From assembly GCA_965216875.1 (NCBI GenBank), contig OZ244207.1, positions 5,824,001 to 5,888,000 of the forward strand: a DNA stretch of 64,000 nt. Reading direction: 5' to 3'. Below, piece by piece: positions 1-64,000 of this stretch. The notes under the pieces are model-generated. The model saw only the letters and a program-made list of their open reading frames with translations. It was not told the DNA's origin and made no database searches. A program made the translations under genes and the position numbers. Positions within the stretch are counted from its first letter, which is position 1; the number at the start of each line of letters is the position of its first letter. This stretch comes from Rubripirellula sp. Lineage in GTDB: Bacteria > Planctomycetota > Planctomycetia > Pirellulales > Pirellulaceae.

Positions 1-873
1 GCGGATGACAACGACCCCGAAGGAGCGGGGCTGACCGCTTCGCTGGACGTTGGCCCAAGCAACGGTGTGCTCATCCTCAATGCCGATGGTTCGTTCACTT
101 ACACGCCCAACCCAGGATTCACGGGAACCGATTCATTCACCTATCGCGCCTCTGACGGCGGGTTGGTGAGTGCATCGACGTTGGTGACCCTCAACGTCAA
201 GGCTGCCGTTGCACCACTGCTGCCCTCAACGCCCGACGATGGCGGCGGTGATGACGACGCCGAAAGTGATCCGCCACCACCTTCGCCTGAAGACGAACCT
301 GAAAGCGAAGAGGAAGAAACGAGCGAATCGGAAGCCGAGCCAACGGCTGCCGATCCCCTGGCACCGAAACCGGCACGCGCGCCCCGTGAGAACGGAACGA
401 CGCTCGTCGGTGTCGTCCCCAAAGAACTTGCCGATGACTTCGCTTGGGTTGCCAGCCGCCTTTCGATCGATTCGGCCGAAGCAACCGGTGAAGAAGGTGA
501 TCACAACGACCGCAATCGAGTATCGGGTTCACACGATTCCTCTGATCGTCGCTCGCGCCTATCAAACAGCCCCTATCGAATTGCCCCCGATGACTTGCAA
601 TGGCAAAGCCTCGATCTTTTCCGCGAAGACTTGCTCGGCGAACACAAATTCGAGTCACTCGTGGTGGGTGCAGCCGTAGGATTCTCGGTCGCGATGTCGG
701 TCGGGCAAGCGGTCTGGGCGGTACGCGCGGGTTACATGACCAGCACCCTGCTTTCCACGATGCCCGTTTGGCGAACCGTTGACCCCTTGCCCGTGCTCGA
801 ATACCTCGACAACGGTGACGATCGCGGCGACGGCGAAACGCTCGAATCGATGATCGAAAACGCGAGTCATTAA
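1..873 (+). CDS. 3' end of a large surface protein with Ig-like/cadherin (Big_9, tandem-95-like) repeats, an acidic linker and a hydrophobic C-terminal domain; begins upstream of the window
   Basis: Frame 1 is open from base 1 (ADDNDPEG..GPSNGVLILNADGSFTYTPNPGFTGTDSFTYRASDG), a typical bacterial Ig/cadherin repeat; followed by a P/E/D-rich linker and C-terminal VWAVRAGY..LLSTMPVWRTVDPLPVL. Confidence 0.8.
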   Translation, partial: ADDNDPEGAGLTASLDVGPSNGVLILNADGSFTYTPNPGFTGTDSFTYRASDGGLVSASTLVTLNVKAAVAPLLPSTPDDGGGDDDAESDPPPPSPEDEPESEEEETSESEAEPTAADPLAPKPARAPRENGTTLVGVVPKELADDFAWVASRLSIDSAEATGEEGDHNDRNRVSGSHDSSDRRSRLSNSPYRIAPDDLQWQSLDLFREDLLGEHKFESLVVGAAVGFSVAMSVGQAVWAVRAGYMTSTLLSTMPVWRTVDPLPVLEYLDNGDDRGDGETLESMIENASH

Positions 874-896
874 GCTCACGTTTGGGAGAGCGTGCA

Positions 897-2153
897 TCAC
901 GAGCGCGCACACGAAACGACGTAGACGCCGCCAGCGATCAAACAGAGACATCCGATCGTGGTGAACAGTGCGCCATACCCATGGGCATCACCAATCGCGC
1001 CAAGAATCGGCGAACCAACGATCGTGCCAAGATCCAACATCATCAATGCCAGTGCAGAACCCGTCCCGCGCACTGCCACTGGAAACGGCTGAATCGTCAA
1101 CGAAGTCATCGTATGGAACATCAACCCGTGCCCCATGCCACAAAGCAACGCGGGAACAACGATCATCCACGGATGCTGGGACGTGACGAGCGGGTAACAA
1201 AACATCCCCATTCCCATCACGAACACGCCCGCGACCAAGACAACTTTATCGCTCAGTCGCGTGAAGATCGCCCGCGAGCCGAGACGGATCGTGATCCCCA
1301 TGCCCGAATAGCAAAGAAAGTACAGGCCGATGACCGAAACACCGTCGATTGCCAACTTGTGTTGATCGATAAAGGTCGCAACAAATGCGAACGGTGCCGC
1401 CATACAAACCCCAAACACAACATCGATCAACACCACCGTACCGGGCCAATACCGCTTGGTGGTCGCGGCGAACTGCGAAAGTTTGACGGAATGATTGGCA
1501 GCCCTTTCGGCCGAACTTGACGACTCACTTTTTGTCGGACGAAGAAATATCAGACCGATTGCCGGCAAGATGTTCGCAATCGCCGCCGTCACAAACAGCC
1601 AAACGAAGTTGTCGTAGGTCCGCTCTGACAGGAAGAGATCGCCGACAAACGGGCCAATCATCATCCCCAGAAATCCGCCGACACCAAAAATCCCAATCGC
1701 TTCGGTACGTCGATGGTCGGGAGCGGTTTGGGAAACGTAGGTCAATCCGCTGGCGAAGACGATCGCGGAACCGACCAACAACAGCGAGCGAACCAAATAG
1801 ATCATCGGCCCAATCTCGGTCAGCAGCAGATTGGCGAGCGATGCCAAAGCAAAGATCGCGAAGCCGACTCCCCACATCGCACGCGCACCAAGACGGTTGA
1901 TCCACTGCGCCATCCAGGGTCGAAAGACGAGGCCAATGAGCGGCCCCACTCCCATGACCCAACCAATCACATCCAGGTCGCCGCCCAAAAAATCGATCCA
2001 TCGCGCATAGTGAGCCATCAGCGTGTTGCTGCTGACAAAGCACATCTGACTGATCAGAGCGAGAACGAAATTGCGATCGTACAAACGATCGTCACGATCT
2101 GTGGTCAAGTTCTTCCTTGCAAAGCGATCGACATTCTCGTTCTTGCGTCGCAA
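897..2153 (-). CDS. MFS transporter
   Basis: 418 aa with about 12 hydrophobic segments; RPWMAQWINRLGAR motif-A-like loop; RGTGSALALMMLDLG in the C-terminal half. Confidence 0.85.
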   Translation of the reverse strand: MRRKNENVDRFARKNLTTDRDDRLYDRNFVLALISQMCFVSSNTLMAHYARWIDFLGGDLDVIGWVMGVGPLIGLVFRPWMAQWINRLGARAMWGVGFAIFALASLANLLLTEIGPMIYLVRSLLLVGSAIVFASGLTYVSQTAPDHRRTEAIGIFGVGGFLGMMIGPFVGDLFLSERTYDNFVWLFVTAAIANILPAIGLIFLRPTKSESSSSAERAANHSVKLSQFAATTKRYWPGTVVLIDVVFGVCMAAPFAFVATFIDQHKLAIDGVSVIGLYFLCYSGMGITIRLGSRAIFTRLSDKVVLVAGVFVMGMGMFCYPLVTSQHPWMIVVPALLCGMGHGLMFHTMTSLTIQPFPVAVRGTGSALALMMLDLGTIVGSPILGAIGDAHGYGALFTTIGCLCLIAGGVYVVSCARS

Positions 2154-2166
2154 TCAGTGGTTTTCG

Positions 2167-2721
2167 TCAAGGGTCTTCTCTGCGCAACAATTCCGATCGT
2201 TTGCTTTTGTACCGACGCTCGGCAGCGCGATAGTCACCCGCTTTGGAGTAACTATTCATGCTCATCACAATTCCGGAAACGATAAAGACCAAACCAAACA
2301 GTGGAAACGCGACCTTGGCGATCACGAACGGACCGACATCGGGCGCACTCGAAGTGATGCCGATGGCCATGGCCAGCCAAACGCAGCCGAACAAGGTGAT
2401 CGCCACACCACCACCAATCGCACCCGCCTCGGTGGGAACATGTTTGCCGCCATTCTTGGTCGTGATCATGTACCGCTCACGTTCAAATTCCCACTCGCGA
2501 TCAAGTGCTGCGACTTCACCTTGATCAGTCAGGTCATCAACCCTCTGACTCAACTCTTCGGTCTTGTCCGCCAATTCCTTCAACTGTTCGGTAAAGGTCA
2601 CATTGTCGCGCCGATGCACGACAAGCTGGGCCGAACAGTGGTTGCAAGTGACGTATTTCGCCGACTCGGGAACATCGATCGGGGCGCCACAGGAGTTGCA
2701 GGTCAACTTTTGCAATTTCAT
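2167..2721 (-). CDS. Zinc-ribbon membrane protein (hypothetical)
   Basis: CNSCGAP...VTCNHCSA zinc ribbon, short coiled coil, two TM helices. Confidence 0.7.
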   Translation of the reverse strand: MKLQKLTCNSCGAPIDVPESAKYVTCNHCSAQLVVHRRDNVTFTEQLKELADKTEELSQRVDDLTDQGEVAALDREWEFERERYMITTKNGGKHVPTEAGAIGGGVAITLFGCVWLAMAIGITSSAPDVGPFVIAKVAFPLFGLVFIVSGIVMSMNSYSKAGDYRAAERRYKSKRSELLRREDP

Positions 2722-2772
2722 CGGAAACCATCAACGTCAAAGGGTTGCAAACTTCCGAGCTCAAGAGTGTGG

Positions 2773-4692
2773 CTACTTGGTTCCAACGACACCGATTTCG
2801 GCTGCCGAAGCCCAAGGTTTACCGTTCACTTCGGACATGATGCGGACGCGAACGTAACGTCCGGTGACCGCGTTGTCGCAATCAGCACGCTGTGCGGTCC
2901 GTACTTTTGCAAACCGTGCTGTCGCAACTGGATCGCCAAACGATTCAGCCGAATCGCTCACAGAGAACTCGGTATCGGCAAAGGCCCCATTCCAACCGTT
3001 GTCTTGGCGCACAAGGTAACGAAAGCCCGAGATTTTGTAACGGGCCCCTAAATCAATCACCAACTCATGGGGGTGCTTTGCCAAATCAGGGGAAAACTGT
3101 GTGTGCCAAACGGTTCGCGGATCACCGTCGATCGCATTCTTCGCCAACTTGCCATTGCCTCGATTCTCGCTACTGGACTTGATCATCGTCATCGAGTCCG
3201 CCGGAATCAGGTCCCGTTCGCGAAGACGATTGACCTTTCCGCTCGATTTGGCCGGTTGTTTGCTACCCCACTTTGCACGTCGATCCTTTTCGTGATCATC
3301 CCGCTGGGTATAGCTTCCGGCGCGAACGGGCGTATGAGATTCCGCTGCAAGCCGTTTCAGTTTGGCAACCAAATCGCGGTGCTCGCCAGCGACATCAGTC
3401 GTCTCGCTGATGTCGGCGTCCAAGTCGTACAGCACCCACTCGGCATCCGGTTTGGCCTGAAACGCTTTCCACTTGCCCATGCGCACCGCGGTTTGCGATC
3501 CGTATTCCCAATACAGATACTCGTGCTGTGACTGCTTGCGACCAACGGCATCTTCGCCAAACAGCGTCGGCACAATGGACATGCCGTCGTTGGCGGGCGC
3601 TCTCGTGCCGGTGATCTCGGCAATCGTTTCCATCATGTCCGGTTGGTAGAAAACGAGGTCACTTACGGTCCCCGGTTTGATCCTTCCTGGCCATTGGACG
3701 AGAAACGGAATCTTCAATCCACCTTCGTAAAGACTTCCTTTGCCACCTCGAAACTCAACGCCCGTTCTTGGATCGACATTCGGGCCAAAGTAACCGCGAG
3801 GATAGTCCTTGCTGCGAAAACGATCTTGCCCACCGTTGTCACCAGTGAAGAAGACGATCGTGTTGTCGGCCAACTTGAGTTCATCGAGCAAGTCCAACAC
3901 CGTTCCGACGTTGTTATCGACCATCGTCACCATCGCAGCATAGTTCTTGGCGTCTTGCGAAACCGATTCGTCTTTCATCCACGCGTCATTGCGATACTGG
4001 TCCCACGCTGGATCATCCGCGGGGATGTCGTACATCCCGTGCGGCGGAGTGATCGGCAAGTAGCAAAAGAAAGGACGATCTTTGTTTTCACGAATGAACT
4101 TCACCGCTTCGTCCATGATCTCGTAGTGCGAATAGGTTTCGCCTTCGCGACCACCATCGTTTCCGGCAAGAACAACCTCCTCGCTATTTCGCACCAGGTA
4201 CGGCGGATAGAACGAGTGAGCATGAACTTGGTCGTAGTAACCAAAGAACACGTCAAAGCCATGTCTCTCAGGAACTCCGGTCGAGCCACGTCCCCCGGCT
4301 CCCCATTTTCCAAACCCGCCCGTTGCGTATCTCTTTTGATCTTTAAGCATCGAAGCGATGGTCGGCTCTTCTGCTCTTAGCGGTGTGCCGCCGTCGTTGG
4401 CTCGCACCGATGCGTGCCCCATATGCTTTCCGGTCATCAACGCACATCGCAGCGGAGCGCAAACCGGTGCTCCGGCAAGTGCATTTGTGAAGCGAATGCC
4501 ATCTTTCGCCATCTGATCGATGCGCGGCGTATGAACTCGCTCGTTGCCCATATGCGAAAGCTCATAGTACGCGAGTTCGTCAGACATGATGTAGACGATG
4601 TTCGGCGGCTGCTCGGCGTAGACCTTTCCAAGCGTGGCGACGTTTCCGAGAGCGGCGACCGCGAAGGCAGTCAAAAGAAGAATTCGATTCAT
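2773..4692 (-). CDS. Arylsulfatase (Cys-type) with C-terminal F5/8 type C (discoidin) domain
   Basis: Signal peptide MNRILLLTAF; PNIVYIMSD, CAPLR formylglycine motif, GKWG, GDNG, KGSLYEGG; C-terminal AIDGDPRTVWHT..PHELVIDLG..GRYVRVR..SAAEI. Start moved from 5025 to ATG 4692. Confidence 0.9.
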   Translation of the reverse strand: MNRILLLTAFAVAALGNVATLGKVYAEQPPNIVYIMSDELAYYELSHMGNERVHTPRIDQMAKDGIRFTNALAGAPVCAPLRCALMTGKHMGHASVRANDGGTPLRAEEPTIASMLKDQKRYATGGFGKWGAGGRGSTGVPERHGFDVFFGYYDQVHAHSFYPPYLVRNSEEVVLAGNDGGREGETYSHYEIMDEAVKFIRENKDRPFFCYLPITPPHGMYDIPADDPAWDQYRNDAWMKDESVSQDAKNYAAMVTMVDNNVGTVLDLLDELKLADNTIVFFTGDNGGQDRFRSKDYPRGYFGPNVDPRTGVEFRGGKGSLYEGGLKIPFLVQWPGRIKPGTVSDLVFYQPDMMETIAEITGTRAPANDGMSIVPTLFGEDAVGRKQSQHEYLYWEYGSQTAVRMGKWKAFQAKPDAEWVLYDLDADISETTDVAGEHRDLVAKLKRLAAESHTPVRAGSYTQRDDHEKDRRAKWGSKQPAKSSGKVNRLRERDLIPADSMTMIKSSSENRGNGKLAKNAIDGDPRTVWHTQFSPDLAKHPHELVIDLGARYKISGFRYLVRQDNGWNGAFADTEFSVSDSAESFGDPVATARFAKVRTAQRADCDNAVTGRYVRVRIMSEVNGKPWASAAEIGVVGTK

Positions 4693-4748
4693 CAAACGAA
4701 CTCGCAAATAGGAGTGGTGGTGGCTGGTGAGTTTGAGTGAGTGGGCAA

Positions 4749-5438
4749 TCAGTCGAGCGAACGTATTTTGACATCCTTGAACCAGACCTGCTGGCCGTGG
4801 TTCTGGAATCCAATCCTTCCGATTCGAGGCAATTCCTTGAGTGCCGTTTTGAACTTGTTCTTGGTGCCGTCGGGGTTTTGGTTGGGTGTGTCCCACTTGT
4901 CGATGTTGACCGAATTCACGGGGACACCGTTGATTGAAAAACGGATGTTCGGGCCGACGCATTCCAGCGTCAATCGGTTCCATTGGCCGACAGGGTGTGC
5001 CGGGTCGACCTCTGCTGGCTTGCAATCGTAGAAGGCACCGTTGAGGTTCTTGGCGTCTTTCTTGCCTTTGACTTTTTGAAACCCTGCGTTGTCGAGCAAC
5101 TGAATTTCAAATCCACCCTGCACGGGATTGTCTTTGTCGGTGCGAAAGAAGACGCCGCTGTTTGCGGTCTCGGAGAGCTTATAGGAGAGCGTTAGCTGGA
5201 AGTCGCCGTAACTCTCCTTGGTCCAAACGTAACCCTTGCCGCGTGTGCGTTTGTTTCCTTTTTTGTCGACGACCGTTTCCATGCGACAGCTCATCGAACC
5301 GTCGTCTTCAACGACCCAACCTCCATCGGCGTATTCCCAGCGATCAAGGGAACTGCCGTCAAACAGAACGTCCCACTCCTCTGCTGCCGCAACAGAAAGA
5401 GGAAAGGTGAGCAGCGTCAAGACAATGATGTTTCGCAT
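4749..5438 (-). CDS. DUF1080 (3-keto-disaccharide hydrolase-like) protein
   Basis: Signal peptide; LFDGSSL..W, YGDFQL, ANSGVFFR, FEIQLLD, GQWN, GRIGFQNHG..VWFKDVKIR. Confidence 0.9.
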   Translation of the reverse strand: MRNIIVLTLLTFPLSVAAAEEWDVLFDGSSLDRWEYADGGWVVEDDGSMSCRMETVVDKKGNKRTRGKGYVWTKESYGDFQLTLSYKLSETANSGVFFRTDKDNPVQGGFEIQLLDNAGFQKVKGKKDAKNLNGAFYDCKPAEVDPAHPVGQWNRLTLECVGPNIRFSINGVPVNSVNIDKWDTPNQNPDGTKNKFKTALKELPRIGRIGFQNHGQQVWFKDVKIRSLD

Positions 5439-5481
5439 TTTTTACCTCCGATGCAGTCGCCCTCACGACGCAAACCGAAAC

Positions 5482-5670
<189 letters not shown>

Positions 5671-5703
5671 ACAGGGGTACCGTGTTCAAAGTTGGCAGTC
5701 CCG

Positions 5704-6705
5704 CTATTTCGCGCGAACCAATTTCATGATTCGTCCCGCCACGTTCCAATCTTGGACGTACAAATTCCCGTCGGCATCCCAATACGAACCGTGCGTTCCG
5801 CTAAAGATGCCTTCAATCCATTGATCTTGCGGCACATTGAAATTGCGGCCCTGCTTGGGGTCTGGGTTGTGGCCGAGTACGGCGATGATCGTGTTTGTCT
5901 TGTCCAAGATCACGAGACGTCCCATCAGATCGGGAACCGAAACGTAGTCGCCTTGGATGGCAACCGACGTCGGCATCCCCAAACCTGTCGCAACTTCTTC
6001 GATGAAGTTCCCATCCAAGTCGTAGTGAACCAAACGTCCTTTAGGTTGGTGGTTGCGATCACAAATCAAAAGACGTGGTGGCTCATAGCGAGTGTCAAGC
6101 GTCATCCCGTGAGCGGTGTTGAACTGCTTCATCCCGTTGCCCTTTTCGCCGAAGTGCGAAAGGTACTTGCCGTTCTTGTCGAATCGGAAGATGTGGTTGC
6201 TTGCGTAGCCGTTCGAAAGAAAGATGTCACCGTTGTCTAACACAGTGATCGCCGTTGGGTTGAACTTCTTGAGGTCCAAGCCAGACTCTTGCGGGAATGG
6301 TAAACGCAGAACCACTTCACCGGTGCTGGCGTTGAACTTGATGCCTTCCGCGTCTTTATTTCGGGCGCCATAGATGAACTCGCCACCTTCTTCGGAACGA
6401 ATCTCCATGTCATGCAGGTTCGAATAGTCTTTGCCCAAATAGGACTGCACGACCTTACCGTCTGGCGAAAAGACAAAAACACCTTGCTGAGCACTGGTGT
6501 AGATGTGACCGGCCTTGTCGATCACCACGCCGCCGTGAGTCGGACCCAACACCGAATTGCCGTCGGGGCGCAGCCCCCAACCAGGAACGGTGTCGAAGGT
6601 CATGATCCCGCAGCCCATTCGAACTGGTTTTTGATCCTCGCCCACCGCAGTGAGAGGCAGGCAACAAAGAAGGGTCAGAATGGGCAGAATTCCGCGGGAT
6701 CTCAT
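5704..6705 (-). CDS. NHL-repeat six-bladed beta-propeller protein
   Basis: Signal peptide; THGGVVIDKAG, PTAITV..NGDIFLSNGYAS, FNTAHGM, FSGTHG, GNLYVQDWN repeats. Confidence 0.85.
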   Translation of the reverse strand: MRSRGILPILTLLCCLPLTAVGEDQKPVRMGCGIMTFDTVPGWGLRPDGNSVLGPTHGGVVIDKAGHIYTSAQQGVFVFSPDGKVVQSYLGKDYSNLHDMEIRSEEGGEFIYGARNKDAEGIKFNASTGEVVLRLPFPQESGLDLKKFNPTAITVLDNGDIFLSNGYASNHIFRFDKNGKYLSHFGEKGNGMKQFNTAHGMTLDTRYEPPRLLICDRNHQPKGRLVHYDLDGNFIEEVATGLGMPTSVAIQGDYVSVPDLMGRLVILDKTNTIIAVLGHNPDPKQGRNFNVPQDQWIEGIFSGTHGSYWDADGNLYVQDWNVAGRIMKLVRAK

Positions 6706-6902
6706 CAATAGGCTCCGGTGTACTCGATGTGCGCCGCTGGCTTGGCGTCAATTTGGCGTCACTTAATCGGACAATCATAAACGGATCTATCCCGACCTGT
6801 CGCCAAATGCCCCTATAATTCGGGGGTACTCGCGCCCCGTTATGCCAGTTCGTTTGTCCTAGTGCGATGAATTTCAATCCCGTAGCTCGAGGGAAGAAGA
6901 AC

Positions 6903-7529
6903 ATGAAATGGTCAACAGGTTTGGCGGTTGTTGCCGTCCTCGTTCTTAGCGTCGAATCGGTTCATGCCTGTGGTGGCGGGAGCGGTTCTTTGGCTCGAGG
7001 CGGTTTCTCGGGCAAAGGCTTCGGCGGTTTCTCGGGTAAGGGTTTTGGTGGCGTGCCAATCGCGTCCAACGTGGGAATGGCTCCCGTCGCAATGGCAAAC
7101 GCTCGGATGAACATGGCACGCCAAGCATCGATTGCTCAGGCCAACGCCTACAACGCTCGCATGCGACCGATCCGCATCGCCAACGCGATGAAAGTCCGTG
7201 AGGCAAAACTCGCTGCGCGCGAAGCACGCAAGGCAGTGAACATCGCCAAGCTTCAAGAGCGTCGTCGACTCGAAACAGAAGAGCGAGAGTTTCTCGTCAA
7301 AGCGCGCACTTGGACCGACCGATCGGGTGAGCATCAACTCGTTGCCATCCCCGTCGGCATGAGCGGAACGGCAATCAAGTTACAGAAACGCGATCAATCG
7401 ATTGTGAGCGTCCCGCTGGAAAGTCTAAGTGGTGACGATCAAACCTGGGTCGCCGCTCGCGTGCCGAGCGTCCGCTCCCTGATCACACCAACCACCAACG
7501 GCATCGTCCTGGTTGGCACCAGCCGTTAG
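6903..7529 (+). CDS. Secreted SHD1-domain protein
   Basis: Signal peptide ending VHA-C; Gly-rich segment; C-terminal RTWTDRSG.H...IKLQKRD...VPLESLSGDDQTWV, the SLA1 homology domain 1 pattern. Confidence 0.8.
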   Translation: MKWSTGLAVVAVLVLSVESVHACGGGSGSLARGGFSGKGFGGFSGKGFGGVPIASNVGMAPVAMANARMNMARQASIAQANAYNARMRPIRIANAMKVREAKLAAREARKAVNIAKLQERRRLETEEREFLVKARTWTDRSGEHQLVAIPVGMSGTAIKLQKRDQSIVSVPLESLSGDDQTWVAARVPSVRSLITPTTNGIVLVGTSR

Positions 7530-7543
7530 TCGCTAACAGCAAC

Positions 7544-7746
7544 CTCGTTGCCACGGTCCCCGTGGTAACGCACTCTCGGACGCTCCTGGGTTGGTTTTTT
7601 TAAATGTCGCCTTTCGCTCCGCAAAAGTAGCGTCCGCAAACGCAACTCTTGCGGAGCAAAAGGCGACAATGTTGAAGCTCGGCCTCTCCGTGTAGGTCAT
7701 GCTCCGCATGACAATCAATCCACATCTCATGCACAGCATGACCTAC
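7544..7746. repeat. Mosaic of three REP-like palindromes between convergent genes (BIME-like)
   Basis: CTCGTTGCCACGGTCCCCGTGGTAACG (7544-7570); GTCGCCTTTCGCTCC..GGAGCAAAAGGCGAC (7606-7667); GTAGGTCATGC..GCATGACCTAC (7692-7746); each family recurs elsewhere in the window. Confidence 0.8.
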
Positions 7747-8579
7747 GGATTCAGGCTTGGTTGACGCAATGATTCGATTGCATCGGTGATCGCGATCTCT
7801 TGTCGCGTCCGATTGAGAAACAAGCTGACGTGCGAATACCCTGAGTCCGACAAGAGCTTGAGTGCGTCTTCGAAACGATCCGCCACCCGGCCTGGCTCAT
7901 GCGCGTCGGCGCCGAGCGTCACGGGGATCCCACGCTGGCACATCTCGCGGAGCATGCCTGGGAACGGATTCATTTCTGAAATGGTCTTCTTGAGTCCCGA
8001 CGTATTGAGCTCCATCGCCACTCCGGTCGCTGCAATTCGATCGAGTGCTCGACAGATGTCGGGCATGATTCGATCTTGGTCCCAGTTGGAAGCAGTGAAA
8101 TTCTTGATCAAGTCGGGGTGCGAAATTGAATCAAACAACTTCGTTTCCGCGGCGACTGCCAACAGATGGAAATAGAGTCGCTGAACCTCCACTTCATCAG
8201 CTTGCCAATACTTCTCGCGAAACTCGCTTATCTGCGGATGCACTGACCCGAGAACGAAATGGAAGTCGGCGCTGGCCAGTTGCTTTTCAAGATACGCTTC
8301 GTAGCCTTCGAAAAAATCGGCTTCAAGGCCAAGCCGCACATCCACCTTTCCCTTCCACTGATCATGCGCGGTGGCAACAAGATCGACGTATTGGTCAAAC
8401 TCATCCTCGGCCATGCGCACACCGGACGAGAACCCATTGGGCATCGGATTGTGGCACGTGATGATCAACCCACGCAGGCCGCGTTGAGCTGCGACGGCGG
8501 CCAAATCGGTAGGATTCCCAATCGCATGTTTGCAAAGTGGAGTATGTGAATGTGACTCGTAAAGGACTGGCTCACTCAC
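7743..8579 (-). CDS. Histidinol-phosphatase, HisJ/PHP family
   Basis: HSHTPLCKHA, TCHNP, LGLEAD, LGSVH, SHPDLIK, MELNTSGLKK, TLGADAHEP PHP motifs. Confidence 0.85.
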   Translation of the reverse strand: MSEPVLYESHSHTPLCKHAIGNPTDLAAVAAQRGLRGLIITCHNPMPNGFSSGVRMAEDEFDQYVDLVATAHDQWKGKVDVRLGLEADFFEGYEAYLEKQLASADFHFVLGSVHPQISEFREKYWQADEVEVQRLYFHLLAVAAETKLFDSISHPDLIKNFTASNWDQDRIMPDICRALDRIAATGVAMELNTSGLKKTISEMNPFPGMLREMCQRGIPVTLGADAHEPGRVADRFEDALKLLSDSGYSHVSLFLNRTRQEIAITDAIESLRQPSLNP

Positions 8580-8798
8580 TGCCTTCTCCGTTGATGACGT
8601 GGCGTTGACACCCAGCGGAACGTTTCAGCGAATCGGCTACGCTCGCACTGGGCGGACTTCAACCACACTACGGCATTTTGCGTTTTTGGACGAGGCGACC
8701 CGAATTGTGGCCCTCAATCCACGCCGCTCCGCCCCCGGTTGTGCTAACGTTCGCACCCCTAGACGATTCGGGTTGACCAGATTGACGGAAACTTCAGA

Positions 8799-9701
8799 GT
8801 GAGCACCAGCGAAATGGAAAAACCAAACATCGCGGCGATCGGCGAAATCCTTTGGGACCTGTTGCCCACCGGCCCAACATTCGGCGGGGCACCTGCAAAC
8901 TTTGCGCATCATGCCGCTGCTCTCGGGGGCCAGGTCGCGATGATAAGCGCCGTCGGAAACGATTCGCTCGGATCGAAAGCCATCGACCAATTGCAAGTCG
9001 CTGGTTTGAACACAGCTCACGTGCAAGTGATCGATGGCAAAAACACCGGCGCGGTCGACGTCGAAATCGATGGCGCGGGCAACGCCACGTACTCATTCCG
9101 TCATGACGAAGCCTGGGACCATCTTGGCTGGAACGAGCAACTTGAGAAGCTTGCCAGCGAAGTCGATGCCGTCTGCTTCGGAACGCTCGCCCAACGCGGT
9201 GACGTTACGCGCGAGACGATTAAGACCTTCCTTGAAAAGACACCGTCGTCGGCCCTCAAAATCTTTGACGTCAACCTACGCCCCCCTTTTGACGACGACG
9301 CACTGATTGACGCGTCACTGAAACTCACCGATGTTCTCAAACTCAACGACGAAGAGCTCTCGCGCCTAGCCACGACCCACGCCATTGACGGCGATGAAGT
9401 GACTCAAGCCAAGCGACTCGCTGAAATGTTTCAGCTACGTTTGGTCGCCGTCACTCGAGGTGAACGTGGTGGCTTGCTGGTCTGTGGTGACGACGTCAGC
9501 GAGATGGATGCGCTTCCGGTACCGATCGAAGACACCGTGGGTGCCGGCGATTCGTTTTCTGCGGCACTCACACTCGGCATCCTCCATGGCGTCGACCTTG
9601 ATGAGATCAACCAATACGCATGTCGAATTGCAGAATTCGTTTGTTCGCAGTCCGGCGCGACGCCTGAACTGCCCGACACTCTGAAGTCAGGTTGGTTATA
9701 G
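8799..9701 (+). CDS. PfkB family carbohydrate kinase (fructokinase-like)
   Basis: [36 protein letters not shown] signature. Confidence 0.9.
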
Positions 9702-9789
9702 ACGATCGCTCAGTGGCCAGAACGCGATGGAGAGATCCGGCACGAGTTATAATCGCACCCTCAAGTCGCTCATCATGAAGGCCTTCGCC

Positions 9790-11274
9790 ATGAACCCTAC
9801 TCACCGCTCTGTTACCCTTGGACTGCTGTCGACCGTCATCGCAATCGTTTGCTCGATGAGCGATCTGCGAGCCGAAAACGAGCAGCCACCCAACGTCTTG
9901 TTCATTGCGGTGGACGACCTGTCGTGTGCGCTAGGCTGCTACGGCGATGTGATTGCGAAGACCCCCAACATTGACCGCCTGGCGGCAAGTGGTGTTCGCT
10001 TCCATCGTGCCTATAACCAGTTGCCACTCTGCAATCCAACCCGCGCGTCCATCATGACCGGGCTTCGTCCCGATCGGATACAAGTCTACGACCTTGATCG
10101 CCACTTTCGTGACGAGGTGCCTGACGTGGTCACGCTCTCGCAAGCCTTTCAAAAACAGGACTATTTTGCGGCGCGCGTGGGAAAGATCTATCACTACAAC
10201 GTCCCGGCATCGATCGGCACGGATGGTTTTGATGACCCTCCGTCTTGGAACCAAACCGTCAATCCAATTGGGCGCGACAAATCGGACGAGCATTTGATTT
10301 TCAACGCCGAGCCGCATCGCAAGATCAGCGCTGCACTCAGTTGGCTTGCGGCTGACGGCTCGGATGAAGAACAAACCGACGGCATGATTGCCTCCGAAGC
10401 GATTCGGATCATGCGTGAAAAGAAAGACGAACCGTTCTTTCTAGGCGTCGGCTTCTTTCGTCCTCATACGCCCTACGTCGCGCCAAAGAAGTACTTTGAC
10501 ATGTACCCGGCCGATCAAATGCGACTGCCTTTCGCACCCGATGGTGACCGCGATGACATCCCCACCGCAGCGTTTGCGCACAACTGTCCCATTCCCCACT
10601 ACAACCTCGACGAGCCAACTTTGCTCAAAGCCACTCAAGCCTACTACGCTTGCGTTTCGTTCATTGACGCGCAAGTGGGCCGGTTGCTCGATGCGCTCGA
10701 CCAGATCGGAATCGCCGATCAAACAATCGTCGTCTTCTGGAGTGACCATGGCTACCACCTGGGCGAACACAACGGGATTTGGCAGAAGCGAACGTTGTTC
10801 GAAGAAGGTGCCCGAGCACCTTTGATCATTCGCGCGTCCGGACGCAGCGGTAACGGCACCGCGTGCACTCGCATCGTCGAATTCGTCGATCTATATCCAA
10901 CGCTGACGGAATTGGCGGGAGTCGAAGCACCGAGCGATCTCGACGGTCGCAGTTTGCTACCACTTCTCGACGACCCCCTTACTCAGTGGAACAGTTACGC
11001 AATCACGCAAGTGTTGCGTCCCGCTGACCAGAGGCTAACCCACCAAGTAATGGGGTGCAGCATACGTACACAACGTTACCGTTACACCGAATGGGATCGC
11101 GGCAAGGAAGGGATCGAACTGTACGACCACCATGCTGACCCGAACGAATTCAACAATCTGGCAGTGGATCCAACTGGCGAATCAAAGCGTGTGATCGATT
11201 CGCTACGCCCGATCTTGCGCGCAAAGACACCCGGCATGAAGCAAGCGACGCCTGTCAATCCAGCCCGCCTGTAG
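9790..11274 (+). CDS. Sulfatase (iduronate-2-sulfatase/choline-sulfatase-like)
   Basis: [16 protein letters not shown] motif, [26 protein letters not shown]; start chosen to give a signal peptide. Confidence 0.9.
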
Positions 11275-11525
11275 TGTTAAGAAAGCTTCATCAAGTCTAA
11301 GCACGACGCTGGTGTCGTGAGATTTATTCGCATGCGTCAAAGACATTGGGATCTGTCACACTTTGCGGAACGTCTTCTCAAACCGCGGTAGCCCGCAAAT
11401 CGCTTTACCAACGCATGGGATCGTGCGCAAGCTTGGTGCACAATATTCGCAACGTCACGGAAGACTTGAACGGACGGTGGAAACTCGACCGTAGGCACAC
11501 GGCACCATCTCCGCATGAGGAATAG

Positions 11526-13154
11526 ATGCTCGATTCGCAAACCGAAGAGATTCAACGGCACACGAATCATTCGTTGCAGTTAACACGTTTCGCGGTTGAT
11601 GCTGCCGCAGAGGCGATGTTCACGATTCACCCCGACGGCCGCATTCTTGATGCAAACGCGGCTGCGTGTGAACGTCTCGAGTACACGCACGAAGAGATGA
11701 CTTCGATGACGGTCGCGGATGTCGACCCTCACTACCCATCAGAACTGTGGCCCTCTCACGTCGAAGAGCTTCGAAAGAATCGCGAGATGACTTTCGAAAC
11801 TCAGCATCGCTCCAAAAGCAATCGCATCTACGATGTCGAAGTCTCCGTCGCCTACTTCAAATTCGAAGGCGTTGAATACTTGTGTGCGTTCGTGCGTGAC
11901 ATCACGGCGCGTAAACAGGCCGAACACTTACTGAGGATGCAACACGATGTGCTGGCCAAAGTCGCATCAACAGCTGGCTATTTAAGCGAAACCTTGGACG
12001 AGCTGTGTCGCCTGGTCGAAGAGATCATGCCAGGTGCCTACGCCACCATCATGCTGCTCGACCCAGCCGACGGCCAATTGCGTTTTGAAGCTGGCCCGCG
12101 ACTCAGTGATGAGATGAAGGCCGAGGTCGAACCACTCACGCCTAGTGAAAACTCTGGCTCATGCGCCGCTGCCGTCTTCCTGAAGCGCCCCGTGATTGTC
12201 GAAGACACGCGATCGAGCAAACATTGGAGTGGGCTGAGAGCGTTTGTCGAAAAATACAAGATCCAATCGAGCTGGTCCGTTCCCATCTTGGATGAACGTG
12301 ATCAAACACTCGGCACGTTCGCCTTGACGCATCAATCGACGTTGCAGCAAACTCCTTTCCATCATCAAGTCCTCGAAACCGCGACGCACTTGGCGAGCAT
12401 CGCGATTCGGCGTCAACGCTTTGAGGAACAACTCCAAACGGCGCATGACGAACTGGCACACATTGGCCGGTTGCACACGATCGGCGAGTTGGCGTCGAGT
12501 TTGGCCCACGAGCTCAACCAACCTCTTTCCGCGATCGTCAATCGCGCCTATGCCCTCGAACAACTCTCCGGTGGCGATGGCGAAATCAAGTCCGTCGAGC
12601 GTGATCACATCACCGAGATCGCCTCGCAATCGCTGCGCGCCGCCGACATCGTTCGAAGCGTTCGTGGGCTGGCCCAAAAACACGCGCCGGTCCGCGAATC
12701 GGTCTGTCTCAATGACGTCGTTGCCCATTCGCTCGAATTGCTTGAACCTGAGCTTCGCAATCGTAGCACGGTGCTTCAACAAAACCTCCAACACGATTTG
12801 CCCGCCGTCTCCCTCGACAGCGTGCAGATTCAACAGATCATGGTCAACTTGGTGCGCAACGCCATCGAGGCCATGCAATCTTGCCAACGCGACAACCGCG
12901 TGCTGACCATCGAAACCGCAAGAGTGTCGGACGACGAAGTTTGCCTGCGAGTGATTGATAGCGGGTCTGGCATTGACCCCAAACTTTCGGAACGCATCTT
13001 CGAACCGTTCCAAACCACCAAGCCCCAAGGGATGGGAATGGGGCTTGCCATCTGTCGGTCAATCGCCGAATCACACCTCGGACGCCTCGTCGCGTGCTGC
13101 GATAACCAGAGGACTTGTTTTTGCCTGACGCTTCCCATCAATGTTGAAACGTAG
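11526..13154 (+). CDS. PAS/GAF sensor histidine kinase (FixL-like)
   Basis: PAS (ILDANAAAC..RDITARK), GAF (GSCAAAV), H-box LAHELNQPL, N-box NLVRNAIEA, DSGSG, TTKPQGMGMGL. Confidence 0.9.
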   Translation: MLDSQTEEIQRHTNHSLQLTRFAVDAAAEAMFTIHPDGRILDANAAACERLEYTHEEMTSMTVADVDPHYPSELWPSHVEELRKNREMTFETQHRSKSNRIYDVEVSVAYFKFEGVEYLCAFVRDITARKQAEHLLRMQHDVLAKVASTAGYLSETLDELCRLVEEIMPGAYATIMLLDPADGQLRFEAGPRLSDEMKAEVEPLTPSENSGSCAAAVFLKRPVIVEDTRSSKHWSGLRAFVEKYKIQSSWSVPILDERDQTLGTFALTHQSTLQQTPFHHQVLETATHLASIAIRRQRFEEQLQTAHDELAHIGRLHTIGELASSLAHELNQPLSAIVNRAYALEQLSGGDGEIKSVERDHITEIASQSLRAADIVRSVRGLAQKHAPVRESVCLNDVVAHSLELLEPELRNRSTVLQQNLQHDLPAVSLDSVQIQQIMVNLVRNAIEAMQSCQRDNRVLTIETARVSDDEVCLRVIDSGSGIDPKLSERIFEPFQTTKPQGMGMGLAICRSIAESHLGRLVACCDNQRTCFCLTLPINVET

Positions 13155-13156
13155 GC

Positions 13157-13531
13157 ATGACGAAACTAAGCCAAGATGCACTTGTCTGTGTCATCGACGA
13201 TGACAAAGCGGTTCGAGATTCCTTGCTCGTGGTCGTTGGCACCCTCGGCTGCCAAGTCCAAGGGTTCGAAAGCGCCGAAGCCTTCCTCGATAGCGGAGCG
13301 ATTAATTCCGCCGGCTTTCTGATCGTCGACGTTCGCCTTCCTGGCATGAGCGGCCTGGAACTACTCGAAAAGCTGGTGGCGGACCAAAAGACGCCACCTT
13401 GTGCCATCAACACGGGACACGCCGACTCGCTCGATATCTCTTTGGACGCTTGGCCAAACGCCATCTGTGTGATGGCCAAACCCTGCATGCCCGATCAGCT
13501 GCTGCAGGTGATTCGAAACGCATTCGTTTAG
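13157..13531 (+). CDS. Single-domain response regulator (FixJ-like receiver)
   Basis: VIDDD, IVDVRLPGMSGLELL, TGH, AKP; 2 bp after the kinase; no output domain. Confidence 0.85.
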   Translation: MTKLSQDALVCVIDDDKAVRDSLLVVVGTLGCQVQGFESAEAFLDSGAINSAGFLIVDVRLPGMSGLELLEKLVADQKTPPCAINTGHADSLDISLDAWPNAICVMAKPCMPDQLLQVIRNAFV

Positions 13532-13554
13532 TAGATCGACGCCGTTTCGCACAC

Positions 13555-15834
13555 TCACGCAGCGCGGCGGTTTTCCAAGTTGTCGATTCGTGCCTGGTGT
13601 TGGTGAATCTGGTCGACCGCTTGTCGCTGCTCGATCAAACGCATCGCTTCGACCGCCTCCAATTGCCGTGTCAAACGCTCGACTTGTTCTTCCGTGGCAA
13701 TCTCAAGCCAAGCTTCCTTGGCGCTTTGATCGCGACCACCAACCTGTTTTCGCAGCGCCGATTGAGCCTTCCGTCGTGCGACCGCTTCCTTGCGAAGTCG
13801 ATCGCGGAGTGTGGCAACATCACGAACCGTATTGAGATGCACGATCTTCGACTGCACAGAATCGTCGACCGACAACAGCGTTTCGACCTCGTTGGACAAC
13901 TCCGTCACCCGCAACCGCAGGTGCTTGACTTGTCCCCTCAGCGTGTCGCGTTCTGTCTGTGCGGCGTCCAATTGCACGTCCGCTGATGCACGACGATCAA
14001 TTTCATCGTGCAACCGTTCGTGAAGCGTGGTGCGCAGCGTCTTGTGCATTTGCAACAACTGCTCGCTGCGGCGGTGCGCCTCGTCAGATGACGCCTCGCA
14101 TCGCCTCGCGATCACACTGGCACGTTCCAATTCAGATCGTAGCTGCTCACATCGCTGCTCTCGTTCATCATTCAGCAACTGAAGCTGTCGCAATTCCGTT
14201 TCGTGGGCCTTCGTCTGTTGCTTGAGGTCCGACCGTAGCTGCTGGGCCTCGCGACGAGTGCGTGCAAGTTGCCCCGTTGTCGCGTCTTGTGACTTGACCA
14301 AGTCGGCAAAACGTCGCTGAACCACTTCCGCGGCATCGCTAGCCTCTTGCGTCTCGCGGCGATGTTCGTCCTCACGCTGTGTTGCTTCGTCATTTGCGGA
14401 TTGCAACTCGTCGCGCAACTGACGAATCATTTCGTCGCGTTTCTCGAGACTCGCTTGCTGTTTGGCACTGTTCGCCTCTTCCGCTTTTTGGCGAACCACA
14501 AACTGTCCTTTGTTCGCAATGTGTTTGTGCAGCAGATCGGCAATTTGATCTGTCTGCGAGTCACACTTCTTTTGCAACAATCCGAGCTGCTGACTCAGCG
14601 CGTCCTTCTCTTGTCGCACGTGCTCCGCTTCGCAATGGGTTTCGTGCTGAAGACGCTGAGCCTCTTCTCGAAGCCGACTCGCCTCTTCCGATCGGCTCGC
14701 TTCCATCGCTGCGACCCGTTCTTCGCCGCGGCGCGCGAGTTCTTCGCAATCAAGGCGATGACTCTCCGCCTGGGAATTCAGTTTTGACTCGAGCATTTCG
14801 ATCGTTGCCTGACGCTGAATCAACTGACGCTGCGCATCGTCGGCGTTGCAGCGGGTCGAGTCCGCTTCTGCCAGCGCCACCGCCAACTGTTCCTTCAAAC
14901 CCTCGCTTGCCGCCCGCTCATCTTCAATCTGCAACTGGTGATCGCGAACGACCTCGTAGATTTGAGCCTTTGCCTCTTCGGCCGCTTGGGCGAGTGCTTG
15001 CTCATGTTGTAACGCTTGCTCGCGTTCCCGTTCATATGCTTCACGAAGGTCGTCTTGTTCGGCTAGGCGCTGCTCGAGTAGTTTCCCGGCCGACGTCAAG
15101 CGTCTGACCTGTTCTTGATGATCGGCGAGCATCGACTCCACATCCTGGGCGTGCACATCAGCGATCGCGCCGAGTTCGCGATCCGCTGCGTCCAAGTCGC
15201 TTTGTCGTTGCTCAGCTTGCTTGCGGCTCGCATGCAGCGATTGAACCAACGTCGCTACTTGCGACTTGTACTTGCGATCGAGCTCGTCCACGATCGCTTG
15301 ATGCTCTTCATCGCGCTGTCGCTGTGTTTCAACGTGTTCCGATTCGATTTGTCCAATCTGCGATTGCAGTCGGCGGATCATCAAGTCACGATCCTGCTGA
15401 CCGCCGATCGCCTTTTCAAGTTGCTCGATCAGAACACGGACTTCGACCGAGTGATCCTGTTCGGCGATCTGCTTCTCTTCCTCAAGCTGATCATAGGCCT
15501 CGAGAGTCAGTGCCAACTCATGATCTTTTCTCTCGAGTAGCGTCTCGGCCCGTGTCAGGGACTCTTCGATCGACGCAGTCACAGCGATCAAGTCGGCTAG
15601 CTCCAACGAATGCTCGATCGTCGATGAAACAATCGCGTGTTGGTGCTTCTCCTTCATCCGCTCGATCAAAGGCGGTACCCGCAGCATCTGCTCCCGACGC
15701 TGCTCTGCCAAAGATTCCTGCAACGCGACCTTGCGATGCAAATGCACAATCTCTCGCTGTGCTGATCCGGTCGTCCCAGTCAAACCACCATCGGCACCAG
15801 ATGCCGCTTCGCGTTCGCCGTTAAGCCACCACAT
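13555..15834 (-). CDS. Long coiled-coil protein (hypothetical)
   Basis: 759 aa rich in E/Q/R/A/L, almost no Pro, no Walker motifs. Confidence 0.7.
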   Translation of the reverse strand: MWWLNGEREAASGADGGLTGTTGSAQREIVHLHRKVALQESLAEQRREQMLRVPPLIERMKEKHQHAIVSSTIEHSLELADLIAVTASIEESLTRAETLLERKDHELALTLEAYDQLEEEKQIAEQDHSVEVRVLIEQLEKAIGGQQDRDLMIRRLQSQIGQIESEHVETQRQRDEEHQAIVDELDRKYKSQVATLVQSLHASRKQAEQRQSDLDAADRELGAIADVHAQDVESMLADHQEQVRRLTSAGKLLEQRLAEQDDLREAYEREREQALQHEQALAQAAEEAKAQIYEVVRDHQLQIEDERAASEGLKEQLAVALAEADSTRCNADDAQRQLIQRQATIEMLESKLNSQAESHRLDCEELARRGEERVAAMEASRSEEASRLREEAQRLQHETHCEAEHVRQEKDALSQQLGLLQKKCDSQTDQIADLLHKHIANKGQFVVRQKAEEANSAKQQASLEKRDEMIRQLRDELQSANDEATQREDEHRRETQEASDAAEVVQRRFADLVKSQDATTGQLARTRREAQQLRSDLKQQTKAHETELRQLQLLNDEREQRCEQLRSELERASVIARRCEASSDEAHRRSEQLLQMHKTLRTTLHERLHDEIDRRASADVQLDAAQTERDTLRGQVKHLRLRVTELSNEVETLLSVDDSVQSKIVHLNTVRDVATLRDRLRKEAVARRKAQSALRKQVGGRDQSAKEAWLEIATEEQVERLTRQLEAVEAMRLIEQRQAVDQIHQHQARIDNLENRRAA

Positions 15835-16027
15835 TTCTTCTTTCCCAATCGACCGTCGTGTGCGCAGTTCGCTCTAGTCTCGATCGGCCCCTCAAATCAT
15901 GAGCCTTGAGAAGAAGTGGGCGCTGTGAACAGCTTGACGTCACTTGCACGACGATCTGGCTACAATTGGCAATACTCAGCTTCGCGTGCTTATCCAAACC
16001 CCTCACTTTTGCCCCGGTTTTGTATTC

Positions 16028-16105
16028 GCCGAGCTTCAACATGGTCGCCTTTCGCTCCGCGAAAGCAGCGTTCGCAAACGCAGCTTTTGAGAAACAAAAG
16101 GCGAC
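16028..16105. repeat. REP-like palindrome (GTCGCCTTTCGCTCCGCGAAAG family)
   Basis: Homologous to 7606-7683. Confidence 0.8.
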
Positions 16106-16166
16106 TATCTCCGTGGCTTGACCGCTGGAATGACCCTCCCTTGGTTCGCTAGCAATTGATGGCAAC

Positions 16167-16838
16167 ATGCTTGACCACCCCATCTATCATGCGATCCTCG
16201 ACGATCCGGACAACGACCAACTGAGGCTCGTCCTTGCCGACTGGCTCGACGAACAAGGTGACCCGCGCGGCGAGTTCATTCGTGTCCAGGTTTCGATCTC
16301 GGACGCCCAGGCAAAGAACGAACCTGTCGACCAGGACCTTAGGCATCGCGCCGACAAACTCTTTGCGGACCACCGTGATCGATGGCGGCGACAGCTTGAG
16401 CAAGAGTTCAAGTCCCAATGCAAGGCAGCCGCGCTGACCAGCAAGAACGTCCTGCGACATGTTCTCTATTACCGCGGCTTCGCCAGTTGGATCGGAACGG
16501 ACATTCAAACCTGGAATCAATACGGACGTGTGCTCATCAAGTCATCACCGTGGCAATACCTTCGACTCTCAGGCTACCCGGTTGATCAAAACCGCGACAT
16601 CGAAGCCGATGCGATGACACACATTCGAACATTGACGGTGAATTCATCCGAGCAATACGCGCCTTCCTGGGAAACGTTTCTTCGTTCTCCAAACCTTTCG
16701 AAGCTTGAACGACTGGTCATTCAAACGGCAACGGACGTCTCATTCGGACACCTTGTTCGTTCGCTACGCAGTGAAGGGGCACTGAGCGGCCTGACTCATT
16801 TCAGCATTAACAGCAAGAGCATCGATCTCAATTCGTAG
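16167..16838 (+). CDS. TIGR02996 domain protein
   Basis: AILDDPDNDQLRLVLADWLDEQGDPRGEFIRVQ, YRGF, and a degenerate LRR-like tail. Confidence 0.9.
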   Translation: MLDHPIYHAILDDPDNDQLRLVLADWLDEQGDPRGEFIRVQVSISDAQAKNEPVDQDLRHRADKLFADHRDRWRRQLEQEFKSQCKAAALTSKNVLRHVLYYRGFASWIGTDIQTWNQYGRVLIKSSPWQYLRLSGYPVDQNRDIEADAMTHIRTLTVNSSEQYAPSWETFLRSPNLSKLERLVIQTATDVSFGHLVRSLRSEGALSGLTHFSINSKSIDLNS

Positions 16839-16850
16839 GACAGAGTAAAC

Positions 16851-18248
16851 ATGCCCAATCAACCACCGACGAAACTGCTCGCGATCGTTTTCGCTTTCGC
16901 AGTGCTTCACACATCAACCACAGTGATCGCTGCTCCGCCGAGCCGACCCAACATCGTCGTGATCATGGCAGACGATCTCGGTTGGATGGACTTGCACTGC
17001 CAAGGAAACGACGCACTCGACACGCCCCGCCTTGACCACCTGGCAAGCGAAGGGATGCGTTTCACCAGCGCCTACGCCGCCTCACCTGTTTGCACGCCGA
17101 CACGTGCCGCAATGATGACCGGTATGTCACCGGCGCGGCTAGCGATCACCAATCATGCTCCTGGCAATCCGGACCATGTTTCGCCCAAGACGAAACTCAA
17201 AGGAGCGGATTGGACGACGTACCTTTCGCTGGACCACACGACGATCGCGGAACGACTCGGTAGTGCCGGTTACGCGACCGGTTTCATCGGCAAATGGCAC
17301 CTTTCCCATCGACCCGGCAAAGACGACGACGGCCCTTTTGAACCTCGATTGCGACCCGAACACCAAGGCTTTGATTTGAACATTGGCGGCTGCCGGTTTG
17401 GAGGACCGCCGAGCTACTTCGAACCCTACAAGATCCCCAACATCACACCGCGCAAAGAAGGCGACTACCTTCCCGAACGACTTGCCGATGAATCGATCGC
17501 GTTCATCAACAACAACGCTACAGCGAACCAACCTTTCTACCTGTGCTTTTGGAACTACTCCGTCCACTACCCGATTCAGGCTCCTGAGCACTTGATCGAA
17601 AAATACAAAGCGCGCGGTGGCGTACCGAATCCTGCCTATGCGGCGATGATCGAAGGGATGGACACGGCGATCGGACGAGTCATTGATGCCATTGATGATG
17701 CCGGAATCGCCAACGACACCTTGATTTTGTTCACGTCCGACAACGGATCGCTCTTTGGCAACCAACCGCTGCGCCGCAACAAAGGGCATCTCTACGAAGG
17801 CGGCATTCGCGTACCCTGGATCGCAAGATGGCCGGGCAAGATTCCTGCCGGCACCACCTGCGACACGCCCGTCATCATCACCGACACGTTCCCAACGATT
17901 CTCGAAGCCGCCGGAATCTCCTTTCCCGCCGGTCGCAAGTGCGACGGCGAAAGCATCCTACCGCTCCTACGCCAATCCGGTGCACTCAAACGCAACGCGA
18001 TCTATTTCCACTACCCCAATTATGCGTTCCACAAACAGAACCGCCTCGGCAGCGCCATCCGCCAAGGCAAGTACAAATTGATCCGCTGGTACGATGACGA
18101 TTCCATCGAACTCTACGACCTGGCAAAGGACATTGGCGAGACGCAGAACCTCGCCAGCGAGCAACCCGAACTGGCCCAAAAACTGAGGACTAAGCTCGAA
18201 ACCTGGTTAGACGAATCGGCCGCCAAAGCGCCCACGCGAGTCCAATAG
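16851..18248 (+). CDS. Sulfatase (Cys-type)
   Basis: Signal peptide; PNIVVIMADDLG, CTPTR, GKWHL, SDNG, KGHLYEGGIRVP. Confidence 0.92.
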   Translation: MPNQPPTKLLAIVFAFAVLHTSTTVIAAPPSRPNIVVIMADDLGWMDLHCQGNDALDTPRLDHLASEGMRFTSAYAASPVCTPTRAAMMTGMSPARLAITNHAPGNPDHVSPKTKLKGADWTTYLSLDHTTIAERLGSAGYATGFIGKWHLSHRPGKDDDGPFEPRLRPEHQGFDLNIGGCRFGGPPSYFEPYKIPNITPRKEGDYLPERLADESIAFINNNATANQPFYLCFWNYSVHYPIQAPEHLIEKYKARGGVPNPAYAAMIEGMDTAIGRVIDAIDDAGIANDTLILFTSDNGSLFGNQPLRRNKGHLYEGGIRVPWIARWPGKIPAGTTCDTPVIITDTFPTILEAAGISFPAGRKCDGESILPLLRQSGALKRNAIYFHYPNYAFHKQNRLGSAIRQGKYKLIRWYDDDSIELYDLAKDIGETQNLASEQPELAQKLRTKLETWLDESAAKAPTRVQ

Positions 18249-18343
18249 CGCGGCCCGAATCCAATAGCGAGGCCCGAGTCATTCGTGCAATTCGTTCCAT
18301 TCGTGGTTGCCGCCTTTTCTCATTTCCCAGGCCGTCACAACCA

Positions 18344-18955
18344 CTATTTCGCAAGCGTCGCCGTACACTCTTTGGCGACTTCGATATTCAGCGAATCGAG
18401 GACGAGCAGACCGCTGCCGGCGTCTTCGACGTCAGTGTCGCGGTCGACCGAAAGCAAGAATGTGATTTGAGCAACCGGGTTGGCCGCCCGTGTTTGCAAA
18501 GTGAAGGTCACACGATCCTCAAAGTCGTCGCCTACCGCATCGGCTGCCGAATCCTCTTCCGCCGAAACATCCTTTTTCGACAGATCCACTGACTGCGTAA
18601 CGCTGCCAACGCAAGCGACCAAGCGAGCGTTCGCGCTGGGATCCACGTCATGGTAGCCGCGTACATCCATCACCATCGTCACGCTTCTGGCTTCGGTAGC
18701 ATACGGCACGCGCAAAGTGAATGTCCTGGTTTGAACGTCCGTTTGGCCAGTCACCCCACTTGCTGATGCTGGCACTCCATTCACTTCAACGACCGCGTTG
18801 TCAAAATGCACGGTCGCAACCTGCTGGTCGTCCGAGACGTTGATTGAATAGCCAATGTTCGAAGCGATCCGAATCGACTTTTGCAGTTTGGTGTCGTCCG
18901 CCTGAAGCGTTGTTGCCATTGCAAACATACCAACAACGAAGAGTGACCTAAGCAT
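18344..18955 (-). CDS. Secreted hypothetical protein
   Basis: Signal peptide ending LQA-DD; beta-rich, acidic 203 aa; RBS-like AGGGGA upstream. Confidence 0.7.
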   Translation of the reverse strand: MLRSLFVVGMFAMATTLQADDTKLQKSIRIASNIGYSINVSDDQQVATVHFDNAVVEVNGVPASASGVTGQTDVQTRTFTLRVPYATEARSVTMVMDVRGYHDVDPSANARLVACVGSVTQSVDLSKKDVSAEEDSAADAVGDDFEDRVTFTLQTRAANPVAQITFLLSVDRDTDVEDAGSGLLVLDSLNIEVAKECTATLAK

Positions 18956-19155
18956 CGTGTTCCCCTGTAAAAGAATCTGCCGTTAACAAGATGCGGAACA
19001 AGTCCGCCAGTCTCCAGCATCGATTCCACAGAGGCGTCCAACCAGAGCGATACAAACCAACACCAAAACACCGATGAGCAAACGTCCAGGCTTCAAAAGA
19101 CAAGGGAAGAAAATGGCAAAAAAATGGAGGGCAAAAAGATCGGAAGCGAATCAAT

Positions 19156-19889
19156 TTTTTGCCCACCATTTTTCTGTCACCTTTCTTCAGCCCCAGGCGA
19201 TTCTCACGAGCTGAACCTTTTCGTGCCTTCTCGTGTTTTTCGTGGCCAACCAACGATCCAGAAACCTCGGAAACCGACAGCTCAGCGGGAGCCTCGCCCT
19301 CCCAATAATGACCGAAGAACAAAGCCACAGAGAACGCAGAGTTCACAGAGAGTGTTTGCAACGAACGCTCAAGATATCGCCCATCTTTTTGCCCCCATTT
19401 TTCTGCCAACTCTCTTACCTGCCCCGGGCAATTTTCACGAGTTGAAGCTTTTCGTGCCTTCTCGTGTTTTTCGTGGCCAACCAACGATCCAGAAACCTCG
19501 GAAACCGACAGCTCAGCGGGAGCCTCGCCCTCCCAATAATGTCCGAAGAACAAAGCCACAGAGAACGCAGAGTTCACGGAGAGTGTTTGCAACGAACTCT
19601 CAAGACACCGCCCATCTTTTTGCCCCCATTTTTCTGCCAACTCTCTTACCTGCCCCGGGCAATTTTCACGAGTTGAAGCTTTTCGTGCCTTCTCGTGTTT
19701 TTCTTGGCCAATCAACGATTCAGAAACCACGGAAACCGACAGCTCAGCGGGAGCCTCGCCCTCCCATCGATCGCGTCAACAGCAGAAGAACAAAGCCACA
19801 GAGAACGCAGAGTTCACAGAGAGTGTTTGCAACGAACGCTCAAGATATCGCCCATCTTTTTGCCCACCATTTTTCTGTCAACTCTTTCC
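19156..19889. repeat. Tandem array of about 3 copies of a 231-bp composite repeat
   Basis: Period 231 bp (spurious ORFs start at 19233, 19464, 19695); modules TTTCGTGCCTTCTCGTGTTTTTCGTGGCC, CAGCTCAGCGGGAGCCTCGCCCTCCC, GCCACAGAGAACGCAGAGTTCACAGAG, TTTTTGCCCCCATTTTTCTGCC. Confidence 0.92.
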
Positions 19890-20223
19890 TCTCGTGCCTT
19901 TGCTTGCCTTCGTGGCATCTGCTTGCCCGCACGATCGCATGCATTCGGTAATTGCTCGACGAACCACCGCCAGCGCTGCTTCCCCTCCCATATTTTTCTA
20001 TCAGGAATCGGACCCGTTGAAGAGCAACCCCCAATCTTAAACCAATTGCAAATTGCAAACCTCCAAAAGACTCACTCATGCGCAGAGCACGGAACTTCAT
20101 ACGCATCAGGGATGCACTACTAATAAGTTGCATGGCAATCCAATGTTGATTTATCATTAATGATTCTTGTCCTTGAGTCAGATCTTTTAGACTCGATTTC
20201 CGACCAACAGTGGGGTACACACA

Positions 20224-23200
20224 ATGGTCCTTGGTCATGATACGGATAGGCCTGCGCGCACCAAGCAGAACAAGCGTCGCAAGCTCAAGCTTGAAATCCT
20301 CGAGAGTCGGAAGCTTCTTGCTGCCGCAATCCCCAACCCCTTCGGTGTTCCATCAGGGATCGAACTGACCAGCACTTCGCAACTGTCTCAGGTAGAGCTA
20401 AGCGAGCAACCGATGCTCAACCGGCGTGAAATCCTCGCTGGCGTCAAAGCGATCGACGATGGCCGTGAACCGGGGCTCGATAGCAATGAAATCGATACGT
20501 TGATCCCTGACTACGATTCGGCGCGTCTGGAATTTGGCCCTGGCATCATGCAGCCATTCGAGCCGCTTCCCCCGGTCATCCAGCCACCGGACGTTACTCC
20601 ACTGATCACAGTTCCACTGGAACAGCGTTCGCCAATCCTCAAACGCGAGTCGCTGTCACCACGCGACCTGTACGCGCATTCGACAGCCAGCAAGCCGACA
20701 TTGCGTCCCTATACGGTTGACGACTACGACGAGACTGATTGGTTCTTTGAAGGCGAGTCCCTAAAAGAGTTTTTCCCCGACATCACTGCGTGGGACAACA
20801 CAAGCTTTGACAACTACCAACCGCCAACGATGTACGGCGATGTCTTAGCGGGAAGTATCTCAGTCATTGAACAGATTCCCGAAGAAGGAAAGACCGTCCA
20901 GTACGATTTGGATTGGGCCTACATGACCGACTACGACGAAAGTGACGGTCACTGGATGTATTGGGAAGAACTCGACGTCGACTACACGATCACCACACAG
21001 TGGTACGCTGCGTTCGATCCACCTGGGCTGCCGACGCCAGATCTGATGCTCGGCTATGGGGTCCCCGATCCAAACGGGCATTTCGCGCAGTACATCGAGG
21101 ACAACGGTATCCAAAATGGCCCCGAGGACGCGCTGGTTCGCCAACGTGTGCTCACGCAGTACGGCAACTTCTACATGGGCTTCGAGGTCAATGGCACGGG
21201 GAATGACGTTTACTCTGTCGTGCTCGACGAGCGATATCACGACAACTTCGACGATTGGTACTTCGAATCACAAACCCCAGACACGCTACCTGGCGAGTCG
21301 GTGTACGAAAGCTACGCCTACCTGGCCACCATGCGCGGCCGCGACCAACACGACGTGACCACGATGACAAATGTGGAACCGGTTGGCTGGGACGACACCG
21401 CCGCCCTTCCCTATGGCCAGCCGATCGGCAATGCGAGTTCGATGAAAGATCGAATCGCCGCCCAGTTGCCTCACCGAGACACCTTGCCTGTTGCCAATCA
21501 GCGGTACTCCTTCCCTACGCTCAAACAGTGGCATCAGGACCAAGGATTTGACCTCAACCTGCCGATCACTGAAGACCCTGACCCGTTCGGATACGGGTAC
21601 GACTACTACGATTACGGAGACTACGGCTACGGATACTCTGGCCCTGAAGGTTACGGCTACGGGTACTCGGGACCGGGCGGCTACGGATCCTATGGTTATG
21701 GATACTACGGGTATCAACCCGAAACGGTCCATATCAGCCGTAGTAGCAACGCGACCTACAGTGGCGAGTTTGACGCCTTGACCTACACTCAATGGTCGAT
21801 CCTGGTTCAGGCTAACCCGCATTACTTGGACATGGATCAGTATTCGCACCTACACGAGGAGATGTCATATCGGAAGTCTGATGATCTGGTCGAGCAATAC
21901 GAGAGCATTGCTTGGGCAATGAACCCACCCTCCTCGAACCTTGTTATGAGCGATTCATCCGGCTCGCACCGTTGGCGTTACGAAGCGGACACCAGTGGTG
22001 CTCACGAACACTCCGACGCGATTCTATTCCCTACGTACAGCGATTCGGTTGCCGTAGAATGGCAATGGAGCGAAAACGCAATCGCATGGGGCGACATTGC
22101 CGACAGGACCACGCACACCCGTGTCGGCACCGCGATCGAAGTGATGGACTACCAAGTCGGTCACGATGAGGTCAGTTACACGCCACGTACCGACCAGATG
22201 CTCGAATACAACCGGCACACCGTGCGCCCCGATGGTGTTCTCGAGCCGTCGAGCTTCGAACGCACATACCAAAACTTTGATCGAGTCCTAACAGATGGCC
22301 CCGATTTCGTGTGGGAGGAAGTGCCAACGACCGCTAGCTATTCTTTGACCGTTTTCAAAGAAGACCAGCGACGTGAGACGACCAGTGGCTATCTGATAGA
22401 CGAGATTACCCACGAGCAAAAATCCGGATCGGTTGAATCCGACCATTGGATGACGCTCGAACACGAGTTCAAACTCGATTCGGCTAACGTCGAGTTCAAT
22501 CCGACCCAACACGACAAGGACTACTTGATCAATCTGCACTTGGGTGCTGAAGGCTACCTTCCCGATTTCCCCAACACCAATGGTTTTTGGAGGCATCAGA
22601 ATGACCACTGGGAAGAACAGCTTGAGGATCATGTCAGTTACGAATTCACTCAGATCGAATCCGATCATGGAGACGAATTCAACGGTGTGCAAAAGGAGAG
22701 CCATCTAAACGTTGAAGGGACCGCCAACGGCGATTGGTACTCCGACGGCGAAGGCTATTACACCTATGTTCGGTACAAAACGAGTGATGTGGTCAACCGC
22801 CCTGGTATCGCTATCGGAATGGTGGGCGATTTTTACGGCAACGGATGGCGTGATATTGCCAATGCTCATCTTGGGTGTTGGGTCGGCAATACTCAATTTG
22901 GTACCTGTGCGACCGATGGTGTCATCCGTGATCCAGAGCAGCCAGTTGTCGGCTTTGGCGAGTGGTTCGACGATGATCGACACGCACGGTCGACTGGGTA
23001 CCAGCACGCTTTCCGAACCATGATCGATGTCGATCGCAACGCCGCAAACCAGATCGTGAGAAAGGTTGGCGAAACGGAACTCTTTCCTGTGGAAATCCTT
23101 GTCGAAGACCCCTTTGATCCCTACACCTACACGATGCCAATGCAGTGGGGGCGGCGTGACCAAGCGCTTTGGCGAGTAAGTGGACACAACTGGGACGAGT

Positions 23201-23859
23201 TCCTCGCGAGCAATCCAGATGTTGGGTGGCGAAGTTCTGGCATGGTTGCCGACAAGGACAACATCTTGATTCTTGCCAATGGTGCCGTGCATTCACGCGA
23301 GCAATGGGACGCGGACGGGACGTCCAATCGCGAGCTGAATGAAAAAGGCCAAACCACCAACGTCCACTATGACTCGTCGATCTCTTGGTCGACCCAGGGG
23401 ACGGTTCGATCCTTTTCCACATTTGAGTCAGCGCGTGACTTTGACCACATCTACTTTGACTCGTTGTCAGCAACCTACTACCCCGACAACACGTTCGACT
23501 CCGTCGCGACCTACATCGACAACGGTGGCGGTCGAGAGATGCATCACTTCCAGTGGCGGATAACGGATCTTGACATTGTTGACACCGGATTCCAGTTCTA
23601 CAACTCCGTGCTGAGGTTCCATCCCTCGTTGACGGTCACTTCAAACGAATACGGGATGTATCCAGATCCTCAAGGGCACTTCGAATACGAAGACCTTTAC
23701 TGGTGGTATCGAATTGTCAATGAAACCGAAACCGGCGGAGGAAATCCGCTGCAACTAAGGTTCTACACCGAACTGTACATGCCAGGACTGCGATCGGGTC
23801 GGGAACGATTGCTCGCGTGGGAGCTCGATGTCTTGCCGCTCAACTTAATATTCGAGTAG
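20224..23859 (+). CDS. Large acidic extracellular protein of unknown function with planctomycete export motif
   Basis: 1211-aa ORF; N-terminal KRRKLKLEILESRKLLAA; rich in D/E/Y/W/T; Gly-Tyr low-complexity block. Confidence 0.8.
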   Translation: MVLGHDTDRPARTKQNKRRKLKLEILESRKLLAAAIPNPFGVPSGIELTSTSQLSQVELSEQPMLNRREILAGVKAIDDGREPGLDSNEIDTLIPDYDSARLEFGPGIMQPFEPLPPVIQPPDVTPLITVPLEQRSPILKRESLSPRDLYAHSTASKPTLRPYTVDDYDETDWFFEGESLKEFFPDITAWDNTSFDNYQPPTMYGDVLAGSISVIEQIPEEGKTVQYDLDWAYMTDYDESDGHWMYWEELDVDYTITTQWYAAFDPPGLPTPDLMLGYGVPDPNGHFAQYIEDNGIQNGPEDALVRQRVLTQYGNFYMGFEVNGTGNDVYSVVLDERYHDNFDDWYFESQTPDTLPGESVYESYAYLATMRGRDQHDVTTMTNVEPVGWDDTAALPYGQPIGNASSMKDRIAAQLPHRDTLPVANQRYSFPTLKQWHQDQGFDLNLPITEDPDPFGYGYDYYDYGDYGYGYSGPEGYGYGYSGPGGYGSYGYGYYGYQPETVHISRSSNATYSGEFDALTYTQWSILVQANPHYLDMDQYSHLHEEMSYRKSDDLVEQYESIAWAMNPPSSNLVMSDSSGSHRWRYEADTSGAHEHSDAILFPTYSDSVAVEWQWSENAIAWGDIADRTTHTRVGTAIEVMDYQVGHDEVSYTPRTDQMLEYNRHTVRPDGVLEPSSFERTYQNFDRVLTDGPDFVWEEVPTTASYSLTVFKEDQRRETTSGYLIDEITHEQKSGSVESDHWMTLEHEFKLDSANVEFNPTQHDKDYLINLHLGAEGYLPDFPNTNGFWRHQNDHWEEQLEDHVSYEFTQIESDHGDEFNGVQKESHLNVEGTANGDWYSDGEGYYTYVRYKTSDVVNRPGIAIGMVGDFYGNGWRDIANAHLGCWVGNTQFGTCATDGVIRDPEQPVVGFGEWFDDDRHARSTGYQHAFRTMIDVDRNAANQIVRKVGETELFPVEILVEDPFDPYTYTMPMQWGRRDQALWRVSGHNWDEFLASNPDVGWRSSGMVADKDNILILANGAVHSREQWDADGTSNRELNEKGQTTNVHYDSSISWSTQGTVRSFSTFESARDFDHIYFDSLSATYYPDNTFDSVATYIDNGGGREMHHFQWRITDLDIVDTGFQFYNSVLRFHPSLTVTSNEYGMYPDPQGHFEYEDLYWWYRIVNETETGGGNPLQLRFYTELYMPGLRSGRERLLAWELDVLPLNLIFE

Positions 23860-23900
23860 CATCGACACGCTGCACTGACCAACAATCACTCCGACCTAGC

Positions 23901-24362
23901 CCTCCGTGACCTCACTGCTCTCGGTGGCTCCATCGAACTTCGTGCTCGGTCTCTCCCGCGGTCAGTGCTTGCAGGTTTTGGAAAGAAGGGTTGGCCACAA
24001 CAAGCACAAGAAGAGACGTAAACCTTTCGTGCCTTCTCGTGTTTCTCGTGGCCAACCAACGATTCAGAAAACCACGGAAACCGACAGCTCAGCGGGAGCC
24101 TCGCCCTCCCAACAATGACCGAGGAACAAAGCCACAGAGAACGCACAGTTCACGGAGAGTGTTGGCAACGAACTCTCAACACATCGCCCATCTTTTTGCC
24201 CCCCATTTTTCTGCCAACTCTCTTCCTTAGGCCGGAGGCCGGCATATTCCTGCCGGTGGCGTGAGCCACCGGATTACAAGCAAAAGAGAGTCAGCCCGAA
24301 GGGCGACACATTTTCTGCCAACACTCTTCCCTGCCCCAAGCAATTCTCAAGAGTTGAAGCTT
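23901..24362. repeat. Fourth copy of the 231-bp composite unit, interrupted by another palindromic element
   Basis: About 24021-24228 and 24311-24362 match the 19.2-19.9 kb unit; hairpin 23991-24055; insert 24229-24310 contains CCGGTGGCGTGAGCCACCGG. Confidence 0.85.
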
Positions 24363-24371
24363 TGTAACGCT

Positions 24372-27300
24372 CTAAAACAGTTCGGAAACAACGTCGTCGA
24401 CCGCTTCGTTCCAGCGAGTCTTGTCATCGTCCTCTTGAAGGCTCACGAACTCGCTTGCTGCGGATTGCGCGTTGGTGATTCGGGCCATGATATTGATCAC
24501 GCGCAGTGCATCGAGCGCGGACACTCGGCCGTCACCCGAGACGTCCAAGAACACCGACGCAAACTGGTCGCTGCCGGTTGGCAGTAGCGGAAGATCGCGG
24601 GAATCGAATCGACCGATGTCGTTGATGATCCGCAATGCATCTTGCGCGCTCACTCGCTTGTCGTTATTGACATCCCCGGTAATGTCGGGGTTTTTCCAAG
24701 GCGTTTGCGAAACAGCGGGCGCCCCCGGATCAGAAATCACACCATTGGCCAACAAATCCGCGTCCCCTCGTTCGCCATCGACAAAGTGCACCTCGATTCG
24801 ATCACCAAAGATCTTTGCCCCCGTTTGTCCATCAAATAGGAACGGGTACCAATGCGGCGTCGCGTTGTCAGGTGTGGGACCAAACATGTAATAGGTATTT
24901 GCCGTCGTGCCCGGCTCAAGATGAACCACCACAACAGTCGCTTGGTCGCCATCGATGCCTTCGATCTGAAAATCGAACAAACCCAACGGAAAGTCAGTCG
25001 CTTCGGGCGGGCCAGCGGGATCGGCCAGCGGTTGAACGTTGACCAATCGCGTATTCTCGGGGGACGAAAACGTGATGAAGCGGTTTTCGCGCCCCCGTAG
25101 CGACGCCACATGCTCCTGCTCGGCGTCGGGAACACCGTCTTGGTTGCCATCGCCTCCGAACGGAGCTTCACCCTCTTCACCATTGTCGACACCATCGGCG
25201 TCATTGTCGGTCATGACCAACTCGACGCGTTTGACATCGGCATCCGACCCGCCATCGCCGTCGTGAACTTCGAATCGAACAAAGCGCGCGGGATGCTCAC
25301 CTGGCGAATCCTGATCGACGGTCAACGTGATGCTTCGCGCGAGCCTTTCGACGATCGCGGGCGTGGCGTGCTCAGTCAGCTCAATGATCAATTCAAGTCG
25401 GTTGCCAGCGATCTCGCCAACCAAAACGTTTTCGCTTCCTTCGATTTCTGCGAACACGCGGTCGCCATCGACCAGGATTCCATCGGCTCCCGCGACCGCA
25501 AGCGAATCCGTTTCGCGGCCGGACTGTTCGACAAACGAAACCAGCAGCTTGCCGGCACCAAAGTCGGCCGAGTCCTCGTCGACAATCTCTATCAAAGGTG
25601 CAATCACTGCCGAATCTGATTCCGACAGATCGATCACCGTTGCTTGATCAGCGACTTCGACGACGGGATCATCGTTGAGATCGAACAGATCAACGCGGCG
25701 TACATCGGATGCTTCGCCGCCGTCGCCGTCATTGAGTGTGAAGCGAACAAACCGTCGCTCTTGATCACCCACCGCACTTTGCGTTGCCGAAAACGCGATG
25801 CGCCGCGCCAAGACCTGCAATCGGGCAGCGTTGGTATCGTTTGCCAAGCTGATCACCATCGATTGGATCTCCCCATCGGTAAGGTGAATCTCACCCAACA
25901 GAAATGCGTTCGATTGTTCGATCAAGAAAACGCGATCGCCTTCAACGCGAATACCTTCACCGTCGATGACACTCAACGAATCGGACGATTTGCCGGACTG
26001 TTCAACAAAGGAGACGGCAAGCGATCCGCCACCAAAATCCTCGGAATCGGCGTCGCTCGCCTCGAATTGCGGTGCAATGATGACCGGACCACCGTCGAGA
26101 TCGTATTCCGTGGCCCCTGGTCCAACCTCGATCTCGGGATCGTCGTTGACCGTGAAGGGTTCGATCTGCTTGATGTCGGACGCCTCACCACCTTCGCCAT
26201 CATCGAGAGCAAACCGAATGAAGCGCGCGGCGGTATCGATCTGTTCGGCATTGCTGCGAAAGGCGACTGCGCGAGCAACTCGCTGAACATCGTCAACTGT
26301 CGAGCCAGCGGCGAAGTCGACTTCAATCACACCCTCGCCGACTGCGAAGGTCGCCACGATCTGCTCATCATCGCGTCGTCGCAAGACTTCGCCGTCGACG
26401 GAGATCGCGTCGGTACCGAGCATCAACAGTTGGTCACCGACCTTGCGACTCAACTCTGCGAAGCTGACGCGAAGAGACCCGTTGCCAAAATCTTCGCTAT
26501 CGACGTCGGAAACTTCAATCGCTGAATCGACTTGTCGGGGCGGTGCCCCCTCGGCATATTCGGTTGCACCTGGCGACGTCTCAATCAGTGGCGCATCGTT
26601 GACCGCCGCCACTTCCAATCGTTGTGAATCAACGTCACTGCCGCCATCACCGTCTGTCACCTCGATCGAAAAGACTCGTTCGACACTCGCAGGCTCGTCA
26701 GTTTGGTTGACGAATCCAACCGAGCGCACCATGAAAGTTGCTGCGTCATCACTCGACGCCTCGTTCATTTCGAACCGAATGCGCCTCCCTTCATTGGTGA
26801 TTAGGAACGTTGCGACGAGTATTTGATCATCGCCAGACCGCAGCAAAACGTTACCATCTTCGAAGGCCAACAGGTCAGTGGGGACAAGCACCAATTGGTC
26901 GCCTGGGCGAATCGTTTCGGCGTTTTGGACGACCTCGATGATTCCGCCGTCGAGGTTTGGTGAATCGGAGTCAACGATCGTGATCGTTTCAGCAAAAAGT
27001 TTGACAGACTCGTCACCCTCTTGGAAAACGGTGGCTTCGTCTGGCTTATCGATCACCGGCGGCTGATTCACTGGAGGCGCGTTTTCATATTCGACTTTGC
27101 GGACATCGGAAACTTCCGCTTCGCCGTCGGCCAAAGTGAAACGAACGAATCGATCGTTCGTCGCAGGTTCTTCCGTCAGGCCTGCGTAGGCGACTGCTCG
27201 CGCCAGCGATTCCACTCGATTGGGCGTCGCTTGTTCGTTCAAACTGATGACCAACGGGTTGCCGTTAAAACCGCCTGTAAACGTTCCAATCACCGCGATG

Positions 27301-28634
27301 GGTGAACCGATCGAGCGATAACCAATTCGGTTCTGGCTCATCCGCGCGATGGTGGAGTTTGGCACAACCACCAAGCGGTCACCGGGGCGAAAGCTCTCCT
27401 CAATAAACCGAACGGTCAGCGTCCCACCATCAAAGTTAGGTTCGTTGGACTGCACCTCAGCCCCCGCGCCGACCAGCGAGTTTTCCCCAGGTGTGTGGGC
27501 GATTGCCACGTTTGGCAGCTCAATGGCGAGCGGCCCTGTTGATGGCTCCCCCAGAGCGACCTGTTTTATATCGCTCCACAAACCGAAAAACATCTGCACC
27601 TGACGCGGTGACGTGTCTGGTTCGGATTCGGTGTTGGTAAATCCGATCCGGCGAATCACTGTCTGCGCGATCGCGGGACTTACGTCTGCGTTGAAGACCA
27701 TCCCAACGGAGTGTGCTGAGCCTGTCGAGAGTGATGCGACCTGAACAGTCTCGCCTTCAAGTCGCACGAAGACATCACCTTCTTCGACGAACACATTCTC
27801 GGTTTCAATAATCGATAACGTGTCGCCCTCGCGCGGTGAGATAACGCGTGCGTGGAAACCGCGACTATTCAGCTCTTCGGACTCACTGGTCACGACCACT
27901 TCTGGGTCGACAATCGCCGGATTGTTCGCATCATTGAAATAGGTAATGTCGTCGGACGTCTCGATGATCGATTCCGCATTCGCGACAAGCTCGATTTCTG
28001 ATTCATTGAGCGCGCGAGCGTAGAGTTTTAGGTCATCGGTGAGACCGTCGAAGGTATTGATGGGTCCCGTCAACGCCGACCCGAGAGTGAGCGTTTCGCC
28101 GCTCACGATCACTGTCGGTGCCTCGACGAGGCGCTGGCCAATCCTATCACCGCCGACATAGATTGCCAGTCGCTCGCCATCGTAGGAGCCGGCTAGGTGA
28201 TACCATTGGTCCGCTTCGAACGAAAATGGAGACGCAACTTCCTCGCGTTCCGTCTGTCCATTGAAGGGTCGCCCCACTGAGAACTTAAGTTGGTTGTCGC
28301 CGACCTCGATCGCAAATCCGTTGCCAGGCGATGCGATCAAGGTGGCAGTCGGATTGTCGGAGTCAAACTTGACCCAGCCCGCAATGGTCATCCGTGAAAG
28401 CCCCCCGGTGAGGCTCGCGGTCATTGGCGTGCCCAAGGCACGCAACGAAATCGCACGCCCGCGAGGCGAATCAACATAGCCGCTGTTGAATCCCAAAAAG
28501 TCATGGAGGCCATCGTCGTGCGTTGAATGATCAAACGGCCAATGGCTTACCAAACCGTCAACGGCGAGTAGCTTTCTACATTCGAGGCTTTCAACTGCTA
28601 AACCACGCGCGACCACATTGCGTTTGTGAGGCAT
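24372..28634 (-). CDS. Large surface protein: LamG-like domain, cadherin-like repeats, choice-of-anchor-U-like domain, dockerin
   Basis: LAVESLECRKLLA; DQWYHLAGSYDG..FDGLTDDLKLYARAL (LamG); repeated NDAP/D.DS.DFG.G.L.V..RF.L.DG.GG units; FPLGLFDF..YYMFGPTPDN..HWY..DGERGDAD..NGVISDPGAP; GDVNNDKRVSAQDAL/DVSGDGRVSALDAL. Confidence 0.85.
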   Translation of the reverse strand: MPHKRNVVARGLAVESLECRKLLAVDGLVSHWPFDHSTHDDGLHDFLGFNSGYVDSPRGRAISLRALGTPMTASLTGGLSRMTIAGWVKFDSDNPTATLIASPGNGFAIEVGDNQLKFSVGRPFNGQTEREEVASPFSFEADQWYHLAGSYDGERLAIYVGGDRIGQRLVEAPTVIVSGETLTLGSALTGPINTFDGLTDDLKLYARALNESEIELVANAESIIETSDDITYFNDANNPAIVDPEVVVTSESEELNSRGFHARVISPREGDTLSIIETENVFVEEGDVFVRLEGETVQVASLSTGSAHSVGMVFNADVSPAIAQTVIRRIGFTNTESEPDTSPRQVQMFFGLWSDIKQVALGEPSTGPLAIELPNVAIAHTPGENSLVGAGAEVQSNEPNFDGGTLTVRFIEESFRPGDRLVVVPNSTIARMSQNRIGYRSIGSPIAVIGTFTGGFNGNPLVISLNEQATPNRVESLARAVAYAGLTEEPATNDRFVRFTLADGEAEVSDVRKVEYENAPPVNQPPVIDKPDEATVFQEGDESVKLFAETITIVDSDSPNLDGGIIEVVQNAETIRPGDQLVLVPTDLLAFEDGNVLLRSGDDQILVATFLITNEGRRIRFEMNEASSDDAATFMVRSVGFVNQTDEPASVERVFSIEVTDGDGGSDVDSQRLEVAAVNDAPLIETSPGATEYAEGAPPRQVDSAIEVSDVDSEDFGNGSLRVSFAELSRKVGDQLLMLGTDAISVDGEVLRRRDDEQIVATFAVGEGVIEVDFAAGSTVDDVQRVARAVAFRSNAEQIDTAARFIRFALDDGEGGEASDIKQIEPFTVNDDPEIEVGPGATEYDLDGGPVIIAPQFEASDADSEDFGGGSLAVSFVEQSGKSSDSLSVIDGEGIRVEGDRVFLIEQSNAFLLGEIHLTDGEIQSMVISLANDTNAARLQVLARRIAFSATQSAVGDQERRFVRFTLNDGDGGEASDVRRVDLFDLNDDPVVEVADQATVIDLSESDSAVIAPLIEIVDEDSADFGAGKLLVSFVEQSGRETDSLAVAGADGILVDGDRVFAEIEGSENVLVGEIAGNRLELIIELTEHATPAIVERLARSITLTVDQDSPGEHPARFVRFEVHDGDGGSDADVKRVELVMTDNDADGVDNGEEGEAPFGGDGNQDGVPDAEQEHVASLRGRENRFITFSSPENTRLVNVQPLADPAGPPEATDFPLGLFDFQIEGIDGDQATVVVVHLEPGTTANTYYMFGPTPDNATPHWYPFLFDGQTGAKIFGDRIEVHFVDGERGDADLLANGVISDPGAPAVSQTPWKNPDITGDVNNDKRVSAQDALRIINDIGRFDSRDLPLLPTGSDQFASVFLDVSGDGRVSALDALRVINIMARITNAQSAASEFVSLQEDDDKTRWNEAVDDVVSELF

Positions 28635-29153
28635 CGTCTATGACTCCAGAGGAATGGAAACGTGAGGTCAGCTGGAGCCAGAATCGAAATGAATTAGACA
28701 TGGTCAAATAATCAGAACAGCAAATAAATGGGAACCGACGGCAGCCGCCCAAAAAACGGAATAATGACGAATTCGTCAGCTCCAAATAGTGTGGGCCGCC
28801 AAAGATGGATGCAAGCGTTTTTTCGATGCCGGATAGGGCTCGAGGCCGCCACCGCCCTTTGGTTCCAATTTGAGACGCCAACGGTCGCGAAACCTTCTTC
28901 TATAAAGGAATCTCGCCCTCTTCCGCTTTCAAACGAGATTGCAAAGGACGTCTCGCGGTCGGCGATCAAATAGTGAGAAAGCGAATCAATTGGGGAAACT
29001 CGCAAAGTCTTGCCATCTTTCCCCTCCCAGACGCCCTACGAAAAGAAAGACAAAATCTCTTAACTTGAGCAACTTTAAGCTCGAATCGGCCTGTTACAGA
29101 CGCTTACAATAGAAAGCCTCTTCTTCAATACTCGCTGCGTCAGAGGCCTAACC

Positions 29154-29591
29154 ATGTCCAGCGATCGCTTTTCAAACGACTACTCAACTCCTTCGTCACC
29201 CGATTCAGCGGGAACGCTATCGCGGATCGGTCACCAGCTTTACGAAGCAGGCTTTCGCCCTCGTCCACTACAGGACGAAACAGCCACTTTCATCTTGGTG
29301 AACGTTCTCGACATCTACATGACCTACGCTTTGCTCGCCGTCGGTGGCAGTGAAGCGAACCCAGTTGCTCGGTTCTTTCTCGACCGCTGGGGATTCGACG
29401 GCATGATCGCGTTCAAGATGATGATCATCGCCTTTTATTGCGTCGTCACTCTCTTTATCGCCAGTCACAATCTCGACCGAGCGAAATCGCTGCTGCGTTT
29501 CGGCACCGTCATCGTTGCGATGGTGGTGATCTATGGTGCTTGTTTGATGATGTTGGCCGAAGGTCAACGCATCCTGCAGATCCTGATGTGA
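29154..29591 (+). CDS. DUF5658-like membrane protein
   Basis: FILVNVLDIYMTY..EANPVARFFL..G..GMIAFK with 3 TM helices. Confidence 0.75.
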   Translation: MSSDRFSNDYSTPSSPDSAGTLSRIGHQLYEAGFRPRPLQDETATFILVNVLDIYMTYALLAVGGSEANPVARFFLDRWGFDGMIAFKMMIIAFYCVVTLFIASHNLDRAKSLLRFGTVIVAMVVIYGACLMMLAEGQRILQILM

Positions 29592-29626
29592 TTCGCGGCG
29601 AACGATCGTCGCCAGCACCAACAATC

Positions 29627-29670
29627 ACCCTCCCGCTTGCGGGAGGGTCGGACACAAAGCCCGCGGAGGG
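29627..29670. repeat. GC-rich hairpin (REP-like or bidirectional terminator) between convergent genes
   Basis: ACCCTCCCGC-TT-GCGGGAGGGT perfect stem at 29627-29648. Confidence 0.65.
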
Positions 29671-29682
29671 ATGACCATTTTG

Positions 29683-30270
29683 TCACTCTTCTTCGCAATC
29701 GATCAACTTGTCCCGCAATGACTCGAGTTCTTTGCGTTGCGGAATCAAGTGCACCCAAATCTCGCGACGCATCAGCCAATAAGTGAGCGCGAATGCACCT
29801 ACGGTGAGTGGCCAAACCCAAACCGGCTTGGAATCCCACAAGAAGAAAAAGCCGATCGACATTCCCGTCATCACCGGTGCGATGAACCACCAACCGATGG
29901 TACGAAGTTGTCGAATTTTGTAGTCGATCTGTGCGATTGCCTTGTCAATCATTCCGACGACCGAACGATCAAAATCAACTTCCGCTCGACGCCGTTTTCG
30001 TCGGCTGAGCCACAAGTAAACGAAGACGCCGAACCACAAATTGGCGGTCAAGAGTTGATGATAGTCGTCGCCAAAGATCAGAGGCTCAGAAATCACCGCT
30101 AACCCAACCGTCAACACGATCGCCATCATGCAGAGTTCAAAACAATTTACGAGTCGCTCTACCGCGACGCCCCGCTGCTTGACCATCGACATGACGGCTT
30201 GTTGATCGATGACATACATCGGCTGTTCCTTTTGCGAATCCCAAATGACTTGCAGATCATCAAAGTCCAT
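29683..30270 (-). CDS. Putative membrane anti-sigma factor
   Basis: Overlaps the ECF gene end; N-terminal MDFDDLQVIWDSQ; 4 TM helices. Confidence 0.65.
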   Translation of the reverse strand: MDFDDLQVIWDSQKEQPMYVIDQQAVMSMVKQRGVAVERLVNCFELCMMAIVLTVGLAVISEPLIFGDDYHQLLTANLWFGVFVYLWLSRRKRRRAEVDFDRSVVGMIDKAIAQIDYKIRQLRTIGWWFIAPVMTGMSIGFFFLWDSKPVWVWPLTVGAFALTYWLMRREIWVHLIPQRKELESLRDKLIDCEEE

Positions 30271-30787
30271 CGTGCACCTCCTGGGTCACGCGACCGATGA
30301 GACGTTTCTTAATCCGGTTGATTCTGACGCCCAGATTGCTTTGCGTGATGCCCAACGTTTCGGCCATCTCGCTGTAGCTAAACCCTTCCAAGAGCAGGAG
30401 CGTGACGGAACGATCCAGTTCATCAAGCTTTGCGATTTGGTCGTACAGCCAATCCAGCCTGGGATCTCGATCTTCGCTCGCCTGGACGAGCAAATGCTCC
30501 GTTCCGGCCAGTGATGATTTTCTTGAACGATGGCGCCGCTCCTTTCGCGTCCAACCGATCGCCGTGTACAACGCGACTCGATAGATCCACGTCGTTTCGG
30601 CTACTTGTTGGTTGTAGTTCGGAATGGAATTCCAAACCTGAAATGCGATTTCTTGGAACAGATCGTCCTGATCCGAGACCGTGAAGGCATAGGCGCGAAC
30701 GACCTTGAACAGCAAGCCTTTGTGCTCGGCAAGCCATCGTTCAAAGATCTCGGTACGGCGCTCCAGCGTCATCGACGTCAATTCCAA
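30260..30787 (-). CDS. ECF sigma-70 factor
   Basis: DDLFQEI..VWNS, TWIYRVALYTAI (region 2); LLLLEGFSYSEMAETLGIT.SN.GVRINRIK (region 4); true start may be ATG 30772. Confidence 0.92.
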   Translation of the reverse strand: MELTSMTLERRTEIFERWLAEHKGLLFKVVRAYAFTVSDQDDLFQEIAFQVWNSIPNYNQQVAETTWIYRVALYTAIGWTRKERRHRSRKSSLAGTEHLLVQASEDRDPRLDWLYDQIAKLDELDRSVTLLLLEGFSYSEMAETLGITQSNLGVRINRIKKRLIGRVTQEVHDGL

Positions 30788-30881
30788 CCAGTGTTTGACT
30801 CACTATTAGCCTCCTGGTCCGGAATCCTTACATCAAAACCGGGATTTTCTCAGGATCGGCAAAGCGTCTAAGCCAAACCCA

Positions 30882-30982
30882 GTAGGTCATGCTATGCATG
30901 ACACATGCAAATTGTCATGCATAGCATGACCTACAAAGGGCGCGGAGCGTCCGAAGAGTTCCCACGGGGACCGTGGGAACGA
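30882..30982. repeat. Two adjacent REP-like palindromes
   Basis: Perfect 22-bp inverted repeat GTAGGTCATGCTATGCATGACA..TGTCATGCATAGCATGACCTAC (30882-30934) followed by GTTCCCACGGGGACCGTGGGAAC; same families as at 7544-7746. Confidence 0.85.
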
Positions 30983-30996
30983 TAGCGGAGAGCGCT

Positions 30997-33900
30997 CTAG
31001 GGTCGGCTTGTTCGCAACTCGACGATCTCGGCGCCCGCCTTTCGCCCGACGCTCCAAAAGAGTGCTGGACGCACGAGAAACTCGGCGATCGTGCTCGTGA
31101 TCAAGCCGCCGATGATAACGGTGGCGATCGGATAGACGATCTCTTTGCCAGGATCGCCAGCCGAGAGTGCAAGTGGCAACAGGCCAATTCCACTCGTCAG
31201 CGCCGTCATCAGTACTGGTGCCAGTCGCTCTTTGCCCGCGCGCACGATCATCCCGCGGTCCCATGATTCACCATCGTATTGCACCAAATGCACATAGTGG
31301 TTCAACAAGAGAATACCATTGCGACTTGCGATCCCGCACAAACTGATGAAGCCAACCGTTGCGGCGACCGTCAAATTCTGTTGAGTCAGATAGAGGGCGG
31401 CGACCGCGCCAAGAAACGCCGTTGGCAAGGCGACCAATACTTGAAACGCAAAGTTCGCGTTGCGAAAGAGTGTGTAGAGCACCAGGAACATTCCGGCGAG
31501 TGCAATGACCGAAAGAATCGCCAACCGACGTGTTGCTGACTGTTCGCTTTCGAACTGCCCGCCGTATTCAACGAAGTAACCTTGCGGCAAGTTGACCTTG
31601 GCCAGCCGCTGGCGAATCTCACGAACGACATCAACCACTCCCCTGCCCTGCACATTAGCCTGCAAGACGATTCGCCGCCGCACCTGCTCGCGCTTCACCG
31701 TGTTCGGTCCGGCGCTTTCATAGATATTTGCGACACTATCCAGTGGCACCACACCGCCGTCTGCGAGATCGATCGGCATTCGGCGCAGCTTTGATTCATC
31801 TTCTCGAAAGGGCTCGTCCAAACGCACAACCAAATCGAACGTTCGCTGGCCAATCAACACCTGACTGACCACTTGCCCGTTCATCGCTGTTTCGACCAAC
31901 TCCATCACTTCGGCTGGCCGCAAGCCGTATTGCATCAGCTTGTCGCGGTCGAGTTCGATTCGCAACTGCGGAATGTTGGTCTGTTGTTCGACCATCACCT
32001 CTTTCAATCCTTCAACATCCGCGATCGCGGCTTCCATCTCTTTCGCTTTTTGGCGCAGCACATCCAGATCATCGCCAAACAATTTGATCCCAACGTCTGC
32101 TTTGACGCCCGACAACATGTGGCTGATCAAGTGCTGGATCGGTTGTTCGGTGTTCGTCACCACGCCGGGAACTTCTGCAATGGTTTCACGCACCCGCTCG
32201 ATGGTTTCAGCGCGATCGGCCGCTGGATCAATTTCGAGCACCATTTCGCTGACGTTCACACCCTCAGCATGCTCGTCCAATTCGGCACGTCCTGTCCGTC
32301 GAACGACTGTCACCACTTCTTCGAGCCCCAGAAGGCGCTGCTCGACAGTTCGCGCAATCCGATCACTCGTGTCGAGTGACGTTCCCGGCTCCAACAACAC
32401 GTTGACTTGAATCGCGCCCTCATTGAACGGCGGCAAGAAAGCGCGTTCGAGATTCAACAAAGCAATGGTCGCCAGCAGCACCAGCATCGCGGTCACGCCG
32501 AGGACAGGGCCAGAAAACCGCGTGCTGAATTGAATCGCTAACGACGCGATGCCCTTCAATCCGCTCAGGAATCGCCCCTCGTGCGCTTCGTCACCTCCCA
32601 ACAGTCGCTCTGCGCTCTGAACACCGATCCAAACCAACGGCGTTCCAATGAGTGTCAGCCAAAGTGGATCGATTGGCAGCTCTGCTGGGAATCCGATGAC
32701 GTCCAAAACGCGCGGAACAACCCAGTAGAAAATCAGTCCCGAAATTCCCAGCGATAATAGCGGCACGGCAACCTGCCAGGCGCGCTTACCCACTAATAGA
32801 AGTGACGAAAGAGCCGGCGTGACCGTTAACGAAACGAGCAGCGAAACCAGAAGAGAGACAATGTATGCCGTCGCAAGCGGTGCAAAGATTTTGCCTTCCA
32901 TTCCTTCGAGGGCAAAGATCGGGATGAAGACCAGAACAACAATTCCGGTGCCATAAACAATCGATGTCCGAATCTCGGCACTTGCTTCGTACACCACTTG
33001 GAGTGTTGGACGTGGCTCGTTGCGCGAGCGGTTCTCTTTCAAGCGACGCAATATGTTCTCGACGTCGACGATGGCATCGTCAACGAGTTCGCCGATCGCG
33101 ACAGCCAACCCGCCGAGGGTCATCGTGTTGACCGACAATCCGAACAATGTGAAGACACATGCCGTCGCGACGATCGAAAGAGGGATCGCGGTCAGGGTGA
33201 CAAAGGTCGTTCGGAAGTTCAACAAGAACAAAAAGAGAATCACGACAACCAGAACACCACCATCGGCGAGCGCCTCGACAACATTTTCGATCGCTCGATC
33301 GATGAACGAGCGTTGTGAATAGACGTTCTCGATCCGTATGTCAGCTGGAAGCGACCCACGCAAGTCTTCCAGAGCCTTGGCGATTTCGGCATCCACTTGT
33401 CGCGTGTCGGCATCAGGCTGCTTGTTGATCGTCAGCACTACGGCTTGGCCGCCTTGGACATCACCCTTTTCATCGCGAACAAATGCGGCCGAGTCCCCGC
33501 GTTTGACTTGCGGTGCTTTGACCACGCGTGCCACTTGGTCGAGCGTTACTGGCCGTCCGTCTCGCACCGTCAAAGTGACCTTCTGAAGATCTTCGATACT
33601 TGTGATGCGCCCGATCCCACGAACAAGCAGCTCTTTCGCGCCGCGTTGGTCAAGGTATCCACCGGTCGCGTTCAGATTGGACTGTTCGACGGCCAAACGA
33701 ACGTCGTGCATCGTCAACCCGTAACTCCGCAGCGCATCGGGGTCGATAAGCACTTGGAATTGCAATCGACCACCACCCATCGTGAACACTTGAGACACAC
33801 CGGGAATCGCCAACAATCGCTGGCGGACGACCCAATCAGCGAGCGTACGCACCTCCATCGCTGACGTTTCGCCGTTTTCGCTCCACATGCCATACATCAA

Positions 33901-34314
33901 GATCTGGCCCATGATGGACGAGATCGGCGCAAGCGTTGGGTTGATTCCCTCGGGCAGATCTTCGGCAACAAGCTGTAAGCGTTCGTTGACGATTTGCCGG
34001 TCGGTGATGATGTCGGTGTTCCAGTCAAACTCGACATAGATCACAGAAATACCGCTGCCGCTACTGCTGCGGACGGTCATCACCCCACTGGCGCCATTGA
34101 GCACCGTTTCTAGAGGCAACGTGATCAGCGCCTCGACCTCTTCGGGAGCCATCCCGTGCGCTTCGGTGATCACCACCACTCGTGGTCGATTCAGATTGGG
34201 AAACACATCGATCGGCAAGCGAACCGCCTGCCAAGCACCGACTCCCAACAACACCAGCGCAAGCGACAAGACGAGCAGTCGATTGCCGAGTGAGAAGCGG
34301 ATGATCTGATCCAT
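30997..34314 (-). CDS. Heavy-metal efflux RND permease (CusA/CzcA family)
   Basis: LPIDVFPNLNRP, NTMTLGGLAVAIGELVDDAIVDVEN, FLPPFNEG, GRAELDEHAEG, RLAPVLMTAL; start moved to MDQIIRF. Confidence 0.93.
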   Translation of the reverse strand: MDQIIRFSLGNRLLVLSLALVLLGVGAWQAVRLPIDVFPNLNRPRVVVITEAHGMAPEEVEALITLPLETVLNGASGVMTVRSSSGSGISVIYVEFDWNTDIITDRQIVNERLQLVAEDLPEGINPTLAPISSIMGQILMYGMWSENGETSAMEVRTLADWVVRQRLLAIPGVSQVFTMGGGRLQFQVLIDPDALRSYGLTMHDVRLAVEQSNLNATGGYLDQRGAKELLVRGIGRITSIEDLQKVTLTVRDGRPVTLDQVARVVKAPQVKRGDSAAFVRDEKGDVQGGQAVVLTINKQPDADTRQVDAEIAKALEDLRGSLPADIRIENVYSQRSFIDRAIENVVEALADGGVLVVVILFLFLLNFRTTFVTLTAIPLSIVATACVFTLFGLSVNTMTLGGLAVAIGELVDDAIVDVENILRRLKENRSRNEPRPTLQVVYEASAEIRTSIVYGTGIVVLVFIPIFALEGMEGKIFAPLATAYIVSLLVSLLVSLTVTPALSSLLLVGKRAWQVAVPLLSLGISGLIFYWVVPRVLDVIGFPAELPIDPLWLTLIGTPLVWIGVQSAERLLGGDEAHEGRFLSGLKGIASLAIQFSTRFSGPVLGVTAMLVLLATIALLNLERAFLPPFNEGAIQVNVLLEPGTSLDTSDRIARTVEQRLLGLEEVVTVVRRTGRAELDEHAEGVNVSEMVLEIDPAADRAETIERVRETIAEVPGVVTNTEQPIQHLISHMLSGVKADVGIKLFGDDLDVLRQKAKEMEAAIADVEGLKEVMVEQQTNIPQLRIELDRDKLMQYGLRPAEVMELVETAMNGQVVSQVLIGQRTFDLVVRLDEPFREDESKLRRMPIDLADGGVVPLDSVANIYESAGPNTVKREQVRRRIVLQANVQGRGVVDVVREIRQRLAKVNLPQGYFVEYGGQFESEQSATRRLAILSVIALAGMFLVLYTLFRNANFAFQVLVALPTAFLGAVAALYLTQQNLTVAATVGFISLCGIASRNGILLLNHYVHLVQYDGESWDRGMIVRAGKERLAPVLMTALTSGIGLLPLALSAGDPGKEIVYPIATVIIGGLITSTIAEFLVRPALFWSVGRKAGAEIVELRTSRP

Positions 34315-34364
34315 CAGCTGCGAACTTTCCGTCGTCGCGATATGGAGGGACTGGTTGAAACTTG

Positions 34365-35906
34365 CTAGTGCGAGTGGCCAGCGTGCGGGTCGACCGGTCC
34401 CGAGGACCGATTCTTCATTTCCATTTGAAGCTGGTGAGCGCCAGCGGTTGCAATCGTCTCGCCAGCACGAAGCGACCCATCGTTCTTGATCGCGGCCCAA
34501 ACTTCATCGCGGGCCAGAACGCGCACAGGACGCCGATCGAAATGGTCGCCATGATCGACAAAGACGTACCGTTCGACACCCTCTTCGGCGACGGCATCTT
34601 TGGGAACGACAAAGGTATTGTCAAAACCTTGCAGGGGGACGCGCAAGTGCAACCGCGTCCCTGGCTTGTACTTCCAAGAAACGTACCGTTGCTGACCTCG
34701 CTGCTCGTCACGTTCGACTTGGTTTTCGAGCGGCACAAAGAACGGAAGCGCTCGTGATTGAATGCCAACCTCGTTCCCAATGTAAGAAATCTTCAAACCG
34801 TCCACGATTTCAGGTTGGCTTGCCGAATCCAACACGGCCTGGAGTGGGAAGCCAAATTTCGCAGCCATCCTCAGCGACGTCGCATCCTTTTGAAACGCGT
34901 GCCCTTCGATCAAGACACTGCTGTAGTCGGAAAGCCTGCCAAGCGACTCACCTGCAGCAACCGATTGACCTCGATTCACGTTGAGTTCCGTTACAAGAAA
35001 CTCAACCTCAACGTGTTCATGTTCATGTGCAGGAGCATGATCCTTCGAGCGATCGGGATCGGGTTGAGTGTTCGTCGTGAACCCGGCTTGCTGAAGCGGA
35101 CGGACGACCGGTACTTCCCCCGGCGGCAACGATGGAATCGGGTGTTCGGATTCATGATGCAACGAATCATCACCATGAAGCGTCGGCGCGTAGATGGTCA
35201 CCTCTCGAACGAGTTGTCGTGTTGATTCGATCGCTTCGATTTGCGCGTCGGTCAATCCGTGCAACAACAACGCCTGCTTCTCGGCACGCAGTTCCGCCAG
35301 CAATCGGTCGTGTTCATATTCGTGCTCGATCAGCGTCTTGCGCGGAACGGCGCCGCTTTGTGTGATCGCCGCCAAACGCTGGATCTCGCGTTCTTCAACA
35401 TCCAATCGCCCGAGAGCTGCAAGGTAATCAGATTGCGTCTTCACCAAATCCTGGTGCGTCAACCGCAGCGAAAAGAGGGGCTGCCCACTTCGAATCAACT
35501 CACCACGCGAGATATAGATCGCGTTGACCACGCCAGTCAGCGGTGCCGTCACTGAGATGTGCGTGCGGCCGGGCCAATCAACAATCGTCGCTGGTACCGA
35601 GACGTACTGGGTGTAGGTGGTGAGTGCAACGGTCTGCGTCTTCAGCCCCAAGTTTCCTCGACCTTGAGCGCTGATTTCAATTTCTTCACCAACACTCGGT
35701 CCGTGCCCGTGATCATGCTCGTCATGCGCATGACCGTCATCAGCTGTAGCCTGTGTTTCGGTCGGATCCTGGCTACCCAGCCCCAGCTGGCTGCGCACTG
35801 ACGGAACGAACGTTGCTCCGACGACACCAACGATCACGATGGCAACGATCGTCAACAACACGTTTGTCAGTTGAATCCCCGATTGCTCGGCTGACGTTTC
35901 AGACAT
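34365..35906 (-). CDS. RND efflux periplasmic adaptor (CzcB-like), His-rich
   Basis: N-terminal TM, HAHDEHDHGHG, VTAPLTGVV, VVPKDAV..EG, C-terminal DPHAGHSH; directly upstream of the permease. Confidence 0.85.
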   Translation of the reverse strand: MSETSAEQSGIQLTNVLLTIVAIVIVGVVGATFVPSVRSQLGLGSQDPTETQATADDGHAHDEHDHGHGPSVGEEIEISAQGRGNLGLKTQTVALTTYTQYVSVPATIVDWPGRTHISVTAPLTGVVNAIYISRGELIRSGQPLFSLRLTHQDLVKTQSDYLAALGRLDVEEREIQRLAAITQSGAVPRKTLIEHEYEHDRLLAELRAEKQALLLHGLTDAQIEAIESTRQLVREVTIYAPTLHGDDSLHHESEHPIPSLPPGEVPVVRPLQQAGFTTNTQPDPDRSKDHAPAHEHEHVEVEFLVTELNVNRGQSVAAGESLGRLSDYSSVLIEGHAFQKDATSLRMAAKFGFPLQAVLDSASQPEIVDGLKISYIGNEVGIQSRALPFFVPLENQVERDEQRGQQRYVSWKYKPGTRLHLRVPLQGFDNTFVVPKDAVAEEGVERYVFVDHGDHFDRRPVRVLARDEVWAAIKNDGSLRAGETIATAGAHQLQMEMKNRSSGPVDPHAGHSH

Positions 35907-36155
35907 CTCCAATCACCCAACTTGGTCGACGGTGGCGAAGCCTTCCACGTCCGCCTTCGATCTACCATAACGGAATTCGCAATTCTGCACGACGCGGAAG
36001 TGCACCAATGACTCGCCGCGATGGGAATGGCATAGAATCGATCCAACTCAAATCGGTACCGGATTCCTGCGGGCAGCAAGTGAATCCAACGGTCGTCGAT
36101 GACCGCAACCGACCTACAGATCTTCCATACAGAAAAGATCCATTCAGGGGCAGCA

Positions 36156-37103
36156 ATGAACTCCGATCGTCGTAAACGGCTCGAAGGGGTGGTGTGGCCA
36201 TTGGTCGCAATCGATGACTTCTCTACCGAGCAAGCCAAACAAGCCTGTCTCGATTCAACGCCCGGTTACGTCACGCGAACCATTCGCAACCTCGTCCATG
36301 ATGGTCTTTTGCAGCGCTATGCCAGCGACGGCAAAGAGCGGTTTCGATGGAAGGCGGCGCGCGAAACCTTGAAACCAGACGCGTGGATCGAACGCCAAAT
36401 CCATGGGGCACAAGTCAAGGAGACCCCAGAGAAGCAGAGGCCACGTGAGCGGCTATTACACTCGGGTGCAACTACGCTGAGCGACGCGGATCTGTTGGCG
36501 ATCCTGATCCGCGTCGGAGTACCCAAGGAATCGGCCATCGTCGGTGCGCAAAAGATTGCCAACCGGTTCGCCGAGCGATTGGACCAACTACCAAAGTGCA
36601 GCCGTGATGAATTGAAGCAGATCACGCCGGCGGCGACGAAATCAAGCTACGCGCAAGTCATGGCTGGCATCGAACTCGGTCGCCGGGTCGCTCTGCTCGA
36701 AAGTCGGCAACAACAATCTATCATTCGCATCACAACTACGTCGGAAGCAATCGAATTCTGCAGCCAAGAATTCGAGAGGCTGGCCAATGATGGCGTCCAG
36801 GAAGAATTTCATATCGTCACGCTCGACACCAAACACAAACCGATTCACAGCCATCGGATTACGGTCGGCACGCTCGACGCAAGTTTGGTCCACCCGCGGG
36901 AAGTGTTTCGCCCCGCCATCCGTGACGCCGCATCAGCGATCCTCTTGGTCCACAACCATCCCAGCGGCGATCCGACACCGAGTCGTGAAGATCACCAAGT
37001 GACCCACCAGCTGACCGAAGCTGGTGAGCTCTTGGGGATCCAAGTCCTCGATCACATCGTGGTAGCCAAGAACGAGACGCTAAGTATTCGCGAGTGTCAA
37101 TAG
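36156..37103 (+). CDS. radC: RadC family JAB-domain protein with N-terminal extension
   Basis: RPRERLL..G...LSDADLLAILIR.G, GTLDASLVHPREVFRPAI, VHNHPSGDPTPSRED, LGIQVLDHIV. Confidence 0.92.
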   Translation: MNSDRRKRLEGVVWPLVAIDDFSTEQAKQACLDSTPGYVTRTIRNLVHDGLLQRYASDGKERFRWKAARETLKPDAWIERQIHGAQVKETPEKQRPRERLLHSGATTLSDADLLAILIRVGVPKESAIVGAQKIANRFAERLDQLPKCSRDELKQITPAATKSSYAQVMAGIELGRRVALLESRQQQSIIRITTTSEAIEFCSQEFERLANDGVQEEFHIVTLDTKHKPIHSHRITVGTLDASLVHPREVFRPAIRDAASAILLVHNHPSGDPTPSREDHQVTHQLTEAGELLGIQVLDHIVVAKNETLSIRECQ

Positions 37104-37115
37104 ACCTGCTTTTCT

Positions 37116-37302
37116 GTGAGCCGAACGCGGCCAGGTTTGTAGTACCGAGCTTCAGCCGGAATCTTCAAAATCTTCCGCCTAAAGGCGGGACTACGAACAA
37201 AGGCGCGAAGGCTGTAAATCTTTGTGAGCCGCACGCGCTAGCGTCGGGCTTTGCACTCTTTACCACCTCTCGCAAGGCCCGACGCTAGCGCGTTCGGCTC
37301 AC
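37116..37302. repeat. REP-like palindrome cluster between convergent genes
   Basis: GTAGTACCG..CGGGACTAC (37139-37194) and GTGAGCCGCACGCGCTAGCGTCGGGC..GCCCGACGCTAGCGCGTTCGGCTCAC (37224-37302); the latter arm recurs at 63944-63972. Confidence 0.8.
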
Positions 37303-37314
37303 GGAGTTTGAGTC

Positions 37315-37767
37315 CTATGCGACGCAAGTCCGACGACGAACGGACGCGGTGTAGTTGCTTGGCCTTTGCCGAACAACCGCTGGCTCAGATTGGACGCTCT
37401 TGGCCAATTGTGCTTCACGATCACGCAACGAAGACTGCACGAGTCGCTGAATCCTCTCCATTCGCTCGATTGCTTCCGAAGCAACTTGCTGGGCCAGCAG
37501 CCGATCCTTTTCATCGGAGAGCTCGGCAATCGCAGAAAGCTCCGACTGAAGTCGCTGAAACTCATCGCTGACAACATGCTCCGCGGCCGATTCGATCATG
37601 GGTGATGCAGGCTGGTCATCGAGATGTTCGCTACGCATCACGCGAACACTTGCCGGCGCCTCAATGCCAACACGGGCCCGCCTGCCCGACAATCCAATCA
37701 TTCGAACAACGATGCCGAGCCCTGGGAATTCGATCGATTCGCCTTCTTTCCGTGTCAAAACCAGCAA
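37315..37767 (-). CDS. Carbon storage regulator (CsrA-like) with C-terminal extension
   Basis: MLVLTRKEGESI..ARVGIEAP..VRVMRSE CsrA signature, TTG start, about 95 extra residues. Confidence 0.8.
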   Translation of the reverse strand: MLVLTRKEGESIEFPGLGIVVRMIGLSGRRARVGIEAPASVRVMRSEHLDDQPASPMIESAAEHVVSDEFQRLQSELSAIAELSDEKDRLLAQQVASEAIERMERIQRLVQSSLRDREAQLAKSVQSEPAVVRQRPSNYTASVRRRTCVA

Positions 37768-37863
37768 TGTTCAGCCCCCCAAATCGAGAACGTGGTTAGT
37801 AACGAGATGGAGACATCTTAAGGATATATACAAATGTTCACAACCCCGATTTCACGCCCCTTT

Positions 37864-39234
37864 TCACGGCATTCGATGCCAATCGTGACCGTCTTTGAGA
37901 ACACTTGCGCTGATCGACAGCAGCTTTGCCCTGAGCTCTGCAAGCAATTCTGGCTTCTCTGCGGCAAGGTTCTTGGTCTGATTCGGATCGCTCTTTAAGT
38001 CGAACAATTGGAAGTTCGTGTAGCCGCCCGATTTAATTCTTGGAATCCACTCTTCTTTGAACATGTTGTTGGTCGACAGTTCGAAGTCGGGATTGGCCAC
38101 CAACGAGTAGTCCCCATCTCGCATGGCAACGATCGGTCGCGACTTCTGCAGATGCCAAAAGAGAGGTTGGTGCCGACGAAAGTCTTTGGCTTTGCCTAGC
38201 AAAAGTGTCGAGACGTCCGAACCATCAAGATGCACATCGGGCTTGTCGAGATCCAAGAGCCCACAGACTGTCGGCACAACATCAATCAACCCACTTGGAT
38301 TCCTTTCCACACGTCCGGCTTCGATCTTGCCGGGCCAGCAATAGATCCCAGGCACGCGAATACCACCCTCCCAATTGACACCCTTGCGACCGCGCAAGCC
38401 TCCAGTGCGATCATCGCGGTAGCTTCCATTGTCGGAGCCATAGATGATCAAAGTGTTCTCTGGTGGCGCAACTTCGTAGAGTTTCTTGACCAACCGAGTG
38501 ATCGCTCGATCGGTGTTGTCGATGGTTCCCGAGTAGATCGCAGCTTTGTCTTTTGCTTTCCCGTACTGCGTCACAATCGACTTGGGTGCCGCAATGGGTG
38601 CATGCGGTTCGTGAAACCAAACATTCAAAAAGAATGGCTGATCGCGACTGGAATCCATGGCGTCGAGCCAAGCGATCGCTTCATCCACGACAAGCTGGCA
38701 AGAATACCCATCCAACTTGCCAACAGGTTTGCCATTGCGGATGAAGTTGTTTGGATTGTGATGGCTTGGTGACGCGTTGTTTGAAGTCGCAAACCAATAG
38801 TCGAACCCGTGATCCGAAGGCGTCGGTTTTTCGAAGCGGTCACTAGGCAAACCCAGATGCCACTTGCCAATATGAGCCGTTGCGTAACCGGCTTGTTTCA
38901 ACACCTCGGCCAGCGTCACTTCACGCTTGAGCAAATGTGAACGTTGCGATTCATCGTGAATCCAACTGTAGACACCAGCGCGGATGTGATGCCGACCTGT
39001 CAACAAGGTTGCACGGGATGGCGAGCACACCGCGCAGCCTGAATAGAAGTCGCTGAACCGAGTTCCGCGCGACGCCAAATCATCGATCGCTGGCGTTTTG
39101 ACGGGACCACCATAACAACCAACGTCTTTGAATCCTAAATCGTCCGCCAACAACATCACCACATTAGGGCGATCGGCAGCGTCAAGCCCGACGCAAGAAA
39201 CGATAACTAGAAAACAAGCGTAAACGAATTTCAT
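37864..39234 (-). CDS. Arylsulfatase (Cys-type)
   Basis: Signal peptide MKFVYAC; PNVVMLLADDLG, CSPSR, GKWHLG, SDNG, KGVNWEGGIRVP. Confidence 0.92.
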   Translation of the reverse strand: MKFVYACFLVIVSCVGLDAADRPNVVMLLADDLGFKDVGCYGGPVKTPAIDDLASRGTRFSDFYSGCAVCSPSRATLLTGRHHIRAGVYSWIHDESQRSHLLKREVTLAEVLKQAGYATAHIGKWHLGLPSDRFEKPTPSDHGFDYWFATSNNASPSHHNPNNFIRNGKPVGKLDGYSCQLVVDEAIAWLDAMDSSRDQPFFLNVWFHEPHAPIAAPKSIVTQYGKAKDKAAIYSGTIDNTDRAITRLVKKLYEVAPPENTLIIYGSDNGSYRDDRTGGLRGRKGVNWEGGIRVPGIYCWPGKIEAGRVERNPSGLIDVVPTVCGLLDLDKPDVHLDGSDVSTLLLGKAKDFRRHQPLFWHLQKSRPIVAMRDGDYSLVANPDFELSTNNMFKEEWIPRIKSGGYTNFQLFDLKSDPNQTKNLAAEKPELLAELRAKLLSISASVLKDGHDWHRMP

Positions 39235-39315
39235 TGTGGTGGCTCTGCAGAAAGAGTGGCGGGATGGAGCTGCGTCAGCTTCGCCCAAACCAGGTGAAAC
39301 GAACGGCGCAACGGT

Positions 39316-40200
39316 TCATGCTTGCGACCGGAGCAGTTCTTCGACTTGGTCAAGCGTAGGCATCGACGTTCTCGCGCCAAATTGCGTGCAAGCAAGTGCA
39401 CCGCAAGCCGACGCAAACGCAATGATATCTCGCCACGCGTCGCCGCGTGCAAGCGAAAAAGCGAATCCGGCATGAAATGCATCGCCGGCGCCGGTCTCAT
39501 CAACCGACTCGACCTCGAACGCATTGAGTTGCCCACGACCATCGGGTCGATGCCACACCAACCCTCCTTCGCCGTAGGTGATGACAACATGGCCGCATAA
39601 TTCAGACAACTTGTTGAGCTGGTCGGTCCGATCGTTGCTTCCCGAAACGCTGGTCGCAAAGTTCTCGGACGCGACAAGGTAGTCGACCTTTCCCGCGAGC
39701 ATCCGTGTCCCCTCGTGGGCTGAACCCGCATCAAGAACAACCTTTGTGGCTGAATCTGCAAATCGATCGATCGCTTGCTGGGCAATGATTGGCTGATGCC
39801 CGTCGGCCAGGATCACTTTGGTCGTCAGCTGCTCGACCGGCTGCTTGAGTCCCTGCAAACAGCGATTGGCATGACTCACGACACTTCGTTTGCCATCTTC
39901 TTTTGCAATGACTGCGGCAAGAGCTGTTGTCTCGAGAGAACGATCAACGAAGGTTGTGTCGACACCTTCGGCCCGAAGCGAATTCACCTCGTTTTCACCC
40001 AAAGGATCCGTACCAAGACTTGCTGCGAGACCACTTCGTCCGCCGAGCCTCGCCACACAGACCGCAGCATTGGCCGCCGGACCACCACCGGCGACGCTGA
40101 ATCGAGTCGCACGAACCTTTTCGTTCTCACTTGGATGGTGCTCGACCAAGAAATTAAGATCAACGCAGGACATCCCGATGCAAAAAACGTCAAACTTCAT
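39316..40200 (-). CDS. PfkB family sugar kinase
   Basis: GGGPAANAAV..ARLG, VVLDAG, DETGAGDAFHAG signature. Confidence 0.9.
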   Translation of the reverse strand: MKFDVFCIGMSCVDLNFLVEHHPSENEKVRATRFSVAGGGPAANAAVCVARLGGRSGLAASLGTDPLGENEVNSLRAEGVDTTFVDRSLETTALAAVIAKEDGKRSVVSHANRCLQGLKQPVEQLTTKVILADGHQPIIAQQAIDRFADSATKVVLDAGSAHEGTRMLAGKVDYLVASENFATSVSGSNDRTDQLNKLSELCGHVVITYGEGGLVWHRPDGRGQLNAFEVESVDETGAGDAFHAGFAFSLARGDAWRDIIAFASACGALACTQFGARTSMPTLDQVEELLRSQA

Positions 40201-40477
40201 ATCAAGTGAAAGGGTTCGGTGACGGCGGCATATCGATGCCTAGGTTAGCGGTTGCTGTCTCGTCCACCAATTGGAGGAGGAGAAGAGGAACCACGGATTG
40301 ATCGAATCACACGAATGATGTTTGAGTAAGAATGTTCAATCTCTGGCGCTTCACTCGCTCGTTTTCTACGATTCGATCGATTCTTGATTTGCATGATGCC
40401 CAACCGTGGATCGTCGTGGCACGGCAAGTTAATTTATGAGCCTACACCCACCTCCCCTGCCCTTCCGGATTCTTCTC

Positions 40478-41632
40478 ATGCACCGTTTGCACTTCGTCCT
40501 GATCGCCATCGTTGGCCTCGCCGCCTTCCCAAAAAGCATCGTCGCTGCCGAGCCTCCCGTTGTCCAGGCGATCAACGATGCGATGCAGTCGCACCTGGAG
40601 CGTCCAGAGGCATCCGGCATCGTTACTTTGGTCGCGCGTGATGGAAAGATCGTTCACCTCGGCAGTGTTGGCTATCGTGACATCGAATCCGCTCAGGAAA
40701 TGAATACGTCAACGGTTTTCGCGATTGCCTCGATGTCGAAGCCGATCACTGCGACGGCGCTCATGATCCTGGTGGACGAAGGAAAGGTTTCGATTGACGA
40801 TCCGGTCAGCAAATACATTCCTTCGTTTGCTAATGCCAAACTCAAATCGGGCGATGCCCCGCAGCGCGAGGTCACACTCAAGGATTGTTTGACGCATACC
40901 TCTGGCCTTGCTGGCAGCCAACTCTTTGAAACGTCACTGAAAGAAGTCGCTGAAGAACTTGCTCAACGCCCACTTGAGTTTCAGCCAGGTACCGAGTGGA
41001 AGTACTCTCCAGGCTTAAACGTGATCGGCCGCGTGGTCGAGATCGTATCGGAGCAACCTTTCGATGTGTTCTTGAAGGAACGGATCTTTGAGCCGCTGCA
41101 GATGAACGACACCACGTTCTATCCCAATGAGAAACAAGTCAAACGCGTGGCAACGATTTATGGTCCAAACGAAGACAAGACCGATCTGATTCCGCAAGAC
41201 AACTTCATCACCAAACTGACGACCGACACGCCACCGAACCCTTCAGGTGGACTCGTTTCAACAGCATCCGATCTCTTTCGCTTTTACCAAATGGCACTCA
41301 ACGGAGGTCAGCTCGACGGCAAGCGAATTGTCTCTCAGGAGTCGGTCAAGCTGATGACCAGCTCGCACACGGGTCACCTCAAGGCCGGCTTCACTCCTGG
41401 CAGTCGCTGGGGGCTCGGCTGGGGCATCGTCACAGAGCCAGAAGGTGTGACAGCGGCGATCTCGGCTGGGACGTTTGGGCACGGTGGCGCGTTTGGCACC
41501 CAGGGCTGGGTCGATCCCAAAACAAAAACGATCTACGTGCTGCTTGTACAACGACGCAACCTCGGCGGAAGCGATCGGAGCGAACTGCGTGGCGACTTCC
41601 ACAAAGTGGCAGTGGAAGCGCTCGGGATTTAG
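40478..41632 (+). CDS. Serine hydrolase, beta-lactamase-related family
   Basis: Signal peptide; F.IASMSK (SxxK), LTHTSGL, PGTEWKYS, FGHGGAFGT. Confidence 0.9.
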   Translation: MHRLHFVLIAIVGLAAFPKSIVAAEPPVVQAINDAMQSHLERPEASGIVTLVARDGKIVHLGSVGYRDIESAQEMNTSTVFAIASMSKPITATALMILVDEGKVSIDDPVSKYIPSFANAKLKSGDAPQREVTLKDCLTHTSGLAGSQLFETSLKEVAEELAQRPLEFQPGTEWKYSPGLNVIGRVVEIVSEQPFDVFLKERIFEPLQMNDTTFYPNEKQVKRVATIYGPNEDKTDLIPQDNFITKLTTDTPPNPSGGLVSTASDLFRFYQMALNGGQLDGKRIVSQESVKLMTSSHTGHLKAGFTPGSRWGLGWGIVTEPEGVTAAISAGTFGHGGAFGTQGWVDPKTKTIYVLLVQRRNLGGSDRSELRGDFHKVAVEALGI

Positions 41633-41903
41633 CTTTTTCTTTCGAAAAATCGAGGGCCCCAGACCCTCGTCTGGCATCCAGCACTGCCGCGGCCGGCTGG
41701 GCCGCGAGCTTAGGGAAACGACGGTTCCTGAGAGGAGGAGATTTCGGCAACATCACCGACGTTGGCGCGCTGCACTGTGCATCCATCCAGCATCCATTGG
41801 TGAATCACGCAGACCTGCCTTCGATGAGAGGATCGATCATCGTCGCAAACGGCCCAGGAGACTATATTGACGTTCACCAGCCACCACCCCTCTCAATGAA
41901 CCG

Positions 41904-44900
41904 ATGACCAGAGCCCTTGCCATTTGCGTTGCGCTTGGTGTGACGATTCTGTCGCAACAGTGGTGCTATGGCCAAGCCGATCCTGTCAGCCTTTCGGCAA
42001 GCGAAATCGCGATTGTTGAGGATGAATCCCCGCTCATTCTCGAGCGGGCCACGACCGCTGGAACGGTCATCTGGATCAACCCCTATTGGCACGGTTTTGT
42101 CATCGCCGACGAATCGAGCAATCAGGGAGTCGTGGTTGAACTGGAAGACAAAGAAGGGATCGACGCATTGAACGTCGGTGACCTTGTTGAAGTCACCGGA
42201 ACAGTTTGGATGTGGGAAGGTCGCGGATGCCTAAAATTCGCCAGCTATGAAACGCTTGGCGAAGGCAAATCGATCGACGCGTTGCCGGTACCGACAACAC
42301 TGGATGTCGATCAGGTTCTCGAGCTTGATTGCCAAAAGGTGACCGTTGAAGGAAGGATCGCCTTCACAGCCCGCTACTTTGATCGGTACGTCTTTTGGAT
42401 CGACGGTTACAGCATTCCCGTGCTTGCTGAGTTTCGCGAGTTCGCAAAGAGAACCGACAGTCTTCAATACCCTGGCGCTCGTGTCCGCATCACCGGCGTC
42501 GCCTACCAACGCAATCACGGCCAATCGACCGGACGCCGGCTCCTCATCAAGCCGAACGGAATCGACGACTTTGAAGTGCTTGAGCCTGCACCTCGATGGA
42601 AGACTGGTCCACTCAGCCAGGGCGTCGTTGTTTGCCGCAAGTCCGAGAACCAGTACTTCTTTCGCGCAAGCAACGGCAACATCCTTCACTTGGATGTGTA
42701 CGATCCGAAGTTTCTGCATGTCGGCGCGATCGTCCGCTACGTCGGTACCGCCGTGGAGACACCGACCAGTCGAAGAGTGGTTGTCGCCGGGCTGGACATC
42801 TACAACACGACACGCGATTGGGCGCTTGGCAATGGCGAGACACCCAAACAGGATGCAGCGAAACAATCCGCTGGCGACTGGACTAAGTTCCGGGGCGCTA
42901 CCACTCCCGCGCTCGCCGAAGAACTGCCAAACAAGTATTTCACACTGGTCAACGAAAACAACGAAGCGGTCCGAATTGAAATCGAGATGATGCCAGGCGA
43001 CATCGAGTCGCTACTCTTGTCGACGGCAAACACGGTCGAAGCATCTGGCTACCTCGATTTCACAAGCAGTGGAACGTCGATCTACCCAAGCAATTTGCGC
43101 GACATTCGTGTGATCGACCGCAAGAACTGGTACGAATCATCACGCATTTGGTTTCTCGGCTTAGGGCTACTGGGAATCATGACCGCTGGCCTCGCAACGA
43201 TCGTTTCGCTGCGTGCGTTGGTCAACCGCCGCACGCGTGATCTTGCCGAGAGCTCTGGGCTACTGACCGCGTCGTATGAAGCCATTCATGAAGGCATCTG
43301 CGTCGTTGACTCCAAAGGCGCAATCAAGACAGCCAACTCACAGTTTTGGAATCTGCTTGGTTTGTCTCCGAGTGACGTATCAGGTTTACAACGCGATGAC
43401 GTGTGTCGCTTACTCGCGGAACGTTTCACTCAAGTCGACGAATTCACCAAACTGTGGATCAGCGCCGATGACGGTCGTCCGCGCGGTGATTTCGATACCG
43501 TGGATGAACCAAGCCGAAGGCTAACGGTGTATTGTGCCGAAGCGGACTCAGGACACTCGCCCGAGAATCTCGGGCACGTGTGGGTGTTTCATGATGTCAC
43601 CCAGCAAAAACAGCTTGAACATTCGCTTCGCCAATCGCAAAAGATGGAAGCGGTCGGCACACTCGCAGCTGGCGTCGCCCACGACTTTAACAACTCACTT
43701 TCAGCCATCGTCAACTTTGCGGAAGTCGCCGCCCGCGGCATCTCCGGAAACAGCAAAGAGCACGAGTACGTTTGCCACGTGCTTGATGCGGCCAAGCAAG
43801 CTGCAGGAACGACACGGGGATTGCTGACTTTCTGTGGCCAACAAACGACGGAAAAGTCGCCCACGGATATCGTTGACCTATTGAAAAACTCGGTCACGTT
43901 CCTTGAGCGTTTGCTGCCAGCTTCGATCAAGATCACACTCGACACCCCTGATAGCGTCGAATTGATCTGCCGAACCGACGAAGCACAGTTGCAGCAAGCA
44001 CTCTTGAACTTGGTGGTCAATGCCCGCGACGCGATGCCCGAAGGCGGCGAAATCACCATCACTGCAAACGCCAACGCGCGAAATGACTTCGTCACGATTG
44101 TCGTTGCCGATAGTGGCGTCGGCATGTCCCGCGAAATCCTCGACCGCATCTTCGATCCCTTCTTTTCCACCAAGGGTCGAGGTAAGGGAACGGGGCTTGG
44201 GATGTCGATCGTTCACGGAATCGTTGAAGATCACGGCGGCACCATCGACGTGGATTCGACACTCGGCGAAGGAACGACGATAACCATTCAGTTGCCACTT
44301 TCGCGGCTGGAACTTTCGGAGCTTGCCCCCGAAGATCGAGGCAAGCAGATCGGGCACGGCAAAACCGTGTTGCTCGTCGAAGACCAGCTGGCCGTTCGAA
44401 AGGCACTCGTCGCGCAACTCGAACACTCAGCCTTCGAAGTCTTGCAGTGCGACAACGGAACAGAAGCGACGGAGATCTTTCAGGCCAATGCAGCAGCGAT
44501 CGACGTTGTCTTGATCGACGTCGACTTGCCTGGAATTGACGGCATGCAATGTCGAGACCGCATCAAAGAGATCTCGCCCGACGCGTCCATCGTGTTGATG
44601 AGCGGATCGCCTCATCACCAAGTCAGTGGCGATTCAACATTCTTGCGAAAACCATTCGGAGACAGCGAGCTCACCTCGACGCTAAAACAGGCGATGACCT
44701 CCAAACCTGTCGAACTCTCCGTGTTGGTGATTGATGACGACCCCATCGTCCGCTCTTCAACCCGCGCTTTGTTACAGGCGACAGGCCATCGCGCTATCCT
44801 CGCCGCTACGATCGCTGAAGCAATCGAGGCTCTTGAAGACAAAGAAAACCCCATCAAACTGATCTTGATGGATTGGAACATGCCCGACGGAAAAGGCCGA

Positions 44901-45092
44901 GACCTGATCGAGAAGATCACGCCTTATGTTGGCGACATCAACGTCGTGATCGTGACGGGTGACGCCGGTACGGAAGACGAGGTGTTCACGCAACATGCTA
45001 TCGTCACCGACGTCCTGCGCAAGCCGTTCGCTGCTGACCAACTCGCGCGAGCGATCCAGCAAACCCAGCTTGATCGCGAACAAGAGGACTAA
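41904..45092 (+). CDS. Hybrid sensor histidine kinase with periplasmic OB-fold-like repeats, PAS, HisKA/HATPase and two receiver domains
   Basis: Signal peptide, VGDLVEVTG/PGARVRITG repeats, TM, QSQKMEAVGTLAAGVAHDFNN, NLVVNARDAM, FFSTK..G.GTGLG, REC1 LLVED..IDVDLPG..KPF, REC2 VIDDD..MDWNMP..KPF. Confidence 0.92.
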   Translation: MTRALAICVALGVTILSQQWCYGQADPVSLSASEIAIVEDESPLILERATTAGTVIWINPYWHGFVIADESSNQGVVVELEDKEGIDALNVGDLVEVTGTVWMWEGRGCLKFASYETLGEGKSIDALPVPTTLDVDQVLELDCQKVTVEGRIAFTARYFDRYVFWIDGYSIPVLAEFREFAKRTDSLQYPGARVRITGVAYQRNHGQSTGRRLLIKPNGIDDFEVLEPAPRWKTGPLSQGVVVCRKSENQYFFRASNGNILHLDVYDPKFLHVGAIVRYVGTAVETPTSRRVVVAGLDIYNTTRDWALGNGETPKQDAAKQSAGDWTKFRGATTPALAEELPNKYFTLVNENNEAVRIEIEMMPGDIESLLLSTANTVEASGYLDFTSSGTSIYPSNLRDIRVIDRKNWYESSRIWFLGLGLLGIMTAGLATIVSLRALVNRRTRDLAESSGLLTASYEAIHEGICVVDSKGAIKTANSQFWNLLGLSPSDVSGLQRDDVCRLLAERFTQVDEFTKLWISADDGRPRGDFDTVDEPSRRLTVYCAEADSGHSPENLGHVWVFHDVTQQKQLEHSLRQSQKMEAVGTLAAGVAHDFNNSLSAIVNFAEVAARGISGNSKEHEYVCHVLDAAKQAAGTTRGLLTFCGQQTTEKSPTDIVDLLKNSVTFLERLLPASIKITLDTPDSVELICRTDEAQLQQALLNLVVNARDAMPEGGEITITANANARNDFVTIVVADSGVGMSREILDRIFDPFFSTKGRGKGTGLGMSIVHGIVEDHGGTIDVDSTLGEGTTITIQLPLSRLELSELAPEDRGKQIGHGKTVLLVEDQLAVRKALVAQLEHSAFEVLQCDNGTEATEIFQANAAAIDVVLIDVDLPGIDGMQCRDRIKEISPDASIVLMSGSPHHQVSGDSTFLRKPFGDSELTSTLKQAMTSKPVELSVLVIDDDPIVRSSTRALLQATGHRAILAATIAEAIEALEDKENPIKLILMDWNMPDGKGRDLIEKITPYVGDINVVIVTGDAGTEDEVFTQHAIVTDVLRKPFAADQLARAIQQTQLDREQED

Positions 45093-46327
45093 CGTTTCAT
45101 TGGTGGGTCAACCACTGTTAGTCCCAGTGGAGCAAACGGTGTTTCCGGCACGACCACATCGCCCAAGTAGGGCGCCGCAACAATTGCCTTTCGCACTGCT
45201 TCCTTGGGCTCGAGACCACGCACCAACAACAGCGACAAGAACGTAAAGTCGCCGAGTGCACTGGCATCCCAGGCAACAATCGTCTTGTAACCCGAAATCG
45301 GAAAGGCATTGCGATCGCGCAACGCCTCATGGATCTGATTGGGGAACTCACCTTTCATCATTGCGCAACCCGAAAGATGCAGCAGCTGCAAATTGCTTGC
45401 CCCCTTTAACGAATCGGCGACGACATTGGCCTTGATGGTTTGACCAAAGACCGTGATTCCCTCGGGAGAACCATGTGTCGAAATCAAAACGACAGCTGGA
45501 CCAGGAAGGAATTGCACCTTGCGACAGAAACGCTGCAAATCGGTTGCGTCATGAAAAAAGCGATGCCGTACTTCAACGTGTCTTGCCGTCGACATCGTGA
45601 AGTAGCTTTCAAGCATGTCGCCAAACGCATACTCCTGCTCGGCGATGCTGCGTTCCCAGTTCGCTTCCAAGATCACGAGCCAAACGCGTCCTGGAACGGG
45701 AATCACTTTTGTTCCGGTCCACGGTGACCATGCCTGCCGTCCCTCTTGCCGCCACTTGCCGTCAATGGAACGCCCGTCATTGGAAATCTTGAACCAACCT
45801 TCACCCGCAGCCTCAGGTTCTTGGTAACGAAACGCGAAGCGTCCATTCTTGACTTCACCTTCCATCTTCGCCTCACCGCCGGCGTGATCGTACGCGCCAC
45901 GAATCTTTTCTCCGTCAACCACGAGCCTCATCAACCCAAACGAAGTTTTCCAAAGCCCGTTAAATTGACTTGAAAGCGAATGACGTTTTCCATTCCAAGG
46001 CAACCACTTTGACGTGCCATCGGCGCGCCACTTTCCTTCAAAGCTGCTGCCGTCGCTCGAAAAGGTGAACGCCGCTTCGCCCTTGTCCGCCCTCTCGGCA
46101 TAGTGGAGCTTCAGCACGTTGCCGTCGAGTTTTCCATCAACACGTCCCATGGCGTAGGTTCCGGTAACCTTACCTCCTTCCTGCGTCAGGTTGAGTTCGC
46201 CATAGTCTGTGCTCCAGGCCCCCGAAATATCCTTCGGCACGGCTGAAACGGCATCCTTTGAACCTTCGTCCCCGCGCGCGGTGACGCCGATCCAAAGAAC
46301 AAGAAAGCAAACTGCGATCATCCGCAT
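45089..46327 (-). CDS. Secreted protein with two beta-barrel-like repeats and a C-terminal caspase/CHAT-like domain
   Basis: Signal peptide; two repeats of about 95 aa (G.W.T.(Y/F)G...L...G.K..G.Y ... GKWR..G...W.PW.G); LISTHG and LLHLSGC motifs. Confidence 0.6.
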   Translation of the reverse strand: MRMIAVCFLVLWIGVTARGDEGSKDAVSAVPKDISGAWSTDYGELNLTQEGGKVTGTYAMGRVDGKLDGNVLKLHYAERADKGEAAFTFSSDGSSFEGKWRADGTSKWLPWNGKRHSLSSQFNGLWKTSFGLMRLVVDGEKIRGAYDHAGGEAKMEGEVKNGRFAFRYQEPEAAGEGWFKISNDGRSIDGKWRQEGRQAWSPWTGTKVIPVPGRVWLVILEANWERSIAEQEYAFGDMLESYFTMSTARHVEVRHRFFHDATDLQRFCRKVQFLPGPAVVLISTHGSPEGITVFGQTIKANVVADSLKGASNLQLLHLSGCAMMKGEFPNQIHEALRDRNAFPISGYKTIVAWDASALGDFTFLSLLLVRGLEPKEAVRKAIVAAPYLGDVVVPETPFAPLGLTVVDPPMKR

Positions 46328-46513
46328 GTTATGCCCCAACAATAGGTTCTGTGTTTTTCGTGTCATTTCGATAACTCAACGACATGACCTTATCATCTGT
46401 TGCCCACGTGTACCAAACTCGATTCTTGCAAACGTGTTATCCTTTTTCCACATCGCATGCCTGAGGCCATCGCCGAGTCTTGCGTCAGAGTCTTTCCCAA
46501 TCATTCCGAAAGC

Positions 46514-47380
46514 ATGAGTACGAAGAAACCCAAATCAAAGGCAAAAGCCAAGCCCTTGAAGTGTCATCTCATTTCCGTCGGCGCCGGCAGTCTGGTGTGG
46601 CAAATCGTTCACGCGGTGATGGGCCAGTACCCCACCGTGAAGTCACAGCTCGTCACGCACGCGTTTGTCGACACAGCGAAGAAGGTCGAATCAACGCTCA
46701 AGAAGGTTCGCGGCAAGAATGTTTGCGTTTTCCATGCGTTACTCGATTCGGAAGCGAAAGCGAAGGTCACCGAATACTGCCAAGACCGCGGAATCCCTGA
46801 ACACGACATGACCGAACAGTTGCTGGGCTTCGTCACTGGAATCACTGGCGTCGAAGCAAGCAATGACCCATCCGAGGAACTTGACGATGGCTATTTTCGT
46901 CGGCTCGATGCACTTGAATTCACATTACAGCATGACGATTCGCGGCGTCTTGAATCCATTAGCGATGCCGACATTGTTGTGGTTGGACTGAGCCGAGTGA
47001 GCAAGACGCCGACGTCTTGTTACCTGGGCAGCATGGGGTTTAAGGTCGCCAACGTATCACTCGTTCCCGAGATCGGACTTCCTAAAGAGCTCAAGCGAGG
47101 CATGAAGAAGAAGGTGGTCGCCTTCACGATTCAACCCAAACGCCTTCAACAGATTCGTTCGCGTCGCATGCAGGTCAACAAGTTCGACGCCACGCTACCG
47201 GCCCCGGAAGACGATGGTGAATTCAACTACACGAGCTTGAAGAGCATCATTCGCGAAGTGATGGACGCCGAAGCGATCTACCGCGACCGCGAGTTTCCGA
47301 TCATTGACATCACCGACCATACGGTCGAGGCGACAGCGACCACCGTCCTGCAACAACTCAATCTACAACGCCCCGAGTGA
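46514..47380 (+). CDS. ppsR: Pyruvate,phosphate dikinase / PEP synthase regulatory kinase-pyrophosphorylase (DUF299)
   Basis: YFRRLDALEFTLQHDD, ADIVVVGLSRVSKTPTSCYLG..GFKVANV, IDITDHTVEATA. Confidence 0.85.
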   Translation: MSTKKPKSKAKAKPLKCHLISVGAGSLVWQIVHAVMGQYPTVKSQLVTHAFVDTAKKVESTLKKVRGKNVCVFHALLDSEAKAKVTEYCQDRGIPEHDMTEQLLGFVTGITGVEASNDPSEELDDGYFRRLDALEFTLQHDDSRRLESISDADIVVVGLSRVSKTPTSCYLGSMGFKVANVSLVPEIGLPKELKRGMKKKVVAFTIQPKRLQQIRSRRMQVNKFDATLPAPEDDGEFNYTSLKSIIREVMDAEAIYRDREFPIIDITDHTVEATATTVLQQLNLQRPE

Positions 47381-47407
47381 CGCCCCCACAGCAATCACTC
47401 TCGCCTC

Positions 47408-47547
47408 GGGGACAGAGCACCTTCGTCACCTTAGCGGGGTCGGCGCACTCACGCCCGGGGACAGAGCACCAGTTTTCGTTTGTTTTCCAATCTCACCCGA
47501 TTTTCCGGGGGACAGAGCACCTCAACCCTACCTCGGGGACAGAGCAT
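47408..47547 (+). repeat. Left array of the 13-bp motif GGGGACAGAGCAC (5 copies)
   Basis: Copies at 47408, 47436 (3 mismatches), 47457, 47508, 47535 (1 mismatch). Confidence 0.9.
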
Positions 47548-47695
47548 GATTGTTTGATTTGATGTTATTGACGGTCGATACGGGTCGTTGTCCAATAACT
47601 TTTCCCGTCGAGATCGAAGAGCGATCCCATCGACGCCAGCGAACTGGCTCATCAAGACGAGCTCCAGTCGCATTCTTCTTTTTTGGGGCTCTTCG

Positions 47696-48748
47696 ATGAG
47701 TAGGTGTTCTCGCCGTGATGTGTTTGATCCCGCCGAGGTCAATGTAGCTCACATCATCAATCGCACAGTGCGAAGGTGCTACCTTTTTGGCCACGACCAA
47801 CTAACCGGTACAAACTTCGACCACCGAAAGGAATGGATTGAAGAATTACTTGAGCATTTCGCGGCCAACTTCGGCATCGACCTGCTCTGCTTCGCGATCC
47901 TTTCGAACCACTATCATCTCATCCTGAGGACGCGGCCGGATGTTGTGGCCACGTGGGACGACACCGAAGTGGCTCGCCGCTGGCTAATGATCTGCCCTCA
48001 TCGCAAAGTCGATGGCAGACCAGCAGAACCGAGCGAATCAGAGTTGAACATGATTCGCCATTGCCCGGACAAACTTGCTGAGATTCGTAAACGGTTGTCT
48101 GATCTCTCGTGGTGGGTACGGCTGCTGAATCAACGCGTAGCCCAGCGAGCCAACCGCGAGGAAGCGGAACATGGCCGATTTTGGCAAGACCGATTCAAAG
48201 CCATACGTATTGTTGACGAAGAATCGTTGCTCGCATGTGCTGCCTACGTTGAACTGAATCCGATTCGGGCGGCGATTGCCGAAACGCTCGAGGACAGCGA
48301 CCACACTTCAATCCAACGTCGCATCAATGCCGAGTTTTCACAAGTGGCGGCGAAAGATGAAGACTCACGCAGACATTCGCAAGATTTCCTCGCTCCACTA
48401 ACCCTCGCAGAACAGGCTGGGGACGTCGGTCCAATGCCAAGCCATACGAAGCGCAGGTGCAGCGACAAAGGGTTTCTGGCAATCGACATTGAAAGCTACA
48501 TTGAACTGCTTGAGTGGACAGCTTGTAAATCAGTGCAACGCGAACGCGGTGCCACAACTGTCTTTATACCGTCGATCCTTGGGCGTTTTCGAATCGAGCC
48601 ACGCAGTTGGCTGGAGCTCGTTCTAGCCTTCAGCAAAACCTTCCCGATGGTCGCTGGCCGCTGCGATCGAGTCGACGGTCTACGGAGTAACGAAACCGGT
48701 CGCCGTTTTCGCGTGACCCCCAACGCAAGACGCCTGCTACCCGCCTAG
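47696..48748 (+). CDS. HUH Y1 transposase-like nuclease (RAYT/TnpA-REP, IS200-related)
   Basis: HIINRTVRR, FAILSNHYHLIL (HUH), GRFWQDRFK, AAYVELNPIRA (catalytic Tyr + NP), SDHTSIQRR; start ATG 47696. Confidence 0.88.
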   Translation: MSRCSRRDVFDPAEVNVAHIINRTVRRCYLFGHDQLTGTNFDHRKEWIEELLEHFAANFGIDLLCFAILSNHYHLILRTRPDVVATWDDTEVARRWLMICPHRKVDGRPAEPSESELNMIRHCPDKLAEIRKRLSDLSWWVRLLNQRVAQRANREEAEHGRFWQDRFKAIRIVDEESLLACAAYVELNPIRAAIAETLEDSDHTSIQRRINAEFSQVAAKDEDSRRHSQDFLAPLTLAEQAGDVGPMPSHTKRRCSDKGFLAIDIESYIELLEWTACKSVQRERGATTVFIPSILGRFRIEPRSWLELVLAFSKTFPMVAGRCDRVDGLRSNETGRRFRVTPNARRLLPA

Positions 48749-48882
48749 CTGCCTTCTCACAATAGCCGTGCCACATCTACCTGCTACCGGTAAGCGCAAC
48801 TTGCGGGAATAGATGCGCGTCTGCACTAGGCACTCGATATAAGTCGTGAAACGTACGGTGAGTTTGTCGATCCCACGCAACG

Positions 48883-49445
48883 GTGCTCTGGCGCCGTAAA
48901 GAGACCAGGCCAAAAACCCTCATCGGGAATCCAAGCTGCGTCGATTGCGGGAATCCGGGCCACCCGAAAGTGCACTGTCCCCAGACGAGAGGGGAGAGTT
49001 GGGTGCTCTGTCCCCGGTGGGAGGATGCTTTCGGCTCACCAGCGCGTGATGCCCGATGAAGAACTCGGGGCAAAGTGCTCTGTCCCTTGGACAGTACTTC
49101 TTGGACAGTACTTTGAGAGGATGCCTGCATCCTCCCAAAGAGACTCTGGTGCTCTGTCCCCGTCGAGCCCCGTCGAGCCGTCGCTGGTGCTCTGTCCCCG
49201 TCGAGCGCCGCTCCGTCGAGCGCAGGTAAAGTGCTATGTCCCCATTGGGAGAATGCGCCCATTGGATTTGCTCCCGCGATCCTGCCTATGCTCTGGCCCC
49301 CAACGATCCCAACGATCTCCAACGATCCTGGCCCCCAACGATCCAACGATCGGTGCTCTGTCCCCAGACGACTGTCCTGTCCCCAGACGACTGTCATCGG
49401 TGCTCTGGCCCCAGACGAGAAATGAGAGTTGGGTGCTCTGTCCCC
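48883..49445 (-). repeat. Right array of the same 13-bp motif in inverted orientation (GTGCTCTGTCCCC on +; 11 copies)
   Basis: Copies at 48883, 48970, 49003, 49075, 49149, 49187, 49231, 49288, 49353, 49400, 49433 (0-2 mismatches), spacers 20-74 bp. Confidence 0.92.
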
Positions 49446-49461
49446 GGTGGGAGGATGACTC

Positions 49462-49493
49462 AACGCAGGTGTCCATTTACGATCACCTGCGTT
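49462..49493. terminator. Hairpin, possible terminator downstream of the spondin-domain gene
   Basis: AACGCAGGTG / CACCTGCGTT perfect 10-bp stem with 12-nt loop, 30 bp beyond the stop codon; no clear U-tract. Confidence 0.45.
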
Positions 49494-49523
49494 CTGGGAT
49501 GCCCAAAGCTACTAGCCGTTTGG

Positions 49524-52500
49524 TCAAAACAGGCTTCCTGTCTCGAGCAGCACCAACTCATCCTCGCTTTCTTCCAAGAAACCTCCGTCGCCAAACGCGG
49601 CGATTGCAGCATCGACGGCTTCGGCTTCACTCCTCGCTGCAAGACTCTCGCGTGCAAGATCGTTGATGACCAACAACGCATCGAGAGACGTGATGTCGCC
49701 GTCCCCACCAACATCAAGATCCAAACCGGTCGCCTGTGCCTCGTCAGCGATCGTCGCCTGACTGCCAAAGCGGTTTAGAAAGTTGATGACCAGCAGTGAA
49801 TCGAGCGCAGTGACTTGTCCGTCACGATTCACATCAGCCGAAAGCCGCGAATTCTGGAGACTAACACTGCGTGCCGAACAGGCTCCATCGACGCCGCTGC
49901 AAACATCTGCCTCAGGATCAAACAACAAGACAGTGATGGTCGCGATCGGCATCAACCCATTAAATGCTGATTCGAGCGTCCCGGTCGGAACCCCCGTCCC
50001 AATGAATTCGTCAAGTCCAGCGTGCCGATGAATGACGCCTCCTTCGTCGACCGAGTCGCCACCTTCGGTTGAATAGGCCGCGCCGCCCAGTGGGTCGTTT
50101 ACCTCGGTGCCAGCGTCGAGGATGTCGCGACCGTATATCGTGATCTGCCGTGCTCCCTGGAAGTTACCGAGTTCGTCGAACAACTCGTACTGCCGTGAAT
50201 TGCGATTGGCTACAAACGCATCATTCGACGGAATCACCATACTGACGAAACTGAAGAAACGATTGAGGCTCGAATCCTCCACCTCAATCACTTGTGTCGC
50301 GATCTCACCCGGTTCGATGACAGGAGCCCCCGCAAACCCTTGAGGTGCAGCGATGACGGAACTGGTACCGTCTGACTCTCCTGCAAAACGTGCAACGAGT
50401 TCGCTCGTGTCACCCTCTTCGGCAATCAACTCCAACCCACCAAATTCGGACGCCAATGCTCCTCCGCGAGCGACTTCGAACGCGCCATCGTGAAACCCTA
50501 CAAAGAAGGGCGTGAGTGCCAGTCCGCCCTCCGGCGTCAACGATTCGATCTCAACCTGCAGCCGCACGCCCACATCGACTTGAAACGCACCAACAACGTC
50601 AGACTCACTGGCTTGGCCAAGCGTATCACTCACTTCACCGGGGCGCAGATTGACGGTATACCGCCCATTGTCGCGTCCGGTGAATTGGCCGTCTTGAGTT
50701 GTCACCGTGTAGGTCGCGGTTACCGTCGTGGGTGTCGTTCCGATCGCCGCATCCGTCTCCACTGCAGTCACCGTCAACTGCCTAGCCAATGGCCCAACCA
50801 CTGCGATGTCTTCGATTCCGATCGATGTCGGGTCAATGCCAGATGGATCGCTATAGGTGACATGAACCTCGTGCGTTGTCGCCCCCGCAACCACGACATC
50901 GTCGGCCGCGACGCTGGCGGTCGGCCCATCGCTGTCGACCGGCAGCGACGTTCCATCTGTCAAACTGATTGTGATGCGTGCCAGTGGCGTATCGCTCACA
51001 AAAGCAGACTCGAGCGTTTCACCTGTCGGCAATCCGGATCCGATGAAGTCGTCCAGCCCTTGGTGCCGCGTGATCACACCGTTCTCATCCACGCCATCGC
51101 CGCCTTCAGTCGAGAAGGCAGCCCCGCCGTCCACCTGATTCAGTTCCGTTCCGGCATCCAAAACGTCGCGTCCGGTCAACGTGATCGTTTGCGTTCCCAA
51201 AAAGAAACCATCTTCATCAAACAATTCGTAGGCCCGCGCGTTTAGGTTGGCAAAGAACGCATCGTTAGATGGAATCAGCATGCTCGCGAAACTGAAGTAC
51301 CGATTCAAGTTGGTATCGAGAACCGAGAGCGTTTGTGATGCCACTTCACCAGGTTCAATGACCGGCGCGCCAGCGAATCCCTCGGGCGCGACAAGGACGG
51401 TATCGACACCACTTGATTCGGCTGCAAACCGAGCAACGACACCCGAGACATCCCCTTCTTCGGCGAGTGCCTCCAAACCACCAAACTCGGCGGCGACAGC
51501 GCCGGCTCGAGCAAGTTGGAAGTTGCCCTCATGCACGCCCACCCAGAACGGAGTTTGTGCCAAGCCCCCTTCGGCTGCGAGATTCTCGACAGTGATTGTC
51601 AGTTGCACGGGCACCAACACCTGTAATGATCCAAGCGCTTCCGCGGTAACTTCGTTTCCAAACACGTCACCCACTTCGCCATCAGCCAATGTGATCGTGT
51701 ATAGCCCGTTGTCAAAAGTCGAATACGGATCGCCGTCGGCGGTTGCGATTTGGTAGGTCGCGGTCACTGTTCTCGGATCGGCAGTGTCAGCGTCCGTGGT
51801 GACACCGACCACTTCGAGTGGTTCGTTGAACAAGCCAGTCACTTCAATGTCGCGGGTGTCGATGGTTGAAACGTCGACACCCGAGGCATCGCTGTAGGTC
51901 ACGCGCACCTCATGCGTGTTTGCACCGGGACTCATCAAGTCGGTGATGTCCGCGTTTGCGGTCGGTGCCTTATCGTCAATCGCATCGGCGGGCGCGTCCG
52001 CAAGACTGATCGTGATGCGTCCGATCGGCGTCATGTTGCCAAATGCCTGGCCAAGCGTCCCCGTTGGGACTCCGGTTCCGATGAATTCATCCAAGCCGTC
52101 ATGGCGTCTGATAACGCCACCCTCATCCACCGATGTTCCCCCTTCGGTACTGTAGGCAGCGCCGCCGCCAACCTGGTTCACTTCAGTGCCGGCATCCCAG
52201 ATATCTTGTCCATAGAGCGTGATCGTGCGAGCGCCCGTGAAGTTGCCCGACCGGTCAAACAGCTCAATACCACGGGGGTCCAGGTTCGCAATGAATGCGT
52301 CGTTGGATGGAATCACCATGCTCGCGAAACTAAAAAATCGGTTTCGCTGCGGATCGCTCACGTCAAACGCTTCAAGTACCGACTCACCTGGCTCGAACAC
52401 AGGGGCTCCAGCGAATCCGTCGGGGGCAAAGATGACGGTCGCATCGTTCCCCGTCTCGGACTCGAAACGTGCGACCAATTCACTCGGATCACCATCTTCG

Positions 52501-53813
52501 GCGATCAGTTCCAAGCCTCCAAAATCACTCGCAACGCCGCCTGCACGAGCGACTTCGAAGTTGCCATTGTGAACACCGACAAAGACCGGCGTCTGCGCAA
52601 GCCCACCGAGTTCCGACAAGTTTTCAAACGTAACGTTCAACCGCACCGGAGCGTCTACGGTGAACTCACCAAGTCGTTGTTCAGCAGCTGTATGCGCAAA
52701 AGTGTCACCCACCTGGTCACCTAGCAATACGACGCTGTAGATACCATTGTCCAAATGCGTAAACGATCCCGAGTCGGGCGCGACACGATACGTTGCAACA
52801 ACTTCGCGCGGCGTCGTCCCGGCCGCTGCGTCCGTGGTCACAGACAAGACATCCAGCTGAGTCAAGAAAGGACTCGTCACGCGCAGATTGCTTGGCGTGA
52901 TGCTCGTCAGATCGATTCCCGATGGATCGCTGTAGGTGACCGCAATCTCGTGGTAGTCAGCGCGTTGAGTCAGATCGCTCGCGTCGAATTGCACACGAGG
53001 AGCCGTCGCATCGATCGGGTCGCTCGGGTTTGAGGCTTGAGAAATCGTGATTCGTGCAATCGGCGTCTGGGACTGGAACGCGCGTCCAAGTGTCTCGCCT
53101 GTAGGTAACTCCGAACCGATGAAGTCGTCCAGGCCCGTGTGTTGAGCGATCACGCCATTTTCGTCTGCCGACGTGCCACCCGCTGTTGCGAACGCCGCTC
53201 CGCCGGCTGGATCATTCACCTCAGTCCCAGCATCCCATACCTGCGAGCCGTAGACGACAATCGTTTGAGGCCCGAGGAAATCGCCCGAACTGTTGAAGAT
53301 GCGATAGGCTTGCTGGTTCAAGTTACCAATGAACGCGTCGTTGGACGGAATCAGCATCGAGGCAAAGCTAAAGTACTGACTCTGCAGTGGATCATCGACG
53401 GTGAACTGTTCGGTGACGACTTCGCCAGCCTCGAACACGGGCGCTCCCGCGAAACCATCCGGCGCCAAAACCACCGCATCGTTGCCAACGCCATCGGCCG
53501 CAAATCGAGCGACAAGTTCACTCGGATCACCTTCTTCGGCAATGAGTTCAAGCCCACCGAAATCGGATGCCGCAGCACCGAGATCTCCCAAATCGAAGCT
53601 ACCGTCATGCGCCGCGATCCAAACGGGCGTGTTCCCCAAACCTGTTTCCTCGGACAGGTTCTCGATGCTGATCTGTAACACCTCCGCAGCCAACAAGCGT
53701 CGACGTTCAAGCGATTCGAGATTCAGCTTGCGTGAGTTTGTTTTGCGATTGGAAGATTGATTAGACAAGCCGGAACGACGCGCCGATTTAGCGCGGGCAA
53801 AAAGCGATCTCAT
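49524..53813 (-). CDS. Large surface protein with four spondin_N-like domains, three Ig-like spacer domains and a dockerin
   Basis: RKLNLESLERRRLLAA; four TP.(W/F)V..H.G.F..LE.(I/L)AE.GD..SF.SM.IPSNDAF..DAGTE.N units; three V.VTYSD.SG.D..ATY..DNG.Y units; ADVNRDGQVTALD/DVGGDGDITSLDAL; start moved to ATG 53813. Confidence 0.88.
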   Translation of the reverse strand: MRSLFARAKSARRSGLSNQSSNRKTNSRKLNLESLERRRLLAAEVLQISIENLSEETGLGNTPVWIAAHDGSFDLGDLGAAASDFGGLELIAEEGDPSELVARFAADGVGNDAVVLAPDGFAGAPVFEAGEVVTEQFTVDDPLQSQYFSFASMLIPSNDAFIGNLNQQAYRIFNSSGDFLGPQTIVVYGSQVWDAGTEVNDPAGGAAFATAGGTSADENGVIAQHTGLDDFIGSELPTGETLGRAFQSQTPIARITISQASNPSDPIDATAPRVQFDASDLTQRADYHEIAVTYSDPSGIDLTSITPSNLRVTSPFLTQLDVLSVTTDAAAGTTPREVVATYRVAPDSGSFTHLDNGIYSVVLLGDQVGDTFAHTAAEQRLGEFTVDAPVRLNVTFENLSELGGLAQTPVFVGVHNGNFEVARAGGVASDFGGLELIAEDGDPSELVARFESETGNDATVIFAPDGFAGAPVFEPGESVLEAFDVSDPQRNRFFSFASMVIPSNDAFIANLDPRGIELFDRSGNFTGARTITLYGQDIWDAGTEVNQVGGGAAYSTEGGTSVDEGGVIRRHDGLDEFIGTGVPTGTLGQAFGNMTPIGRITISLADAPADAIDDKAPTANADITDLMSPGANTHEVRVTYSDASGVDVSTIDTRDIEVTGLFNEPLEVVGVTTDADTADPRTVTATYQIATADGDPYSTFDNGLYTITLADGEVGDVFGNEVTAEALGSLQVLVPVQLTITVENLAAEGGLAQTPFWVGVHEGNFQLARAGAVAAEFGGLEALAEEGDVSGVVARFAAESSGVDTVLVAPEGFAGAPVIEPGEVASQTLSVLDTNLNRYFSFASMLIPSNDAFFANLNARAYELFDEDGFFLGTQTITLTGRDVLDAGTELNQVDGGAAFSTEGGDGVDENGVITRHQGLDDFIGSGLPTGETLESAFVSDTPLARITISLTDGTSLPVDSDGPTASVAADDVVVAGATTHEVHVTYSDPSGIDPTSIGIEDIAVVGPLARQLTVTAVETDAAIGTTPTTVTATYTVTTQDGQFTGRDNGRYTVNLRPGEVSDTLGQASESDVVGAFQVDVGVRLQVEIESLTPEGGLALTPFFVGFHDGAFEVARGGALASEFGGLELIAEEGDTSELVARFAGESDGTSSVIAAPQGFAGAPVIEPGEIATQVIEVEDSSLNRFFSFVSMVIPSNDAFVANRNSRQYELFDELGNFQGARQITIYGRDILDAGTEVNDPLGGAAYSTEGGDSVDEGGVIHRHAGLDEFIGTGVPTGTLESAFNGLMPIATITVLLFDPEADVCSGVDGACSARSVSLQNSRLSADVNRDGQVTALDSLLVINFLNRFGSQATIADEAQATGLDLDVGGDGDITSLDALLVINDLARESLAARSEAEAVDAAIAAFGDGGFLEESEDELVLLETGSLF

Positions 53814-54168
53814 TTCGAATCCGAGAGGCAGGCGACATGAAGGCTGAAAAGATAACTGCCACGAAATGAGCTTCGAATAAGCGCGCCCGCCACGATTTGG
53901 GATGAAACATTCGCACGAAAAACATGCGAATCGAGCGTTGCGCTCGCCGCCCAAAAACGCCCTCCTCGCTGCCAAACGTTAGCGAGCAAACATGAAGACG
54001 AGCCAACCGTTCGCTGCGATACACACGGCCGTTTTATCGTCGATGTTTCTCACGAACATGCGTGCGCTGGGTGGCTCAGATGGTCCTAGTAAAGATCCGC
54101 GCGCCGACACCTGCGTGATCGACTTTTTCTGAAGCCCGCAAAAAAAGTCGTCGAAGATTCGCCGCTGC

Positions 54169-54780
54169 TCAGCGGTTGATGTCGACACCACCGCGTGAGA
54201 AGCAAATGCCCTGCGTTCCGCCAGTGCCAACCATCACCGCTTCGATCAACGGCTTGTTCAGTTCGTTGTCGCCGCACCAGTCGACCAGAAAGTTTGCTCC
54301 CGACCCGCCAGAGCTATCGCGGCGTTCGACAAGGAATTCGATCGTTTGCAGTGGCGCAAGCCTGATCGGTTGTTCGAGGTACGACTTCACTCGCTTGCCT
54401 GATGTGTCGTAATAATCGACTGTCTTTACATACAACGCGTCTTCGGTGTCGGTGTTACGAACGCTTAGGGTCACTTCCAACGAATAGGGCGAACCGCCCT
54501 GGAAGTAAACGTGTGAATAAACGGGAACGTAGACCAACTGTTGCAATGGAAGCGTCGCGACATCAACATCTCCAACGCTTTGCTCGTCGACCGAAGGTGG
54601 CTGATAACTGCGGGGCGGGACAAAGCTGATACGTTCCTCGACTTCGCCTAGTCGGTGATCGAGGTAAAAGGCAACGCCAGCGATGCAGGCAAAAATGGCG
54701 AGAAAGACACCAAAGAAAACGACCGCACCACGTTCCCACATCCAAACAAACCAGCCGGGATAGTCTTTTTCTTGTTCCAT
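54169..54780 (-). CDS. DUF3124 family protein
   Basis: VYVPVYSHVY, TLSVRNTD, VDYYDTSG, GGSGANFLVDW, PLIEAVMVG; N-terminal TM; start uncertain. Confidence 0.85.
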   Translation of the reverse strand: MEQEKDYPGWFVWMWERGAVVFFGVFLAIFACIAGVAFYLDHRLGEVEERISFVPPRSYQPPSVDEQSVGDVDVATLPLQQLVYVPVYSHVYFQGGSPYSLEVTLSVRNTDTEDALYVKTVDYYDTSGKRVKSYLEQPIRLAPLQTIEFLVERRDSSGGSGANFLVDWCGDNELNKPLIEAVMVGTGGTQGICFSRGGVDINR

Positions 54781-54880
54781 TTTCGGTTGCTCGTGATCGA
54801 ATGCCGCAGATGCCCCACGCCATTGTCTGACATAGCGACCGGCGCGTCGACGCCCAATGAGACCGGAAACTCGAGATGCG

Positions 54881-57800
54881 TCAATGACTGCCAGAAAACG
54901 CGGTGTCTTGTCCTTGGACAAGCAGGTAGGTTTGGTTCGCAGAGAGCGATCCGAAGTCCTCGGTGGTTCCGTCTGGCCATCGGACGCTCACGTCATTAAC
55001 GCGATCCGATCCGCCCAGCCCCGCGCGAAGGATTCGCTCGTTGCTGCACATGAATCCGTCTCCTGCGGTCGCCCAGAGGCTTCGCCTTTGACCATCAACT
55101 TCGAAAGTGACGACGGCGCCAACGGCGTCGCGTGACGAGTTCGTTCCTACAAGTCGAAACGCAATTCGACGGTTCTCTGTCTCGGTCTGGTTGATCAGCA
55201 GTTTTGCTGGCTCGAACGTGTGCGTCACCAGAACGTCAACCTTTCCATCGACGTTCGCATCGATGGTCCAAAGTGCTCGCCCAATGTGGTTGTTTGCAAA
55301 GTAGTCGTCCCAAGCATCATCGTCGACCAATTGAAAACGCCCATCGACTCCGCGGCGAAACACTTGGAAAGGCTCGCGCAGTGGAACTGCACGATCGGGA
55401 AATTCACTGATGTGGCCATTGGTGACCAGCAACTCGAGCAATCCATCGTTGTCGAGATCGATTGCTTCGGTTCCAAATCCGACCACGAGCACGGTAGGCT
55501 CCATCAAACCTTGACGCCCCGTCGAATCGACCCACGTTCCTGGTGAGACCTGTTCGTAGTAGATGTGGTACTCGTTCGCAAACCCGGTCACGAAGATGTC
55601 CAGATCACCGTCGTTGTCCATGTCGCCGCTAGCGATTCCCATTGAAGCCTGCGATCTGGACCTGCCATCAAGTGCCAACCCGCGTACGACCGCGCTGTCT
55701 TCGCGAGGATCGCCCCCACTCTTATCGACAAGGTAGTACTCATTGGCCGTCATGTCGTTGGCGATGTAGACCGCTTGATGGTCTGGCTGCAATTGCCCCG
55801 CCAAGATTCCCAAACCGCGTCCCGGCGTTACGCCCGCTTTCCATCGCGATGTCACATCAGCAAAACCACCTCTGCCGTCACCCTGAAGAAAGACATCATC
55901 TCTTGCCGCGAACTTGAGTGGATGACACGGGCCGGGAACGCCCGCCTCGTTGACGCAAGGCTGTTTGATCGTTTCCAACGCGTCGCAGTAGTTCGTCGTC
56001 ACCAAATCAACCACACCATCGAGGTTGACGTCAACAAATGCACCACAACTCGTCCATTGTTCTGCATCCTCACCTAACAATGCGGAAACATCTTGAAACG
56101 TTCCATCACCATTGTTCCTTAGTAACACGTTGTGACCGAAGTTGGCGTAGAACAGATCAGGGAATCCGTCTTGATTGAAGTCTCCGACTGCAACGCCCTG
56201 ACCAAAGTGGCGATCGCCAGCACCAGCCGCTTCCGTCACCGGACCAAAGCGACCACCCAAGTTTCGCAGCAACTCGTTGCTTTTCGAATCGATCCCACGC
56301 ATCGTTCCGGCCGCACCTGCGACCACCAGATCAGGCAACCCATCCAAATCAAAGTCGATCGTTCCTCCGCCGATGCCAAGTGAGCGTTCAAGTGGCATGA
56401 CGTCGACATCGCCAGGGTTGTTTTCTCCCCCGACGCCACCAAGTTCCCATTGACTCGTTGCGTCCTTCATTCGCAAGTGATCGGTTGATTCCAGTTTTGG
56501 CGACAGAACAATGCGGTCGCCGGCGTCGGGCTGAAGCGAATCAAACCTTGGCGGCGGTAGGTCAGAGAGATCGATTTGAAGCGCCGGCTGACTTGAAACC
56601 GAAACCCAACGATCGTCGAGCTCCAAATTCGCATCAACCTGTTTGCGGACCAAACTGAAATCGGGAGTCGGATCTTTGTAGAGTCGTGAAGCGATCCCGC
56701 ACCAGGCTTTGGCTTCTAGGTTTCGGCCCAATCCCGCCAGCAGTTTCGCCAACTGCACCGCATCTCGCTGACTTTGCATTTGGTTTTTCTGAAAACCCTT
56801 GATTTGCTGACGCACTTTTTGCAGATCCGAAACACGGCGTTCAATGTCAGCAAGCTGGTCGTCAGAAAAGCCTTGAGCTTCAGGCGAAGCTGATCCAGCG
56901 AGCTTGCCGATCGCACTCGCCAACCGGCTCCACGCCAGAATCTTATTGGGAGCGATCTGAGTGGCTTGCCAATAGGATCGACAGGCTCCCTGATGGTCTT
57001 GTCGATAGGCTGCCCAATCGCCTAGCGTCAACCAATAGTTCGCTTGGTTTGTGCTTTCTTCCCCGCGCGAGTTGTACCACTGTGGCATCTCTTCGTAGCG
57101 TTGGGCTGATGTCAGAAGCTGGCCGTACAATGCGTGCGCTGGTGCAAAGCCGGGGTGTTTTGCCAGGATCTGCTGCAACACGACCGCAGCTTCATCGTCC
57201 TTGTTGACGTCGTACAGATAGATCGCGTTTCCCAATCGGACGCGCTGGTCATCAGGATTGAGGCGTACCTGGCGCTGTCCAATCTCAGGTTTGAAGCGAT
57301 GCTGGTTCAGGTCGGTGATCATGCAGAGTAGTGACGCGTCCGTTTCACCTCCGCGAATCAGGGGCTCGACGTGCGCATTTGCGAGATCAGTTCGGCCAGC
57401 GCCAAGCAAAAAGGTGATCAATCGTTTGCGGAGCATCTGTTGATCCGGGTGCCGTTCCAAGCTGGTCTCATACAGCTCGATCACTTGGTACATCCGACCG
57501 AGGTCAAACAGCGACTTGCCGACGGCGTTGATGCGCGAGGAGGGTTGATAATCGCCTAGCTGGCAAGCGAGCAACATCAACTCAGCCATCTCATCGATGT
57601 CATGGTCATTCGACGCGACCTCAGCAGCGGCCATCATGACATCGGGGTCTTCTGGATGCTCGACCAAGGCGCGTTTGGCGTACGCTTTCGCCTGATCCCA
57701 ACGTTTTTGTTCGACAGCCGAAAGCAAACCTGTGGCAGAATCCACCTTCGAAGGTTTCGATGACTCTCTTGCAGCAGCCTTCGCGCTGGCGGCAAGCTTG

Positions 57801-57889
57801 CGGCGATTGGACTCGTCAGCCGAACTGCAGCCGGCAACGACGAGAACTACAGAGAACCACGCGAGCGAAAGGGACTTGCCACTTTTCAA
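54881..57889 (-). CDS. TPR + FG-GAP repeat + ASPIC/UnbV (CRTAC1-like) lipoprotein
   Basis: Lipobox VAGC; TPR-like helices; DFDLDGLPDL, GDFNQDGFPDL, GDMDNDGDLD; SRDAVGAVV..GDGFMCSNER..GLG..VRWPDG. Confidence 0.88.
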   Translation of the reverse strand: MKSGKSLSLAWFSVVLVVAGCSSADESNRRKLAASAKAAARESSKPSKVDSATGLLSAVEQKRWDQAKAYAKRALVEHPEDPDVMMAAAEVASNDHDIDEMAELMLLACQLGDYQPSSRINAVGKSLFDLGRMYQVIELYETSLERHPDQQMLRKRLITFLLGAGRTDLANAHVEPLIRGGETDASLLCMITDLNQHRFKPEIGQRQVRLNPDDQRVRLGNAIYLYDVNKDDEAAVVLQQILAKHPGFAPAHALYGQLLTSAQRYEEMPQWYNSRGEESTNQANYWLTLGDWAAYRQDHQGACRSYWQATQIAPNKILAWSRLASAIGKLAGSASPEAQGFSDDQLADIERRVSDLQKVRQQIKGFQKNQMQSQRDAVQLAKLLAGLGRNLEAKAWCGIASRLYKDPTPDFSLVRKQVDANLELDDRWVSVSSQPALQIDLSDLPPPRFDSLQPDAGDRIVLSPKLESTDHLRMKDATSQWELGGVGGENNPGDVDVMPLERSLGIGGGTIDFDLDGLPDLVVAGAAGTMRGIDSKSNELLRNLGGRFGPVTEAAGAGDRHFGQGVAVGDFNQDGFPDLFYANFGHNVLLRNNGDGTFQDVSALLGEDAEQWTSCGAFVDVNLDGVVDLVTTNYCDALETIKQPCVNEAGVPGPCHPLKFAARDDVFLQGDGRGGFADVTSRWKAGVTPGRGLGILAGQLQPDHQAVYIANDMTANEYYLVDKSGGDPREDSAVVRGLALDGRSRSQASMGIASGDMDNDGDLDIFVTGFANEYHIYYEQVSPGTWVDSTGRQGLMEPTVLVVGFGTEAIDLDNDGLLELLVTNGHISEFPDRAVPLREPFQVFRRGVDGRFQLVDDDAWDDYFANNHIGRALWTIDANVDGKVDVLVTHTFEPAKLLINQTETENRRIAFRLVGTNSSRDAVGAVVTFEVDGQRRSLWATAGDGFMCSNERILRAGLGGSDRVNDVSVRWPDGTTEDFGSLSANQTYLLVQGQDTAFSGSH

Positions 57890-57995
57890 AAACTGACTCC
57901 ACGAATTGACGAACCGAAGAACCGAATGTATTCGTCGCCCATTTTGCGGTCAACTTGATCATCCCAGACCTGGCGGGGTATGGCCTTCACCCTCG

Positions 57996-58721
57996 CTACT
58001 TCAATGGGATCTCGGCACCCTTGTCTTTGGACTGCTGATAGATGTCCGACATTTCATCATAGGCCTTGCGCAGCTTCTTGAGCCGCTTTTCGAATCCTAC
58101 GCGGTCCTTTTCACCGCAGCTTGCGATCAGGTCTTTGACACACCAAGCATTCCAGTAATGATTCTTGTGTGCGTACTCGGCGTCAGGAATCTTGAAGATC
58201 TCCTGGTGCATGCGAATGTCGTGGGGAATATTGAACGCGTCCTTCGAGTCCTCATAGGTGAACAGATAGAAGAAGTTGTCAAAGCCTCCCCAAGTGATGC
58301 TCGACAGACAGAGCGGACAGGGCTCGTGCGTCGAAAGAAAAACGCATTCGCTCGCAGGCGGACGCTCGTTTCTTGGAACGTCGTAAAACGAAAAGATTGT
58401 CGTCACTTCACCGTGCATCAGTGGGTTGCCAGATTCGGTGTTGGTCTCGGCCACCACCGTCGAGAGATCCGACTTCTTCAGCACCGCACCACCGAAGAGT
58501 TTGCTTCCGCCCCGGACCCCCTTCTGTGTTTTGGGGACAATCTCCTTTTCGATCACGGTTAGCAATCGATCGATGAACTGCACTTTGTCATTCGAGATTT
58601 TGGCAAAGTCTTCGTCGGTTGGATTGATACCTTTCTCCTTTGATGAGCTCCGGTCATCGGCTCTTCCCAACGATCCAACGAGCGTGCACACAGCAACCAT
58701 CAAAAAGCACCTGAATCGCAT
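57996..58721 (-). CDS. Zn-dependent nucleoside/nucleobase deaminase (CDA fold) with apparent signal peptide
   Basis: FGGAVL, NPLMHGEV (HxE), STHEPCPLC (PCxxC). Confidence 0.88.
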   Translation of the reverse strand: MRFRCFLMVAVCTLVGSLGRADDRSSSKEKGINPTDEDFAKISNDKVQFIDRLLTVIEKEIVPKTQKGVRGGSKLFGGAVLKKSDLSTVVAETNTESGNPLMHGEVTTIFSFYDVPRNERPPASECVFLSTHEPCPLCLSSITWGGFDNFFYLFTYEDSKDAFNIPHDIRMHQEIFKIPDAEYAHKNHYWNAWCVKDLIASCGEKDRVGFEKRLKKLRKAYDEMSDIYQQSKDKGAEIPLK

Positions 58722-58782
58722 TTCCTACCCTCCCACTCGAAACCGCTTGCTTGGCGACCAATCTAACATCCTGCCCAATAGG

Positions 58783-59400
58783 CTATGCTTCGCGTTTCGG
58801 TTTGCCGAGCAGTGCGATGGAACCTCGCCCGAGTTGTTCGCAGGTTGCTGCGGCCACCCCAAATTCAGCATCCAACGCTTCGACGCGACTCGCTTCGACG
58901 ACAGCCACTTTCCCGGACCAGGGGTCGGGCGAACCAGGCAAATAGACCGAAACGAGTCCGTTGTCTTCGCATCGCTCCGTTTCGAATCCGATGCGCCGCA
59001 TTTCGTCAAAGCGTATGACGACCGGCTTCATCTCTGCCTTGGCGTGGTCACCACCAATACTGTCAGCCATTTGGTCTTTCAAAATGGCATACCGTGGAAA
59101 CAGAAACACAAGTTTCTTCTCGAAGGCTTCAGAAAACTTCCGACTGAACGACCAACGTGCCAGGAGGCCTGCCGAAAAACAGAGCAACAGCAGAATGCCA
59201 ATCGACATTAGAAAGAGCAGCGCAATGCCGCTCGGCGTCTTGATAAACCCGGGAAGAATTCCAGCCAAGCCTTCAGCGATCGCCAGCACGATCGGAACAA
59301 CTTGGCCAACGAGCGCGCCGACGACAATCAAAGGCAACAGGAACAACAGTCCCCCGATCGCCGTCGTGCGCAGAAACCGAATCGGATTGTTGCGAGACAT
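58783..59400 (-). CDS. DUF502 family membrane protein
   Basis: TTAIGGLLFLLP, two TM helices, IGFETE..VSVYLPGSPDPWSG. Confidence 0.75.
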   Translation of the reverse strand: MSRNNPIRFLRTTAIGGLLFLLPLIVVGALVGQVVPIVLAIAEGLAGILPGFIKTPSGIALLFLMSIGILLLLCFSAGLLARWSFSRKFSEAFEKKLVFLFPRYAILKDQMADSIGGDHAKAEMKPVVIRFDEMRRIGFETERCEDNGLVSVYLPGSPDPWSGKVAVVEASRVEALDAEFGVAAATCEQLGRGSIALLGKPKREA

Positions 59401-59546
59401 CGATTTATCTTTCCCGGTGTAGGTGGTTGGATGCACCAACATACCCACCAACGCCACCCCACGTCGTCAACGACAGCTCCACATTCCCGGCGTCCAACAT
59501 TCTGATGTCGGACATTCCACGTCGGCCGGTCCGCTAAGATCAAGGC

Positions 59547-60200
59547 ATGACGCAGCAATCATCGCCTCCTTCGATCACCACTGGCCAGTTTTGGCATTTC
59601 GTCTCTCTGGCGATCTTGCTTGGGCTGACCTGGGCCGCTTGGAGCTGGCTTGCGAAACCTTTCCCCCTGCTCTTTTGGCTTGCAGTGGCTATTCCCATAC
59701 TGCACCAAGTCTACGTTTGGCTCGCTTGGCGGCTGGAACTTCGATCAGCTTGGACGAGCAATCGAATCGGGTTCCGCGGATACGTCGCTTGCTTCTTCCT
59801 TCTGTTTTTCGGACGCTTCCTTTCGCTCTTCGCTTTGGCTTGGGTCGACCGAGGATCACTCGAACTCCCGCTCGTTCCAAGGATCGTCCTCACTCTGTTG
59901 ATGATGCTGGCAGGCCTCTATGCGATGTATAGCGTTATGCGTTACTTCGGCATGGCTCGCGCCGCCGGCGCAGACCACTTTGATCCTGAATACCGCGCCA
60001 TGCCGCTGGTCAATCAAGGGATCTTTCGGTTCACCAACAACGGCATGTACCTCTACGCGTTCCTGCTTTTCTGGGCCATCGCCGTCGGCTTTGCGTCAAG
60101 CTCCGCTCTTGTCGTCGCCGCTTTCAGCCATGCCTACATTTGGGTCCATTTCTACGCCACAGAAAAGCCGGACATGAACTACCTCTATTCATCTCACTAG
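59547..60200 (+). CDS. Phospholipid methyltransferase-like (PEMT/ICMT) membrane protein
   Basis: Multiple TM helices; YFGMARAAGADHF, LVNQGIFRFTNNGMY, EKPDM..LY. Confidence 0.75.
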   Translation: MTQQSSPPSITTGQFWHFVSLAILLGLTWAAWSWLAKPFPLLFWLAVAIPILHQVYVWLAWRLELRSAWTSNRIGFRGYVACFFLLFFGRFLSLFALAWVDRGSLELPLVPRIVLTLLMMLAGLYAMYSVMRYFGMARAAGADHFDPEYRAMPLVNQGIFRFTNNGMYLYAFLLFWAIAVGFASSSALVVAAFSHAYIWVHFYATEKPDMNYLYSSH

Positions 60201-60462
60201 CTGGCTTGCCTGACATCCTTCCTGTTTGCCGTCCCAGCACGGAAGTGAACGACAACCGTTGTGATCACTGGCGCGAATCAGTAATGGCTATGCTGTTGGC
60301 TAAGAATTTGTCAAAGTGCCGCCACTTCGAAACAACTCGCGCCCAAAACGCTAAAGAATGGGGCCCAGTTTTGGCCGGCGACTCCAATCATGGAGTGGAC
60401 ACAATCACACTGATTCGCGGATGATCCATGACTCCTCTTTGCCCACTACCGCCTAGGTTTGC

Positions 60463-61401
60463 ATGACTGACACTGTTTTGTCGGCCGATCGACTTGTGAA
60501 ACGATTTGGCGAAACACTTGCCGTCTCGGAAGCTTCGCTACAGATACGTCGCGGAGAAATCTATGGACTGCTCGGTCCGAACGGCGCTGGAAAGACAACC
60601 ACGATTGCAATGATCTGTGGCTTGCTGAAACCCGATTCTGGGCAGGTTTCTGTTTGCGGCAAGGACTTTCATTCCGATCCCGTCGCAGGCCAAAAACAGA
60701 TGGGCGTCGTACCTCAGGAGATCGCTCTTTATGAAGAGTTGTCCGCGTTTGAGAACTTGGTGTTCTGGGGAAAACTGGCTGGATTGTCATCGCAAACTGC
60801 CAAGGCACGCGCCAATGAGTTGCTCGAAGAACTTTCGTTGTCCGACCGAAAACGCGACACCGTTAAAACGTTCTCGGGTGGGATGAAGCGCCGCGTCAAC
60901 ATTGGCTGCGCACTCCTTCACGAACCTGCATTACTTTTGCTGGACGAGCCCACCGTTGGAATTGACCCTCAAGCGCGAGCGAACATTCTGGAGTTTGTCC
61001 GCGACCTCGCTCGTCGCGGAACGGGAGTCCTCTACACCACCCACTACTTGGATGAAGCCGAAACGCTCTGCGACCGAATCGGAATCATTGATCACGGCGA
61101 AGTCCTGGCCGACGGTTCCCTGTCCGAATTGCAGGAAAGCCTCGGTGGCGACCAACTTTTCGTTCTCGAAGGCGATTTTTCTGGCGCCGACACAAACGAT
61201 TGGGACGGGTTTGGCCAGCGATTTCGAGTGATTCGTATGCGTGACCACCAGTTGGTTGTCGCATCAACCGACCAGCGGCACCCGTCTGAATGTTTGCGAG
61301 AACTGCTGGACATTCCTATCCAGCTCGACAACGCGACGATCAAAAAGCCCAATCTCAACGACGTCTTCCTTCAACTCACCGGGCGTGAACTGAGGGAATA
61401 G
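60463..61401 (+). CDS. ABC-2 type exporter ATP-binding protein
   Basis: GPNGAGKTT, FSGGMKRR, LLLDEPTVGID, YTTHY, LTGRELRE. Confidence 0.95.
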   Translation: MTDTVLSADRLVKRFGETLAVSEASLQIRRGEIYGLLGPNGAGKTTTIAMICGLLKPDSGQVSVCGKDFHSDPVAGQKQMGVVPQEIALYEELSAFENLVFWGKLAGLSSQTAKARANELLEELSLSDRKRDTVKTFSGGMKRRVNIGCALLHEPALLLLDEPTVGIDPQARANILEFVRDLARRGTGVLYTTHYLDEAETLCDRIGIIDHGEVLADGSLSELQESLGGDQLFVLEGDFSGADTNDWDGFGQRFRVIRMRDHQLVVASTDQRHPSECLRELLDIPIQLDNATIKKPNLNDVFLQLTGRELRE

Positions 61402-61402
61402 C

Positions 61403-62704
61403 ATGATCTGGGCTTTGATTCAAAAAGACCTCCGCCGCCTACGCGTCAATTGGCACAGCACGGTGATCCTGCTGGCGATGCCGCTTTGCATCACCGGTTT
61501 AGTCGGTGCCGTTTTTGGTCCTGCCGCGCGCAACAATGAGATGCCTCGCATCAAGTTGGCCGTCGTCGACGAAGACGACAGTGTGTTGGGGGGGATGCTG
61601 GCCGGTGCGGGATCTTCCGAACGTGGACGTGATTCGCTCGACACGGTCGTTGTCGAGCGCGAGGAAGCGGACAGATTGATTCGAAACAATGAAGTCAGCG
61701 CTATCATTGTCATCCCCAAGGACTTCACCTCGACGTTTCTGAAAGGCGAGCACCCACCGCCCATCGAATTGATCAAGAATCCAGCGCAATCGTATCTCCC
61801 CGCAATCACTGAAGAGTTGATGTGCGTGGTCACGGAATTGCTCAACGCGCTCGCCTTGAACCTCGCTGACGAAGTGCCGGACATCGTCGAGATTTTCGAA
61901 CAAGACGGCGCCCCCGATTCGGCCAAACTCGCTCGCAGCATCACTCGCATCGGCGACAAGCTCGAGCGAGCCGAGGCTTACGTCTTTCCCCCGATCATTA
62001 GCTACACCAAGAACGCGCCAAAAGACACAGACTCGTCGGTGGTCGATGGAACGGATTCCGAAGCGACCGTACAGGAGGACTCAGGACCTACGTTCAATAT
62101 CTTCGGGTTTGTTATCCCAGGTATGGCGGCAATCTTCTTGCTGATGACAGCCGAAGGAAGCACTCGCGAACTGATCGTTGAACGACGCAGTGGGACACTC
62201 GATCGCTATCGGACCTGCCATGCAAAGTTGTTGCCTCTGTTTGTTGCCAAGTCGATCTTTTCGTTGGTAGTGGTCATCGCTTCAGGGCTCATTATCCTTG
62301 TCGGTGGTTCGCTCATTTTCGACATCACGTGGACGCGACCTGTCGAATGCATGCTGCTGACGGTGGCGTTCAGTCTGTTTTCGGTCGGATTCACCTACCT
62401 ACTCATTGCCGTGGTTTATCGAGAAAAACTCATCCTGGCGATGAACACCGTGGTGATCATGCTGATGGGATTCTTGGGCGGATCGATGATGCCCGTCCAG
62501 AGTCTTCCCGGAATCATTCGCGATGTGATTAGCCCCGCGCTTCCGAATTACATGTACGTCGAAGCATTCCGCGGTCTGCAAAACGGACACTCGGATGCCT
62601 CGTGGATCGGCATATCGATCGGTCTTTGCCTTGGCGGGTTCGTCCTTCTTGTGGCTGCGATCGCAATCTTCCAGCGACGATTGCTGCGGGGGGCAACGAC
62701 ATGA
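61403..62704 (+). CDS. ABC-2 type exporter permease
   Basis: KDLRR, N-terminal TM, VVDED extracellular domain, ERRSGTL, five C-terminal TM helices. Confidence 0.88.
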   Translation: MIWALIQKDLRRLRVNWHSTVILLAMPLCITGLVGAVFGPAARNNEMPRIKLAVVDEDDSVLGGMLAGAGSSERGRDSLDTVVVEREEADRLIRNNEVSAIIVIPKDFTSTFLKGEHPPPIELIKNPAQSYLPAITEELMCVVTELLNALALNLADEVPDIVEIFEQDGAPDSAKLARSITRIGDKLERAEAYVFPPIISYTKNAPKDTDSSVVDGTDSEATVQEDSGPTFNIFGFVIPGMAAIFLLMTAEGSTRELIVERRSGTLDRYRTCHAKLLPLFVAKSIFSLVVVIASGLIILVGGSLIFDITWTRPVECMLLTVAFSLFSVGFTYLLIAVVYREKLILAMNTVVIMLMGFLGGSMMPVQSLPGIIRDVISPALPNYMYVEAFRGLQNGHSDASWIGISIGLCLGGFVLLVAAIAIFQRRLLRGATT

Positions 62705-63846
62705 GAACGATATGGATCCTTGCCGCCAACGACCTTCGCGTCTTTCTGAAAGACAAGATCGGTTACATCTGGTTGTTTGGCATGCCGATCGTGTTTATCT
62801 ACTTCTTCGGCACGGCCATGCGGTTCGATAACAGCGAACCCTCGAGCCCCAAGCCGAAGTTGGTGATCGACAATCAAGACCAAGGTTTCATCGGTGCCCT
62901 TCTTGTTCAACAACTCGAACAAGAAGGCGTGCGGGCGATTGGCAAGGAAGCGAGCAACGAAAAGGATCCGATCGTCGAGATCCCTGATGATTTCACGCAG
63001 CGGGTACTCGAGGCAAAGTCAGTCGACGTCAACCTGATCGAAAAACCGAGTGGCAACCTCGAGCCTTCGGCCATGATCGAAGTCAGGCTGACCAGATCGA
63101 TCATTGCACTTTCATCAGCCATCTTCGCAGTCGTGACCGACGACGCGGTCGAGGGTGAACCCGAGATTACCGAAACGGCACTCAAAGCGATGCTTGAACG
63201 CGAACGAAAGGTCGCGTTAGATGTTTCGTTTGCGGGACGTCGCATAGTGCCGAGCGGGTTTCAGCAATCGGTCCCTGGCTACGTGGTGATGTTCATTCTG
63301 ATGAACTTGCTGATCTTTGGCAGCTTGGGGATCTCGTCCGAACGGACGGCGGGAGCGCTACGTCGCATCGCCGTGAATCCGGTCAAACGTTGGCAAATCG
63401 TGATCGGCAAAATCTTGGGACGCTTCTTTCTCGGTGCAGTTCAAATCGTCTATTTGTTGGTCGTCAGCAGGCTGCTGTTCCGAGTGGACTATGGCGATCA
63501 CATCCCAACCATTGGCGTGACGCTCTTGATCTTTGCTTGGGGCTGTGCGGCACTGGGCGTTCTTGTCGCTGCCGTGATCCGAACACCAGAGACAGCGCAA
63601 GGCGTTTGCACACTTGGTTCGATACTGTTGGCTGCGATCGGCGGATGTTGGTGGCCCCTGGAAATCATGCCTGATTTCGCAAAACAGATCGCTCAACTGA
63701 CACCCACGGCGTGGGCGATGAGCGCGATGCATCAACTGATCAGTTTTGGCGGTAGCATCGCCGACATCCACGTCGAACTGGGCTTGATGGGCGCCTTCGC
63801 CACCATCAACACCCTGCTCGCCGCCAAATTCTTGCGGATTGAATAG
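62701..63846 (+). CDS. ABC-2 type exporter permease
   Basis: ATGA overlap with the previous gene; QSVPGYVVMF, SERTAGALRR, GGCWWPLEIMP, TPTAWAM. Confidence 0.9.
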   Translation: MRTIWILAANDLRVFLKDKIGYIWLFGMPIVFIYFFGTAMRFDNSEPSSPKPKLVIDNQDQGFIGALLVQQLEQEGVRAIGKEASNEKDPIVEIPDDFTQRVLEAKSVDVNLIEKPSGNLEPSAMIEVRLTRSIIALSSAIFAVVTDDAVEGEPEITETALKAMLERERKVALDVSFAGRRIVPSGFQQSVPGYVVMFILMNLLIFGSLGISSERTAGALRRIAVNPVKRWQIVIGKILGRFFLGAVQIVYLLVVSRLLFRVDYGDHIPTIGVTLLIFAWGCAALGVLVAAVIRTPETAQGVCTLGSILLAAIGGCWWPLEIMPDFAKQIAQLTPTAWAMSAMHQLISFGGSIADIHVELGLMGAFATINTLLAAKFLRIE

Positions 63847-63869
63847 ATGCGTCTTGTGGGCACTCCGTC

Positions 63870-63972
63870 GTAGGTCATGCTCTGCATGACGGGCGTTTCG
63901 ATTTGCGCGCTGTAGCGTGCAAGGCCGTGAACGCTATTGCACGTTTGTGAGCCGCACGCGCTAGCGTCGGGC
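63870..63972. repeat. REP-like arms of two families
   Basis: GTAGGTCATGCTCTGCATGAC (63870-63890) and TTTGTGAGCCGCACGCGCTAGCGTCGGGC (63944-63972), matching 7692/30882 and 37221. Confidence 0.75.
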
Positions 63973-64000
63973 CGTGCAAGTGTCGGGGCATACTGTTTTG

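Follow-up and report, generated by a model that had tools for sequence, protein, structure and literature searches.

A putative IS-like element with a TnpA-Y1 subclass 2.3-type gene and arrays of largely re-copied junction DNA in Rubripirellula

The window analysed here, i.e. the whole 64-kb stretch of DNA from the closed, 8.26-Mb genome of Rubripirellula sp. (G000), contains what is probably an IS-like, single-strand transposon, made up of a Y1/HUH gene of the subclass 2.3 type and of two arrays of largely re-copied junction DNA that its own enzyme is likely to have written by rounds of nicking, extension and rejoining. The components are already known, because the protein has subclass 2.3 signatures and the repeat matches the TIRYT consensus; what we have not found in print is the mobility of the whole element and ends that grow by themselves and log the sites visited, and a search of the openly accessible literature turned up no account of subclass 2.3 in which elements move or have stuttering ends. 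It is quite possible, without being the reading we would stake most on, that subclass 2.3 constitutes an unrecognised family of autonomous insertion sequences and the first mobile members of the RAYT class, with short non-hairpin ends, inverted or direct, and an enzyme that writes arrays logging its sites and capturing host DNA.

RAYT-class Y1 enzymes are described as sessile and domesticated, and subclass 2.3, in the accessible text of Quentin 2018 (PMC6006769), appears without a described DNA substrate. The loci collected here supply this subclass with a candidate substrate, a short motif that is not a hairpin, together with sequence evidence of whole-element movement and a footprint matching the BIME amplification model of 2012. 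They open to direct test, with one gene and one 13-mer, the question of how bacterial repeat families arise and spread through Y1 enzymes, and of whether RAYTs have mobile elements as their ancestors. If the reading is true, subclass 2.3 would record DNA naturally and would show, in a living system, how REP/BIME-type repeat families originate. An HUH enzyme with cutting and joining activity next to a short linear motif might also find use as a tool.

The Y1/HUH gene and its surroundings

The gene (47696-48748, + strand) is, as the first-pass annotation had claimed, intact and encodes a 350-aa HUH protein with the subclass 2.3 signature, comprising an NHYH motif (H72 at 47909-47911, H74 at 47915-47917) and a YVELNP motif (Y184 at 48245-48247). 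H72, H74, Y184 and N188 are invariant across 74 homologs. Homologs of the window come mostly from Pirellulaceae. The sole Pfam match at E up to 0.01 is Y1_Tnp (PF01797), with a score of 25.1 against a cut-off of 23, and the RAYT equivalog NF047646 scores 44.9, below its cut-off of 80. While a sequence search of the PDB returned nothing significant (E 0.1-0.5), comparison of the AlphaFold model (pLDDT 88.7) with solved structures gave E. coli TnpA-REP (4ER8) as the best fold match (Foldseek E 5.8e-4; Z 11.6, rmsd 3.1, 160 aligned).

Judged by its NHYH and Y---NP motifs, its length and its spacing of 112 aa between histidine and tyrosine, the protein fits TnpA-Y1 subclass 2.3. The same spacing is found in Alteromonadales homologs, and it is 62-89 in four short RAYT-like rows; the accompanying homolog tree is a quick version from which the G142 rows are absent. 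Model helices at positions 81-134, within the His-to-Tyr stretch, match the ~55-aa insertion between beta3 and alphaC of the subclass, which is also defined by a 10-aa beta1-alphaA insertion and a C-terminal domain of its own, according to the accessible text of Quentin 2018 (PMC6006769); the model shows a loop at 30-43 and a 160-aa tail, candidates for these two features. Further likenesses to the subclass as it is presented in the accessible part of the same paper are NHYH with YV[DE]LNP in a long protein (350 aa; median 325) with a big insertion between HuH and Tyr, the presence of several copies per genome, homologs in Alteromonadales and the lack of REP-like hairpins beside the gene. Unlike in that account, the genes studied here come with end motifs and arrays, and with near-identical copies at unrelated sites.

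The gene lies between a PSRP/ppsR-family kinase-pyrophosphorylase gene on the left (46400-47380, + strand) and a gene for a Spondin_N/dockerin planctomycete extracellular protein on the right (49524-53975, - strand), both outside the element, and neither tnpB nor cas is among these immediate neighbours, which agrees with the earlier claim. The PSRP/ppsR-family gene is patchy in the family, with hits in 11 of the 121 genomes searched and a nearest relative at 52%. The Spondin_N gene product is 1483 aa long, consists of repeated Spondin_N-like units and a dockerin tail, and is matched at 60-64% in G012. Between the array and this gene, at 49462-49493, lies a 10-bp inverted repeat that, judged by eye, may serve as the gene's terminator.

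The 13-mer and the composition of the window arrays

The 13-mer GGGGACAGAGCAC was found 15 times at two mismatches or fewer in the 64-kb window, every time inside 47408-49445, against 1.48 copies expected and with 0 of 100 shuffles reaching 15. The copies face inward, all 4 upstream lying on the + strand and all 11 downstream on the - strand; a count of five upstream copies had been given, of which matching of the 13-mer recovers four, while the eleven downstream copies stand, the one at 48883 being weak. The left array (47408-47547, + strand) consists of four copies of GGGGACAGAGCA(C/T), starting at 47408, 47457, 47508 and 47535 and separated by spacers of 36, 38 and 14 nt. Its innermost motif (47535-47547, + strand) is the probable left end of the conserved core, as the paralog alignments begin there, and in each of the three close paralogs the start codon follows it at a distance of about 160 nt. 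The leader that follows (47548-47695, + strand) is kept among these three paralogs and contains TTGAC, and in a promoter scan of it no sigma-70-type site passed. On the other side, the weak copy (48883-48895, - strand, 2 mismatches) is the one closest to the gene end, and the right array proper (48970-49445, - strand) holds 10 copies at two mismatches or fewer and two truncated ones (49328, 49377), all facing the gene. The description of the motif as non-hairpin holds, in that the 11 motif contexts folded have no hairpin in common and Rfam has no match for the window arrays.

The spacers between listed copies are irregular, ranging from 14 to 74 nt (sd 17), and the two arrays differ in what fills them. 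On the right, local same-strand repeats of at least 8 nt account for 224 of the 346 non-motif bases, a proportion that averages 11% in random genome windows and that 0 of 300 such windows reach, and on the left the corresponding count is 0 of 88, i.e. there is no local templating. The spacers had been called mostly unique and 8-74 bp long; uniqueness is retained for the left array and lost for the right, and the lower bound becomes 14 nt. Within the right array, a 58-bp two-motif unit (inner copy 48970-49027) recurs at 91% at the outer edge (49400-49457), and a fold-back at 49111-49140 comprises a spacer with its flank word and the reverse complement. From these repeats, the right-array spacers appear to be largely local re-copies of words adjoining the motif.

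A sequencing artefact was considered as the source of the pattern and rejected, because the genome is closed, four sequencing runs hold 0.99 of the words and the pattern recurs in many independent assemblies.

When the 13 spacers were searched by BLAST against the host genome, we obtained internal duplicates only and otherwise matches of 11-24 nt at E above 0.01; phage records gave no match for the right array and one of 26 nt (E 0.7), located in the leader, for the left region. The earlier proposal that the arrays capture outside DNA is not supported, there being no phage match and no real distant host match among these spacers, and the companion proposal that they record repeated strand-joining fares well: they do look like such a record, with spacers that are mostly re-copied junction DNA. 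This also bears on a CRISPR-like memory, in which the nuclease would take up foreign DNA as spacers for later targeting. The repeat-spacer appearance, the uniqueness of the left spacers and the ~190-240 nt taken up between motifs in G142 (see below) speak for such a system, but we regard it as largely refuted and very improbable, since the DNA captured in G142 is the adjoining host flank, the phage search gave no more than the leader match, the spacers are irregular and lack an Rfam match, no effector gene adjoins, and homologs number one, partial, in viral contigs and none in phage records. CRISPR-Cas arrays differ from those of the window also in their regular periodicity and unique foreign spacers, and in the cas genes that, like tnpB, are absent from the immediate neighbours here.

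That the arrays are still changing is suggested by a conspecific strain (~99% identical; run X5), in which the element occupies the identical site and the arrays differ, with five length changes within arrays and one elsewhere across 5.1 kb. The left array of X5 is longer by one full and one truncated copy, the extra unit being spliced from two adjoining units, and its right array has three deletions relative to the window. The differences are mainly losses of units and are read from single contigs, although the joints overlap by no more than 23 and 10 nt. In the paralog region L104, X5 is mostly without cover and offers no clean joint; runs X6-X8, with scattered short pieces only, and X11, X12 and X15, with none, were left out. 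X5 has other homologs of the gene, at ~87% identity and in different surroundings.

A search of relatives for an empty ppsR-to-spondin site, which the first-pass annotation had proposed, found none: no syntenic pair turned up, with ppsR homologs present in 1 genome of a set of 5 and in 11 of a set of 121, 0 of the 11 ppsR loci examined have the gene or the motif within ~1.5 kb, the nearest spondin match lies elsewhere, the site in X5 is filled, and H18 runs off into unrelated DNA. Nothing in the window's own genome points to recent movement, the close paralogs there being 77-78% identical and the site identical in X5; the window copy looks like an older, vertically inherited insertion.

Copies, sites and array units in relatives

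Homologs were found in 18 of the 30 related genomes searched and, class-wide, in 11 of 150 genomes at E 1e-40 or better. Several of these genomes hold sets of near-identical genes (98.6-100%), with 9 and 3 members in G001 (an 84%-complete assembly of 30 contigs that may mix strains), 5 in G002, 7 and 6 on a single closed contig of G142, and 2 (L062/L063) in the clade of the window itself. Outer flanks were compared for three families and show no similarity between copies, and each copy carries a different array, with the motif as its boundary; the core shared by the nine G001 copies spans innermost motif to innermost motif, from about -152 to +1301. As the relatives are near-identical copies at unrelated sites, they are likely to be transposons and appear to move as whole elements.

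Inward-facing motifs delimit both ends in 12 of the 12 own-clade loci examined, a set that excludes L060 and L100 for their short flanks and L066-L075 as partial or distant. Every family has its own motif variant, and there is no G4 run in those of G002 (GTGCCACC) and of Pseudoalteromonas (GACACCCA). The end motifs are direct, not inverted, in the set of five from G002 (L037-L041) and in those of seven and six from G142 (L083-L095), which stutter alike. In these direct-end families the downstream end keeps the strand sense of the inverted families. Perfect fold-backs are found next to the motif at the right ends of L084-L086 and L089, as at window positions 49111-49140, and could convert a direct end into an inverted one.

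The sole empty sites come from Pseudoalteromonas, in which a 31-35% homolog is located between icd and ilvI in two filled records with differing arrays and is missing from two empty ones. We saw no target duplication by eye, and none is called from these records because, at 80-87% identity, the empty and filled ones are too diverged. In Pseudoalteromonas the orthologs, with a gene identity of 83%, have stayed at a single site. A Pfam scan of 40 out of 50 candidate flank frames revealed no gene split by an insertion.

The units of the arrays consist of a piece of the element end and a few bases immediately outside it. At right ends in the own clade, pairs of copies from one array agree in all 6 nt outside the motif in 35 of 109 cases, against 0 of 794 for pairs from different arrays, and left ends give 88 of 203 against 33 of 1282; for the right ends of the nine G001 copies the counts are 71 of 140 and 0 of 806. 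As kin are not independent, these pair counts overstate significance. The shared outside word is 7-12 nt long in 152 of 248 copies, and the part on the inner side of the motif varies. Of the 189 units that were parsed, just 12 can be read as simple duplications by one jump (0-2 nt overlap); most are multi-jump mosaics, which fit sloppy polymerase switching no less than clean rejoining.

Some older junctions can be followed directly. L062 and L063 have 1910 bp in common, including a nested older left end, and in G142 the loci L086 and L089 carry ~190 nt and ~240 nt, respectively, of the L084 flank, with a new motif as the cap, and the outer right motif of L089, L083 and L087 continues into left-end sequence. 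From this carry-over, we take the arrays to be a partial log of former junctions and not of invaders. When outermost and innermost units are compared with the present flank, by hand count, the outer one is the better match in 14 arrays and the poorer in 5, with 8 ties, so that an outer-newer polarity is a tendency only. Left arrays of the nine G001 copies match their own flank (at least 7 nt) at 0.10 and the flanks of others at 0.14, in a test in which several array edges were misplaced. CAAAC stands beside the motif in all of these left arrays and may be a target or carried flank, and pairs of copies have inner units in common. L023, L043 and L021 contain tandem duplications of part or all of the element, hundreds of bases long, which form the long end of the array stutter.

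A candidate mechanism, known systems and gene-less clusters

The mechanism that we propose extends to a linear motif, by analogy, the BIME scheme of Ton-Hoang et al. (PMC3333891), the accessible text of which combines an amplification model with strand transfer by TnpA-REP in vitro. The protein would bind the motif, its putative recognition or cleavage site, on single-stranded DNA, nick the GGGG strand roughly 5-12 nt outside it and hold the 5' end on Y184; from the free 3'-OH, a host polymerase would then synthesise DNA back across the motif, over a length that varies, and the tyrosine-bound end would finally be joined to the newly made one. An abortive round would add one unit and a complete round would move the element. 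Any outer motif could serve as the next end, so that older units would move with the element and keep an approximate record of the sites it had occupied before; clusters without a gene would be footprints or non-autonomous products, and the direct-end families (the five of G002, the seven and six of G142) would suit rolling-circle copying.

Nick-extend-rejoin would account for the narrow length of the outside word and the variability of the inside part, as well as for mirror-symmetric ends and inherited flank words. It leaves unexplained how transposition would join inverted ends that lie on opposite strands, and why so few units are simple, which points to added polymerase switching. Against arrays written by the enzyme count the left spacers of the window, with none of their bases in local repeats, and the weak sharing of words in gene-less clusters.

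Much of this could also be expected if the element were mobile and its arrays passive scars, left by host replication or repair as it slips or switches templates at protein-bound or G-rich ends, with no catalysis by the transposase. The prevalence of multi-jump mosaics, the 0-2 nt overlaps of the simple units, the existence of flank-only stutters, fold-backs and long tandem duplications, and the predominance of unit loss in X5 are in line with such an origin. We nevertheless think it rather unlikely, as the stutter is anchored on the motif even where this lacks a G4 run (G002, Pseudoalteromonas), the outside word is narrow in length while the inside part varies, and DNA carried over from a flank ends, on its far side, in a new motif copy, a feature not produced by slippage alone.

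Among the closest known systems are the TIRYTs, whose repeat consensus is given as GGGG[AT][CG]A[CG] (GGGGWSAS) in the accessible text of Di Nocera 2013 (PMC3733652). TIRtrons likewise have a RAYT-like gene flanked by inverted repeats that fit GGGGWSAS, and a repeat that forms a dispersed family in the genome, theirs as singles, dimers and clusters; unlike the loci studied here, they come without stuttered arrays, flank carry-over or whole-element movement in the accessible part of that description. The accessible text of Quentin (PMC6006769) assigns 26 TIRYTs to subclasses 2.1 (20), 2.2 (4) and 2.5 (2), and none to 2.3, and those of subclass 2.1 have a C-terminal HTH tail (Bac_DnaA_C, HTH_23, HTH_28) that, by Pfam, the window protein lacks.

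With the REPtrons, TnpA-REP and BIMEs of E. coli, as covered in the accessible texts of PMC3333891 and PMC8266576, the element has in common the nearest solved fold (4ER8) and a gene amid variable arrays, and the amplification proposed for BIMEs (PMC3333891) fits the arrays of the window. Unlike in these systems (subclasses 2.2 and 2.5), there are no GTAG-footed alternating palindromes, the copies being co-oriented within each array, and REPtrons are described there as not transposing as a unit. The TnpA proteins of IS200/IS605 (IS608, ISDra2) resemble the family in their Y1/HUH fold and in multi-copy behaviour, near-identical copies at unrelated sites being present in the relatives and absent in the window's genome; they differ in having Y---Q in place of Y---NP, ~150 aa in place of ~350, subterminal hairpins in place of short end motifs, and an accompanying tnpB. 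IS200/IS605 elements insert beside a fixed target of 4-5 nt without duplicating it and pass through a single-stranded circle; the loci compared here, as assembled contigs, show no target duplication by eye. The enzymes of the IS91 type are of the Y2 kind and larger, and the ends of these elements, ori and ter, are distinct. To the IS91/ISCR rolling-circle elements, mentioned in the accessible text of PMC3333891, the likeness is in HUH chemistry and in the carriage of neighbouring DNA of variable length.

Beyond the window, the motif is linked to the gene family without being confined to the locus, as follows from its genome-wide counts and from the enrichment of GGGGACAGNGCA. GGGGACAGAGCAC has 42 exact copies in the genome and 84 at one mismatch or fewer, in 20 clusters, of which 3 (36 copies) hold the window gene or its 78% and 77% paralogs and 17 are gene-less; GGGGACAGNGCA occurs 50 times in the source genome (reversed control 3) against 0-7 times in each of 60 other family genomes. 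The motif had been reported as confined, within the window, to this one locus, which is accurate and does not extend to the genome. The flanks of homologs, with motifs in all 12 own-clade loci examined, agree with the genome scan in tying the motif to the gene family, as had been anticipated, and the idea of a self-contained system is not supported, given that 47 of the 65 genomic copies of GGGGACAGA[GC]CA sit in 14 gene-less clusters.

These clusters bring to mind a domesticated arrangement of the REPtron or TIRtron kind, with a sessile gene serving the host and the motif units as the mobile, non-autonomous part, as has been proposed for RAYT/REPIN and TIRYT/TIR systems. The wealth of gene-less motif copies, the divergence of the paralogs in the window's own genome (77-78%, 40%), the site common to X5 and the single site of the Pseudoalteromonas orthologs are what one would then expect. 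It is nevertheless improbable in our view, since G001, G002, G142 and the own clade hold near-identical genes in multiple copies at unrelated sites, and since gene-less clusters have no conserved body of at least 40 nt in common with the window element. The gene-less clusters share words weakly (5 of 94 against 1 of 987).

In addition to the 78% and 77% paralogs, the genome encodes a fourth family member at 40% (G000:C1:6117938-6118939), which has a motif of its own, GGGGACAGGCA, likewise with 65 copies. Many gene-less clusters (e.g., at 6,195,000, 6,428,000 and 6,555,000) mix GGGGACAGGCA and the window motif, often on opposite strands, and look as if elements land at one another's ends. Of 31 motif clusters, 27 lie beyond 4.9 Mb (4,935,622 to 8,124,056, G000:C1) and 4 in the first 4.9 Mb of the 8.26-Mb genome. 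A remnant of the 77% paralog at G000:C1:5624704-5625132 retains the gene tail and the right end, with an identical outside word, and three more short Y1_Tnp genes (217-236 aa frames; G000:C1:5390647, 4787954 and 1539106) are found with no cluster of either motif adjoining.

Follow-up and report, generated by a model that had tools for sequence, protein, structure and literature searches.

Duplications phased to the end motifs of a TIRtron in Rubripirellula sp. suggest a transposase cut zone outside the motif

Genes for Y1 tyrosine transposases flanked by inverted GGGGWSAS repeats are an already known type of element, named TIRtron in 2013 (Di Nocera, De Gregorio, Rocco 2013, PMC3733652); the repeats are described there as terminal and also form a dispersed family of single, paired and clustered copies, and the accessible portion of that text contains neither junction duplications nor a cut site or mechanism. 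A literature search, outside whose range lay subscription journals, bioRxiv supplements and figures, returned no account of junction duplications or of the cut position and no experimental test of TIRtrons. In the available part of the classification of TnpA_Y1 proteins (Quentin et al. 2018, 10.1101/279083), TIRYT is linked to subclass 2.1 and no flanking signal is reported for subclass 2.3. A mechanistic parallel is offered by the E. coli TnpA_REP/BIME system (Ton-Hoang et al. 2012, PMC3333891), in which HUH chemistry yields a 5'-phosphotyrosine and a free 3'-OH; the legend of Fig. 7B in that paper sets out a model of nicking, priming of a host polymerase by the 3'-OH and rejoining to the 5'-phosphotyrosine, by which a unit is added. 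According to the sections of the same paper that could be consulted, TnpA_REP requires a GTAG-footed hairpin on single-stranded DNA, cuts between C and T and makes a second cut.

The window analysed here is the whole stretch of 64,000 nt from Rubripirellula sp., and its locus 47408-49445 is a TIRtron. A gene for a 350-aa Y1 HUH tyrosine transposase (TIRYT; 47696..48748, + strand), assigned by profile matches and invariant residues, is flanked in inverted orientation by copies of a 13-nt motif which contain GGGGACAG and match GGGGWSAS. Four outward-facing copies make up the left end (47408..47547, - strand; 47408-20, 47457-69, 47508-20 and 47535-47) and 11 the right end (48883..49445, + strand), where they are spaced 33-87 nt from start to start. 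The C-run of all these 15 occurrences (the number in the window with no more than 2 mismatches, against an expectation of 1.2) points away from the gene; the motif is thus the outward-facing end repeat of the transposase gene, and the inverted part common to both ends is 13-14 nt long. In the whole 8.26-Mb genome 84 copies were found at no more than one mismatch, grouped in 25 clusters, a dispersed family of the kind described for TIRtrons. The first-pass annotation had spoken of spacers between the motif copies, a framing which is misleading given that the motif is a transposon end repeat; a CRISPR-like array is rejected, since the periods are not constant and the spacers are partly copies of their neighbours. 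Such arrays are evidently open to misreading as CRISPR-like systems. Directly beyond the array lies a gene for a 1483-aa secreted-type protein (49524-53975, - strand) with Spondin_N, dockerin and Planc_extracel matches.

The transposase matches Pfam Y1_Tnp with 25.4 bits, just above the cut-off of 23, and NCBIfam REP_Tyr_transpos with 46 bits, under the cut-off of 80. Its motifs are H72-Y-H74 and Y184-x3-N188-P189, and H72, H74, Y184, N188 and P189 are invariant in 10 of 10 aligned homologues, while a search of solved structures gave weak matches only (E 0.5), to entries named 'transposase' and in the HUH region. Four full-length homologues are present in the same genome. By length, motif spacing and distribution, the features from which the relationship is known, the protein resembles subclass 2.3 and would fit there: the available text on that subclass (10.1101/279083) likewise gives about 325-350 aa, Y---NP, a long HUH-Tyr spacing, multiple copies, no REP hairpins and homologues in Alteromonadales, and characterises the subclass further by core insertions, a long C-tail and homologues in Chromatiales. 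Unlike subclass 2.3 as presented in those pages, the elements studied here have inverted end motifs and duplication scars, in both phyla in which we found them. A REPtron or classical RAYT was rejected: a REP hairpin with a GTAG or GTGG foot was sought at 10 motif copies on either strand and none was consistent (z -2.2 to +1.2), and the REP_Tyr_transpos score is below its cut-off.

Six duplications are present in the right-end array at the positions given by the first-pass annotation, all on the + strand, and in each the first copy overlaps the motif end, as had been claimed. Offsets are counted from the last base of the motif. Duplication 1 (49086-49099 and 49100-49113) is a perfect tandem of 14 nt, from -2 to +12, with no microhomology. 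Duplication 2 (49158-49169 and 49168-49179; -4..+8) is nested in a 38-nt unit (49146..49183), which consists of this duplication and the next unit copied from -16 to +7 and is absent in strain X5. In duplications 3 (49198-49208 and 49213-49223; -2..+9) and 4 (49241-49248 and 49258-49265; -3..+5) the copies are separated by 4 nt and by 9 unexplained nt (49249-49257), respectively. Duplication 5 (49293..49351) is a nest of -8..+9, -2..+8, -1..+9 and -1..+8, with starts at -8, -2 and -1, a common outer edge at +8/+9 and one 9-nt copy missing in X5. Duplication 6 (49358-49376 and 49377-49395; -8..+11) is in turn nested in a 47-nt unit (49349..49408) that contains the next unit copied from -17 to +6, and the 47-nt stretch 49362-49408 is absent in X5. 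Since the 38-nt and 47-nt units are neighbour copies with nested duplications, whole units would arise in the same way as the short pieces. There is also a 58-nt block of two motifs, present in two copies 91% alike (48970-49027 and 49400-49457, + strand), whose common part ends 12 nt past the second motif.

The six duplications have a variable start inside the motif and an end clustered 5-12 nt beyond it. From the claim that they are anchored at the CCCC end, the phasing to the motif was borne out and the anchoring at CCCC was not, the duplications straddling it. Motif copies with a duplication number 6 of 11 in the array, whereas 500 shuffles of the spacers gave 0.094 on average and never more than 2. 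The stretch 48998-49453 is reproduced base for base, with 0 differences, in contigs of X1 and X4, two runs of a single sample that may be the source, and X5, a run from another study, retains most of the array. The first spacer contains a 14-bp inverted repeat (49111-49140); read in reverse complement, 49127-49137 within it is identical to 49018-49028, the tail belonging to an earlier motif copy, and may have been inserted in inverted orientation from that template. Elsewhere in the window a 231-nt unit is repeated 3.1 times (19156-19885) and adjacent 6-nt tandem repeats are found at 5480-5604, for which no link to the scars was seen.

Throughout the Rubripirellula genome a duplication spans the motif end at 19 of 76 distinct motif copies, compared with 21 of 2373 occurrences of the identical 7-nt core in other places and 38 of 4999 sites chosen at random (Fisher p 1.7e-19); shifted anchors within arrays gave 3-12 of 76 and are a poor control which also catches neighbouring units. 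The outer end lies at +8..+12 in 17 of these 19 events. For eight of the 19 the nearest full-length homologue is over 100 kb away, which makes it necessary to assume action in trans. Of 150 genomes sampled from the family, 52 have homologues, and the homologous set comprises 112 genes from 42 genome labels, 38 of them with sites. At these loci a duplication is carried by 183 of 486 outward-facing cores, the 183 being spread over 26 of the labels with sites (8 of the 183 rows are one locus entered twice and were dropped later, which leaves 175 events in 25 genomes), and by 8 of 65 inward-facing cores near the genes, by inspection mostly in inverted arrays. The flanks analysed were 30 loci of the family sample, 60 regions and 20 further homologue loci; the sample leans to active elements because the 60 regions were picked from multi-copy genomes, and sites within one genome, as well as related genomes, are not independent.

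Full-length homologues of 31-36% identity were also found in Alteromonadales, Vibrionales and Aeromonas. Seven gammaproteobacterial loci, from 13 matches in a plasmid collection, were analysed and six have duplications, with outer edges at +6..+13 and including copies of 178 and 205 nt. Phasing to the motif therefore holds in homologous arrays of two phyla, and the duplications are a real, family-wide and mechanistically informative signature.

To see which edge of the duplications is fixed, we examined 500 sites in 38 genomes, this one included, with no lower limit set on the outer edge. Perfect tandem duplications touching the core end were found at 137 sites. An outer edge at +6..+12 is possible for 116 of them and one at 0..+2 for 8; the interquartile range is +7 to +10.5 for the outer edge and -8 to -3 for the inner, which has a tail to -30 and peaks at -8, -6 and -3. 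Outer medians per genome fall between +5 and +10 in all 15 genomes with at least 3 events. The outer edge is a band of 6-7 nt with no single point, and 21 of the 137 are outside it. A constant duplication length, as from a staggered cut or target-site duplication, is not supported, since lengths vary from 9 to 21 nt and inner and outer edges show a correlation of 0.11. At 50 of 492 sites there are long versions, in which the sequence beyond the tail starts again within the element body, at depths of 46 to 1366 nt; of their 33 junctions at or below +15, 31 sit at +6..+15 (two of these match the array and not the body), while the 17 junctions beyond +20 are mostly behind a nested shorter copy or another motif. 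Among motif-starting copies whose second copy is more than 20 nt out, 426 of 480 stop by +11, in a search whose seed admitted no edge below +6.

The 38 unambiguous outer edges, which are a proxy for cuts only, show 15 different dinucleotides, and one position is pyrimidine-rich in 32 of 38 (p 0.004, uncorrected, with 7 positions tested). The tails beyond the motif are 62% C+T, often pyrimidine-rich and of low complexity. Bases lie between the copies in 84 of 183 events, some of them nested shorter copies and others, like those in duplication 4, unexplained; a predicted non-templated single-base bias was not seen in the 183 events, gaps of 1-2 nt being heterogeneous. Microhomology in 93 perfect tandems has a mean of 1.11 nt compared with 1.00 in a positional null, and 38 of them have none. 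At the right end of one locus (L030) a 15-nt junction unit (-6..+9) stands in about 19 perfect tandem copies, a minisatellite born at an element end.

The ends of mobile copies can be compared with these edges. Between near-identical copies, shared sequence continues past the motif for 5-11 nt at 72 of 127 ends and for 0-2 nt at 37 of 127; in genome G128, three 1359-nt copies with 98-99% identity have their ends 9 and 8 nt beyond the cores. The end repeats thus appear to be subterminal and the real element ends to lie outside the 'terminal' repeat, which differs from the terminal position given in the consulted part of the TIRtron description (PMC3733652). The informative edge is, on sequence comparison, 7-11 nt outside the motif and not at CCCC, and the nick site next to GGGG/CCCC proposed by the first-pass annotation is probably wrong.

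Two G128 regions (L124, L125) each have three copies within 10-13 kb in one orientation, and in three 19.9-kb regions with clustered G128 copies no duplication of flanking host DNA was found, the repeated sequence being the element and internal pieces only. Tails of 5-10 nt are hypervariable between near-identical copies in G128 (L063-L075), G036 (L096-L102) and G146 (L082-L086); they nevertheless retain a T-rich or related pattern. At the right end of four G019 loci (L057, L058, L059 and L062) two motifs stand tail-to-tail about 6 nt apart, an arrangement resembling a circle junction, and similar tail-to-tail motif pairs are present in the Rubripirellula genome near 6854492-6854539.

Dynamics on a shorter time scale can be followed in strain X5, which differs from the window by 18 substitutions in 2601 nt and in which 5 of 6 indel or joint differences are at motif copies. 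It is without the 38-nt unit, the 47-nt unit and the one 9-nt copy (gain and loss are not polarised by an outgroup), and its left end contains one more unit and one more junction duplication, of 8 nt (-1..+7). In a paralogous locus of X5, insertions of 16 nt and 26 nt stand exactly at +8, and a 14-nt and a 9-nt junction piece are absent; of 10 small indels at this locus, another three fall within a nested junction array and three lie apart from motif ends. Insertions found only in X5 are accordingly at +7, +8 and +8. This supports a local origin of the duplications. The suggestion that spacers are generated locally and not captured can be kept for their duplicated parts only; it does not extend to the unique parts (e.g. 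49028-49074), for which no match of at least 18 nt was found elsewhere in the genome, except in motif-containing or repeat-derived sequence.

We regard the duplications as likely scars of aborted copy-out, in which a nick in the G-rich strand would be followed by inward synthesis and rejoining, and give this reading a probability of about 0.55. The wider claim, that they are scars linked to the enzyme with a cut zone outside the motif, is very probably correct. The transposase would bind the motif and nick the GGGGACAG-bearing (G-rich) strand about 7-11 nt 5' of it, at no fixed dinucleotide. Its tyrosine would keep the protein attached to the 5' end of the element, while the free 3'-OH of the flank would prime strand-displacement synthesis by a host polymerase into the element. 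The synthesis would mostly halt within the motif, where bound protein blocking the polymerase may be the origin of the inner-edge pile-up, and would sometimes proceed tens to more than 1000 nt further in. Attack of the new 3'-OH on the phosphotyrosine would then leave the copied stretch in tandem, its outer edge set and its inner edge free; through further rounds nests, whole new motif units and arrays would build up, and a round reaching the other end would yield a full copy released for transposition. If a set outer and a free inner edge are to come from one nick, the only route would be a nick on the G-rich strand outside the motif. The model does not explain the replacement of tails right at the motif (the 37 of 127 ends), and it is also counted against it that, in the part of PMC3333891 available, related HUH enzymes cut only single-stranded DNA in vitro, at a fixed dinucleotide. 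The band-like outer edge, the bases between copies in 84 of 183 events and the dependence between sites also weigh against it. Unlike in TnpA_REP, there is here no consistent hairpin and apparently no fixed dinucleotide, the edge is defined by distance, the copies are partial and the proposed route involves no second cut.

A nick made in duplex DNA at a position given by distance, if that is what happens here, would differ from the cuts of IS200/IS605 and REP enzymes, which are guided by hairpins, fall in single strands and are defined by sequence. IS91 and Helitrons use Y2 HUH enzymes and have unlike ori and ter ends, and their products, which stem from an HUH nick at an end, have one fixed and one variable end. 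The proposed end nick and the one fixed and one variable product edge are similar to these; membership in either group is rejected, the family match here being Y1 and the two ends being alike and inverted, with the same motif and scars on both. It is tempting, and at present rather speculative, to see in the long Y1 proteins a distinct mode of HUH transposition: a short, hairpin-free subterminal motif would direct a nick placed as if by a ruler, roughly one helical turn beyond it and almost regardless of sequence, the two ends would serve as rolling-circle-type origins, and aborted rounds would write tandem duplications ranging from 8 nt to over 1 kb. In that case the enzyme would be a site-directed duplication writer, distributed from Planctomycetota to relatives in Vibrio, Shewanella and Pseudoalteromonas. 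The scars would locate the cut site of the TIRtron enzyme class, they would account for the growth of motif arrays, and they give a specific prediction of the strand cut, the cut position and the direction of synthesis.

The same edges could be attributed to two cuts made by the same enzyme with the same outer zone, short single-stranded pieces or circles being excised and re-inserted at the end as in IS608 or BIMEs (Model A/C in the consulted part of PMC3333891). The inner-edge peaks at -8, -6 and -3 could then be preferred second cuts, and the 15-nt unit repeated about 19 times at L030 is as expected from rolling-circle copying of a small circle. We nevertheless consider this explanation unlikely: inner edges form a continuum between +3 and positions over 1 kb inside, at which no shared sequence was seen, and the majority of copies are in place and in register. 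Circles as small as 9-20 nt are moreover poor substrates. Just as unlikely is a route in which the enzyme, at +7..+11, gives the C-rich strand a free 3' end or breaks both strands, and host repair lets the end jump back and re-copy the motif region, whether by template switching or by alternative end-joining. Many junctions do contain extra or nested short pieces (the 84 of 183), and these speak for it, as do the 11-nt inverted copy of a neighbouring tail at 49127-49137 and a slight excess of 2-3 nt microhomology; yet 38 of the 93 perfect tandems have zero microhomology, there is no reason why a jumped-back end should stop at the same outer edge, and neither Ku nor the LigD Prim-Pol was found in the 99%-complete genome, with which end-joining by Ku and LigD is rejected.

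The mechanism of the first-pass annotation, a nick immediately beside GGGG/CCCC with short synthesis and rejoining, is in accordance with the element ends that diverge 0-2 nt past the motif and with a few motif-only stutters (e.g. L013, L014). It is very improbable in view of the 8 of 137 tandems in which the outer edge could be at 0..+2, of inner edges which are not fixed at 0 either and of the motif-starting copies that mostly stop by +11. The same annotation had argued that random slippage would not be phased in this manner, and here it was right. Slippage or unequal recombination at the C-run independent of the enzyme, for which the pyrimidine-rich tails of low complexity could speak, is largely refuted, and so is an assembly artefact, and together they are the least probable of the explanations considered: the 7-nt core away from motifs is at the level of random DNA, microhomology is about at chance and the array is exactly reproduced in independent contigs.

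A second motif family, of the GTGCCTGTCCCC type, has 45 sites genome-wide, occurs near homologue L004 and is mixed into the same clusters. Its duplication profile is weaker and also drops at about +10.
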